Source: Octopus vulgaris (lineage: Eukaryota). Taken from it: a stretch of DNA of 64,000 nt. Below, in pieces: positions 1 through 64,000 of the stretch. The position numbers and the translations under genes are program-made. The notes beneath the pieces are model-generated. The model made no database searches, was not told where the DNA came from, and saw only the letters and a list, made by a program, of their open reading frames with translations. Within the stretch, counting starts at the first letter, position 1. Every line of letters begins with the position of its first letter. Where the stretch lies: assembly GCA_951406725.2 (NCBI GenBank), contig OX597826.1, forward strand, positions 57,164,001-57,228,000, in the 5' to 3' direction.

Positions 1-938
1 GCTAGCTCTCTCTCTGTCTGTCTGTCTTTCTCTCTCTCACACATACATACATACACACTCACATATATACAATACAGCTATTAATCACACACACACACAA
101 ACACACATGCGCGCGCACACACACACACACACACACACATGCACACACATATTTAGTATGTGGCTGACAGATTCCCAACAGACAGAAAGATAAGATAAAA
201 ACCTATTATCACAGAATTTATCAGACAATTTATCAGCCGTTTAAAACAAAATAAAATAAAATAAAAATTCAAATAAAAAATACGGAGAGAAAGGGTAAGG
301 AGGTATAAGAAAGAATACAGCACAGACACACATACATATGAACATATGCTTCTGTGTATGTGTATGTATATATATATATATATATATAAATATATGTGTG
401 TGTGTGTGTGTGTGTGTGTATGTACAAATACATACACATTTCACTATCATGAGCACCATCACTAACATCATATTAAGTTTCACAATCCCTTTCTCTTAAA
501 TACACCTAAGGGGCAGTCACAGGCAGAGTGTGAAGAAATAAAAATAAGTATAGGAATAGTTTGTGTGCATATGTGTGTGTGTGTGTGAAAGAGAGAGAGA
601 ATGGCTATTCATATAGAAGGCAGTGGGTATCCGAATAAATATTTGGAAAAAAACATACTTGTTGGTTTTGCGTTGTATTCAGTGTTACTAATTGTCTTTA
701 ATGAAACAGTGGCTGATGAAGTAAATAGTTGGTGAAATTACAAGATGTTCAACAAAGCAACTTGTGGTTAATTTTTTCATATTTTGAGTAAGTTTTTAAA
801 ATCTGTTTTGAGGTCCACTCTTTCCATTGCTGAATTCAAATAGGTATAAAGTCATAGTACTAGCTGCAGGCTGAGTTGTTGGGTACTCTCAGTTATTAAA
901 TATCTTGCACTGAATTAAAATTCTTTGGTCTGGATTCA

Positions 939-981
<43 letters not shown>

Positions 982-1693
982 TGCATATATACAAACACAT
1001 ATATTCACTGAACCATACTGTCTGTGTAACTCAGGATAGCATTAATCCTGTCTAATCTACCAATCTCTCTGACACTAATTTTCCTAATCACTCTACGATG
1101 CCACCCATGTAGCAGAGGATGATACTGGATTTATCCATATTCAGTTTATCCTGCCACCATCTTTATCACTTAACTTATCTTGCCCACAATGTGGCCCCCT
1201 CCCTCTCTCTCTCTCTCTCTCTCTCCCCTCTCCCTCTCTCCCTATATATATATAAGATATTGCATTTTAAATATTTGTATATGACACATTCCTCCAATGG
1301 TCAATCTTATCATTAACTGCCTCAGTCACTATTCATTATTCTCTTTTTTCCAACTCCTTACTTGCAACACAGTGCTTCTATCAACATACTCTCACACTCA
1401 GCATTTACCCATTCTGGTTTTTCTATCATCAGCGTCTCTACAATTTCCTGTGCTGATAAATATAGTAGTGAGGACTCTTACAATATAGAAGGTGACCTCA
1501 TTAGTGTTGGGCCCATGATAAAATGCCCCCAATAGCATTTTGTAAACTAGCTGGTAAAAGAGCTCAGTCAGTACAGGGTTGAGAGGCTCCTTGACAACCT
1601 CTCTACCTATATTGTGATGATAAAATACACCAATGACACTCTGAGTGTAATAGGTCATATGAAGGGTATCCAGCCAAGGAAATCAAGCCTTAA

Positions 1694-1913
1694 CTCTTTA
1701 GTGTTCAGATTATTCTGTCAAATGTGATGTTAGTTTATTTTAAATGGTTTGAATTAATCATGCATTATCTTGTAGTTTAGAGATTTCGGTGATGAGAATT
1801 TTTAGTTTTAGAACGACATGGTTGGGCTGAGATGAAAGGTGAGATCTGGTCAGTTTCAATATATAACAGGTTAAATATTTTGGCCAGATATGGCCGGTTC
1901 GAATGCTAAAGGG
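1694..1913. mobile_element. piggyBac-type MITE (family F), complete, 220 bp
   Basis: TTAA on both sides (1690-1693, 1914-1917); imperfect terminal inverted repeats CTCTTTAGTGTTC / GAATGCTAAAGGG; homologous left part at 34040-34140. Confidence 0.8.
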
Positions 1914-2189
1914 TTAAATGAAATATACAAGTGACACATGGTCCTTGTATCCATAATGCAAGGCAGTAAACTCCAAGAGAACTGACTTGGACAATGAAAA
2001 TTTGTCCAATACATGGCAGTATAGACTAGCAGACATCTGATGATGATGATGATGATGATGATGACTGCAATATAATGATGACACTGTCAAAGATAATTAT
2101 ACATAACAGCAAACATTTCAGTTGTTACCAAAACCTGACACTCTGTGAATGAATAACTAGAAACAAATTGTATGGTTCAGTGAAATTAT

Positions 2190-2403
2190 TGTTTCTAATG
2201 TAGACACAAGGCCAGCAATTTTAAGGAGAGAGGATTAGTTGATACTATCTACTCCAATATTTGACTGGCATTATATTTTATGTAATTTGGAGGGATGAAA
2301 GAATAAGTTGATAGACAGGATTTGAACTCAGAATGTAAAGAGCTGGAACGGATACCACATGGTATTTTTATCTATGTCCCAATGATTCTGCCAGCTCACC
2401 ACC
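2190..2403 (-). mobile_element. degenerate tRNA-headed SINE (family D)
   Basis: Alignable by eye to 28993-29234 (tttgaactcagaa, gattctgccagctc, ggatgaaag). Confidence 0.65.
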
Positions 2404-2629
2404 TCAATGGTTCAGTGAAATAATGAAGATTAGTTTACATCCTCTATGTGTTATCTCTAACAATATAATGACACTATGTGAATGCTTGTAATGATGTTAA
2501 GAGGGGGAGAAGAGGGAAAGTCTGCCCAATTGGTATAAGTTCTTCAAGTTCAGAAATTGTTTCTTTAAATTCAGAATGGAAAATTTATGTAACGAACATT
2601 GCTACCACTACCAACTTAGCCATCTCTAT

Positions 2630-2771
<142 letters not shown>

Positions 2772-2782
2772 TGCATGCATTA

Positions 2783-2960
2783 GGAGCCAATAAGGAAGCC
2801 TCTACATGGATGCCAAACCAGCTAGATATAGCAGCCAAAAGACAGAACACATTGGATGATGTACTCCTATGTACACCATACCTGAATAAAAATGTGACTG
2901 GGATTCTCACAGCTGAAACACTTCCAAATACAGATATGCCCTAAGGCTACACAACAACAT
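2783..2960 (+). mobile_element. old SINE-like repeat (family H) with (CAA)n-type tail
   Basis: Shared motifs ggaagcctctacatgg, ctagaaatagcagccaaa, cacattggatAatgtagtcct; other copies about 20328-20545(-), 29875-30075(-), 43030-43235(+), 59970-60230(+), 60430-60655(-). Confidence 0.6.
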
Positions 2961-4335
2961 CAGCATCAACTGATACAACAATAACAGTTTTCTTATCATT
3001 CAATGTTCTGTTTATTTATCCAGAATCCTCTCAGAAAAATAGAGAAGAAAATATATTAGCTATTTTTGTTTTATTTTTTACCTAGTGTATTTGCTGATTT
3101 CTCCCTTTCTTTGCTCCCTTTCTTGTAACATCCATAACACACATACACAGGGGTACAATGTTTATACTAATTATATATACTTACAACTGTATAATTATTG
3201 TTGAGGGGGGGGGAACAAAAAGGAAAAAGCAATAATTATGGGCCCATGTAGGAGGTGTGATGGCTGACAGTATATGACACACACACATACTCTCACACAT
3301 ACATAGACATGTATGTGTGTGTGTATATATATATATATACATACATGCATATCCACACCTACACACTCTTACATTCCAACATAAAAGCATTTGTATAAAG
3401 GCATTTAAAACCACATAAGCTCATACGTACACAGACAAAAATAGATAATTAACCTGGAAGACAAGAAAATGTTTCCATTAGCTTTCTGGTCAACCACCTA
3501 CTGGTGGGTTATTTAGCTTAAACTGAGAGGCTGGACATCAACAAAACAGTTGTGGATCAGTAGTTGATAAAGGCCACTGCACATTCTAAATAGACAGCCA
3601 ATTAACCACAGGATTTCCTTCACACCCTGCTCCTTTTTTTTTTTACACTAAAATACTCCCAAAGAACACTGTATTTGTTAGATTTGTTTTCTTTAATGTT
3701 TGTAATTTTCTTGTTTGTTGCTGCATTTTCTTTTGAAGTGGGAGGAGATCTTGAACTTGTTCACTTTGTCAGCATCAATGACGGAGCAGCTGGTTAGTTT
3801 ACTATTCAATTGGTTTATGTTTTAGTATAAAGACCAAAAGCAGAATGGTGGGAAAGTTACTGTACATGTTACATGTCATGGACTGTCAGAGGTGGGAGAA
3901 GGCCAGGTGCATATGAAACCTGTCCAATGAGGATTGTGGAAAGTGAGAAGTTGGATATGGTATCAGACACTGAAAGGTCACGAGATTTTTGTCTAGTCCA
4001 CAAGATTGAACATTATTCTTAGACATGATACTTATATCTAGATGTTTCAGAACAAAGTGTTAGCTGAGTATTGAGTGATAGTAAAAGAGATGGCACAAGA
4101 AAAAGCAATGGTTATATTATGGACTTCACTAGCAGTGGATTTGTAACTGAGTGTTTGAATAACATCTTATGGTTTCATTAGAGCCTCAAATATGAAGAAC
4201 AATTTATTTGGGAAAAAAGAATTACATTTGTGTGATATACAGGGAAGGCATTATCAGTGAGAAAGTCATTGCTGGTGTATATAAAAAAGTGTATGTCGAA
4301 AAGAAAAATTAGATTTGTTATATATGTGTATATAT

Positions 4336-4744
4336 CTTGATTTGTTTCAGTCATTTGACTATGGCCTGCTGGAGAACTGCCTTGAAGGGTCCAGTCGAAC
4401 AAATCAACACTAAGACTTACTCTTTCCTCTAAGCATGGTACTTATTCTATCGGTCTGTTTTTGCCAAACTGCTTAGTTACAGGGATGTAAATGCACCAAC
4501 ACTGGTTGTGAAGCAGTGATGGGGGACAAACATAGATAGAAAACATGCACACATAGATAAAGAGATAATACATATATATATGTAATGAGGTTCTTTCAGT
4601 TTTCATCTACCAAATCCACTCACAAGGCTTTGGTTAGCTTGAGGCTATAGTAGAAGACACTTGACCAAGGTACCACACAGTGGGGCTGTACCCAGGACCT
4701 TGTGGTTGGGAAGCAAGCTTCTTATATATATATCCATGCCTGTG

Positions 4745-4746
<2 letters not shown>
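4336..4746 (-). mobile_element. tRNA-headed SINE (family A), diverged full-length copy
   Basis: Reverse complement aligns head-to-tail with 8301-8735 and 56967-57400. Confidence 0.85.
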
Positions 4747-4781
<35 letters not shown>

Positions 4782-4897
4782 TTTGTGTTCTGGTTTTGAT
4801 TTTATTTGATATATTCCCTCTCACCTCTGCCACTATCTGGCATATACAGGTGCTTACACTTATCAAGTATTCACCATAAATTTACAGTTCCAACTTG

Positions 4898-4935
<38 letters not shown>

Positions 4936-6109
4936 GCACACATGCATGCACAAAAACACACACATCAATAAAAATGGTAGTATGTATACAGACATTGAGT
5001 TTCTATGTTTCTAATAGGTAAAACAATCAAACATTGTTTAAACAAGTATATTTTAAAATGTTTGGATGACCTGAGATTTTATAAGAGGAGAAAATAAATG
5101 ATACTGCATAATGTACATTAGTTTCTAGCTTGTATTCAGAAAGTCCATGAAGTGAATTTACTAAATTTGCAAGGATAAGTGATAGTGTTGTCAGCACCAT
5201 ATCTCAATTTGACAGCGCTTATAAAAACTGTTTAGAAAATTTAGGTTTGTGACTCAGTGGTTGAACTGAATTGCTCAGTTGCATTGCACTTATTGCTGAG
5301 AGAAGAAATCAAAGCGATTTATGCTAAAAAATAAAAATCTTCCCCTAAAGATTTGCAGTCCAAAGATGAAACAAAAGTAATAAAGAAATTTGAAAGGCCA
5401 AAGAGAAAGAATAAAAAAACAACAAAAAAAACACAAAAACAAAACAAAAACAAAAAAAGATCCTCCCAATATATGCAGCAAAAAAATGTAAATGATCAAA
5501 GAAACAATAGCTGGCCATGAACCCTAAGAGAAATAAAGGGTTTATATACTGCCATTATTTAGTGTTGAAACATAAAACCCCAGACATTTGATTTAGTAGC
5601 TGCTGTAACAATGACAATAGGAAATCTTTAAAGAACATGACAAAGCTGTTTCTATGTTACCTATCTGGTTAAGTACTGGACATTGACCAATAAATCAGGA
5701 CTCAATGCCATGTTGGCAGCTATGTTTTGTACTTAGACAACATACAACTGCTGGAATGGAGAGGTGAGATGTGGGGAGGGAAACCAGTAGAAGCAGAATG
5801 GCATTCAAATAAAGAAGCAGCCAGAATACTTATCACTACTATGATATGTCCAGGAAAATGGACAATGATTGGAGGTTGATTAAGAAAGTCATTTATATAT
5901 AGTTGAAGAATATTAATTTAATAAACAGCAATTGCCGAAAGACCGCTCTTTAAAGAATTATTTATTTACTGTCTCCTTTATCCAGTTATCAACAATGAAT
6001 CAACAGTGGTATATACATACAGTTAAAATCATAAACACACATCCATGCATGCACACACACAAACACACACACACACTGACACACTGACACAGCTAAATTT
6101 ACACAGAAT

Positions 6110-6142
<33 letters not shown>

Positions 6143-7734
6143 GTATCTAAAGTGCAAGGAGTATATATTGATTGACATTTATTAATAGGTATGTACAATG
6201 AGTGTTTAGATAGTTTTGCACACCAAAACTCTGGCTTCAGGTGTAAATGGGAATGAGGTGTTGAAATTGCTTATCCAAGGTGTTTAGTACCTGATTCAGT
6301 GGATGTAAATAGACCAAAAATGGAAGATAGACAAGCAAATCATTTGGCATTAGTCGAGGATATTTACTTCATAATGAAGAGTACAACAAATAAAGAATAA
6401 ATAAAGCATAGAACAGTTACGGGAGATAAATAAAGTCTCTTATAGCTGTTCATGTTAATGTATAATGAATTCACATAATCTGAGGATCCCATTATATATG
6501 TACAAATATAAATTAGGCAGAAAATTGAGAAATCTTGATCAACAACAATTAACTAATTGATTATTATTTGTTAATACAAAATTTTATATATTAATCTATC
6601 TCTCCTTAATATAACCTTCTCACTCTCTTTAATAATACCAGTTCTTTTAACTATGAACCTAATTTAGAATACAGAAGGCATAAGTACCCATTGCCCACAC
6701 TATTACCCCCACCCCACGAGTCTGTACCTGTGATCTCAGCAATGGCTTTATTTGCAATTAACTTTACTTTCTACACTGTGTGTTAGCTTGTTTAACACAA
6801 TTTCATTCTGGACCTAATTTTCAGTCAGCATGAGTCTACTTCCATTTATTGGTGACCCCCATTAGATTTACTTATTTCAGACCACCACCGCCACAGCCGC
6901 CGCCGCCACCGCCACCACCACCGTATAACAAAATGTTGTGTAATATTCTCCGTTTTTTTCCATCCTTGTTTGCGTATACATTCGCTGCTTTCTTCCAAGG
7001 AATCTAATGCTCTTAGCTTAGTTTTTCCATGGGGCTGAACAGATTGGTGCAATCTCGAGCATAACCAGCCAAAATTGCAAAGATAATCTGGAACTCGACT
7101 GAGGAAAGAAAACTCCGAATGACCTGTCCTTGTTTTCTTTGTATCGTCTATTTGGATGTTTCGTTGTCACTTTTTATATCACCTAACTGTCTGGACATTT
7201 TGCGTTCTTGTCCCATTTTGTATTATTATAAATCTATATATATATAGATTTAAAAAAGAAAATGAAAACATAGAAAACACTTCTAGCTGCCTTTGACATA
7301 TCCCCCCCACACACATATTCTCTTAGCTCTTAGATCCTCTAGTGCTGCCAGTACACTGAGCAGTGAGCCATCTTCAAATATCCTGAATATTTGCTTTCCT
7401 CTTAGCTCCATTCTGGTCAACTCCCGTCACCATCATGCTATCCTAGAACATACTATGTCACATCTTCTTTGGTCTTCCACTGCTAATGCACACACTCTCT
7501 CATCCTCTCCCATGACTACACTGTCTGTATCCTAACTTATGCTCACCTTGCTTCTTGAGAGTTGCTCCAGCACCCCATCACTACCTTATCTCCTTCAGCC
7601 ATGTATGACCCTTTCAACACCTGGAATAAAGCCACCCAGCTCCACTGTCCCCTCCCAAATACTTCTTAGTTGTGTGAGTTTTTTTTTGCATTTCCTTTTT
7701 CTCTGCTCTTTTATGTCTTGTAAATTTTCAGGGC

Positions 7735-7925
7735 AAACTCACTAGTGCTGGTGGCATGAAAAAAAGCATTCAGTACACTCTGTAATGTGGTTAGCATTAG
7801 GAAGGGCATCCAGTAGTATAAAACATGCCAAAGATGACATTAGAGCCTGTTGCAGACCTGCAGCATGCTGGTTCCCTGTCAAACCATTCAACTCATGCCA
7901 GCATGGAAAGCAGATGTTAAATGAC
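7735..7925 (+). mobile_element. RTE-associated repeat (family C) fragment
   Basis: gcattaggaagggcatccag ... catgccagcatggaaagcagatgttaaatga, shared with 14900-15065 and 55177-55340. Confidence 0.7.
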
Positions 7926-8260
7926 AATGTGTAAGCACTGTCAAATGTAGTAAAAATCTGACAGAAACTGAGAGAAGCCTGGTGTGTGTGTGTGTGTATG
8001 CATGAAAGAGTGTATATACCCTTGTCTTCATATGTGTGCATTGATTATAAACAAAGAAGGCCATTTACTTACAATCCTCTATGAAAACATACCAAGGGGT
8101 GGCAAAAGGAAGAGCATCCTACTGTAAAAAAATCTGCCTCAACAAATTTTTATCTGACCCATGCAAGCAAGAAAAGTGGACAGTAAAATGATAATGATAT
8201 ATGTGTATGTGTGTGAGCACGTGTGTTTATATGTTGTACATACATACATACATACATACA

Positions 8261-8296
<36 letters not shown>

Positions 8297-8300
8297 TATA

Positions 8301-8477
8301 GGCGCAGGAGTGGCTGTGTGGTAAGTAGATTGCTAACCAACCACATGGTTCCTGGTTCAGTCCCACTGCGTGGCATCTTGGACAAGTGTCTTCTGCTATA
8401 GCCCCGGGCCGACCAATGCCTTGTGAGTGGATTTGGTAGACGGAAACTGAAAGAAGCCTGTCGTATATATGTATATA

Positions 8478-8529
<52 letters not shown>

Positions 8530-8735
8530 TGTGTCTGTGTTTGTCCCCCTAGCATTGCTTGACAACCGATGCTGGTGTGTTTATGTCCCCATCACTTAGC
8601 AGTTCGGCAAAAAGAGACTGATAGAATAAGTACTGGGCTTACAAAGAATAAGTCCCGGGGTCGATTTGCTCGACTAAAGGCGGTGCTCCAGCATGGCTGC
8701 AGTCAAATGACTGAAACAAGTAAAAGAAAAAAAAA
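8301..8735 (+). mobile_element. tRNA-headed SINE (family A), full length, with internal (TA)n/(TG)n
   Basis: Pol III A-box-like TGGCTGTGTGG and B-box-like GGTTCAGTCCC; body and 3' tail GGCGGTGCTCCAGCATGG...TGACTGAAACAAGTAAAAGA; near-identical copy at 56967-57400. Confidence 0.92.
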
Positions 8736-8752
8736 TACATATATATATATGT

Positions 8753-8990
8753 GGAGGCGCAATGGCCTAGTGGTTAGGGCAGCGGACTTGCGGTCGGAGG
8801 ATCGCGGTTTCGATTCCCAGACCGGGCGTTGTGTGTGTTTATTGAGCGAAAAAACACCTAAAAGCTCCACGAGGCTCCGGCAGGAGGTGGTGATCCCTGC
8901 TGTACTCTTTCACCACTCTAAAGGCGGTGCTCCAGCATGGCCGCAGTCAAATGACTGAAACAAGTACAAAAAAAAAAAAAAAGAAAAAAT
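8753..8990 (+). mobile_element. chimeric SINE: family B head plus family A 3' tail
   Basis: 8753-8916 matches the head of 24643-29(-)-type family B copies (24643-25029 and 40244-40628); 8918 onward is the family A tail CTAAAGGCGGTGCTCCAGCATGG. Confidence 0.8.
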
Positions 8991-9577
8991 GTATGTATAT
9001 ATATATATATATATTAATATATATATATCAATAACTGCATTGTCAGGTATTATACAAAAATATTTTAATTTTTAAAAAATTTTATCAACAATACATGTAC
9101 ACACAAACACACCAATACACATGCATATGTACACACATAATCACCCAAACTAATCAGAATAAAGAAGAAAAAAAACATCAGCAATAGATGGAAAAAAAAA
9201 ACATTAACAAATAAAAGAAACTACGAAAAAACAAAAGAAGAAAATGAAAACGGAGAAAGAAGGTGAGGAGGAGGGGAAACATTACACGATGAGATAGAGT
9301 GAAAATTAAATAAAATTAAAATGCTTTGAAGTAATTGAATTGAGAGTGGAGTAAAGTGTTAAATATAATTATTGATGTGCAAATCAATATACAAGAGAGG
9401 TCTGGGCTTCAACTCTTGCTGGCTCTGAATGTTACAAAGTACAATGTGCAACTAATGATTAAAGATGCAGAAAAATGTGTGTGTTTGCTTTCAGCATGTG
9501 TGTATGTGTGTTGAAGCTAACATGTATATATACATCTCTTACGTTTACGTTCTCTGCTGAAAGGATAAAAATATCTG

Positions 9578-9578
9578 A

Positions 9579-9609
<31 letters not shown>

Positions 9610-9662
9610 AATATTGTATATATATATATACATATATATGTATAGTGTGTGTGTATATATAT

Positions 9663-9743
<81 letters not shown>

Positions 9744-9750
9744 GTATATA

Positions 9751-9839
<89 letters not shown>

Positions 9840-9852
9840 GTATATATATATA

Positions 9853-9905
<53 letters not shown>
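9578..9905. repeat. (TA)n microsatellite
   Basis: Direct inspection. Confidence 0.95.
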
Positions 9906-9908
<3 letters not shown>

Positions 9909-10639
9909 AATAAAAACAAAAAAAGAAGTGAAGTAAAGAAGAAAGGAAGGAAGGAAAGAAAGAGGGAAAAGACGAAAAGAATGCAAAGGAAACAATCAAA
10001 TTTTGTTTTGGAATCTTCTCAGTTTCATGGTCTTAATTTAACAATTTGCTACAATAAAATACGCATTGACTTTTATGTAGAAAACTAATAGAGGAGCGAT
10101 AAAGCTTTTTTTTTGTTCTGTTTCATTTTCTTTTCTTTTCCTTTCTTTTTTGTTCTCTTCATTTCAACCACAATTTTTTTTTTTTTTTACCAATTTTTGT
10201 TTTTATTTTAAAATAATCGATTCTATTGGAAAAATATATGCAGAACTTTGTAAAGAGAGAATGAACGATGTTATGGTGACTAGGTAACCATAGTGAAAGA
10301 TTTAATGATACTTAGATATCTTTGGAGGAGAAGAAGAGAAGAATCTCTCAAGAATTGTTGGATGAGTGACCACAATCATGTAAAGGTAAATATTCTTTGT
10401 TGTTTTTTTTTTTTGTTGTTGTTGTTTGGGTAAAACCATAAATATAAGTTTTGAATGTGTGAATAACCAGAGAGAGAGAGCGCGAGAGAGATGGAGCGGG
10501 GGGATACAGAGAGAGAGAAATTGTGTGGTTGGTGGATAACTATTTGGTTGGGGTGGAGAGGAAGCATAGTTGTTCAGTGACCATGGAGAGAGATTTTACA
10601 TTTGCTGAGTAAGCATAAAGATTGATAAAATATAACAGA

Positions 10640-10890
10640 AGAAGAAAAAAATCTTATGATGATGAGAAGAGAAGTTTATGATGAAGGGAGAAGATTCTTA
10701 TGATGAAGAGAGGAGAGTCATATAATAGTTGGAGATCTTATGATGAAGAGAGAAGAATATTTTGGAGGGAGAGGTGACACTTTATTGAAAGAAGAAACTT
10801 ATGATGACAATGGATAATCTTATGATGAGGAAAGGAATCTTATGATGAAGGAAAAGTGTCTTAATGATGATGAGAGGAGAATATTATCAG
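10640..10890. repeat. degenerate minisatellite, about 22-24 bp unit (tcttatgatgaagagagaagaa-like)
   Basis: TCTTATGATGA core recurs about 8 times. Confidence 0.75.
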
Positions 10891-11329
10891 AGGGATTAGA
10901 AGCCATGTCAAGAAACATTTTTTTTCATGTTTGAATAATCATTTTAAAAAAAAGAATTTTATTTTCTGAATAACAATGGGCAAAGAGATATATGGATGGT
11001 TGGTTAAAAAGTAAGAAATTGCTTTGATAGATTGATAGATAGACAGGTAGATAGAGAGGGAGAGAGAGAGAGAGAGATTATTGTTGCTGCTAATCATAGA
11101 AATAATATTACTGTTGATGCTAGCAATGTGGATAAAAAACACAGAATATTTGGAAGCCATATCTTAATTTGTTGGTGATAAAGAAACTGAGATATCAACA
11201 ATGGTAAGAACTAGCACAGATGAGAACAATAAAGAAATGCAACAACCTACTTTCACTACATGAGAAATGTGTGTGTGTGTATGTGCGCGTGTTTAGATGG
11301 CTGTGTTAAATCCAACCTAGTACCAATAG

Positions 11330-11660
11330 TACAGGTGACTATGACTCCATATAAGGGAATTATCTATGCCTGAATGCTTGGAACTCTCTTATGGTTGTCT
11401 ACTAACTACTAGACTGTTGGCCAGTGAGTGAGTGAAAGTATTCTAGTACTAACATACATGACTAGTGACCATCTTGTATAACAATTGTATGATTGCTGAC
11501 CACATTTATTGCTGTATTGTACCTGTATGGCTGAACAGTAACCATCTAAAGTTGTACTACACCTGCATGACTAGTGACCACATCTACTCTTGATTTGTAC
11601 TTGTATAACAGATGACCACATCTAGCGTGGTTTTACACCTGTATGACTAACAACTATCAA
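11330..11660. repeat. degenerate minisatellite, roughly 35-40 bp unit (acctgtatgactagtgaccac-like)
   Basis: Recurrent cctgtatgact / agtgacca motifs. Confidence 0.55.
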
Positions 11661-13121
11661 GACTAATCAGAATAAATATGCATGCTGGTCGTTTGGATCA
11701 TTCCCATACTGGAATGGCAGTTATTATTAAGAATGTCTCTTGATGCCAGTTTGGAAACTGTTTTGCAAGGATATACCTTCCAGATGCACAAATGCAATGT
11801 GATCCTAACATTGTCTATAATAGTAAACCTAGGAAACCCTGGTCTAAAGACATTTGGTTTAACTTTGAAAATCACACAGATGTCTTCTAAATGATGATGA
11901 ATCTCTTCTCTTTCATGATAGTAATCTCCCACTTCTTCCTTAATTTATGAATACGTGCACAAAAGAGAGACAGATAGGGAAGGCCCAAACACACACTCAC
12001 ACACACACATACATACATACACATGTGCACTCGCACAAACACACGTGCAAAATCATTTGTCTTGCCAATTCAATGCCAAATAAATTCTTGAGCCTATTGA
12101 ATGAAGAAAGCTGACAAGTGGAGATTATGTCGAAGTGGAGACGGAACATGGAAAATGCAAAGTGAAACCTGCCGATAGATAAATCTGTAATCGCTCTCTT
12201 GAGCCAATGGATAATCAAAATAAAATCAATACATTCAATGGCAGCAGTATTTCATCAGAGATTTTAGTTAGGAATCGGTGAACATCTTTACTAAGGCTAC
12301 TAACAGCTAATCTGTTTGACAGGTTGAGCAGTAGTGTTGTTGTTGTTGTTGTTGCTGTTAGTGGTGATGGCAGTGGTGGTGGTGGTAGGAATGACATTGG
12401 TGGTGGGTTTGTGTTGATGAAGGAGGAGACCCCACTTCCTTCTTCTATAAAAGAGAAATGGTGGGAACCGAGAGGTGGATATCTGTTTCTGGCACACTGA
12501 ATGGCTAATCAAAGAGGGTTGGTTCTAAGTAGCCAGGAGAGGAAAGAATATGATAAACAGTAAGTGATGACAGCAAAACGAAGCTGATTCAGAATCCTTT
12601 AATGGTACTGAGATTAAGAAAGACCAGGTAGAAGGATTTCGTTTTTTTTTTTTGTTTTTCATATTACTTTTATCGGTTTTGTCCATTTTCTTAAAAACCT
12701 CCACCGAGGAGAATAAATAAAGCAATAGCGTTTTTAAAGTGGATCCTTGTTTGGTGACAGCTTTCCTTTAGAGTTTTAAATGGGTCCTTAATTCACTAGA
12801 TATTCCCTCTCCTCTCTCTCTCACCCTCTTTCTGTCTCTCTCTTTCTCCCTCTCCTCATGCCCACTCTCTCTCTCTCTGACTCCTTCAAATTACATCTAT
12901 TTTTCCTTGGTTAATATCTGTTAAAAGATTCTGCAAATTCTGACATTTGTAGGAACTACTGAAGTGCTTTCTTCCTGTATTTTTTATTGCTGAATATACT
13001 ATTCCTTAATGCTAACCTTTCGATTAGGTTGCTCTTAACACCTGATGCATCATTCTAATCTATATATTTATAAGAGCTTTCTAAACCATAACCTGGCATT
13101 CACACACATATATACATACAC

Positions 13122-13164
<43 letters not shown>

Positions 13165-13211
13165 TACATATATATATACACACATATGCATATATATATA
13201 TACACATATAC

Positions 13212-13250
<39 letters not shown>

Positions 13251-14127
13251 AATATGTATACATATATTTATATGTATATATATATAAATATATATGTATA
13301 TATAAATATATATATGAATATATAAATATACACACACACATAGACACATATATATATATATATATTTATATATACACACACATGTATACTCACATACATA
13401 TGTATACACACATATGTATACACACACACGTATACACACACACATATGTACACACATACACATACACATATATATATTATATATAAACATATATCTTCTG
13501 CTGGTTTTAGTCATTGGATTGCAGCCATATTGGAGCACCACCTTCAGGAGTTTTAATCAATTCTATTGACCCTATGCACTTGGTTTGGTATTCATTTTAT
13601 TGAGCTCTATATACCAGATGGCAAAGTCCACCTCAGTGTAAAGAAATACCAGTCACATGAAATAAATATCAAAATATATTTTACTTGATTTATTACCAAT
13701 CCCAAAAGGAGAGAAACAATATGAATTTTGGATTGATTATATCAACAGCAGTACCTGCTTGATTTTGTACTTATTTTATTGACCCAAGAAGAATGAAAGG
13801 CAAAGCCTTTGTTTTCTAAGTAATTCTATTCACATCTAAAATGCCATATAGTAATATTAAACTGAACCCAGTATCTGACTTATTTTATTATATCACCCAT
13901 TCAAGGATGAAAGGCAAAGCAGACATGGGTATGAATAGAAAATATAGTGAATCATAATTAAATAACACTGGTATTTGATCCAATACTTTAAGAATTCTGC
14001 TAATCTACTGCCAAACTTGGCAGAATTTGGATTTAGGGAGTAAATACAATGTAGTATTTACTCTGGTACTCTACCGATCCTGCAATCCACTTTGCTCATT
14101 GTTCTGACTTATGATCTACTCTTACTC

Positions 14128-15065
14128 AGGATGAAAGGTAGACTGTATGATGCATGTGTGTGAACTGCCATGCTACACTGCAGTAAAACATGGGCCATGC
14201 ATAGGCTTGACAGAAATGGAGCTAGTATGATCTGTGCATACACAACTGAGTGTAAGCACCCTGAGAGAAAAGTTGGGCATAAGAAGCATCAAATGTGGTG
14301 TACAAGAGAGATGATTGTGCTGGTATGGTCATGTGCTATGTATGGATAAGGACAGCTGTTTGAAGAAGTGCCACTCCCTAACTGTGGAAGGAACCTATGG
14401 AAGAGGTAGACCCAGGAAGACATGGGATAGGGTAGTGAAGTATGACATTTGAACATTGGGCCTCACAGAGGCAATGACAGAAGACTAAAATTTTTGGAGA
14501 TATGCTGTGATTGTGAAGACCCAGAGACTAAAGTGAGATCACAGCCATGCATGTCTGGCCCAGTTAAGAGTATCCCTGATGCGTTGGGCGATATGATATG
14601 CTTGAGAAGACCTGTTGAGTCAAGTGAAACCAATATCATAGCTGTGGCCAGTGCCCCCTGACTGGCTCCTGTGCTGGTGGCATATGAAAAGCACCACCTG
14701 AACATGGTCGATGCCAGGTCCACCTGACTGGCTCCCATGCCGGTGGCACGTAAAAAGCACCATCCAAACGTGGCTGATGCCAGTACCCCTGACTGGCCCC
14801 TGTATTAGTGGCACGTAAAAAGCACTATCCAAATGTGATCAATGCCAGGCCTGCCTGACTGGCTCCTGTGCCACTGGCATGTAAAAGGCACCCACAACAC
14901 CCTCGGAGTGGTTGGCATTAGGAAGGGCATTAAGCTGTACGAACATTGCCAGATCAGATTGGAGCCTGGTGCAACCACTAGCTCTCCAGACCTCAGTTAA
15001 AGTATCCAACCCAAGCCAGCATAGAAAACGGACGTTAAATGATGATGATGATGATGATGGTGATG
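14128..15065 (+). mobile_element. RTE-clade LINE 3' remnant plus family C 3' region with internal tandem repeats and (GAT)n tail
   Basis: Broken translation KGRLYDACV..AML...TWA...LREKLGIRSIKCGVQER..CWYGHVL.MDKDSCLKKCHSLTVEGT.GRGRPRKTW is typical of the RTE ORF C-terminus; repeats at 14640-14900; tail at 15040-15065. Confidence 0.85.
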
Positions 15066-15227
15066 TAAAGAGGTTGGTGTTAAGGATGACATCCAACTGT
15101 AGAAACCACACCAAAACAGACATTTGGAGCTGGGACAGCTCTCTGGTTGGCCAGCTCCTATCAAACGATCCAACCCATGCCAGCATAGAAAACAGATGTT
15201 AAATGATGTGCTGAATTATATATATTA

Positions 15228-15532
15228 CTAGCAGTATCGCCTGGCGTTGCTCGGATTTGTAAGGGAAATAACTATATAAGCATTTTTAGAGAGTTACTTC
15301 CCTTATATAACCTGAGCAAAAATCATTAAAAAGGCAGAAAAAGATGGTAATTTTTTTTTAAATCGTAGACTCATCATAGACGCACGCTAATACCCAGAAG
15401 GGCTCGATATGAATGACGACTATAAGATACCCGCTTTTGGTTAAACTGCACTGCAAAATGTGGGAGTAGTTAGGAATCTAAATCGGAGGAGACAGAGTCT
15501 CACACACACAACTTCAATTTTACATATAAAGA
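15228..15532 (-). mobile_element. non-autonomous Helitron, both termini present (305 bp)
   Basis: Minus strand begins A|TC (15533/15532) and ends with GC-rich subterminal CCGAGCAACGCCAGG then CTAG|T (15231-15228/15227); no TSD; homologous copy 21050-21269. Confidence 0.8.
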
Positions 15533-16869
15533 TAAGGCATCATAATAAACTTCCACAAAGCCAAGTCTATGTAACTTTATCTCCTGTGCAACATATCTGA
15601 AAGACATACTTGCAAGTATATTTTCAGCAATCACTGGTAAAATTTTAATTTGTCATGCATGTCAAAGGTTGAACTGCATATTTAAACTGAAAACCAATCA
15701 TCAGTATAATGTAAAGAGAAACAGATACTGTCATATGTGAAAAGCACAATAGAGAGATGGGGAGAGAGGGGGAAAGAGCAAATAAGAGAAAGAAATAGAA
15801 AGAAAACTGATAATGGAGCAATTAATTCATACTTTAAATAAGGCTTATATCTTCAATAATACATGTGATAGAAGACGATAATGTCTAACTGATGTTAACT
15901 GGGGGGAAAAGAGGTTACAATTATATAATTATTGCTAGTGAAAACTAAAAGGTTGTAAGCAAAACACTTATATCCATTAATAAATGTTCAATTTTTCCCC
16001 TCTGAAATGCAATTGTAATGGAGTAAAATTAAACATGTATTTTTGCTTTTCATCAAACGCCACAATCATGATTATCATCATCATCATCATCATCATCATA
16101 AAAGAGTTTAGAAAATAAAAAAAAAACCCATAAAAATAAAAATGGGAAAAAGAGAGAGAAGAGTGGTAGTGGTGGTAGTGGTGGTGGTGATAGTGGGGGA
16201 AACCGAAAAAGGTTCTAAAAACATAACAGTATGTAATAAATTCATAAGATAGAAAATAACGAAAGAAAAAACAAAAAAAAGCCAACAATATCAACAGCAA
16301 AGAAAACATCAAAAAAAAAAAAATCACACATTAAATAAGATACTTAATACATCTATATAATAAAAGGGGACTAATTTGTGGAAACTGGGCATTGTAGGAA
16401 AACAGTTAAAAAGATTAACACAAAAGAATAAAAAACAATACAACATTCACAACAACAACAACCAAAACACAAACAAAAATAAAAGTCAGCCGCTAACCAA
16501 AGGCAATTCTGTGTAATGATTTGCAATGCTTAATACATAGTTAATCATTAAATTATTGGCCATTTTGATTGGAAGATATTGGAGGAGGGCTTTTAGCGAG
16601 GAACATATTGCTTTGTTTAATTAAATTCTTTGCTGGTATAAAATCTGTCACATAATCAAGTGCTATAAATGATATGCTGCCACATTTTCCTCTGGTTAAC
16701 TTACACTTCATCATATGTATGTATTTCTAGTTCTTTATGCATTCATCTCTTTATCTAATAATCTATAGTTTTCTCTCCATATCTTCATTGATCACACATA
16801 TACTTTCTCTCTTTTCTCTCAGCGCCTTGTTCTACATTTACCTTGTTTGTTCCTTAACCTTTTCTCTTT

Positions 16870-16897
16870 TGATATTTTCTCTCTGTCTGTTTGTCTG

Positions 16898-16929
<32 letters not shown>

Positions 16930-16979
16930 ACTTTCTCTACCTGTGTGTATGTGTTTGCATTTATGTTTCTGTCTATCTC

Positions 16980-17015
<36 letters not shown>

Positions 17016-17105
17016 CTTTATCCATTTGGCGTTTGTGTGTGTGTATGTGTGTGTGCATGCATTTATGCTTCTGTCTGTCTGTCTCTCAGTTCTCTAGAGT
17101 ATGTG

Positions 17106-17161
<56 letters not shown>

Positions 17162-17340
17162 TGTGTGTGTATGCATTTATGTTTCTGTCTGTCTCTCTCT
17201 CAGATCTCTATCCATTTGGTGTGTGCATGTTTTGTGTGCATGTGTGCGTGCATATGCATGTGTGTGTGTGTGTGTATGTGCATTTATGCTTCTGTCTGTC
17301 TCATTTCTGTGTCCATTTGGCATATGCGTGTATGTGTGTG
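16870..17340. repeat. compound tandem repeat (tgcatttatg[ct]ttctgtc / tccatttgg units separated by CT and GT runs)
   Basis: GCATTTATG.TTCTGTC occurs four times and TCCATTTGG three times. Confidence 0.75.
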
Positions 17341-17670
17341 CACATATGTGTATGTATGTGTGCATGCCTCTGTGTACATGTGTATATGTGTATGCACGAG
17401 TGTTTCATTCTCCATTCAGCACTGTTTCTCTGTCTCTGTCTACCAAACAATCTATCACACTACACTACACACACACACACACACACACACACAGACTCAA
17501 ACTGAAAATCATTGCAAATAGTGCATGGCCTGAAAGCGCAGATAGGTCTCCAACAGAGTGTCTTTGGTGCATGCAATTGAAATGAAGATGAGGTAATTCC
17601 TGATAACAGAAAGAGCAGATTGCAAAAGTAAGAAGTCAATGTAGTACTGAAATAGCAATAAAGCTTAGTG

Positions 17671-17710
<40 letters not shown>

Positions 17711-18033
17711 TGGAGAGAGAGAGAGAGAGAGTGGTGGTGATGTCTGTTTATAATGTCTACAAAAGAAAGAGGAGGAGGATGAGGAAGAGTAGGAGAGTGA
17801 GAGAAGGAAGAGGGGAAGAGGAAAGAAGCAGAACAGCAAAGAAGTGAATGGTGTTGGTGGTGGTGGTGGTGGTGGTGGTAGTGAGTAAAAGTTAACTAGA
17901 AAGAGTGTAGAAGAGATAAGGGTCGTTATGTAACAGTGTGAAGAAGAATATGAAAGAGGAGGAAATGTAATTTACAAGATTGGTCGGAAGAAACACTAGG
18001 GAAACCTAAGGTGTGGTACTATTGGACTACACA

Positions 18034-18231
18034 CTCTCTTTTACTTGTTTCAGTCATTTGACTGCGGCCATGCTGGAGCACCGCCTTTTGTCGAGCAAAT
18101 CGACCCTGGGACTTATTCTTTGTAAGCCCAGTACTTATTCTATCGGTCTCTTTTGCCGAACCGCTAAGTAACGGGGACATAAACACACCAGCATCGGTTG
18201 TCAAGCAATGCTAGGGGAACAAACACAGACA
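18034..18231 (-). mobile_element. SINE family A, 3' half
   Basis: Reverse complement of the 57190-57395 segment. Confidence 0.9.
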
Positions 18232-18629
18232 TACTGTGGAAGAGCGAGAGATAGCCAGGGAATGTCAAGACCGATAAAAAACATGTAGGCTTGCAAGCTG
18301 AGAGAGGGAGAGGGGGAGAGAGAGTGAGAGAGAGGGGGAGAGAGAGTGAGAGAGAGGGGGAGAGAGAGAGAGAGAGTCAGACAGACAGACTAACAGACAG
18401 AGAAAGAGAGAAAGGGGAGAACACTAACATATTATATGCTCCCCACTAAAGTTCAAATTATTCTTTCCTCCACTGATTAACTGGACTAGAATTATATATG
18501 CAAAATGCTTATATTTTGCATGAATGAAGACAAAAATGAGCAAATGAAATCAGTTCAGAGTGGCCAGTGGCACATATTTGGACAAAGGGGTATAGGAGCA
18601 TACAAGATAAATCTTTAATATAACTTGAT

Positions 18630-19085
18630 TCTTGGTGGTGGTGGTAGTGGTGGTGGTGGTGGTGGTGGCAGCAGTGTTGGTGCTAGTGGTGGTTGTAATG
18701 ATGATGGTGTTGGTGTTGGTAGTGGAGGTGGTAGCAGTGTTAGTGTCGGTGGTGGTTGTGGTGATGGTGGTGGTTGTGGTGATGGTCGCAGTGGTGTTGG
18801 TGTGGGTGGAGGTGGTGGTGGCAGTATAGTTGTGGTCAGAGTATGTGGCACCGGTTTTGGTATAGTACTTGGTCTAAGTGATAAAATAGTAGCGACAGTG
18901 GTCAAGAATGGTGGCAAAGTAGAGTCTATGTAATAGTATACTAGTAGTGGTGACTGTGGTTTTAGTAGAGTCTAAGTGATGATGTACTGATGTAGTAGTA
19001 ACAGTAGTAGTTATAGTAGAAGTAGTAGTAGTGGTGGTGGTGGTGGTGGTGGTAGTAGTAGTAGTGGTGGTGGTGGTAGTAGTAA

Positions 19086-19141
<56 letters not shown>

Positions 19142-19560
19142 ATACTGCAGCTACTAGAAAAAGTGTTAATGTTAGTGATGTAAGTGTTTTGTGGTGGAGT
19201 GGTGTTAAAATTGTCAGAAATGGTGTTGTTAAGACTAGCGCTACCGATATAACACATGTCAGCACAGTTAGTAAAGCTAGTGGTGATAGATGCTGGAGTA
19301 CTAGTGCCAGTAGTGGCAGTGGTAGTTGTAACACTGACTTTTGTAGTGGTGGTTAAGGTAGTGCTGACACTGATGATAGTGGTGTTTCTGATACTGGTGT
19401 GGTGTGGTGTGGTGATAGAGTTATTGATGACATTGATAGTAAGTAGTAGAGGTGTTGGTGTTGATTGGGTTTAGTATAAATACTAATAGCATTAGTGTTG
19501 AATATGTTATTGATGAATGGTTATGGTAATCCTGGTGGTGGTGGTGGTGTGAGTGTTTGT
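18630..19560. repeat. (GGT)n/(AGT)n low-complexity tract
   Basis: Direct inspection; a similar tract in opposite orientation at 48320-49080. Confidence 0.9.
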
Positions 19561-20829
19561 GGCAGTGGTTGATATTACAGACATCACTCAATTTCAGCAA
19601 GGCCTGGCTTTGTACAGCAGAATCACCAAAGTTTTCCTCTAAACCACATGGTAGGTTATTCTGGTCCAGTTCACCAACAAGCAATTTAACACAATCATGA
19701 CATGGACATGCAGCTACATATTAACACAAGCTTACACACACACACACACACACACACAACCATGCACATATGTGCACACATACAAACATACACATAAACA
19801 TGTATCTTACGTCTCACCCTCACATCATATATTATGTTTGTGTATGATAGGGTAATGTGCTTATGAGCACATCTCTAAATGTGAGTACATCCATTGCATA
19901 AACGCATTAACTACAGTGCTACACATGCATGCACACATACACACACACACAAACCGAAAAGTTAGCACCAGACATATTTCTTGAAGAGGTAGCGGGTGGG
20001 GTGGAAGGACATTTAAGTTTGATGAATGGTAGGAACAAAGGCATTATCAGGAAGAATTGCCATGGCAACAACGTAAGCAAAATAGCCAGAAGAACAAGCC
20101 ATATCAGTGTTGCCGCCACAAAATATGGTGTTTAAACTATAAAGCAAGGTGAGAAGATGTGAAGAAGTGACTGACCAGAGTTTCGAGAATGATAGAGGAT
20201 GTTATTAGAAGTCTTAAGATTTAGTAGACTTAATGACTATATGTGCTGATGATGGTGATGATGATGATGATGCTGGGGAAGAGGGGGTGATTGTAGCCTC
20301 TTGAGATTAAAACCCAAGTTAGCTGTAGTTGTTGTTGTTGTTGTTTAAACCTCAGATCAATCTTCAATGAGTAAACATATCAAAGTCATTCCAACCATGA
20401 CATCACCTCATTTCAAGGGATATCTGGGACTAGATCATGTGTTCTGACTTCCTTTTTCAAAAGAGTTGTGCATGATTTATTGCAGGTTTGGCTGCTACTG
20501 TTAGTAGATCAAATGACTAATGTAAAAGATCTCTTCACTGGCTCAAAAACTAGCTTTGTAAATGAGGTTTTATTTTAATTAATTTGCTCCAGTATATTGC
20601 TGGTATTGCTTTATTGCCACTGAGAAAGTTTCAACATCAGACATTGAAATATTAAATTGCCTCACATGTATTACTTCAACAGCACTTCTAAATAGGCTGA
20701 AGTTTTGTTGTAAGGAGTAGCTTCAGGGTCTGAAGAGTATGTGGTAATGGGTACAAAGTGGGCAGTAGATGTGAGTGTGCATGTGTGCGGTGGGAGTTAC
20801 AGCTTTTAATTGCCTTAATTTTCAAATGT

Positions 20830-21030
20830 ATTTTTTTTTTTTTTTTTACTTGTTTCAGTCATTTTGACTGCGGCCATGCTGGAGCACCGCCTTTAGTCGA
20901 GCAAATCGACCCCGGGACTTAGTCTTTGTAAGCCCAGTACTTATTCTATCGGTCTCTTTTTGCCGAACCACTAAATGACGGGGACGTAAACACACCAGCA
21001 TCGGTTGTCAAGCAATGCTAGGGGGCAAAC
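20830..21030 (-). mobile_element. SINE family A, 3' half
   Basis: Same tail and body as 18034-18231. Confidence 0.9.
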
Positions 21031-21049
21031 ACCGCACACACATCACACA

Positions 21050-21269
21050 CGAAAAATTATGCATTAAAATGGAATAAAAAATGATGTTAAATTATTTTTA
21101 AAATCGTAGACTCATCGTAGACGCGCGCTAATAGCCAGACGGGCTCGATATTAATCACGACTATAAGATACCCGAATTTGGTTAAACTGCACCGCAAAAT
21201 GTGGGAGGAGTTAGGAATCTAAATCGAAAGGGACAGACACTCACACAACTACAGTTTTATATATATAGA
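21050..21269 (-). mobile_element. non-autonomous Helitron, 5' part only
   Basis: Homologous to 15315-15532; A|TC start at 21270/21269; CTAG end absent. Confidence 0.75.
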
Positions 21270-21679
21270 TATGAACCATTTGGTAATATAAGTGGCTGAG
21301 CTGTCTTTTACTGGCGATCAACCTGTGGGCAGCAATGTTTTATTATGATGTATTTAATTTTACAGAATCATGTCAATGTACAGTGAAAATTGTTAGTAAA
21401 AGAAAATAAGTCAACCATTAATGATATTTGAGAAGCACCAGTACAGTTGACTGAACAGTTCTATATATATTGTATTACCAGTGAACCTTTTATAGATTAT
21501 AGAATGATAAACAAGCAAGTCAAAACACGCTCTGCCATTCTTTCTTTCTCCTTCATTCTCTATCTTTCTTTGACAAAGACAAATATAAAAACAATTGACT
21601 ATCTCCAAAAATTTGTAATCATATGTCCTTGTTAAAAATTGTTATGAAAATTATTTTGCAGAGTATGTCTGCATGTCTG

Positions 21680-21900
21680 TACATATTGCTGACAAAATTG
21701 TTTGCGAGTCGGGTAAAATGATTAGCAGCCTTTATTCCAGCTCTTTACATTCTGATATCAAATTCTGCTGAGGTCAACTTTGGGGGTTGATAGAATACGT
21801 TGATAGAATACGTTTACGTTGCATTTGAGTACAGGGAGGTTGATGTAATCAACAAATCCCTTTTCCCCAAATTGCTGGCCTTGTGCCAAAATTTGAAACA
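21680..21900 (+). mobile_element. degenerate SINE family D
   Basis: ttacattctga..tcaaattctgctgaggtcaacttt ... ggccttgtgccaaaatttgaaac; further degenerate copies near 13560-14090(-), 22050-22270, 28560-28730, 42350-42500, 43785-43900. Confidence 0.6.
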
Positions 21901-21905
21901 GTTGT

Positions 21906-21962
<57 letters not shown>

Positions 21963-22176
21963 CACCACCACCACCACCATGCTGCTATGCATTTTGTCCA
22001 ATGTGTTACTACTATTACTACTACTACTACCACTACTACCACTACCACCAGGGTGGTGAGCTGGCAAAATTGTTAGCACACTAGACAAAATGCGTAGCAG
22101 CATTTTGTCCAATGTGTTTATCATTTGACTATACATTTTCCCTCAGATCTCGGGACTTGTATCTATAAAAGAAAGA

Positions 22177-22224
<48 letters not shown>

Positions 22225-22275
22225 GTCATCATCATAATTTTTATTCTGGTCTTGTGCCAAAATTTAAAGCCAAAA

Positions 22276-22586
22276 TTATTATTATAAAACTATTACATGT
22301 TACTTTAGTTAGCAGGGATGTTGTTTGAGATTTTGGGAATAACAAGTTTCCTCAAATTTCAAAAATCATTCTTAAGATTCTTACAGAAAACAGGATAGCC
22401 CCTTTCTGCAGGTCAACAACACACGTCTCAATTCCAATATTTGGTCTCTTGGGTAGCAATTTGGGTATTGTGCTAAGTGTGCTTATTACCATTGAAACTA
22501 TTGTTACCTGCATCTTTCACAATCTCTAGCTAGGTCCTGATATTTTTCAATTGTCTCAATTTCTTTGGTATCTATTGCTTGGTCTT
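22276..22586 (-). mobile_element. Dong/R4-clade (restriction-like endonuclease) LINE 3' remnant
   Basis: Broken minus-strand translation KEIETIEKYQDLAR...MQVTIVSMVISTLSTIPK...IGIE..VVDLQKGAILFSVRILR resembles the R4/Dong C-terminus; followed by TAA repeats. Confidence 0.65.
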
Positions 22587-24255
22587 AAGGCTTAAATTTT
22601 TTTCTCTCTTTATGGATTTTTAGAGATTTTGTCAGCAAGTGATTTAAGATTTGAAGACACGCAAATATTTCACTGAGAAACAAAGGATTTTTGACCTCTG
22701 ATGTAGATGGTCCCTTAGCTCATTACAAGAATTTCTTTATTGATGAGTACAAGAGCTCAATGTCAATCTAGTCCATTATTTAATAGTTAAAACGGGAACT
22801 TATAGTCTAGATGCCCAAAGTACATTACAACTGTATCAAATCATCCATTTTACAATATTTCTCTTTCTTTCCTTGATACATTATTATCTCTTTCACTATA
22901 TTCCTCACAACTGCAACAATTAAAAAGTTAAACAACTGGATTCAATTCACAAATACAATTTATGATTTCAATTAAAATAAAACTGAATTTCAATAAATAA
23001 ATTTTTTTCTCATGTAAAGATTTTAATTTTCTTCAAGAGGAAAGCAATTTTTCTTCACCAGCTCTTCTATACACACACACCTATACGCATGAATAAACCT
23101 CTTTCACAGCAATAATTTCTGAAGATTTTCACTATGAAAAGAAAAACTATTTTAACACAAGATATAAGGATTATTTAAATTATATGAAGAATTAATAAGA
23201 AAGGAATAAAAAAAAAATTGCTAAACAATCGATTTATATGTGATGTGGTGATGAGTGGAAAACAACTGCTAAAACTAAGTCCAAATATTGAGGTTGTATA
23301 GAATAAGAAAAGAAAAAAGATAAGAATTCTTTAAAATTGTAATAATAATTCAAAATTAAAGGCCTAAAACATAACTTGGAAATATATTTCAAAAACATAC
23401 AGGAAAGAGAGAAACTACATGGAAAGAAGAAGAGAAAAAACTGAAAGCAAAAAAGACAATTTCTTAATTGTTCCAAACTTATACTTTCCAGATTAACATT
23501 CCAAATACTTTAATGGAAAATATGAAGTTTCTTTATGATTCATTTTTCTCTTGACATTAGTATTTTTTTTCTTCTAAATATCTTTAATTCCATGAAGTCA
23601 ATGCCTTATCTTGCTTTATCTTGTAAATAGTTCAAAGTTTTAGTTTCTCTTTTGATCAACTATTATACAACTACATATAGTATAGATGGCAAACAAGAAT
23701 ATATTTTCTATATCAATAAATGTATACTTTTACATATATTTCGTATTATTTCACTTATCACATAATCAGAAAATCCAGAGATGAAAGACTCTACTTCATA
23801 GAAGAAATCTGAATAAGACCAAATCATGTCTAGAGTTATCACCCTTACTTGAATGGAAAATAAAAACAACAAATATTAGTAATTTACAAACACAATCTAT
23901 TTTGTTTCTTCACATATCTCATACTTATCTCTGGGTAGTTTTTTTTAATACACCATGCATTAAATATGTCAACATAAACATATATTACTATAAATATTAT
24001 TATTATTAACAGAATTGTCACTTGTCACTACTTCTTCATTTATTGTAGAAAACATATATTACTATATATTCTAAGGTAAAACATTACAAGAACAACATTG
24101 GCAATTATAATTAAATCCTCATCATTTTTGCTGTACATTCTTCATTTTTCTTCTAATAATGAGTGCAACCATTGATTCAATATGACTATATATTCACTTC
24201 TTTGTTACAGATGTACTCTTAACTTAAATCCCAAATTAGTGCCAACCTATTTTAA

Positions 24256-24436
24256 CCATTTGCTACCAAATTTCTGTAGAAATATACTGATTTTGCTTCA
24301 ATTAATTTTGAAAACAATGGAGAATTTAGTAAAATAATTTTGTCATTTTTAAGCTAGAAATTTTGCTAGAAAGTTTTAATTTAGATCACTTTAAAATACA
24401 GATCTAAGGGCAGTCTCAGGCAAGTTGGTATCAAAA
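24256..24436. mobile_element. piggyBac-type MITE (family G), degenerate
   Basis: Homologous to 28207-28430; TTAA at the left end. Confidence 0.6.
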
Positions 24437-24559
24437 AGAAAAAACTAGGAACATGGAAGAGCACAGCAATGTGGTATTAGTTTAAGGTTAAAGTATAATG
24501 AAGATCAATAATTCCATTTAAAAATAAGACGTTTCTCTACATAAGTTTTCCTTCCAAGT

Positions 24560-25320
24560 GAATTATGTGGTAGCAAGCATTTTGATCTGAGTGACGATCA
24601 TGACTTATCTCCTAAATTCATAGAAAACTATGAAGTTATATAAGGAGGAAGTACTCCGTCGGTTACGACGACGAGGGTTCCGGTTGATCCGAATCAACGG
24701 AACAGCCTGCTCGTGAAATTAACGTGCAAGTGGGTGAGCACTCCACAGACACGTGTACCCTTAACGTAGTTCTCGGGGATATTCAGCGTGACACAGAGAG
24801 TGACAAGGCCGGCTCTTTGAAATACAGGTACAACAGAAACAGGAAGTAAGAGTGAAAGAAAGTTGTGGTGAAAGAGTACAGCAGGGATCACCACCATCCC
24901 TTCCAGAGCCTCGTGGAGCTTTAGGTGTTTTTGCTCAATAAACACTCACAACGCCCGGTCTGGGAGTCGAAACCGCGATCCTACGACCGCGAGTCCGCTG
25001 CCCTAACCACTGGGCCATTGCGCCTCCACATGAAGTTATATATATATTGGCTAAAAAAGATGTAGAAGAAGTGAGCACAAGATTTTCGTAATCTTTTCCA
25101 TAGCATCTTGGAATGTCCATAACAAAATAATGAATGTCTTGCTGTGAACTAAAAGTAGTTTAGAGTTGTAGTGTAATGCTATCCACAATTCAATTACTTG
25201 TCAACACTCTTCTATTAAGAAATTAATCAATGTGTTGCAGAAAGAGGAAGCTGTGGCCACAAAGAAGATAAGTGACTGCCAAAGAGGGATTATTATTCGA
25301 CAAGAGTATCAATAAACACC
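24560..25320 (+). pseudogene. MULE/Mutator-like transposase fossil, interrupted by a SINE
   Basis: Translation ..FIENYEVIY[SINE]IG...WNVHNKIMNVLL*TKSSLEL*CNAIHNSITCQHSSIKKLINVLQKEE resembles the MULE motif W-N-V..R....LPRTNN.LEGWHN.....HP.IW..I..L.KEE. Confidence 0.6.
24643..25029 (-). mobile_element. tRNA-headed SINE (family B), full length, young
   Basis: Head GGAGGCGCAATGGCCCAGTGGTTAGGG...GGTTTCGACTCCC; CpG-rich; 13-bp TSD ATGAAGTTATATA at 24630-24642 and 25030-25042. Confidence 0.92.
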
Positions 25321-27163
25321 CTTAAATCATTAATTGCAATGTTATGCTCCTGAGGACAAATTGAGTTTTGTATGAGGAGTTTCCCAGAACGTGCATCGCA
25401 GAATCGCAGACGGGAATGGAGCAGAGATGTTTAAGGATGATCAAGGATGTGAAGGACTGAGATGCAGTAGTGGAGAATGCTATTTTCCTGTAACTGGAAG
25501 CAACAGGTAATGATGCTGAATTAGCCTTAAACCAGAAAGTTATTCTAAATGCCTGCAAGGTGGCAGTGGCATTTAAACTAGATATATTCTATATGATTGG
25601 CTTTCATACACTTTACATCTACTCAGTCACTGGGTTATCAACATGAGGCTATGGTTGGAGATACTTTTCCAAAGTACCACACAGTAGGATTGAACCAAGT
25701 GCCATCTGATAACACAGTAAATTTTACCTAACTACACAGCCATCCTCGTTACTTGGAACAATTTTGTTATGTCATTGCTTTGTAATTACAAAGGCTGTAA
25801 GGTTTACATAATTGACTGCAGTTGAAATAGCCACTGTACTGTTGCTATATACTGTTTCTAGACAAAGAACGATTATTTGCATTAGACTACCAAGCTATAA
25901 ATCAGGTGTTACGATCTCATAATAATCTAACACCAAGAAGCATATGGACTTATATAAATACTTGTGAAAATTCACATGTAATATTAATAAAACACAACTC
26001 ACAATCAGCAGTGTTCAGCTTTCATAGAAAAATACATATAATATCATAAAATAAGATGGCTGGAAAGTGAAATAAAGCGACCGGAGCTTGAACCCAAAAC
26101 CATTACAGTCATAACTAAGTTTAAATCTAAAAAGAAAAATTGCTTTAGTAGAAGAATAGAGAAATAAATTTTCTTTTGAAAATTTGAAATGAATCTATGT
26201 ATTCTATTTAAAATTAGAAGTGACAGAATTTATTTAAGACCTGTCAAGAAAATGGTTTGAAAGACACACAAACTGTATTATTTCTTTCTCTTTTTTCTGT
26301 AGAATAATTCAATTCTAAAGAATCTAAAGGCTTCTTTGTTCTTCCAATTAAATTAAGAGAACATTCTTGAAGTACATATGATAATTTGGTTAATCTCAGA
26401 CTAGCTTTAAACACTTAAATCAGCCTGCTGTATATATTGCTTATACTCCACCGATTCACCGCCTTTCATGATTTGCTGAAGTCTTTTTACACGCCTTATG
26501 GGAGGTTTAAATAGTGTTTGCCTGTCACAAGTATGAAGTTATAAACACTGTGAATTGGGGAGAGAGAGAGGGGCTGAAGTGGTTGAAAATGTAACATGTT
26601 TAGCAGTTAGTGTGTGTACAATACAAGAAGACAGTGGCCACAGCAGAGACAGTTCTGTATATGCAACCGAAATGATACTGCTTAGCAATATCATGAAGCA
26701 TTAATCTCATGTACATTCTCTCTTCAAATTAATTATACATTGTAGGCTTAATGGAATCGTGGCTTTTTGTTTGTACTTCCTGCAAGACGCTTTGCAAGTG
26801 TGAAGCTTTTGTTTGAGGCAAAATAAAAAAAAAAATAAAAATGCAGTGTGAGAAAGAAAAGGAAAGGAAAGGAAAAAGGAAGATGAATAGACTTGACAGC
26901 TTACCATTGCTGATGTAAACATACAAGGTTTCCAATTGTAAACAGCTCCTCCAAGTGAGAAGCAACCGAAAACTTACACCATATTGACTTCTTTTAATCT
27001 CTTTCTTTAATCTCCTCTCACTCTAAACCTGTTTCCACCGCCACCACTACCACCATCACCAACGGCAGCAGCAACAACTGCTCTCTTTCTACAACTTGCT
27101 TTACCAATGGCAATAGTTGAATCTTTTTAAATAGCCACAAAATGACAGAAAGTCAGTGCTAAA

Positions 27164-27204
<41 letters not shown>

Positions 27205-27309
27205 TACTAAATATACATACAAACATACATGTATACATAAATGCATATATATGTGCATATATATATATATATATATATGTATATATGTGTGTGTGTGTAT
27301 ATGTATATT

Positions 27310-27378
<69 letters not shown>

Positions 27379-27849
27379 ACATAAATAAATAAATATACAC
27401 ACACACTGTTTGAGGTTTCTTCCATTAAGTGAGTGAAATACTTCCTAAGGCTGGAAGAATGTCCCATTAAATACAATTAGATTATTGTTTGTAATAAAAT
27501 TAAGAACGTAAGTATTGAAAAGTTTCACCAATCAAATAGATCTAAAAGTAAGGGGACAAATAAGCCCAAAGAAAAGAAATGTCTAACAATAATTATAAAC
27601 TGAATAAGTTTTCATATAACAAGATATGCAAACTATAGTTTATAAATGATGCCTTTCTTCTTGGAGAGCTGCCCTTTTCACATATATCAATACTTTAATG
27701 GGGGAGAGAGAGAGCATAGATACTGGAGCCAGGAGTTCCTTAGTTCAAGTTTTGACATTATCTTTTCTCTCTTTTTTATAATGATTTATTCTGAAAGAAG
27801 GATAAGAGCTCATGGCCTCTGCAAGTCCAGACTGTAGAAGGTTTTGTTG

Positions 27850-28200
27850 ATTAATTTAGATATATGTCAGTTTATGTCAGCAGAAAAGATGCAAGTGAAA
27901 AGAAAATATTGGACATACTGATCAGAACAAGGTCTGTAGTCAGACAGTACATATGATGAGAGAAGTGCAGGATGATCCTGGGGTGAATTTGTAAGCAACT
28001 AGTCTATTTATAGAGCAGAGAGCATGGTGGTTGTGGTAGAATGCAGTAATAGCATGTTTTTGGGTTGCAGCCTGTTGTGTATTGGTGAGGGAATTTTAGT
28101 CAGTCAGTTACATGGCTTTCTTTTGGTGTGATGTAGGCTTTTTGTTTATATAGCAACAATATTGTGTCAGATGTGGAAGCAGTATTCCAAGAAGTTGAAG
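27850..28200 (-). mobile_element. highly degraded CR1-group LINE remnant
   Basis: Fragments such as LEYCFHI and KKAM in minus-strand translation; weak. Confidence 0.35.
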
Positions 28201-28206
28201 CATTAA

Positions 28207-28430
28207 CCCTTTAGTAACTATATCTCTCTTGAAATACATTAACTTTGTTTCAATTCATTTTTAGAATTACGAAAAAAATTTAGTAAAATTACTTTGTCAT
28301 TATTAAGCTGGTTTTGGGAACATAAATTATCAAGAAATTTTGACGGAATATTTTAATTTAAATCGCTTTAAAACAGGAAATTTGTATCATAGAACTAAGG
28401 GCAGTCACAGGTAAGTTGGAATCATAAGGG
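28207..28430. mobile_element. piggyBac-type MITE (family G)
   Basis: TTAA|CCCTT ... AAGGG|TTAC termini; related copies 24256-24436 and about 38335-38583. Confidence 0.7.
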
Positions 28431-28992
28431 TTACATGAAGGGGCAGGATTAAGGGCAGAAGAAATGTACACTTGTATACATTACCAATTGATTGTCAAGC
28501 ATGTTGCTGACAATTGTAATATTTTAGTAGATCAAAAACTGAGGGAAATGGTAGATTATCAATCCAAATAATTTACAGCATAATTTCATCCTTCTACTTT
28601 TTGGGTTCCAATTGCACAATAATCAATTTTACCTTTCACTGATCCTGGGAGGATGAAATTAGTACAAAGAAGTTATTGGTGTTGACTGGGCTGACTGTCT
28701 TCCTCTAAAAATGTGCCTATGTAAGAAATCAACATGTTCTTTATCTTTGTGCCAACTCATTATTATTATTATTTTAACATCCACTTTTTCACTTTTGCAT
28801 GGATCAAACAAAGTTTAGTAAGGAAAATTTTCAAGATGCCTTTCCTATCACCAACTGTTATTACCTGTTTCCACATTAAGTAATACTTCCCTATGGCTAG
28901 ACATGTTTATGCAGAATATTGGAAATTACAACAATCTCACAATGTCAGGACAAGGAACCCTGCCTCACCCCATACACACAGGCACAATGGAC

Positions 28993-29234
28993 TTCTTTTG
29001 CTTTCTTATCTCTTTACTGTCCACAAGGGGCTACACACAGAGGGGACAAACAAGGACAGACAAACGAAATAAGTCGATTATATCGACCCCAGTGCGTAAC
29101 TGGTACTTAATTTATTGACCCCGAAAGGATGAAAGGCAAAGTCGACCTCGGCGGAATTTGAACTCAGAACGTAACAGCAGACGAAATACGGCTACGTATT
29201 TCACCCAGCGTGCTAACGATTCTGCCAGCTCGCC
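28993..29234 (-). mobile_element. tRNA-headed SINE (family D), well preserved
   Basis: Minus strand GGCGAGCTGGCAGAATCGTTAG ... GAGTTCAAATTCC then GCCTTTCATCCTTTCGGGGTCAATAAATTAAGTACCAG, which resembles (from memory) the conserved central domain of MetaSINEs. Confidence 0.8.
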
Positions 29235-29696
29235 TTCTTTTGCTTTCTGTCTACTAAATCCACTCACCAAGCTTTGGTCAGTCCAGGGCTATAGCAGAAG
29301 ACACTTGTACAAAATCCTATGTGAATCTGTAACCATATAGTATTAGGAACCAACCTTCTAAACCATACAGCCAGTTAAATATAATCAGAGTATCAAATTT
29401 ATTTAGCATATCATTATAAAGATATTTGTAAGTGATGAGATGAATCAAATATTGTTTACGTACTCAACATCTTTGGAGTAAATCACTGTGTGGTTTATTT
29501 ATTGTTTAACCTGCCTTACATTAGAGATCAGACAGGTTGTCTGTTGTGAAAACTGCACTACAGAAATGTTGAAGCAGCAGCCTTCCTGTTATCCATGAAA
29601 TATAAGAAAGGGATTCAGCTTATGTATGAAGATGGACATTAAAAATAGAAGCACATAACAAACATGAAACACTTAAAGGAACACATAAAGATAGTA

Positions 29697-29840
29697 ATCA
29701 TCATCATCATCATTTAGCGTCCGTTATCCATGCTAGCATGGGTTGGACGGTTTAACTGGGGTCTGTGAAGCTGGAAGGCTTCATCACGCCCAGTCAGATT
29801 TGGCAGTGTTTCTACGGATGGATGCCCTTCCTAATGCCAA
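29697..29840 (-). mobile_element. family C 3' fragment with (GAT)n tail
   Basis: Reverse complement of the 55190-55340 segment. Confidence 0.85.
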
Positions 29841-30197
29841 TATATTATATTATATTATATTAATGATGAAATTTTTGCTGTTATATAGTCCAAGGTCAGA
29901 CCTGAAGAAGTGCACTAAGGAACAAAGACATTCCAATCACGACCATCTATATTTTCCTCCCATCACAGTGTAACTTGGACAACATTATTCAATATATCCT
30001 TTTCTTTTTATGAGTGTATAGTGGTTTTTGAGGATATTTGGTAATTACATCGTGCAAGTCAGCCACCCTGCTGGCTCATGTAAGGAATAAAGTAAATGAG
30101 ATGAGAAGTATAGATTGCAGTAGAAAATGGGTTCAACTGAAAAGATCTGGCCAGAGCTGATGGATGTAGGATGAAAAATACAGCAAGATGACATATA

Positions 30198-30503
30198 CTG
30201 GGTCATCCCATAAATAATGTGTTTTTTTCAATTGCATGAACTAAAAGACGGAGGAGGACAGGATAAACTACCTGCATCAACTTGCAATAAAAGCAGGTAG
30301 TCATTTTACCTTGTCCTTATTCTTAGTGCAAGTTTTGAAGAGTGCAATTTGATTTTAACAGTTATTTTTTTCAAAGTTATAATGGAAATGACAAAGGAGC
30401 GTATTCGGCATATTTTGCTTTATGAGTTCAATAAAGGCAACCGAAAGTACAAGGAATATTAAGTGTAAGCCAGTGTAAACAGAGGTTCCAGAAATTCCAA
30501 GCT
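30198..30503 (+). mobile_element. mariner transposon 5' remnant
   Basis: TA then CTGGGTCATCCCATAAATAATG (putative left TIR); ATG at 30382 reads MEMTKERIRHILLYEFNKGN and later RFQKF, as in the mariner transposase N-terminal HTH; right TIR not found. Confidence 0.75.
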
Positions 30504-30618
30504 GCTATTTGCACTGCCCAAAAGTGTGGTTGGTCCCACATAAGGCTTCACCACAGAAAACAAACCATCCGTGTGGGTAGTGTAATTGTTACAATATTGG
30601 CAATTTGACTTTTATGCA

Positions 30619-30649
<31 letters not shown>

Positions 30650-31955
30650 TTTGTAATAAGGAAGTCAGACCAAATAGTGATATTTTATGTGACTTCATTA
30701 TTACAACTAATACGAATCAATGCCAGTACAAACTAATCAATGTTGACTCCACTTATGCAGATATTCTAATAATGCTTTAGAGTTGTTTGTTATATTTGAC
30801 TCAAGGCAAAAATTCTGGTACCACGTACCTCTTCTTAATATAATATGAAATATATGTATGCGTGTATATACATACACACACATAAAAAGAAAGAGAAAGA
30901 GGGAGGATGGTGAGGGGGGAGGGATGGGAGAAGTGTCAGAAAAACTTGGAGAAAATAAAATGCACCTTCAAAAAGTCTGTTTTTCAATAATGCAATGATT
31001 ACAGAATAAGGAATACCAAAAAAAAAAAAGAAAAATGCTATTGTGCAACCGACAAGTGCAGGGCAAATAGCATCAAGAAACTGAACTGATAATAAAGCTA
31101 CTGTAACAAATTGCTGATGCTGATAATAATGATGATGTTGATGATGAAGATAATGATGATGATGATGATGATGATGAAGATTATGATGATGCTGATGATG
31201 ATATTTGAACAGTAAATATGAATTTCTTTTCAATCTTAAACCCATGTCGGAATAAAGAAAACAACATAAAAACATGGCAATGGTGAATATGGGGGATAAT
31301 GGTGATGATGCTGGTGGTAGTGGTGGTAGTAGTGATGATGATGATGTTGCTGATTTTGAGACAATGCTTAAGTGTCACGGAAATTATCCCGCCACACTCC
31401 CGGGAGGCTAAGATTAAAATGATTTCAACAAGTCTTTTGGATAAACACAGTAAGCAATCAATTCTGCAATGCCAAGAACAAACTAAGAGTAACGAAGAAC
31501 AACAACAGTAATAACAATGTGAACTGAACAAAAACTTCAGAGCAGCTATAAAACACGAAAAAACGAAAGATAATACAGAAATTAGCAATCAATCAATATT
31601 TACTATCCGCTCCTTTTCCCACCAATTCAAAGTTATTTTCATTAGAAAAATAAAAGTTTAGCACCTTTTTAGTTCCAAGTCTTTGGACTTGGTTGAAATC
31701 TGAGATGTTCAACACTACCAAAAAACGACCCACACACCACCACCACCATTGGTGTATTAAAAAGTAGAAAAAAAAAAAGAACTGATAAAGAAGAAGAAGA
31801 AGAAGAAGAAGAAGAAGAAGAAGAAGAAAATGAATATCTAAAAAGAAAAGGGGAAGAAATTAATTATTGAACATTGTTGTTGTAGTTGTTATTAAAACAA
31901 CCTGTTTCCTAAAAAGAACAAAAATAATTTAAAAAAAAGTAATCTCCTTCCTTTC

Positions 31956-32003
<48 letters not shown>

Positions 32004-32030
32004 GAAAGAAAGGAAAATATACATATGTAT

Positions 32031-32066
<36 letters not shown>

Positions 32067-32153
32067 TAGATATATACATATAGGTATACATACATATATA
32101 CACACACATACAAATATATATATATATACTCATAGACACATATATATATAAAA

Positions 32154-32190
<37 letters not shown>

Positions 32191-32990
32191 GATATGTGTG
32201 AGTGTGTGTGAATATGTGTGTGTGTACACATACATAAATATGTACGTACATACATAGTTGCATATTACACATACACATGTACATACATACATACACATAT
32301 ATATAATAAAAAAGAAAAAAATTAAAACAGTCACTCCATAAAAGAGCTGATCTGAGCTAAGAAGGAGTGGTATGGGATTTCTCCAGCTGTAAGCCCCCAC
32401 TGCTTGGTCGTGGGATAAGCCAGCCAATATAGTATTACATGGAGAATAAAACCTAATTACTAGTGTAAACAGAAGACAGTAAAAGCAAGCAGTGGACTTA
32501 ATATATCTTGGTCCAGTCACTAACCAGGCAAATGAAACACTATATAGCAAGGGAACCAAGCATCAACGATGCCACAACCAACCACAGAGACCTCCCTCCT
32601 TGTTAACACCCGCCATACAATGTTCTGCCATGTCCAATAAACTAATGCGTATGAGGAATTGAATGTACAATTGTGTGTGTGTGTGTGTGTGTGTGTATGT
32701 CTGTGTGTATGTATTAATACACTGTGTACATATTATTCATAGAGAAATGTATATTATTCATCAATGTGTATGTACAAGCATGCGTGTATGCATACTAGTG
32801 TGTCTATGTAAACGTGCATATACTGGTGTATATGTACATGTGTGTGTGAGTGTACATATATACATAAATATATATATATATGTATATACATATATATGTG
32901 TATGTATATATATGCGTGCATGTGTGTGTACATATATGTGTATGTATATATGTATATATATATATGTACATGTGTGTGTATGTAGGTATG

Positions 32991-33031
<41 letters not shown>

Positions 33032-33096
33032 GTACATGTGTATGTAGGTATGTGTGTATGTATAGGAGAGTGTTGCTGTGTTTATATATGCATGAA

Positions 33097-33128
<32 letters not shown>

Positions 33129-34039
33129 TGTGTATACATGTATGTAAATGCTAGCTTGCTGTGTTTGTCTGAGTGTGTGCATATGTGTAAAAGGAGTGGA
33201 CTTCAAACTCATCTTGAAAGCAAAATGAAAAAGGAAAATAATAAAATGTTAGACAAATATGATATGGGTATCCACACTATTTACATTCATTATTGTTTTT
33301 TATTGTTCTGTTTTTATGATTTGTTTCTAAATCTTTTATATATCGGTTATTTGTTGTTGCTATGGTTGTTGTTGTTGTTGTTGTTACTGAAACATCATCT
33401 CCACCATCACTATACAGACATCTCTAAAAGGTTAATTAAAAAATGAGGTAAAGACAGTGTGTGTGGGATGTAGGAACTGTCTCAGGAGAAACAAACACAA
33501 GTGTGTTAGGAAAGGGGATAAAATCCATTCCATTAAATACACACTCCCTAAGAAGGGACAACATTTTTGTGTTTCTACAAAAAAAATTAAAAAATAAAAA
33601 ATAAAAAAATATATAGATATTAAAAAAAAATAAACTGACAAAAATGTTATAAAATTGGTTGGCTGAAATAATGTTTCATTGAATGATTGTATCTAAACTC
33701 CAAATCCATACATGTGCATGTGATTTGTGCGTGAAAGTGTGTGAGTTTTTTATGAATGTATGTGTGCGACAGATTTATAGCCATCATAATTTTAACATTG
33801 CGGATTTCCTGCACAATGGATTTACAATGGGTTTGGATTAGCTAAGTCTAGTGTTCCAAGTTTGATCAAACTATTTCAGATTTCAGATTTTCTTTGGTAT
33901 ACCACAAACTACGAGCATGTTTTCAACCACTTTCAATTTTGACAAAAGCTTGTATTACCCAGCATGCTTTATCCATTTAAATCACATGTGTCCCCCATAT
34001 CCATAGATATCATCTGGATATCCTATCCATGATCTTTAA

Positions 34040-34645
34040 CCCTTTAGTACTCAGATTACTCGTTCAAGTGTAAAACTTATTTATCCATATAGTTTTGAGT
34101 TAATCATGCATTATCTTGTGGCTTTAAAATTTCGACAATATACTCTTTTTACTCTTTTACTTGTTTCAATCATTTGACTGTGGCCATGCTGGAGCACCGC
34201 CTTTAGTCAAGCAAATTGACCCCAGGACTTATTCTTTGTAAGCCTAGCACTTATTCTATCGGTCTTTTTTGCTGAACCGCTAAGTTACAGGGACGTAAGC
34301 ACACTAGCATCGGTTGTCAAGTGATGTTTGGGGGACAAACACAGACACACACATATACACACACACACACATACATACATATATATATATATATATTTAA
34401 ACATAATAAATAACAATAGGGTAATAAGAAATTATTATTACCAGTGGCCTAGCACAAAAACGAATTAGTCATTAGACTATATATTATTCACATAGAAATA
34501 CACTTGGTGGTTTTGAGTTTTCTACTGCTCTTTCTAGCACAAGGCTTTCCTATTTGGAAGCCTCTAATTGTATTTCTCTCTCTCTCTATATATATATATA
34601 TACAACAGTTTTCTTTCAGTTTCCATCTACCAAATCCACTCTTAA
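34040..34645. mobile_element. nested cluster: MITE F left part, SINE A (minus), and an unclassified insert within the SINE microsatellite
   Basis: 34040-34140 matches 1694-1790; 34142-34370 and 34600-34645 are SINE A parts; 34395-34585 is unrelated sequence between TA runs. Confidence 0.7.
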
Positions 34646-35678
34646 TTACAAGAGATTTTGCTGCTATTTCAAGCAGAATGGAAGATCTAAGCAGCCCACA
34701 GCAGATCATAGCATTAGCCACTCCAACACAACAGAAGTTTTGATTGACATACTACAGAAGCACCAGCTTCTAAACAGTTCTTCACATCAGTTTTTACTAT
34801 GTTTATATATCCAGATCTTTCAATCCAAGCCCACTCTTCAAAGCTGAAGTGTTCTTTTCTTGTCTACCAGTGTTGAATAACCAGTAAAAGTTTATTTAAC
34901 TACATACACATTTTTAATTCCACACCTTGACTGCTAAGCCTGTGAACATATACTAAGGGGTCACTAAGTCAACAAATGCAATATTATATATAGATTTGTG
35001 CATACACACACACACACACACATGCATGTATGCACATATACACACCCATACCTACACACAGGAATGAACACATATGCACTCAAAACTCCAAGAATTTCCC
35101 TATAGGTTATAATCTGACAGCAAAAATAAATATATGCTTCTTAAATATATTATACTTGATTTCAGCATAGATGCAGGTGTGGTTGTTTGTTTAAGAAGCT
35201 TTTTTTCCAAACATGTGGTCTTAGGTTCCGTTTCAATGTGCAGCAACTCAGGCAAATATCTCATACATCTGATCAAAGCCTTGCAAGTTGATTTCATAGA
35301 AGGAAACTGTAAAAAATCTGCTGTGCATTTGTGTATGTATTTGTGCACACCCTTGTCTAGATGTCACACAATGGTTGTGATGATGCATCATCATCATCAT
35401 ACAAGTAATGTTCTTCCTCTCCAGTCTTTCATGCTATGTCTAGCAAGAGAAAGTACCATACCATCTTACTTGGAAAAAGGTGAAGGTTAGCAGCAAAAAG
35501 GGAATTCAGCCTTACAAAATTTGTTACAACAAAGTCCCATCAAACCCATGCAAGCATAGAAAAGTGTATATTAAATGATGATGACGACATACAAAGTATT
35601 TATTCATAACAACACTGTACGGGTTCTTCTGTGTTACACATACAATCTTGCATGCTTGCATATGTGTGTAGATGTGTA

Positions 35679-35711
<33 letters not shown>

Positions 35712-36014
35712 TGTTTAACGTCCGTTTTCCGCGCTAGCACGGGTTGGACAGTTCGACCGGGTTCTGGGAAGCCAGGGACTGCACCAGGCTCCAGTCTGAT
35801 CTGGCAGTGTTTCTACAGCTGGATGCCCTTCCTAACGCCAACCATTCCATGAGTGTAGTGGGTGCTTTTTACATGCCACCGGCACAGGTGCCAGACGAGT
35901 CTGGCATCGGCCACGATCGGTTGGTGCTTTTAATGTGCCACCGGCACAGAAGCCAGTCGAGGCGGCGCTGGCATCGGCCACGTTCGGATGGTGCTTTTTA
36001 TGTGCCACCGGCAG
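35679..36014 (-). mobile_element. family C element with internal tandem repeats, young
   Basis: (CAT)n then gtttaacgtccgttttcc ... ggatgcccttcctaacgccaacc and three ggtgcttttta..tgccaccggca units. Confidence 0.88.
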
Positions 36015-36580
36015 AGAAATAATTTTGAAACATAGCAATGTCAAGCAAACAAAAATCTGAGATACTTCAAATTTTACATTCCAACTCAGTCACCAAGACA
36101 AAAATAAAGAATAAAAAACTCTGAGTAACGACAGGAATGAAGCCACTGTTTCAAATCTCTCTCTCATGGTAACAATCATTGAACTAAGGCCATGCTGGAG
36201 GACCTCCTCAAATAGTATAATTGATGACACTTACAGCATTGACTGTTAGGTAAGTTATTAAACTTTGAAGAATGAAAGCAAGCCTGAATGGGGCTTGAAT
36301 ACAGAACATATTATGGGACAAAGCCAAATATGATAAAGAGCTTTGTCTGATACTTAACAGGTATAGGAACTGATGGATGAATAATTAAATAAGAGATTAA
36401 TTGCAAATAAAAATGTACAAGAGTTTTTGGTATGACAGACTGTGAAAGAAGTTGAATTTTGAGCTACAGAATATTAAGTTGATAGGCATTAGTGTGCGTG
36501 TGTGCATGAATATTGGAGCTACTATGAAAAAAAAGGATGTATAAGTGTTTAAGCTGCAGTATATAAGTTTGTGAATGTGT

Positions 36581-36830
<250 letters not shown>

Positions 36831-37467
36831 CATGCATACACACACGTATATGGTGTATGTATATGTGTATTTGTGGGAGCGTGTATGTTTGTGTATGTGT
36901 GTTATATGAAGGTAGGTGGATGTTCGTGAGAGACTTGTGGCCCACATGTGGGTTATGTGTTTGTGTGAATAAATGTATAAAATTAACTGGCATTTAATTA
37001 AAAACTAATCACGTAAATGCTTCAGAAGGTTTTAAAAGACTTTCAAATAAGTGTGTGTCAAAAGTAGGTAGATAATTAAAAACAAAAACAAAAATCAGCT
37101 TTCCAAGAGGTGGAGTGGAGCTATTAAAGAGATGCTTGGATAGATTCTTCATTACTGTCAGTTAGATATATAACACAAGTTCTACAAACATCTGGTTAGA
37201 TTTTATTTGATTATATAAGCATTGTCCCTTCCTAGTTAAAAGGATAGTTTTTCTCACTGTGTCTTGAGAGACGGAAAATAAATATTTGTTTTCATTTCTT
37301 TTCTGATTTATTCTAAAGCATTTATCATTTTTTTTTTTCATCTTCCTCCAAATAGACATTTAACTTAAGCTTAACTTGCAAGAATGAAACTTATGAACGA
37401 GATTCACAAGGATAATTTGAAATATTACTCATCATAATGACATTATATATGAGAAAAATTTAAAGCA

Positions 37468-37850
37468 AGTGCAGGCATAGCTTTATGGTTAAGAAGCTCA
37501 GCTTACAACTACATGGTTTCAGGTTCAGTCCCACTGATTAGTAGCTTGGTTCAAGTGTCTTCTAATATTGCTAAAGACCAACCAATGCCTTGCGAGCAAA
37601 TTTGGTAGCTAGAAACTGCATGGAAGCCTACCATTTATGTATACGTGTGTGTGTCTTTGCGTTTGTCTCCCCCACAACTGCCACCACCACTTGACAACCA
37701 ATTTGTTTATGTTATTGAAGCTTAGCCACTTGTCAAAAGAGGTTGATAAGATAAGTACCAGACTTAAAAATAAAGTACTGGGGTTGATTCATTTGGTACC
37801 CCAGCATGGCCACAGTCCAATGAGTGTTACAAGTAAGATCTAAAAAAAAA
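37468..37850 (+). mobile_element. SINE family A, older diverged copy
   Basis: ggttcagtcccactg, caagtgtcttct, gataagataagtacc, ccagcatggccacagtc. Confidence 0.8.
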
Positions 37851-39749
37851 TAAATAGACAAGGCTGTGGTATGTAAACAAATGGGACAGCACATTACATT
37901 CTTTGCAATTCAAACAGTGATTTGTTTGAAGTTCTTTTTGTCAGTAGAACAATTGCAGGTTCTCATCCTCTGAAGAGTGGCCAGTCAGATATGAAACTTA
38001 TCATTCTTCTCTTTACGAAAATATTAACAAAATGTATTGTTTACTCTCTGCAGTGTAAGCAATACAAGCTGTGGCCTAACTACATTAAATTTATATTTGA
38101 TTTCTTCGTACACACTATTTGTGCATAAAAGATAGTCCGTCAGTCTTGGGTGGTGGTGAGAGATTTATGCATTTATGTTTTGAAGATGGACATAACTTTG
38201 AAGTTTTGCCAATTGAGGCTTTGCAAATTGTACAATAAAATCAAATATTAGTCATATATATCATTAAAGATGGAATAGATTGGTAGGGGAGACAGAGCTC
38301 AAATATCAGAAAAATAATGAAGAATCAACAGTAAAGTTAAGCCCACCTGAAATCACCTCTAAACCTAATTACACAATACATTCTGTTTTAAAGTTTTCAT
38401 ATTTGAGTTAAGATCTCTCATCATAATTTTAGATAAGAATTTGATAAGTTTTTAAATATTAATTTAATAATGAGAAAAAAATAATTTGGTGTTTAACTAA
38501 ATCCTAATGAATTCTCAACTGTTTTCAAGATTAACTGAAAAACCTATATGGTGTGTTTCATGTGAAGTATAGCCAAAATAGGGTTAAATATATGATCTAG
38601 GAAAGAAAATAAATCAGAAATGTGTTTAAATTAAATATGCTTTAAAAGGTGGGTGAAGTAATGTGAAAGTGGGAAGAAGGTTCAATATAGATGAACACAG
38701 AATTATTATTCTAATGAGTTATACATAATAAAATAGAGTTTGTTCGCTTGTATGTTCCTTTGTTTTTATGTCTGCTATTCAATGCCAGCATGCATTGGGC
38801 AAATATGTAATACTGAGGTATTGTTTTACTGCAAGATATTCTTCCTGTAGTTAAACCTTGCTTGCTTTTCAAGTAAGGGTCTTTCTTAATGTATTTTTCT
38901 TGCCTTTGAACGTACAGAACCTGAAGACAAGTGTTCCACAAGCAATGTCAACATTCACATAAGAGCATACACACATAAGCACACCTCCTTCTCTCACATA
39001 GACATATACACACATAGATATGCACACACAATGGTCTTCCATAAAGTTTCTGTCATCTAATTCCACTTATAAAGGATTGACTGGCTTGAGGCTGCAATAG
39101 AAAACATTTACCCAAAGTGCCATTTTGCAAGATAGGATTTGAGACTCATATGATCACAAAGTAAATTTTGTATCCACACAGCCATGCATGCAGCTAATTA
39201 TATTTATATTCATCATTGCATCAAGTCGTAAATTATAAAACAAGGTATTTTTATTTAAAAACACTCTGTTTCATATCTAATATGTAACTTATTATAATAA
39301 TACTTCTAAATCCATTCACAGTAATTTCTACCCAAACCATACAACTTCAATTACTTTCATTATGGATTTAAACACATTCTTAATCTCCATCCATGGAGCA
39401 TATATTTAACAAAACTTCATTTTTGTCAATATTGCTGGTTCAGCATTATTTTTCTGACACTAAATTTCATCTCCTCCATCAACCACTTCCATCCTTAATC
39501 CTATAATTAGCATTCAATTTTTTTGTACAGTTTGAAAAAAAAAAAACAACAACAACCAAGGAAACTTCAAAATCACAGCTAAATTTCAAAAAGTAAATAT
39601 TTAACATATTTCATTCAACTCAAAATACTGAGTCTTTTTCTTGTTTAATATATTTTACATATCTAACTAAAATATCTATATCAATATGCAATGAGAATAA
39701 TTGCTTAACTACATATGAAAGCAATTATGACCCTTATATCTTCTGGTAC

Positions 39750-39877
<128 letters not shown>

Positions 39878-39984
39878 TCGGGGTGAGTACTTGATAATTA
39901 TAAGCACCTGTGTATACCGTTTGGTGGTGTAGGTGGTGGAGTAAATTGATCAAAATAAAATAAAAACATGATGCGAAGGATTCA

Positions 39985-40062
39985 GCGGTACATATGTTTC
40001 GGGCCTTTATTAGACAGATTTATAACAATGCATAATGTATGTCTGTGGCCTTCTTCAGCCGC
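39985..40062 (-). ncRNA. type I hammerhead ribozyme motif (mirror copy)
   Basis: Exact reverse complement of 40087-40164. Confidence 0.75.
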
Positions 40063-40086
40063 GCACAACAGCTTCCGCTGTTGTGC

Positions 40087-40164
40087 GCGGCTGAAGAAGG
40101 CCACAGACATACATTATGCATTGTTATAAATCTGTCTAATAAAGGCCCGAAACATATGTACCGC
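40087..40164 (+). ncRNA. type I hammerhead ribozyme motif
   Basis: Stem I GCGG/CCGC; core CUGAAGA; stem II GGCC/GGCC with an A.C closing mismatch and long loop; GAAA; palindromic stem III ACAUAUGU; GUA triplet with predicted cleavage between 40160 and 40161. Confidence 0.75.
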
Positions 40165-40202
40165 TGAATCCTTCGCATCATGTTTTTATTTTATTTTGAT
40201 CA

Positions 40203-40243
<41 letters not shown>

Positions 40244-40246
<3 letters not shown>

Positions 40247-40628
40247 GAGTTGCAATGGTCCAGTGGTTAGGGTATCGGATTTGCAGTTGTAGGATCATGG
40301 TTTCAATCCACAGACCGGGCGTTGTGAGTGTTTATTGAGCAAAAACACCTAAAGCTCCATGAGGCTCCAGCAGGGGGTGGTGGCGAACCCTGCTGTACTC
40401 TTTCAGCACAACTTTCTCTCACTCTTTCTTCCTGTTTCTGTTGTACCTGTATTTCAAAGGGCCAGCCTTGTCACACTCTGTGTCAGCCTGAATCTACCTG
40501 AGAATTACGTTAAGGTGTACACGTGCCTGTGGAATGCTCAGCCATTTGCATGTTAATTTCATGAGCATGCTGTTCCGTTGATCAGATCAACTGGAACCCT
40601 CATCGTTGTAACCAACGGAGTGCCACGA
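40244..40628 (+). mobile_element. SINE family B, full length, CpG-decayed
   Basis: Colinear with the reverse complement of 24650-25029. Confidence 0.9.
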
Positions 40629-40631
40629 TAT

Positions 40632-40669
<38 letters not shown>

Positions 40670-41557
40670 CAAGAAACTCAAAAGAGGGCAGCAGTGTTGA
40701 ATTCCCTCCTTCACCAAAAGCCAATTACATGAGAATGGCAATTGAAAAGTGATTACACTGGCAATGTATAAAAGAATATATATATATGATGCATAACATA
40801 TATTCGCATGTGTATATGTATGTATATACATACATACACACACACACATATATATTTATACGTATGTGTGTATATATATATATAAATATATATATGTATG
40901 TATATATGTATACATACACACACATATATAGGTAATGTACAGCCCACACACTCAAAAGTAAATACATAAATATAGATACATGTGTGTGTATATATATATA
41001 TATATATAAGTATGTATGTATGTATGTACACAAAGAAGCTAAAGACACAGACTTTGGTGTGTGTAGCTTCCTTATATACTTGATACCACTTTATTCTTGT
41101 ACGTGAATACATTAATGCCATTGCTACATATCCGACCCTATAAGACAACACAGACTTTACCATTATTTCTATGGAACTTCCATATATTTGAAATATGACC
41201 ATCAAAATGCATATCTGATCTACATCATTTTATAAATATTGTGGTAACTAAATCAAACAAACATTGTTATACACAACATAATCAGAGAACGGATTACCAT
41301 CTACACTACTACTTTAGATTCAATTCCACACTGACACCATATGCAGATAAATATAGACACAAAGAACCATGTATAGATTAGATTCTACATATAATGACAC
41401 ATGCATGATTTTGTTTGTTTTTGTTTTTAGCATCTTGTTTTTTTTGTTTTTTTTTGTATTAGATGTAATCGCATGCATACATATCTGTACTTTACACTTA
41501 CTGATATACGTATAAAAATACTCTTATAGATATGCACAAGTGTTCATACACACATAT

Positions 41558-41612
<55 letters not shown>

Positions 41613-41680
41613 AACATACACATGTATATACATACACACACAGATACATATATGCATATTCATACACACACATACATAGA

Positions 41681-41721
<41 letters not shown>

Positions 41722-41969
41722 ATGCACACACACATATATAGATAAATGCAGATATATATACAAAACATTTCAGAGAAGACATTTATTCTTATTATTATAT
41801 TATTATTACTATTATTATTATTGGAGTTGTTTTGTTGCTCTTGTTGTTATCCTCATCATTATTATTTACAAGCTTTTTTCTTTTAATTTTCTGCACTAGT
41901 GAACAGAAGCGACATTAATGTGAAAAAAAAAAAAAAAAGAGGACGAAAGAAAAGAAAAAAATAGCACCA

Positions 41970-42102
41970 TCAACAAAAACAAACCCATATCGTCAGAAAG
42001 AAGCCAGCGAAAGAAAGAACCACGTGCGGTGTAAGTACTGATGCTGTCGATGTTGGTGGGTCATCTTTAAAAAAAGTCTTAACAACAAGACAACCAGAAC
42101 GA
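41970..42102 (-). CDS. candidate terminal coding exon with GPI-signal-like C-terminus (unidentified host gene)
   Basis: Reads RSGCLVVKTFFKDDPPTSTASVLTPHVVLSFAGFFLTIWVCFC*; acceptors gtttgcttcag (exon from 42102, phase 2) or ttttttaaag (from 42064, phase 1); locally CpG-enriched unique sequence. Confidence 0.3.
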
Positions 42103-42659
42103 CTGAAGCAAACTATGAAGAGAGCTAAGACATAAGTGATTCCTTATGATGACTAATTAAAACAACGAGATTGAATCTCATAAAGAAAAAAAAACCCACA
42201 AAAAGGAAAACAAAAAAAAAACTAAATAAAAGACTTCGCCAACCCTTTCCCTCACACTGTTATATTAAATATAAATGATGAAGATGTTGGAATTTAAGTA
42301 CAGGGGAATGTTGATGGATATAGTAGTGGAAGTAATATTACAGAAAGTACAGCATTGGCAAAGATGGTAGAGCATCTGATAAAGTGTCTTCTGGAATTTT
42401 ATTGATGGTGCTTTACATTCTAAGTTCAAATTCCACTGAGATCAACCTTGCTTTTTATCCTCTTTGGGTCAGTAAAGTAAGTACCAAGCGCTGGAAGTCA
42501 ATACATAATGACAGCAGGTTGATGTATCTTAGTTGCATATTATTGTAGGGCCTAGCAGGCAGTGCACTAATAGGGAGTTAGCAAATGACATACACCAACA
42601 AAGGTTTACAGGTATTACATCCGAATGGTAGTGCATCATAAATGCCTCTTGGTATCATA

Positions 42660-42920
42660 ATCAGCATCCTTTGATGTCTGTTTTCCATGCTGGCTTGAGT
42701 TGGACAGTTTGACCAGAGCTGGCAAGCTGGAAAGCTACATACATTTACAGTCCGATTTGGCTTGTTTTCTATGACTGGATGCCATTCCTAGAGCCAACCA
42801 TTCCAAAGAGTGTGCTGGATGCATTTTATGTGGCACCAGCATAGTTGCTTTTACATGGTGCTGGTACAGATGCTTTTTACATGGCCCCAGCACAGGTGCT
42901 TTTTACGTGGTACTGACACG
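42660..42920 (-). mobile_element. family C, diverged copy
   Basis: gttttccatgctggc..gttggacagtttgacc, ggatgccattccta, tgctttttac repeats. Confidence 0.7.
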
Positions 42921-44590
42921 AGGCTCTTGCAGGACAAACCTCTTCACAGAAAGAATGGCATCATGCTATCAGAAAAAAGTAATGATGATGATAATGATGA
43001 TAAAGTTGAAATGGGGTAAAAAATAATTTTCTACGAGCAAGTCTCCACATGGTCACTCAAATCAATAGTAATAGCAGAAAAATCTTGCATATACCCTACC
43101 CAACATCATAAAAAGGATAGGACACATCAGATAATACAGTCCTAGCTAACTCTAAGAAAAGAGATGATAATCTTGGCTGAAATGCCTTTAACCATAGGTC
43201 TGTATGAACAGAGCTGGCCTAGATCTAAACAACAAACTCGGAATTGATATTCATATCTTCACACATACACATGTAAATACACACATACATCAGCTCAGCA
43301 AATAGCTACCCCATATATGTGTGTGCATGTGTGTGTGTGCAGCAGACTTCTTAAGGTTAGTTGTGGGATATTAAAAAAAAAGGGTTAATGGGCCAAGTAG
43401 CATTAATGGATTCAGGAGGGTTGCTGGGGCTGAGAAAAACTGTTGAATTCAGTAATGTTAGTAATGTGCTAAGTAAGGCTTCTATAGTAAGTAGTGTCCC
43501 TGAAATAAAAAGGCTAGTGTGCATTTCTAGACTAAAGTTGGTTGCTAATATTTGGCCCCAAGTGATGTCCAGAAAACAATGATAACCCTCCTTATTCTCT
43601 CCACCATCAACATGAATTTAAAACCTTCATCCCTCCATATAGCTGTGCTGATAATACATGTATAATATAATCCCTTTTAGTTATATAAGTAGCACATTTA
43701 GAAGATGCCGTATCACACATGTATTGTACCTCTGTTAATATGTCCCCTGACATATCGGTTTCCATATTCAGCTTTTGAATCCACTGAAATGGTAGAGTGG
43801 TTAGAGTGTTGGATAAAATACTGTAATATATTTGTTCTGGCTCTCTGTACCCTATGTTCAATGCCTGCCAGAGTCAACTTTGCCTTAGTCCACTACTGAA
43901 GTCAATTCTCCCTTTCTTCCTTTATCTCTTTCTCTCTCACTCTGAAGCTGACTGTGATTTTCACCTGGTGAAAGAAATGGACTCTGCCAAGTTTAAAAAC
44001 ATCACATGACATGCCATATGTCACAATGGTTCCACCAATGGTTCCACCAAAAGTCGAGGTCATAAAGCAAGTAACTTAATTTCACCCTTGTTTTTTGCAT
44101 TGCTTTGTTTTCTTTTTCATGGTATACCTCAAACTTATGAATGTCACGTGTATTCCCAAACCCTGGTTTTAGTTTATTTAGCACCTCCATAGAAAGCTTT
44201 CATAGAAGAGGATCTCACAAGTCATTAATCCACACTGAAGTCTTACTACCCATTGGATTACACAAAGCAAAATTCTGACAAAAGCTTTTGCTAAGGTGAA
44301 CAAATGCAAGATAGAAGGTTTAAGGTTTCTTCCCCACCCTACACCATTGTAAAGGTATTTCTCTTCCAAACGTCTGACTTACACAAGTAGTCAACAACAA
44401 CAATAACAATAATAGTGGCTTCTCTCTTATATGGAGATGATTTATGTGGGTGTGATATGGGAGTTGTTATGAGATTTATGTCTTTACCAAAAGCATTAAG
44501 CAACAGTAAGCGATGTGAAATGGTTCCACTCGGGAGTTTGGCAGTAGATTTTGGTTCACTCACCTTAATATAAAAGAAGCGATTTTGTTT

Positions 44591-44599
44591 TATATATAC

Positions 44600-44691
<92 letters not shown>

Positions 44692-44787
44692 ACATACATA
44701 TATATATACATATACATATACATATATATATACATATATATATATACATATACATATATATACATATATATATATATATATACATAT

Positions 44788-44866
<79 letters not shown>

Positions 44867-44877
44867 TACATATATAC

Positions 44878-44968
<91 letters not shown>
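44591..44968. repeat. (TA)n microsatellite
   Basis: Direct inspection. Confidence 0.95.
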
Positions 44969-44969
<1 letters not shown>

Positions 44970-45129
44970 TTACTGGGAGTGGGTATAGTTTAAGGTATTG
45001 ACCCAAGAATATTACCAATCACACTACACTATGCCACACTGACAGAATAGGATGATGCTGAGTACAGGGAAGAACTGGAGTACTTTACATTAAGAATAGA
45101 TATGTTATAAAGGAGGAGGGGAGATTTAT

Positions 45130-45610
45130 AGCCGGGGTGGGGAGAAAAATGAATGGAATAAAGTCAGAAAAATAACGAGAAATTGAGAGAAAGAGAGAAA
45201 GAGACTACTGTGTGAGTGTGTGAGAGAGAGAGAAAGAGAGAAACAGAAGAGAGAGAGAGAAAGTGTGATAAGAAAGAAATTGGAAGAAAGTGTGACTAGA
45301 AAAGGAGAGAAACAGTGAAGAAACAGAGTGAAAAGGAAGACAAAGAAGCATGATGAGGGTGATGGTGGGGGTGCAATATGAAGAAAGAAGAAAGAGAAAA
45401 AGAGAAAAGAGAAAAAGAGGAAAGAGAAAAAGATTAAGAGCAGAGGAAGAGAAAGTGAAAGTGAAGAGGAAGAAGAAATAGTAAAGACAAAGGGTAAGAA
45501 GAAGTAGAAAGAATTAAGGGATGGACAGAGATAGAAATGTACATAGATATAGATAGATATACAGCTAGATGGATAGATATACAGATAGATATATACAGAT
45601 GGATAGCTGG

Positions 45611-45659
<49 letters not shown>

Positions 45660-45679
45660 TAGAGAGAGATAGAGAGATG

Positions 45680-45731
<52 letters not shown>

Positions 45732-45734
45732 GAG

Positions 45735-45789
<55 letters not shown>

Positions 45790-45795
45790 GAGATG

Positions 45796-45856
<61 letters not shown>

Positions 45857-46320
45857 ATGAATCAAAGAGAGAAGCAAAGAGAGAAAAGATATGTATAAAG
45901 AAGGGAGGTAGATAGACGGTGGGATATATGTCAGGAGTGAGAGACATTGAGAAGAATATATATACATATATATATATATATACATACAGAGAGACGGAAT
46001 GGAATCAGATGAAGAAATGGAGGAGAGGAAGGTAATAACAGAGAAAGAGGGAAAAAGATTCAGAAACAACAGAGTAAGAATTACTCAGAGAGAAAAGAGA
46101 AGGATAGATTGGAGGAATATGAAAGATATTAAGGGGGTGGGGAGAAAAAAAGGAACGTTAGACAGATAGAGAGAAAAAGATAGATATGATGATAGATATG
46201 AGAGAGAGAAAGAGAGAGAGGATAGATAGAGGTAATGGAAAATGAGGATAGAAACTGTGGTAGGTAAAGGAGATTTGGAATACAGTAGCAAAAACAGAGA
46301 TTTGAGAAAATATAGAATCA
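45130..46320. repeat. polypurine tract including (GATA)n at about 45545-45855
   Basis: Direct inspection. Confidence 0.9.
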
Positions 46321-48029
46321 ATAAAATATGACTGTACGCACGCACACACATAGACAACCTATATATGTGTCTATGTGTATGCGTGAATGCACACGTGTAT
46401 GTGTGTGTACATATATTATCATATATATATATGTATATATATATATATGTATGTAGTGATAAAGACAGTATAAAGAGGTAAGTGTATGCCAGTAAGAAAG
46501 TATGGTTATAGTATCATTCCTGGCTATAAGGACACACACAAACACACACATACACATACACATGTACATGTAAGGTTAGTGGAGAAAGTGGAGTTTTTCG
46601 AAGTGGACATTTTAGTGTTTATTAGAGAGAGAGAAAGAGAGTGAGAGAGAGAGAGAGAGGAAGGTGGAGTGAATGAGAGAGACAAAGTGAGTGAAGACTT
46701 ACTCATCTGTCTGTCTCACCTTCATTCATTATACACATCCATCCATCACTCTAATCTCTCTCTCTCTCGTTTTCTCTCTTTCACTCTCTCTCTCTCTCGT
46801 TTTCTCTCTTTCACTCTCTCTCTCTCTTGCTTCTTTCTAAAATTCATTTTCACTAAAAGTGAGAGAGGAAAGGAAAGTGACTGAGGAGAGATACAGAAAG
46901 AAAATACAGAGACAGAAAGTATAAGAGAAAAGAAAGTTTGGGCATGGAGGTGTGTTTCTATTTACTTATCTCATAAATGCTTCTCTCCTAACTATCTATT
47001 CTTCCTCTCTTTTTCTCACTCTCTCTCTCTCTCTCTCTCTCTTCCTTGTTTCTTTCTCTCCTCCTTAATATTCTACAGTCTTTCACTTTTGGATTTTCTC
47101 CCCCAAATCCTCTGCTATCCCTACCTCTATTTGCAGTTCAAACCTATAGCCAGAAACCACTTCTTGCTCCTCCTACTCATCATCTCCTCCTTGGTCCATT
47201 TTCCAGTCCACCTTGTCACACCTTACTCATTCTACCTGTCTTCAAACCTATTGCCCTCACTCTGTCTCTTCTCTATTCCTTCTGCCATCATCCAAAACCT
47301 CTTGTACATTCTAACCTATTCAACTCCCTGTCTCTTCTCTCCCCACTCTCTCTTTCTCCCTCTCCATCATCCCAACCTAAATCACTTCGATTTTATTCCT
47401 CACTCACATAATCCAATCCACGTATCTCCATCAACTTAACAACACCTAGTGTGCCCTGTTAAATTTGAAATATTCTAACCACTTGTTCCTTTCAATGCAG
47501 CTACAGCTGAAATATAAAGGGGGAAGGGTGTTCAAGCTAAGCCCAGTAAGGATAGAAATCTAAAATTATACTCTGAAAAGAGAAAGATGTGGTCATTATA
47601 TGGTGTGTGTGAATGTGTAAGTGTAAGCCTTTCAGCTTTAAGGAGCTCATTATATGTGTGTGTGTTTCTATAGACATACACGTGTATATATAATGCATCC
47701 CATGATCCCTTGGAAATTGATAGGTTTACGAACATCAACATTTTAACAGGGTATTCTTTATTATGTAGTTCTTCAAATTTTCCAGAATATCTTTGAAAAT
47801 TCTTCATTACTGATATTCCAGTTTCCTAAATTAAAAAACAAAATTTGTATATACATCTATATATATAATAACGTAGGCAGCTATATGCAATATAAAACCA
47901 AAAAGGAAAAATTCAATTGTCACTAATTGTGACTGAGGATGCAGGGCGGCACCTATATTGCTAGAAATAAGAGTTAAGACCCTTAGAACTGCAAGGAAGC
48001 ACATTTTCATCATATTGTGATGGTTGTAG

Positions 48030-48061
<32 letters not shown>

Positions 48062-48637
48062 AAAGTAAGATAGGGGTTATGGGTATAACCCACTATGGGA
48101 TATCAATTATCCTATATATATATATATCATCGTGTGATGGTTATAGTATATATATGCACACATTAGTGTGTGCGTGAGTGTGCATGCGCATGTAAGTGCA
48201 CATTTATTTCGTGCTGACCAAACAAAAAAATCACTATTATATTCTACCTCAGCCTTGTCTGTGACACATACATAATCTCAACACAAAACACAACATATAA
48301 CCTAACCATTAAGACACACACCACCACCACCACCACTACCACCTCCACCATGGTCACCATATCTTCACCACCAGAGCTGCTACAGCCATAACCTCTAGTT
48401 CCACTAACAATACCATTATAACCACAACCACTACATCTACTAACTAAACCTGCTACTACTACTACCACACTTCAACAATACCCCACCACCACCACCACCA
48501 CTACCACCACTGCCACCTACCTTCATGAACCCCAAATTCTTCTAGGAACATCATTACAGCCACCATTACAACCCTTTTACTTTTATTACAACAGGCACTT
48601 ACAACAACTAACCCATACCTTTGCTTCACTACGACTG

Positions 48638-48674
<37 letters not shown>

Positions 48675-49096
48675 AGACCCATCATAAACCTTTATTTTTG
48701 CTAGTAACACCATTACAACTACTACCTCACCTTAATCTCCATTACAGCAGACACTACCATGACGGAACCCATTATGAGAGACATTTACAACAACTTCAAC
48801 AACAAAAGCTGCTACTGTACCACAACTATCACCCCTACCTTCATAACAACAGCGAAATCCACAATCCCCACCTTCTTCGCTACCATCACAGCGCCAATGT
48901 AACAACAAGCCTACACCTCCAATAATAGTAACTGAAGACATCCCCACCATACACACACACACACACACAGACACGCACACATTCACCTAACATATATTCC
49001 TCCTCCGCCGCCCCCACCTCACTCATCACATCATCTGGTTCTGTACCACCGCCGCCACCATCTCCCATGACTATGATGACCCAAAGACTGACTCAC

Positions 49097-49289
49097 TCCT
49101 TAAATTTTATCGGATTTTTCTTCACATACTTCATCGACGTTATTGTCGTCACTGGAGGAATCCACAACCTGTTGATCTAGAATAAGGAACCGGGCACAGA
49201 ATAAAGTGTACCTGAGTTGGCGCTTGGCTGAAAGGAGTAGGCACTAAGCTGTGAAGAAGAGGGAGATGGAATGGATTGCCGGCAGGAGG
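49097..49289 (-). other. candidate exon (ATG at 49134, MKYVKKNPIKFK plus GA, phase-2 donor)
   Basis: Donor GTGAGT at 49096-49091; acceptors at 49291-49290 (atttcctcag) and 49178-49177 (ccttattctag); complex, CpG-enriched island between low-complexity tracts. Confidence 0.35.
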
Positions 49290-49314
49290 CTGAGGAAATG
49301 TTATATATATGTGA

Positions 49315-49370
<56 letters not shown>

Positions 49371-49479
49371 ATATATACATATTTATATATACATGTATAC
49401 ATATAAATACATATATGCATATATATATATATATAAATATATATACATAAATACATATATACATAAATACTTATATATA

Positions 49480-49542
<63 letters not shown>

Positions 49543-49553
49543 TCATCATCATC

Positions 49554-49590
<37 letters not shown>

Positions 49591-50199
49591 AGCATGCACA
49601 CAGCTAGATAGAAATACAGAGACAGACAAACTGATAGATGCTAACAATGAGAAGAGGAGCTGCGGAGGATAAGACACAACAGATAAATGGAAAGAAGTGA
49701 GAAAGGAAATTGGTGTGGACATTATTATAAGTGGAAGATGAAGACAAAATTGAGCAAGAAGAGAAAGAAAATGGGAGAGCGAGAGGAGAGAGAAAGAGAG
49801 AGAGAAAGAGAGAGAAGAGAGATAGAGAGAGAGAGAGAGAGTGAAATAATGAAGTTAGAAAAGGAGGATAAAAAAGAAATAGGAAAAGGTAAATGTGGGA
49901 GGGATTCAAAAAGAGGAGGGGAAGTAGGAGGAGATACGGGGTGGGGGGGGATAAAGTAGAGACAAATTTAAGTGTAATAGTGAGGAAAGTGTGAGTACAA
50001 ATGTATATAGACTTGGTGTATAAGTATGTTTTTGTGTATGCTGAAGTTCATGTATGTGTAGATTTTCATGTGTGTACATATGTGACAAACAAGGCTGCAA
50101 GTATAAACATCTTGATGTGTGGATGGTGTAGAGAAGACTGTGTGTGATAATATGTAAGCTGATGTATATTGAGTATGTATACATTTTAAAGCCGGTTTC

Positions 50200-50230
<31 letters not shown>

Positions 50231-50344
50231 GTGTGTTTGTGTGCATGCAGCTATATATATTTGAGGAGTGTTCATAACATTCAGGTGTGTATGTGTCTTC
50301 TGAAGTGTGCTGTCTACAAAGGTGGGTTTGAGGATTACAGCCAC

Positions 50345-50345
50345 T

Positions 50346-50408
<63 letters not shown>

Positions 50409-50435
50409 TGTGTGTGTGTGTGTGTGTGTGAGTGT

Positions 50436-50476
<41 letters not shown>

Positions 50477-50479
50477 TGT

Positions 50480-50513
<34 letters not shown>

Positions 50514-50560
50514 GTGTGTGTGTGTGTGTGTGTGTATGTGTGCGTGTGTGTGTGTGCGCA
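50345..50560. repeat. (TG)n microsatellite
   Basis: Direct inspection. Confidence 0.95.
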
Positions 50561-51505
50561 TGCACGTGTTAAGGAGTATACAATGAAATTAATAAGTAAT
50601 ATGAAAATACATAAGTTCTAGGCAAACTTGTCCTGTATACTTGTTTACAATATTAAGAACACCTTTGTTTAAGAAATCATAAATGCAAGCAGCACATATG
50701 AGGAAACAAGAGAGGTTTCTTTAAATGATTTATACATACAAACACATGTACATCCATACATACCTATATACATTTATACACACATAAACGCACACACACA
50801 CATACACACATACATACATACATACAGACAGACAGTGATACATTCATAGACTAGAAACTGGCTCATTCTCCATTGGTGAGAAATTCGAAAAATTAAAACT
50901 AAGAATGAACATACACACACACAATACTGATATTTGTAATGTATATCATATCGGTGCAAAAATGCATCTGCTACTAATGGGTTTTAAACATGCATTTATG
51001 CATTACTTCAATTTTGTGAGTATATTTTGTGCACACACACACACACCGATACACACTATGCATTTACATACACACAAGCATACACAGTATAAACTTATAT
51101 ACACACACCAATACACACTATACATTTAAATACACATTCAAACATATTCAAGCATATACACGAATGTAGGTGCACACAAACATGTAGATGTGTAAGCATA
51201 CATGCATGCACACATCAGTGTGTATATCGATGCATTATTCTGCCTCTTTGTGTAGAAATACACATAAATATATGTATAAATACACAAAGATATTCACTTG
51301 TGCATATTTCAGTGTCTCTCTCTCTATATATATATATACATAAACTGATGCAGATTCATGGACTCACACTTTTATATATGTGTGTGTTTGTATGTGTATA
51401 AGCATAAATACATACACATGCACATATGTATGTATATATGTATGTATATGTATGTATATATATATATATACATATATATATACATATATATATATACATA
51501 TATAC

Positions 51506-51540
<35 letters not shown>

Positions 51541-51677
51541 CATATCTATATATACATATATATACATATATATATATATACATATGATTGATTGATTGAT
51601 TGATTGATTCCAGTTCCAGCCTATGAGCTGTGGCCATGCTGGGGCACCGCCATTTGGTGTTGCTACTTGGTTTTACT

Positions 51678-53372
51678 TCATGGGGGCTTTCTAGCAACTG
51701 CTATTTGGTGCATGAGAGAGTTCGATGCAGCTGCCCTCATCTGCCCCTCCTGCCGTGAAGTTGGTTCATCTGGGACACCAGACAGGAAGAGATCCAGCTT
51801 CATCTTAAAGACATCTGTATCCACCCCATGCAGGTCTCTCAGGTTCTTCGGGAGGATATTGAAGAGCTGTGGGCCTCGGAAGCCCAGGCTATCACAGAAT
51901 CTTGTCCTACATCTTGATGGCAGGTTTGGAGTCCTAGGCACCACGCAGTGGCGCCCAGTTCTGGCATTTGTGTAACTCTCGATGCCAAAGTTCAGGACAC
52001 TTCCCTCCAGGATCTTCCAGATGTATATTATGGCATATCTTTCCCGCCTACGCTCCAGGGAGTATAATTTTAATCTCTTGAGTCTTTCCCAGTAGCTTAC
52101 ATTCTGCATAGAGGCTATCTTCTTTGTGTAGCTTCGTTGGATCGCCTCAAGTTCTGTGATCAACTTGACACTGGATGGTGACCATAGCTGAGAGCAATAG
52201 TCAAAGTGGCTTAGGACAAGTGTCTTCCAGAGGACCATCATGGTTTCTTGTTCTCTTGTTCTAAAGGTTCTAAGAATCCAGCCAGCCAGCCGTCTACATT
52301 TCACTGTCAGTTTAGCAACATGTACATGAAAGGTCGCGTCATCACTCATGTGAATACCAAGGTCACGCACTGATTGTGCCTCTGGGATTGCAATCCCTCC
52401 GGGTCCAGTGTATTCATTGGGTATTGCATTCAGTTTTGCATGCTGATAGTATAAAGCTTGAAACTTTCCAGCATTGAACTGCATGCTATTCTTTTCAGCC
52501 CACTTGTATATTTCGTCCAGCTCACATTGCAGGTTTTTAGTGTCCTCAGGGTTCTGTATTGCCTGTGAAACTTTTGTATCATCTGCATAACTTGTGATCG
52601 TGGATCTCTGCGTGGCTGAGGGCATGTCTGAGAGGGCCATTATGAACAGTAGTGGTCCCAAAACAGTGCCCTGTGGAACACCACTCATTATTTGCGTGTT
52701 AATGGAAGTGGCCCCATTGGCTACTACCACCTGACTTCTATTCTTCAGAAAGTCGTGAAGCCATTCTCCTAGTTTTCCAACTATGCCAAGATCACGCAAC
52801 CTGTGACATATCATTCCGTGATCGACTTTATCGAAGGCCTTTGCGAAGTCGAGATATATGACTTCCACATTTGAGTGGTTGAGCAGTTGTTTCAGCACCC
52901 AGTCATAGTGCTGCAGGAGCTGAGTTAAGCAGCTTCTTCCTGGTCGGAAACCATGTTGGGTGTCAGGCAGCAAGTCATTTTCTTCAAGGAAGGTGATTAG
53001 TTTCCTTCTGACTATTCGTTCCATGACCTTGCTGATGTGTGAGGTCAGAGAGATAGGTCTGTAGTTCTTTGCCTCCGCTCTGCTACCTCCTTTATGAATA
53101 GGGCATATTTTACCTTCCTTCAGTCCCCTTGGAAGTTTGCCAGCTGCAAGGAAGCTCTGAAAGAGGGACTGCAGTGGTCTTGCTAAGACTCTCTTACATA
53201 CTTTTAGGAGGATTGCCGGGAATCCATCGGGGCCAGTAGCTGAGTCTATTTTCATTTCATCTATAGCCTTTATTACATCGTCTTCCTTTATCTCGATGTA
53301 ACTTATCGTCGCCGCCTCTGATTCTATATCTGCAGTGGTAAAGAAGTCAGTTGGATTGCTGATTTGGAAATG
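51678..53372 (-). CDS. LINE ORF2, reverse transcriptase part
   Basis: Motifs [65 protein letters not shown]; frame stays open upstream of the annotated Met to about 53372. Confidence 0.95.
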
Positions 53373-54781
53373 CCCAAGGGTGGAGTGAAAACACTCTTGA
53401 ATTGTTCATTCAGTATTTCACTTACCCTCATTGGTTTTCCTGTGAGTGTGCCATCCTTTTCAAGGAGTGGCCCTATCCTACAGTGCACTGTAGCCGTTTC
53501 TTTGGCATACCTGTAGAAAGCTCTGGGGTTAGTTTTTATGTTGTCTATAGCCCAGGCTTCTTTGTCTGCTCTTTCCTTCTCATGGGAAAGTTGCAGACAA
53601 TTTTCAATTTCCAACAGTTTTATTTTCAGGCGGGACTTTTCACTACTTTCAATTTGTTTGTTTAGGCGATTTGAAATTTTTGTACGCCGTCTCATTAAAA
53701 TTTTCCTCTCTCTGGGGATTTTGTTCTTGTGTACAGTGGCCTTTCTCTCTGGGACACATTTGTAGCATATGGCTTGCATTACAGACATGAATTGTTGAAG
53801 TATCATGTCGATGTCCGGCGAGGAGAGACATTCAGGCCAGTTTTGTTTGAGGATCTCTTTCTCAATTTGTTTCCAGTTTGCCTTATTGAAGTTCAAGCTG
53901 GAAAGATTCTGAGGGTTTCTTGTAGGCTGCATGTCCGTGCTCTCTTTTGGCCCGTACATGGTCAGCTCTACCATGTTGTGATCCGAGAGTAGTGTCGGTG
54001 TCACTTTCACATTATGGATGAGATCCATATTATTTGTGAAGCAGAGATCCAGTGTGTTACCTGCTCTGGTTGGTTGCAGTACTACTTGCTCCATGTACAG
54101 GGTGTTGGTGAGGTTCAGGAGGGACCTCGCCTGTCCACGTTCACATCTTGTCATTCCTGGGAGAGAAAGGCCCTCGGGCCATCTGACATTCGGTAGATTG
54201 AAGTCTCCCATGAGAAGTACACTTATGTGTTGGTCTAATGTGGTTAGAACTTCTTCTATTTTTAAAAGGCAGTCCTCGAACTTGCCCATATGACTTGGGG
54301 CATCTGGAGGGCGATATGTAGCACACACAACTACATCAAGTTGCCTTATGTGTACAATTAGTGTGTCACACACCGAGTTTGAGTACGACAAAAGGACCTG
54401 GGGTGTGAGGTCCCCACGGATGTACATAGCAACTCCTCCATGACTCCTTTCTTTCCTGTCGGTCCGTAGTACAACATACTGTGGTATGTGTAATTCCGCA
54501 TCTGCTATGTCCGGTTTCAGATGCGTTTCTGTGAGTGCTATGCATAAGGCTTGATTGCATGCGACAAAGTCTCTCAGGAACGGGACTTTTGTCCTGTTAC
54601 TGTGTGTTAGTAGACCTCTGATGTTCAGTAGGAGCATCGAGGTGAGGTGTATGCTGTTGCCGGCGTTGTCCACCCTGGGTCCATCTGCTGTGGCGGTCTT
54701 GTGAACTGTGGGCAGTTCCATCTGCGAGCCTGAGCCTGATGGAGCCAGGTTAGCTGCTGTACAATCTTTTGTGCCATGCAC
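53373..54781 (-). CDS. LINE ORF2, apurinic-type endonuclease part
   Basis: Motifs NIRGL, LTETHL, GGVAMY, YRPP, GDFN, LDL, SDH; frame shifts after FKSVFTPPL. Confidence 0.93.
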
Positions 54782-54906
54782 AAAAAAGATTCCTGCTCAG
54801 CAGCTGCCCTTTCAACAACACGTTGGTGGTTTGTGGTACGCACCACATCTGCGTACCTCCGTTTTGGGGCAGGTGATGCCTGGTCCATCCCATTTCCTTT
54901 CGGAAA
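54625..54906 (-). CDS. LINE ORF1 C-terminal fragment overlapping ORF2
   Basis: Open frame [24 protein letters not shown]...YTSPRCSY* directly upstream of and overlapping ORF2; (S/R)YADVV-like motifs are common in LINE ORF1 proteins. Confidence 0.6.
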
Positions 54907-54933
54907 TATATATATACATACATATATATATAC

Positions 54934-55044
<111 letters not shown>

Positions 55045-55045
55045 C

Positions 55046-55106
<61 letters not shown>

Positions 55107-55123
55107 CATATATATATATATAC

Positions 55124-55176
<53 letters not shown>

Positions 55177-55340
55177 CTCACGGAGTGGTTGGCATTAGGA
55201 AGGGCATCCAGCTGTAGAAACTTTGCCAGATAAGACCGGAGCCTGGTGCAGCCTTCTGGCTTCCCAGATCCCCGGTCGAACCGTCCAACCCATGCTAGCA
55301 TGAAGAACGGACGTTAAACGATGATGATGATGATGATGAT
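55177..55340 (+). mobile_element. family C 3' fragment with (GAT)n tail, young
   Basis: ggagtggttggcattaggaagggcatccagctgtagaaac ... cggacgttaaacgatgatgat. Confidence 0.88.
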
Positions 55341-55357
55341 ACGCACACACACATATA

Positions 55358-55530
55358 TCACAATCCGCAGCCAGGTCTGACCAGCATTGGTGGTCAATAT
55401 GACATGCTGTTAGAGACTTCTTGAGGCAGTCTTTGTAGCGCTTCCTCAGAGATCCTCTCACATGGTGACCAGGGCAATCTTAGGAAGGCGATGGTTCTCT
55501 ATTCTGGAGACATGCCCTGCTCATCTTCAA
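55358..55530 (-). mobile_element. RTE/BovB-like ORF C-terminal remnant
   Basis: LR*AGHVSRIENHRLPKIAL...RGSLRKRYKDCLKKSLTACHIDHQCWSDLAAD. Confidence 0.8.
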
Positions 55531-55939
55531 CACAGTCTGCGAGTTTGAGGAACAAAGAAGACACGCGCTTAAAGACAAGATATGCAGGAGGAATGCATGT
55601 TTTCATAGGATTTTCAAAATGAATGACACTGCTGTATGAGAGTGGCACCTATTTGCAACTACCATGCAATGTCAAGGAAAGAAGATGGTACTGCCTCACC
55701 AGACACACACACATACATACATGTATATATGGCGATGGGATGGTATCAGTTTCCATCTGCCAAATCCTCTCACAGGACTTTGGTTGTCCAGGAGCTATTT
55801 ATACATCCATAATGCTCCATTTTCTTCCTTTCATCATTTAAAAATTAGTTGTTTAAATAAAAACAAGTACTTTTCAAAAACTAAATAATTTCAGATAAAT
55901 TTAAATAGTTGAAATAAATACCTTCTCTCTCTCTCTTGC

Positions 55940-55973
<34 letters not shown>

Positions 55974-55989
55974 TATATATATATATATA

Positions 55990-56175
55990 GTGAGAATTTA
56001 CAAAAAAAAAAAAAAGACAAAGACGGGTGTGTAAACAACAAACAAATGTATTAGTTTAACACTCAGGAAGTGAAAAAGTCTTTTATGTTTTGAGCCTATG
56101 CTCTTCGACAGAATGGAACACAGAAATAAACAGGGAGAGAAAATAGAGAAAGGTTTAGTGGCTAGAGATCTCTCA
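55990..56175 (-). mobile_element. probable Penelope-like fragment with decayed hammerhead-like motif
   Basis: Minus strand CTGTCGA-A-GAGC-ATAG-GCTC-AAAAC-ATA at 56113-56078; (TA)n on both flanks. Confidence 0.45.
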
Positions 56176-56966
56176 TATATATATATATATATATATAGGC
56201 CAGACAGAATTTTGTTGAAGCAGCATTTCTATGGCTATATGCTCTTCCTCTTGCTATCCCTCACCTGTTTCCAAGCAAGATAACATTTCCCCATGAAAAG
56301 ACATAGATGGCTGGGGAAGGACACCACTTGCATGATGGTGGCACACTTTTACAACAATCACTTGATAGCAAGGCAAGGAGTCAGTAACACACACATACAC
56401 AAATGAAATCAAATGCAGATAATGCAATGGGCTTCTTTCAGTTTCCATCAACAAAATCCACTCACGAGGCTTTGGTCAGCCTGAGGCTTCAGAAGATATG
56501 TACTCAAGGTGCCATGCATTGGTAGTGAATCTTGCTCAAAGTATATATATATATATACATACATATATATATATATATATTTATATATATTCATGATAAG
56601 GATGCAAACTGTATGTGTGTTTGTGTGTGTGTGTATACATGTATATACACACAAATATTTTCATGAGGATACAAGTTCATCAAGGTTCAGTTCTCAGTCC
56701 CCTGCTGTGCCTCATAGTCCTACGATGGCATGTAAGAGGTCTGTGAGAACTCCTATGTATTGATGGTCTTGTTCTCATAGCTGAATCTATGGGGGAATTA
56801 GAGAGAACATTCTAGGTATAGAAGCAAAATCAAGAATTGAGAGGTCGCGAAGGAAACTTAGCAGGCTAAGGTTGTAGTAAGCAGGACAGAAGACAGAACT
56901 TTGGTATCTTCAGGGAAATAGCCTTGTATGATATGCAGGAAAGTATATATATATAAACTCGATACA

Positions 56967-57128
56967 GGCGCAGGAGTGGCTGTGTGGTAAGTAGCTTGCT
57001 TACCAACCACATAGTTCCGGGTTCAGTCCCACTGCGTGGCACCTTGGGCAAGTGTCTTCTACTATAGCCTCGGGCTGACCAAAGCCTTGTGAGTGGATTT
57101 GGTAGACGGAAACTGAAAGAAGCCTGTC

Positions 57129-57190
<62 letters not shown>

Positions 57191-57400
57191 TTGTGTGTCT
57201 GTGTTTGTCCCCCTAGCATTGCTTGACAACAGATGCTGGTGTGTTTATGTCCCCGTCACTTAGCGGTTCGGCAAAAGAGACCGATAGAATAAGTACTGGG
57301 CTTACAAAGAATAAGTCCCGGGGTCGAGTTGCTCGACTAAAGGCGGTGCTCCAGCATGGCCGCAGTCAAATGACTGAAACAAGTAAAAGAGAAAGAGAGA
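56967..57400 (+). mobile_element. SINE family A, full length, young
   Basis: As 8301-8735. Confidence 0.93.
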
Positions 57401-57479
57401 TACTGCATCCAACGTAAATTAATGCTAGTTAATCTGAAAGTATAGAAGTCAGAGCAAAACGAAGTTGGGGAAAGTTCAA

Positions 57480-57825
57480 GGGGCTTCACTTGCTGGCTGG
57501 TAACAAAGGTCTTTTCTCTCAGAGTAAAGGGTAGATTGCATGATGTGTGTCTGAGAAATGTGATGCCACATGGTAGTGAAACATGGGCCTTAAATGCAAA
57601 GGGTTTGAGAAGACTGGAAAGAAATGAAGCGAGCATGCTCTGCTGGAAGCAATGCAATGACAAAAGACAAAGGGGTATGAAGTGTAGGGTACAAGAACAA
57701 AGACTGTGCTTGTATGGACATATGATGCATAAGGATAAGCTGAGCTGTATAAAGAAGTGCACTGCTCACTTAATGTGGATGGAGTTTGTGGATAAGGAGA
57801 CTCAGTAAACATGGGACGCAGTGTC
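57480..57825 (+). mobile_element. RTE-clade ORF remnant
   Basis: RVKGRLHDVCLRNVMPHGSETWALNAKGLRRLERNEASMLCW...VQEQRLCLYGHM; homologous to 14128-14430. Confidence 0.8.
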
Positions 57826-58842
57826 TTTTGTGTCTCACACACACTCGTATGTACGTGTGTATGTGTGTGTCTGTCTGTATACACATGTCTATGCATTTGT
57901 TTCGCCAGATTCTTGATGTGAAAAGATGTGTTGAAACAAATATTGTTATATTTCGGGGTGGTCATTTTTTCTCATTTTTTTTATCCACATAAATACATGC
58001 ACTATATATTCATTCATCAATTCAGCTTTATTATTGTTCTTATTTTTAATGTCCTTCGTCTCTGAAATCTTTCATCACACATCCTGTGACCTCTTCACCA
58101 ACTCTCCATCCCATGTGTCTCATATACACATGCACAGCTGTCCCCACTGTACTTTTTTCTTCAAAGCGTCTCTACCACCCATCATCTCTCTAACTGTATA
58201 CTTCAGTTTCTCTCTGATATCATTTACCCTACCCATCTTACTTACCTTACAATCATTTGACTGTTATCCAGGTTTCAGTTTTAATACTGTCTTCTCCACC
58301 CACATTTTACACTGATAATTATAACACACACACACACACATATATGCATGCACACACACATAATTACACACTGTAAAAACATATATACGATATTTCAATA
58401 TGTGCATGTGTGCATATAAATATATATATATATATACAAAACATATGCACATACAAGCTCTTATTTTATACGTGTTTAAACAAATGCACATGTTAAGCTA
58501 TGCACATTTATATGTATACATATATTTGATAGAGCCTGTATGATAGTGTGCATTTACATGCATGCTCTGTGTGCCTGTGTGCATGTTCACAAGTGTTGTG
58601 TGTGTGTGTATGAGTCAGTCACTGTGTGTCTGTAGATACAAGCACTTGTTTGCAGAGGCATAGAATCTGTTTGGAGATAAGCATCGCATTGGAGTATTTG
58701 TAAAAGCTCTCTGATAGTGAATGTGTATGGAACTGGATAAGTATGCATGTATGTATTTATGTGTGTGTGTGTGTGTGTATGAGTGTATGGCTGTGTGTAT
58801 GTACATATGTAAATATGCATGTACATTCATGTTTTGTGTGTG

Positions 58843-58877
<35 letters not shown>

Positions 58878-61143
58878 CATATATGTATGTGTGTATGCTA
58901 GACTTGGCCATCAGTACATGTTGTTGACACTATGAAAGGTGCTAGGATGAGTCAGCAACCAAGCAAGTCTTTACAAATGGATTAACCCTTGAGGTGTCTT
59001 CCGCATGGTAAGGTACGAATTTGACAGGGAGTGGAAATTAAGAGTTGGGCAGGAAAGGAGATTGGAGGGTGAGAGAGAGGAGTGTGGAGAGGGAACATCT
59101 ATCTATGCATGAGAGTAAGAGGGATACAGATGACAGATGAGAGGGAGAGAGAAAGTAAGAGAAATATAGCGAAAGATAAATAAGGAGTGAAAGAGAGAAG
59201 GAGTGATGGCAAAGAAGGAGAAGATTAGAAGTGTTGAATTATGGTGCCAAGAAAGGCGCCAAATGATGGAGACAGCACTATGGATAACAGACAAGGAAAC
59301 AAGTGGAGACAGAGATACCCACACCCCAACCTAATGAAAGAGAATGGTTGGGAGAAGAAGTGAGGGTAGATAAAGAAAAACATGCAAAAATGAATTAAAA
59401 AACATACCAAGATAAAATAAAAATAATCAATATACAAATAACAAAAACCTGAACCCTAAAAAAAAAAAATCAATAATCCAAAGTAGTGAAAGGATAGAGA
59501 GAAAAGGACAAAGAATGTGATTAGGTAACTAGAAAAAGAAAAAAAAAACCTAAAACAAATTTTAACTTCTGTTTTAAGGGATTTGAAAAATAAAGAGAGA
59601 GGGAGAGAGACAGAGGGAGAGAGACAGAGTGAGAGAGAGAAAATTTAGGGAATTTTGAGAAATGAGATAAGTTAGTTAATGTTATCAACTAAATTATGTA
59701 ATACAGTATGTGTGAGTCACAGTTGTGTAGGAGGCACAGTGGTATACCTGGTGCAGTGCCACTAGATGCTCAGTGTTATGTATATATGGCACTGTGACAT
59801 AAGAGAAGGCACAGTGACTTTGTGATTTGGTGAAGCTGGACTTACTGACTACAGAGTTTTTTTTTCTCTTCTACAGATCAAGGAAAACATCTGAGCCTTT
59901 AGGGTTCACCATAGGTACCACTCAGAAGGAAGTGAGAGACAGTAACTGCCAGAATGATAGTTGCTTTAGCTATCTAATGAGGAAGCCTCTACATGGCTAC
60001 CCGACCTATTAGAAATAACAACCAAATCTCTCCCCCACCCCACCCCCCACGCCATCATACTGCCTACCATCTTAAGGAAAAAAAAAATGAAGCATGCATT
60101 AGATAATGTAGTTCTAAATACACTAAGTCTAAAAAAAGAAGACAAGGTTGTCACGACTTGACTACCTTTGATCTTAGGTCCGTTTGATCAAAATTGACCT
60201 TGGGCTGACCTGCAACGGCAACAACACAACATAACCAACAGTTCTCTACCAATCTATATGCAAATGTCCTAATGTCCAGCAGACAAAGGCTATTCTTGTA
60301 AAGGTACCATCATAGAAATGATATTAACATAAAATATATTTTAATACATAAGCCTTGTTGCTGCTGTTGTTGTTGTTGTTGATGGTGGTGGTGGTGGTGG
60401 TGATGGTGGTGGTATGGCAATTGCTGCTTTTGTTGTTATTGTTCAGGCCCAAATCATGCTTGATCGATCAGACACACACGATCAAAGGCATTCCAGCTAT
60501 GATCATACCAATTTTTTTTTCCCCAGCATAGTGTAACTAGATTACATTAACTAATGTGCCAGTTCTAATATTAAGTCAGTATAGAGTGATTTGATGGAGA
60601 TTCGGCCGCTATTTTTAGCAGATCAAGCAACCACATACAAACGTCTTCATTGGTGGCAGTGTGTGTGTGTGTGGGGGAGGCTGAGGTGGTGGTTATTGTT
60701 GGTGTTTGATTAAAAGAAAAAAAATTAAATATAATTTTTTTTCCTCCTCTCATTTTTGTTTGTTTCTCTTCCTGCTAACATGAGTTAGATGGGTATGCAA
60801 ATTTGGATATTTGCGACACTTGTTTAAGCAAGTGTATACTTCATGGTCTGGTGAACTTCCTATATCCAACAGTCCAATCATTCAAATTCTTCAAATTACA
60901 TGCTTGTTAAATCAATAGTAGGCCAACACTTCTACTTTAACCCTTACAACTGAGCAGAGGAAAGGGATTTACTTGAAGTGTAATTTTTCTGCAATCTTGG
61001 AGCATAACATTTTGTGCTGTCAGGTCACATGACTCTTTCACTCGATCATCATCCCCTCCTCCATTGTAAAAATAAAAATAAAAAATTCCTAAAAACTTAT
61101 ACCAATTTATTACAAGGATAGGGGTCCCTATGGCTTTTCAATA

Positions 61144-61189
61144 TCATGTATGCATATATTCCTATATATATATATATATATATATATAC

Positions 61190-61242
<53 letters not shown>

Positions 61243-61296
61243 CATGTATGTATGTATGTATATATATATATATACATACATACATACATACATACA

Positions 61297-61352
<56 letters not shown>

Positions 61353-61360
61353 TATATACA

Positions 61361-61454
<94 letters not shown>
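61144..61454. repeat. (TA)n/(TACA)n microsatellite
   Basis: Direct inspection. Confidence 0.95.
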
Positions 61455-61456
<2 letters not shown>

Positions 61457-62230
61457 ACTATCAATCATAAATACCTTAACAAATTAATTTAGATATGTAT
61501 GTGTGACAGAGTGAAATAAAATATACTATGTTTTGTGTATGTGTGGGGACTGTTTGGTTTGTGCTTAAGTAAATATTCATCTTTATAATGTCATGTGATT
61601 ATAAAGGTAGAGAGGCGGTGCAAACAACTGATATATAAATCTTTTTGGAACAGCATGAATATAACATCTTCCCATTTCCCCTCTCTCTCTCTCACGCTCT
61701 TGCAAATGAAATGAAACTCAATTTCATTACACTGTCAAAGCATATAGTTTTTATACATATGTTCATCTGTACATTTTATACAGTGTCTGGGCAAAAGTGA
61801 TGGCAGCTGATCTCAGATGTTAAAACTCAGGAAGGAGATGACAAATGACCGTAACAAGAATAAAGATGCTGTTCCAAAGAAGACTTGTGTAAGACATGCA
61901 AGCATGAAAAAACAAACATTAAAATCATAAGGATAACATTTCTTTAACATTATATTTTTTGTCATAGATTTTCCTTTATTTTTCTTCTTTTCTTAACATA
62001 TAAGATTGATTCTTTTTTTTTTTTCTTTTTTTTCTAATGAACGATCTGGTTATTTTCTAAAGTGTAAGTTTATTTTCTCTGACTCACTTTTTCAACAAAC
62101 TTCTGCATTTATTTTTCTCTACTTTTGAAAGTTTGTTTAAAGTAATCTATATTGCTAAAGCCAATACTGAAAATTTAAGAACAATTATAACAATAATAAT
62201 AATATTACTTAGAAAAAAAATAATGATATA

Positions 62231-62293
62231 TGCCCCAGCATGGCCACAGCTCATGAGCTGAAACTGGAAAAATCAAATCAAAATCAATCAAAT
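62231..62293 (+). mobile_element. extremely 5'-truncated insertion of the CR1/L2-group LINE family (3' tail only)
   Basis: TGCCCCAGCATGGCCACAGCTCATGAGCTGAAACTGGAA plus TCAA-like repeats, matching the 3' end at 51585-51645. Confidence 0.8.
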
Positions 62294-62336
62294 ATAAATA
62301 CACACACACACACACACAAACACACACAAAGGCACT

Positions 62337-62553
62337 TTTTCTCTTTTATTCTCTTTTATACTTGTTTCAGTCATTTGACTGTGGCCATGCTGGAGCACCG
62401 CCTTTAGCCGAGCAAATCGACCCCGGGACTTATTCTTTGTAAGCCCAGTACTTATTCTATCAGTCTCTTTTGCCGAACCGCTAAGTGACGGGGACGTAAA
62501 CACACCAGCACCGGTTGTCAAGCAATGCTAGGGGGACAAACACAGACACACAA

Positions 62554-62614
<61 letters not shown>

Positions 62615-62622
62615 TACGACAG
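62337..62622 (-). mobile_element. SINE family A, 3' part through the internal microsatellite
   Basis: Reverse complement of about 57122-57395. Confidence 0.92.
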
Positions 62623-62961
62623 GCACTATTATCCAAAACAGTTTGATTTGGTTCCAGGTTTCTTACAGAAACCTAGCTCATTAAGACTCAGATTACCGAA
62701 TGGAGACTGGCAAACATGCATGCACTCATACATTTATACACAAAAACAAGAATGCACATACTTACACAAACACTCATACAACTAATAACACACTCACATC
62801 CATACACTCATACATCTGTTATACACACACACTTACATTCTCTCTTTCTTGCTGGCTCCTGTTAACTTCCAAATCCTTTCAATGGTCTGCTTGAGATCAA
62901 GGTGCCACCAGCTTACTGTCCATCCATGCAGTCCAAGAAATTTTCCTTTCTAATGCATCCG

Positions 62962-63344
62962 GGGGTCAAAGAAGCTTGAGAGGCAGTTGGATGGAACATA
63001 CACTCGCCTCCTTATGAGAGCTCAAAATCTCTCGTGGAGGCGCCATCCAACCAAAATGCAAATATATGGGAAACTACCACCTGTGTCTTGTGAAAGGTAG
63101 GAGAGTCCAGTTTGCTGGACATTGTTGTAGAGCTGAAAACGAGGCAATTTCTACTCTTCTCCTCTGGAAGCCATCTACTCGCAATACCAGAGGGCGCACA
63201 CTCTCCTACCCTGATGTAATCTCCCGGGATACAGGCATCCAGCAACAGGGCCTCCATAATGCCATGACGGACCGTGAAGTCTGGCGTAGCATGGTAAATT
63301 CCATTGTCTCGACCACGGTCGAACAATGATGATGATGATGATGA
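62962..63344 (+). mobile_element. 5'-truncated RTE-clade LINE (second family) with (TGA)n tail
   Basis: SKKLERQLDGTYTRLLMRAQNLSWRRHPT...[frameshift]RRVQFAGHCCRAENE...LLLWKP...RGR...AMTDREVWR..STTVEQ* followed directly by TGA repeats. Confidence 0.88.
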
Positions 63345-63580
63345 AATGCTGATCTCACTTCTAACTACACCATGTGACCTGTCTTAACTAATAGCAGCCC
63401 ATTTTCCAGTAGCTATCTTAGGCTTCCTGTACTTCTCCATTTGATAATTTGAGCCTGAACAAGCTAGATTCCTAAACCTGCAAAACTTTAAGTTGCATGG
63501 AGCTAAATCAAAATAGTTTAAATAATAGCTTATGTAACTACTACTAAATGTATTGAATGGTTTTTTCTTTTATTTGTCCA

Positions 63581-63609
<29 letters not shown>

Positions 63610-63611
<2 letters not shown>

Positions 63612-63775
63612 TTTATTTCCTCCGTCTTCCCTTCTTTGGATCTTTCCTTTTCCTATGTTTCTGATGAAGAGCTCCACTCAAAATGTTAAATCCTCCTTCT
63701 TTCCTGAGCGTCCAATAATACTATACTTGTTCCACATCCTCGCGTTGTTGTGTTTTCATGTTTGGATTGACTATA
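63610..63775 (+). mobile_element. probable Penelope-like fragment with decayed hammerhead motif
   Basis: GTTT-CTGATGA-A-GAGC-TCC-ACTC-AAAAT-GTT-AAAT at 63657-63691; (TA)n on both flanks. Confidence 0.55.
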
Positions 63776-64000
63776 TATATATATATACACACATGTATAA
63801 ATATTAGAGAGAGAGAGAGAGAGGGAGAGAAAGAGACAGACAGAGACAGACAGACAGAGAGTTATTATATTTATTTTAACTTTTATAATTTATATGAAAT
63901 TATTTACTTCTTTGAATTGTGATTATTTTTCCTAAAATAACTAACTTTTAAACATTCATTTTCTTTAAGTGTCTCTAATTTGATTAATTAGGTAATTTCT

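Follow-up and report, generated by a model that had tools for sequence, protein, structure and literature searches.

Complex insertions of EN+ Penelope-like elements (PLEs) have been described as combining an inverted truncated copy at the 5' end, a tail of 30-40 nt at a single end, a microsatellite target and a hammerhead in the pLTR (Craig et al. 2021, PMC8557442; Schostak et al. 2008, PMC2377424), and the origin of the inverted ends is listed as open by Craig et al. For the Hydra clade the same account (PMC8557442) gives a length generally below 3 kb, a DKT motif, a CxCX5C linker, a C-terminal GIY-YIG endonuclease with CxxC and CxH around E and N, a (TA)n target and a hammerhead near the 3' end; Hydra hammerheads listed there depart from G-C at positions 10.1/11.1, with U.U in two of four rows examined. 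The minimal hammerheads of metazoan PLEs are of type I, with a short stem I, a long stem II and a palindromic stem III, and already in 2014 they were noted to occur in pairs on opposite strands at distances of 100-700 bp (Cervera and De la Pena 2014, PMC4209133). In that report a single minimal hammerhead failed to cleave, and minimal hammerheads are thought to need dimers (PMC6765202). The hammerhead of Poseidon from Anolis carolinensis (Frangieh et al. 2024, PMC11167929) is one Penelope hammerhead tested with its protein; in the experiments described it cleaved only when the element's protein was present, and it was not required for insertion in vitro. Poseidon also has two discrete 3' ends, one on either side of an AC-rich tail that follows the hammerhead, and an AT-rich target. 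Animal non-LTR retrozymes (bioRxiv 10.64898/2026.07.22.740005) are short, non-coding and PLE-related and carry a type I hammerhead, in head-to-tail tandem units.

The locus compared here with these systems lies in a 64-kb window from Octopus vulgaris (the window being the whole stretch of DNA analysed, 64,000 nt). The perfect hairpin first seen by a sequence-only reading, with 131-bp arms and a TTCC loop, is borne out, since 39942-40072 and 40077-40207 are exact reverse complements and cannot be extended further. It is the sole perfect hairpin outside microsatellites across the window (arms of at least 25 bp, loop of less than 30 nt), and the predicted RNA fold has an energy of -237.4 kcal/mol (z = -41; none of 200 shuffles as stable). 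The insertion extends from 39873 to 40207 (335 bp) and is bordered on either side by (TA)n; the 69 nt beyond the left arm had been overlooked in that reading. These form a tail on the left arm only (39873-39941), the right arm being without one. The TTCC loop, together with the two bases after it, belongs to the upstream sequence of the element itself, and the arms overlap by a self-complementary 2-nt GC. The exact arm-arm junction was found once genome-wide. The hairpin is very probably a 5'-truncated two-armed insertion of a young Hydra-type PLE in (TA)n, with the back-to-back hammerheads a likely passive result of integration. The parent element, the copy number, the pair geometry, the end types and the shared variants are observed. 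The coordinates are summarized in Table 1.

Table 1. Positions of the parts of the insertion and of its borders in the window.
Feature	Positions	Strand	Remarks
(TA)n microsatellite, left target-site side	39789..39872	.	last four bases also fit the element's continuation
One-sided 69-nt tail (long end), AC-rich at start	39873..39941	-	shared with other copies; in the complete copy L058 it lies in the upstream pLTR, and the ORF starts about 80 nt further on
Left arm, 5'-truncated pLTR copy	39942..40078	-	paired with the right arm over 39942-40072; upstream sequence of the element itself at 40073-40078
Hammerhead motif, mirror copy, minimal type I	39985..40062	-	predicted cut 39989/39988
Join of the two arms	40073..40078	.	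4-nt loop and 2-nt GC microhomology
Right arm, 5'-truncated pLTR copy, without tail	40077..40207	+	stops at the short end of the family
Minimal type I hammerhead motif	40087..40164	+	stem I of 4 bp; A opposite C at 10.1/11.1; stem II long and interrupted; stem III palindromic, 3 bp; cut predicted at 40160/40161
(TA)n microsatellite, right target-site side	40206..40243	.	

Several other repeats are present in the window. A dispersed repeat with a tRNA-like start, as judged by eye, occupies 40244-40627 directly after the right (TA)n flank, and related copies are located at 24653-25029 and 8751-8916 (87% and 84% alike). Another short (TA)n-associated repeat forms an inverted pair 5 kb apart (57130-57392 and 62352-62614, 95% alike), and the window contains five or more additional copies of it at full length. 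GC-richer tandem repeats are found at 14647-14892 (66/131-bp period) and 42818-42919 (26/51-bp period). A LINE on the minus strand (51678-54796) encodes an endonuclease (PF14529, PF03372) and an RT (PF00078) in two overlapping frames, which points to one frameshift.

In the assembly (2.8 Gb) 1,120 candidate places were found for the arm, and the 40 with the top scores all match it at 100%. A 22-mer from the hammerhead motif has 1,106 exact copies in the genome. Other copies enter (TA)n either directly (short end) or after a tail of about 70 nt (long end). A 4-kb inverted copy (L031) reaches the end of an ORF, and its DNA led to 238 candidates, many with open RT and endonuclease frames. The copy L058 is complete: its first pLTR contains the hammerhead and the tail, an 836-aa ORF starts about 80 nt past the tail, and a 3' region rich in microsatellites leads to the second pLTR. 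The hammerhead motifs before and after the ORF are 4,393 nt apart, which gives a unit of about 4.4 kb, and the pLTRs are partial tandems with a hammerhead, as in EN+ PLEs. The 836-aa ORF contains YRDD (RT) and a C-terminal VIY..YIG (GIY-YIG endonuclease), the combination that defines an EN+ element. Pfam returned nothing significant for this ORF; its homologues carry PF26215 and some PF01541, and close ones occur in Argonauta.

Marks of the Hydra clade in the L058 ORF are PADKTG at 124, CNCRCASEC at 696, CQLCCVE at 793, NKRSE at 814 and CIH at 823. The GIY-YIG core has one cysteine and no CCHH, as the clade requires, and 114 of 120 arms enter a dinucleotide repeat, mostly (TA)n. In contrast to the clade as described (PMC8557442), the RWK position reads RIRWA at 37, with RW retained and K replaced, positions 10.1/11.1 of the hammerhead are A.C, and the unit of about 4.4 kb, with its long microsatellite-rich 3' region, exceeds the length of less than 3 kb, which is a descriptive and not a diagnostic feature. 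On these motifs, with the references compared by eye, the parent is classified as a young Hydra-type PLE. Its ORF and hammerhead differ by eye from those given for Hydra-1_Obim of Octopus bimaculoides, so that it represents a different family. The Penelope-like origin and the inverted pLTR proposed from the sequence are both supported. Open family frames of 842-850 aa were found at L057, L058, G000:C4:50170153, C31:2487313 and C3:22121923; several long open frames suggest recent or ongoing activity of the family. The copy in the window has no ORF and is likely dead. The locus L032 (3545-7050, G000:C2 near 54.88 Mb) contains a tandem duplication of about 1.86 kb with a short tailed pLTR copy and unrelated flanks, probably a local duplication and not the body of the element.

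Among the first 100 listed matches of the 22-mer (contig C1), 32 neighbours within 12 kb were counted, comprising 28 divergent, 1 convergent and 3 tandem arrangements. Back-to-back motifs account for 56 of the 100 matches, and the other 44 are not in a divergent 22-mer pair. The spacing is 300 nt or less in 10 of the 28 divergent pairs. Extrapolation from 28 pairs per 100 copies on this one contig gives about 300 inverted pairs genome-wide. The combination of an inverted 5'-truncated copy with a one-sided tail, that is, one tailed and one short end, was found in 39 of 40 distinct pairs, the window's among them; the 40 pairs come from several searches in which the exact 22-mer was required in both arms, and are biased to young copies. 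The tail of 69-80 nt is longer than the 30-40 nt given for EN+ PLE complex insertions (PMC8557442, PMC2377424). The only pair with two tailed ends, L067 (G000:C10:27038200-27048100), has the same 22 flank bases after both ends and may be a larger inverted duplication. The inverted layout, taken at first for a special or selected configuration, is the usual insertion product of the family, and pairs on opposite strands have been in print since 2014.

No difference was found over the core of about 92 nt in 28 of the 40 pairs, and unrelated arms are identical in 33% of comparisons. The left copy of the window together with its tail (39873-40078, 206 nt) is identical to 7 of the 58 tailed arms compared. 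The zero mismatches of the hairpin had been attributed to very recent origin or arm-to-arm conversion; the youth of the family, in which unrelated copies are often identical, suffices to explain them, and conversion is not needed. Over 185 nt the arms differ on average by 1.56 within an insertion, compared with 3.67 between insertions, and none of 20,000 permutations was as low; this comparison covers the 27 of the 40 pairs that are long enough, and one truncated arm inflates the value of 1.56. A two-base change is confined genome-wide to both arms of L101, a change in the pair L154/L155 is confined, among 8 matches, to the two arms of that pair, and a variant of L019 has 11 matches, three of them pairs. 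The lower divergence within insertions and the private variants indicate that the two arms share one template.

As the route of insertion, two cDNAs made from one RNA and joined at their 3' ends are somewhat favoured over a single folded cDNA. The RT-endonuclease would nick both strands of (TA)n; one target end would prime cDNA synthesis where the tail ends, and the other would do so about 70 nt further upstream, probably using the same RNA. The two cDNAs would stop early, in the window immediately 5' to the hammerhead, and the 2-nt GC overlap would serve to join them at their 3' ends. In vitro the Poseidon protein cuts and extends both strands, starting at two sites that bound the tail, and both strands used both start sites alike (PMC11167929). 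Poseidon-like use of the start sites alone would not yield 39 mixed pairs out of 40, and the priming steps are borrowed from another clade; the tail of Poseidon is described as lying inside the ORF, with the start codon in stem II, whereas here the ORF begins about 80 nt beyond the tail.

Fold-back of one cDNA is a serious though less probable competitor. A single tail-primed cDNA would snap back on GC-TTCC-GC and copy itself as far as the short site, and the endonuclease would resolve the product, so that the hairpin would still be a by-product of insertion. The 4-nt loop with its 2-nt self-complementarity suits such a snap-back equally well, and the private variants present in both arms are simply explained by copying of one arm from the other. 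There is always one tail per pair, and AATTT is present at both end sites, ATT being the preference reported for the Poseidon endonuclease (PMC11167929). Arm ends lie no more than 30 nt apart in 13 of 36 mapped pairs against 3.5 expected, a point counted against two primers. The joins in the mapped pairs have overlaps of 0-3 nt or short fillers. The mapped set drops L031, L059, L067 and L117, and L033, L095 and L118 are unreliable within it, lying in the repetitive interior. Against fold-back, the DNA mini-hairpin at the fold point has only -0.2 kcal/mol, and the arm that reaches further 5' is the tailed one in 17 of the 36 pairs and the tailless one in 18 (5 of the 13 tight pairs), by up to about 3.6 kb. 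A tail-primed one-way fold-back is therefore insufficient without later trimming; uneven trimming of the hairpin tip at or after integration would account for the longer short arms.

Two further observations concern the truncation points. Of the insertions that start at the hammerhead cut, 5-6 of 12 matches are true truncations, a count without matched control, which lends no support to cleaved RNA as the template. Truncation at the window's fold point was found in 10 of 12 matches compared with 4 of 8 at a control site (one-sided binomial about 0.09, by hand), which is suggestive at most of a hotspot. A literature search, with subscription papers outside its scope, found no published fold-back or template-switch model beyond a general description.

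The minimal type I hammerhead proposed for each arm was confirmed in its geometry, including the predicted cut at 40160/40161. In the right arm stem I is formed by 40087-40090 with 40161-40164, followed by CUGAAGA (40091-40097), stem II (GGCC/GGCC), GAAA (40149-40152) and the palindromic stem III ACAUAUGU (40152-40159), so that the CUGAnGA and GAAA cores, the NUH triplet and stems I-III are all present. All core and stem parts are unchanged in 105 of 124 arms compared; stem variants are few across the family, which is too young for a covariation check. The G10.1-C11.1 pair is absent, with A40098 opposite C40148 forming a mismatch where G-C is canonical. The motif differs from the hammerheads described in PMC4209133 in this respect (in the best register), in its long interrupted stem II and in the distance of 28 nt between the window's 22-mers. 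Rfam gave no match to the single arm at E <= 10 and none of hammerhead type near the locus, and the motif is therefore recognised by its core and stems and not by a family model. A pre-miRNA hairpin was rejected, the best Rfam score (59.4 bits, threshold 101) being due to generic pairing.

The C at 40078 (40071 in the mirror arm; family-wide 11 nt before the 22-mer) is unusually variable, with 144 copies that differ there; at a control C ten bases upstream only 2 copies have another base. The change is mostly to T, probably marking a subfamily, with G in five and A in three of the 100 copies listed, and T and G occur on both backgrounds of a nearby site. The variable base stands 3' of AAG and 67 nt after GTACGT, a context in which an intron might end directly before it, as in Drosophila Penelope.

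The sequence-only reading had proposed that the inverted layout is retained for its silencing of a self-cleaving motif in a host pre-mRNA and for feeding ADAR or Dicer, with editing able to release the ribozyme. Its structural part is supported: with heads joined and tails outward, any read-through transcript, on either strand, makes the antisense arm first, which is predicted to zip the motif into dsRNA. In the folding model zipping is complete as the right arm emerges, with 88 of 89 nt paired by 40165 and a probability of 0 for stems I and II. The same prediction applies to every divergent pair of the family and requires no selection. There may be little ribozyme activity to mask, as the lone arm is predicted to fold poorly into the hammerhead (stem I probability 0.0006 to 0.11) and as single minimal hammerheads were reported inactive (PMC4209133) or, in the case of Poseidon, dependent on the element's protein (PMC11167929). 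The 44 of the first 100 listed copies outside divergent 22-mer pairs persist nevertheless.

The setting in a host intron did not find support either. No host exon was recognised among 212 filtered frames of at least 35 aa, a filter that short or domain-free exons or very long introns would escape; Pfam matches to these frames were sub-threshold except for two significant ones, which belong to the LINE at 51.7-54.8 kb. In five RNA-like runs the fraction of words from 39300-40700 is 0.25-0.35, roughly what the repeat alone contributes, which points to transcription of the family only. The expected hyper-editing gave no signal in the contigs, as both A>G differences of an RNA-like run recur in three other runs, two of them DNA-like. 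Heavy editing has been reported for lizard Penelope, and octopus hyper-editing is given as very high (PMC5625713); by analogy with this family-level report, ADAR action on such pairs is plausible. Maintenance of the layout by selection for masking is, on balance, improbable.

A fold-back artefact of long-read sequencing or assembly is very improbable: the junction is unique in the assembly, from which alone it is known, and is not crossed by any listed contig of four runs (an uninformative absence), but the palindrome ends precisely where the short end of the family lies, it has a one-sided tail and differing flanks, 38 further pairs share these traits while having junctions of their own, short-read contigs contain other such joints, and an artefact would have mirrored the flank too. 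Least probable of all, to the point of being negligible, is a 335-bp mobile unit, either a non-autonomous DNA element of fold-back or MITE type or a retrozyme, which would fit the short, non-coding, inverted arms and the existence of similar-sized hairpins (the closely spaced pairs counted above), but not a junction that is unique here and particular to each pair, the asymmetric ends, the derivation of the arms from the 3' end of an RT-coding element, or the lack of tandem short units here. The symmetric repeats and many copies of one unit expected of a MITE or fold-back DNA element were not found, the locus having a one-sided tail and a single junction, and in place of the head-to-tail tandem units described for retrozymes (10.64898/2026.07.22.740005) there is a single inverted, head-to-head insertion.

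The hairpin itself is ordinary, and the added value of the analysis is modest and comes from the pair statistics, namely the one-tail rule and the relatedness of the arms through private variants, which are counted here beyond the published accounts of EN+ PLEs. The family is well suited to the study of inverted PLE ends, as it is very young, several of its 836-aa ORFs are uninterrupted, and its near-perfect inverted insertions number in the hundreds. The rule of one tail per pair, the private variants common to both arms and the finding that either arm can be the longer narrow the models of integration and favour two cDNAs from one template. It is a speculative and rather unlikely extension that two-cDNA integration, primed from one RNA at two fixed sites with one for each target strand, writes each insertion as an antisense-first duplex, so that the roughly 300 pairs would neutralise their own hammerheads in host transcripts and supply dsRNA for ADAR or Dicer against the active family, in a self-limiting loop. 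If transcribed, the inverted pairs would offer ADAR ready substrates, in line with the report on lizard Penelope (PMC5625713).
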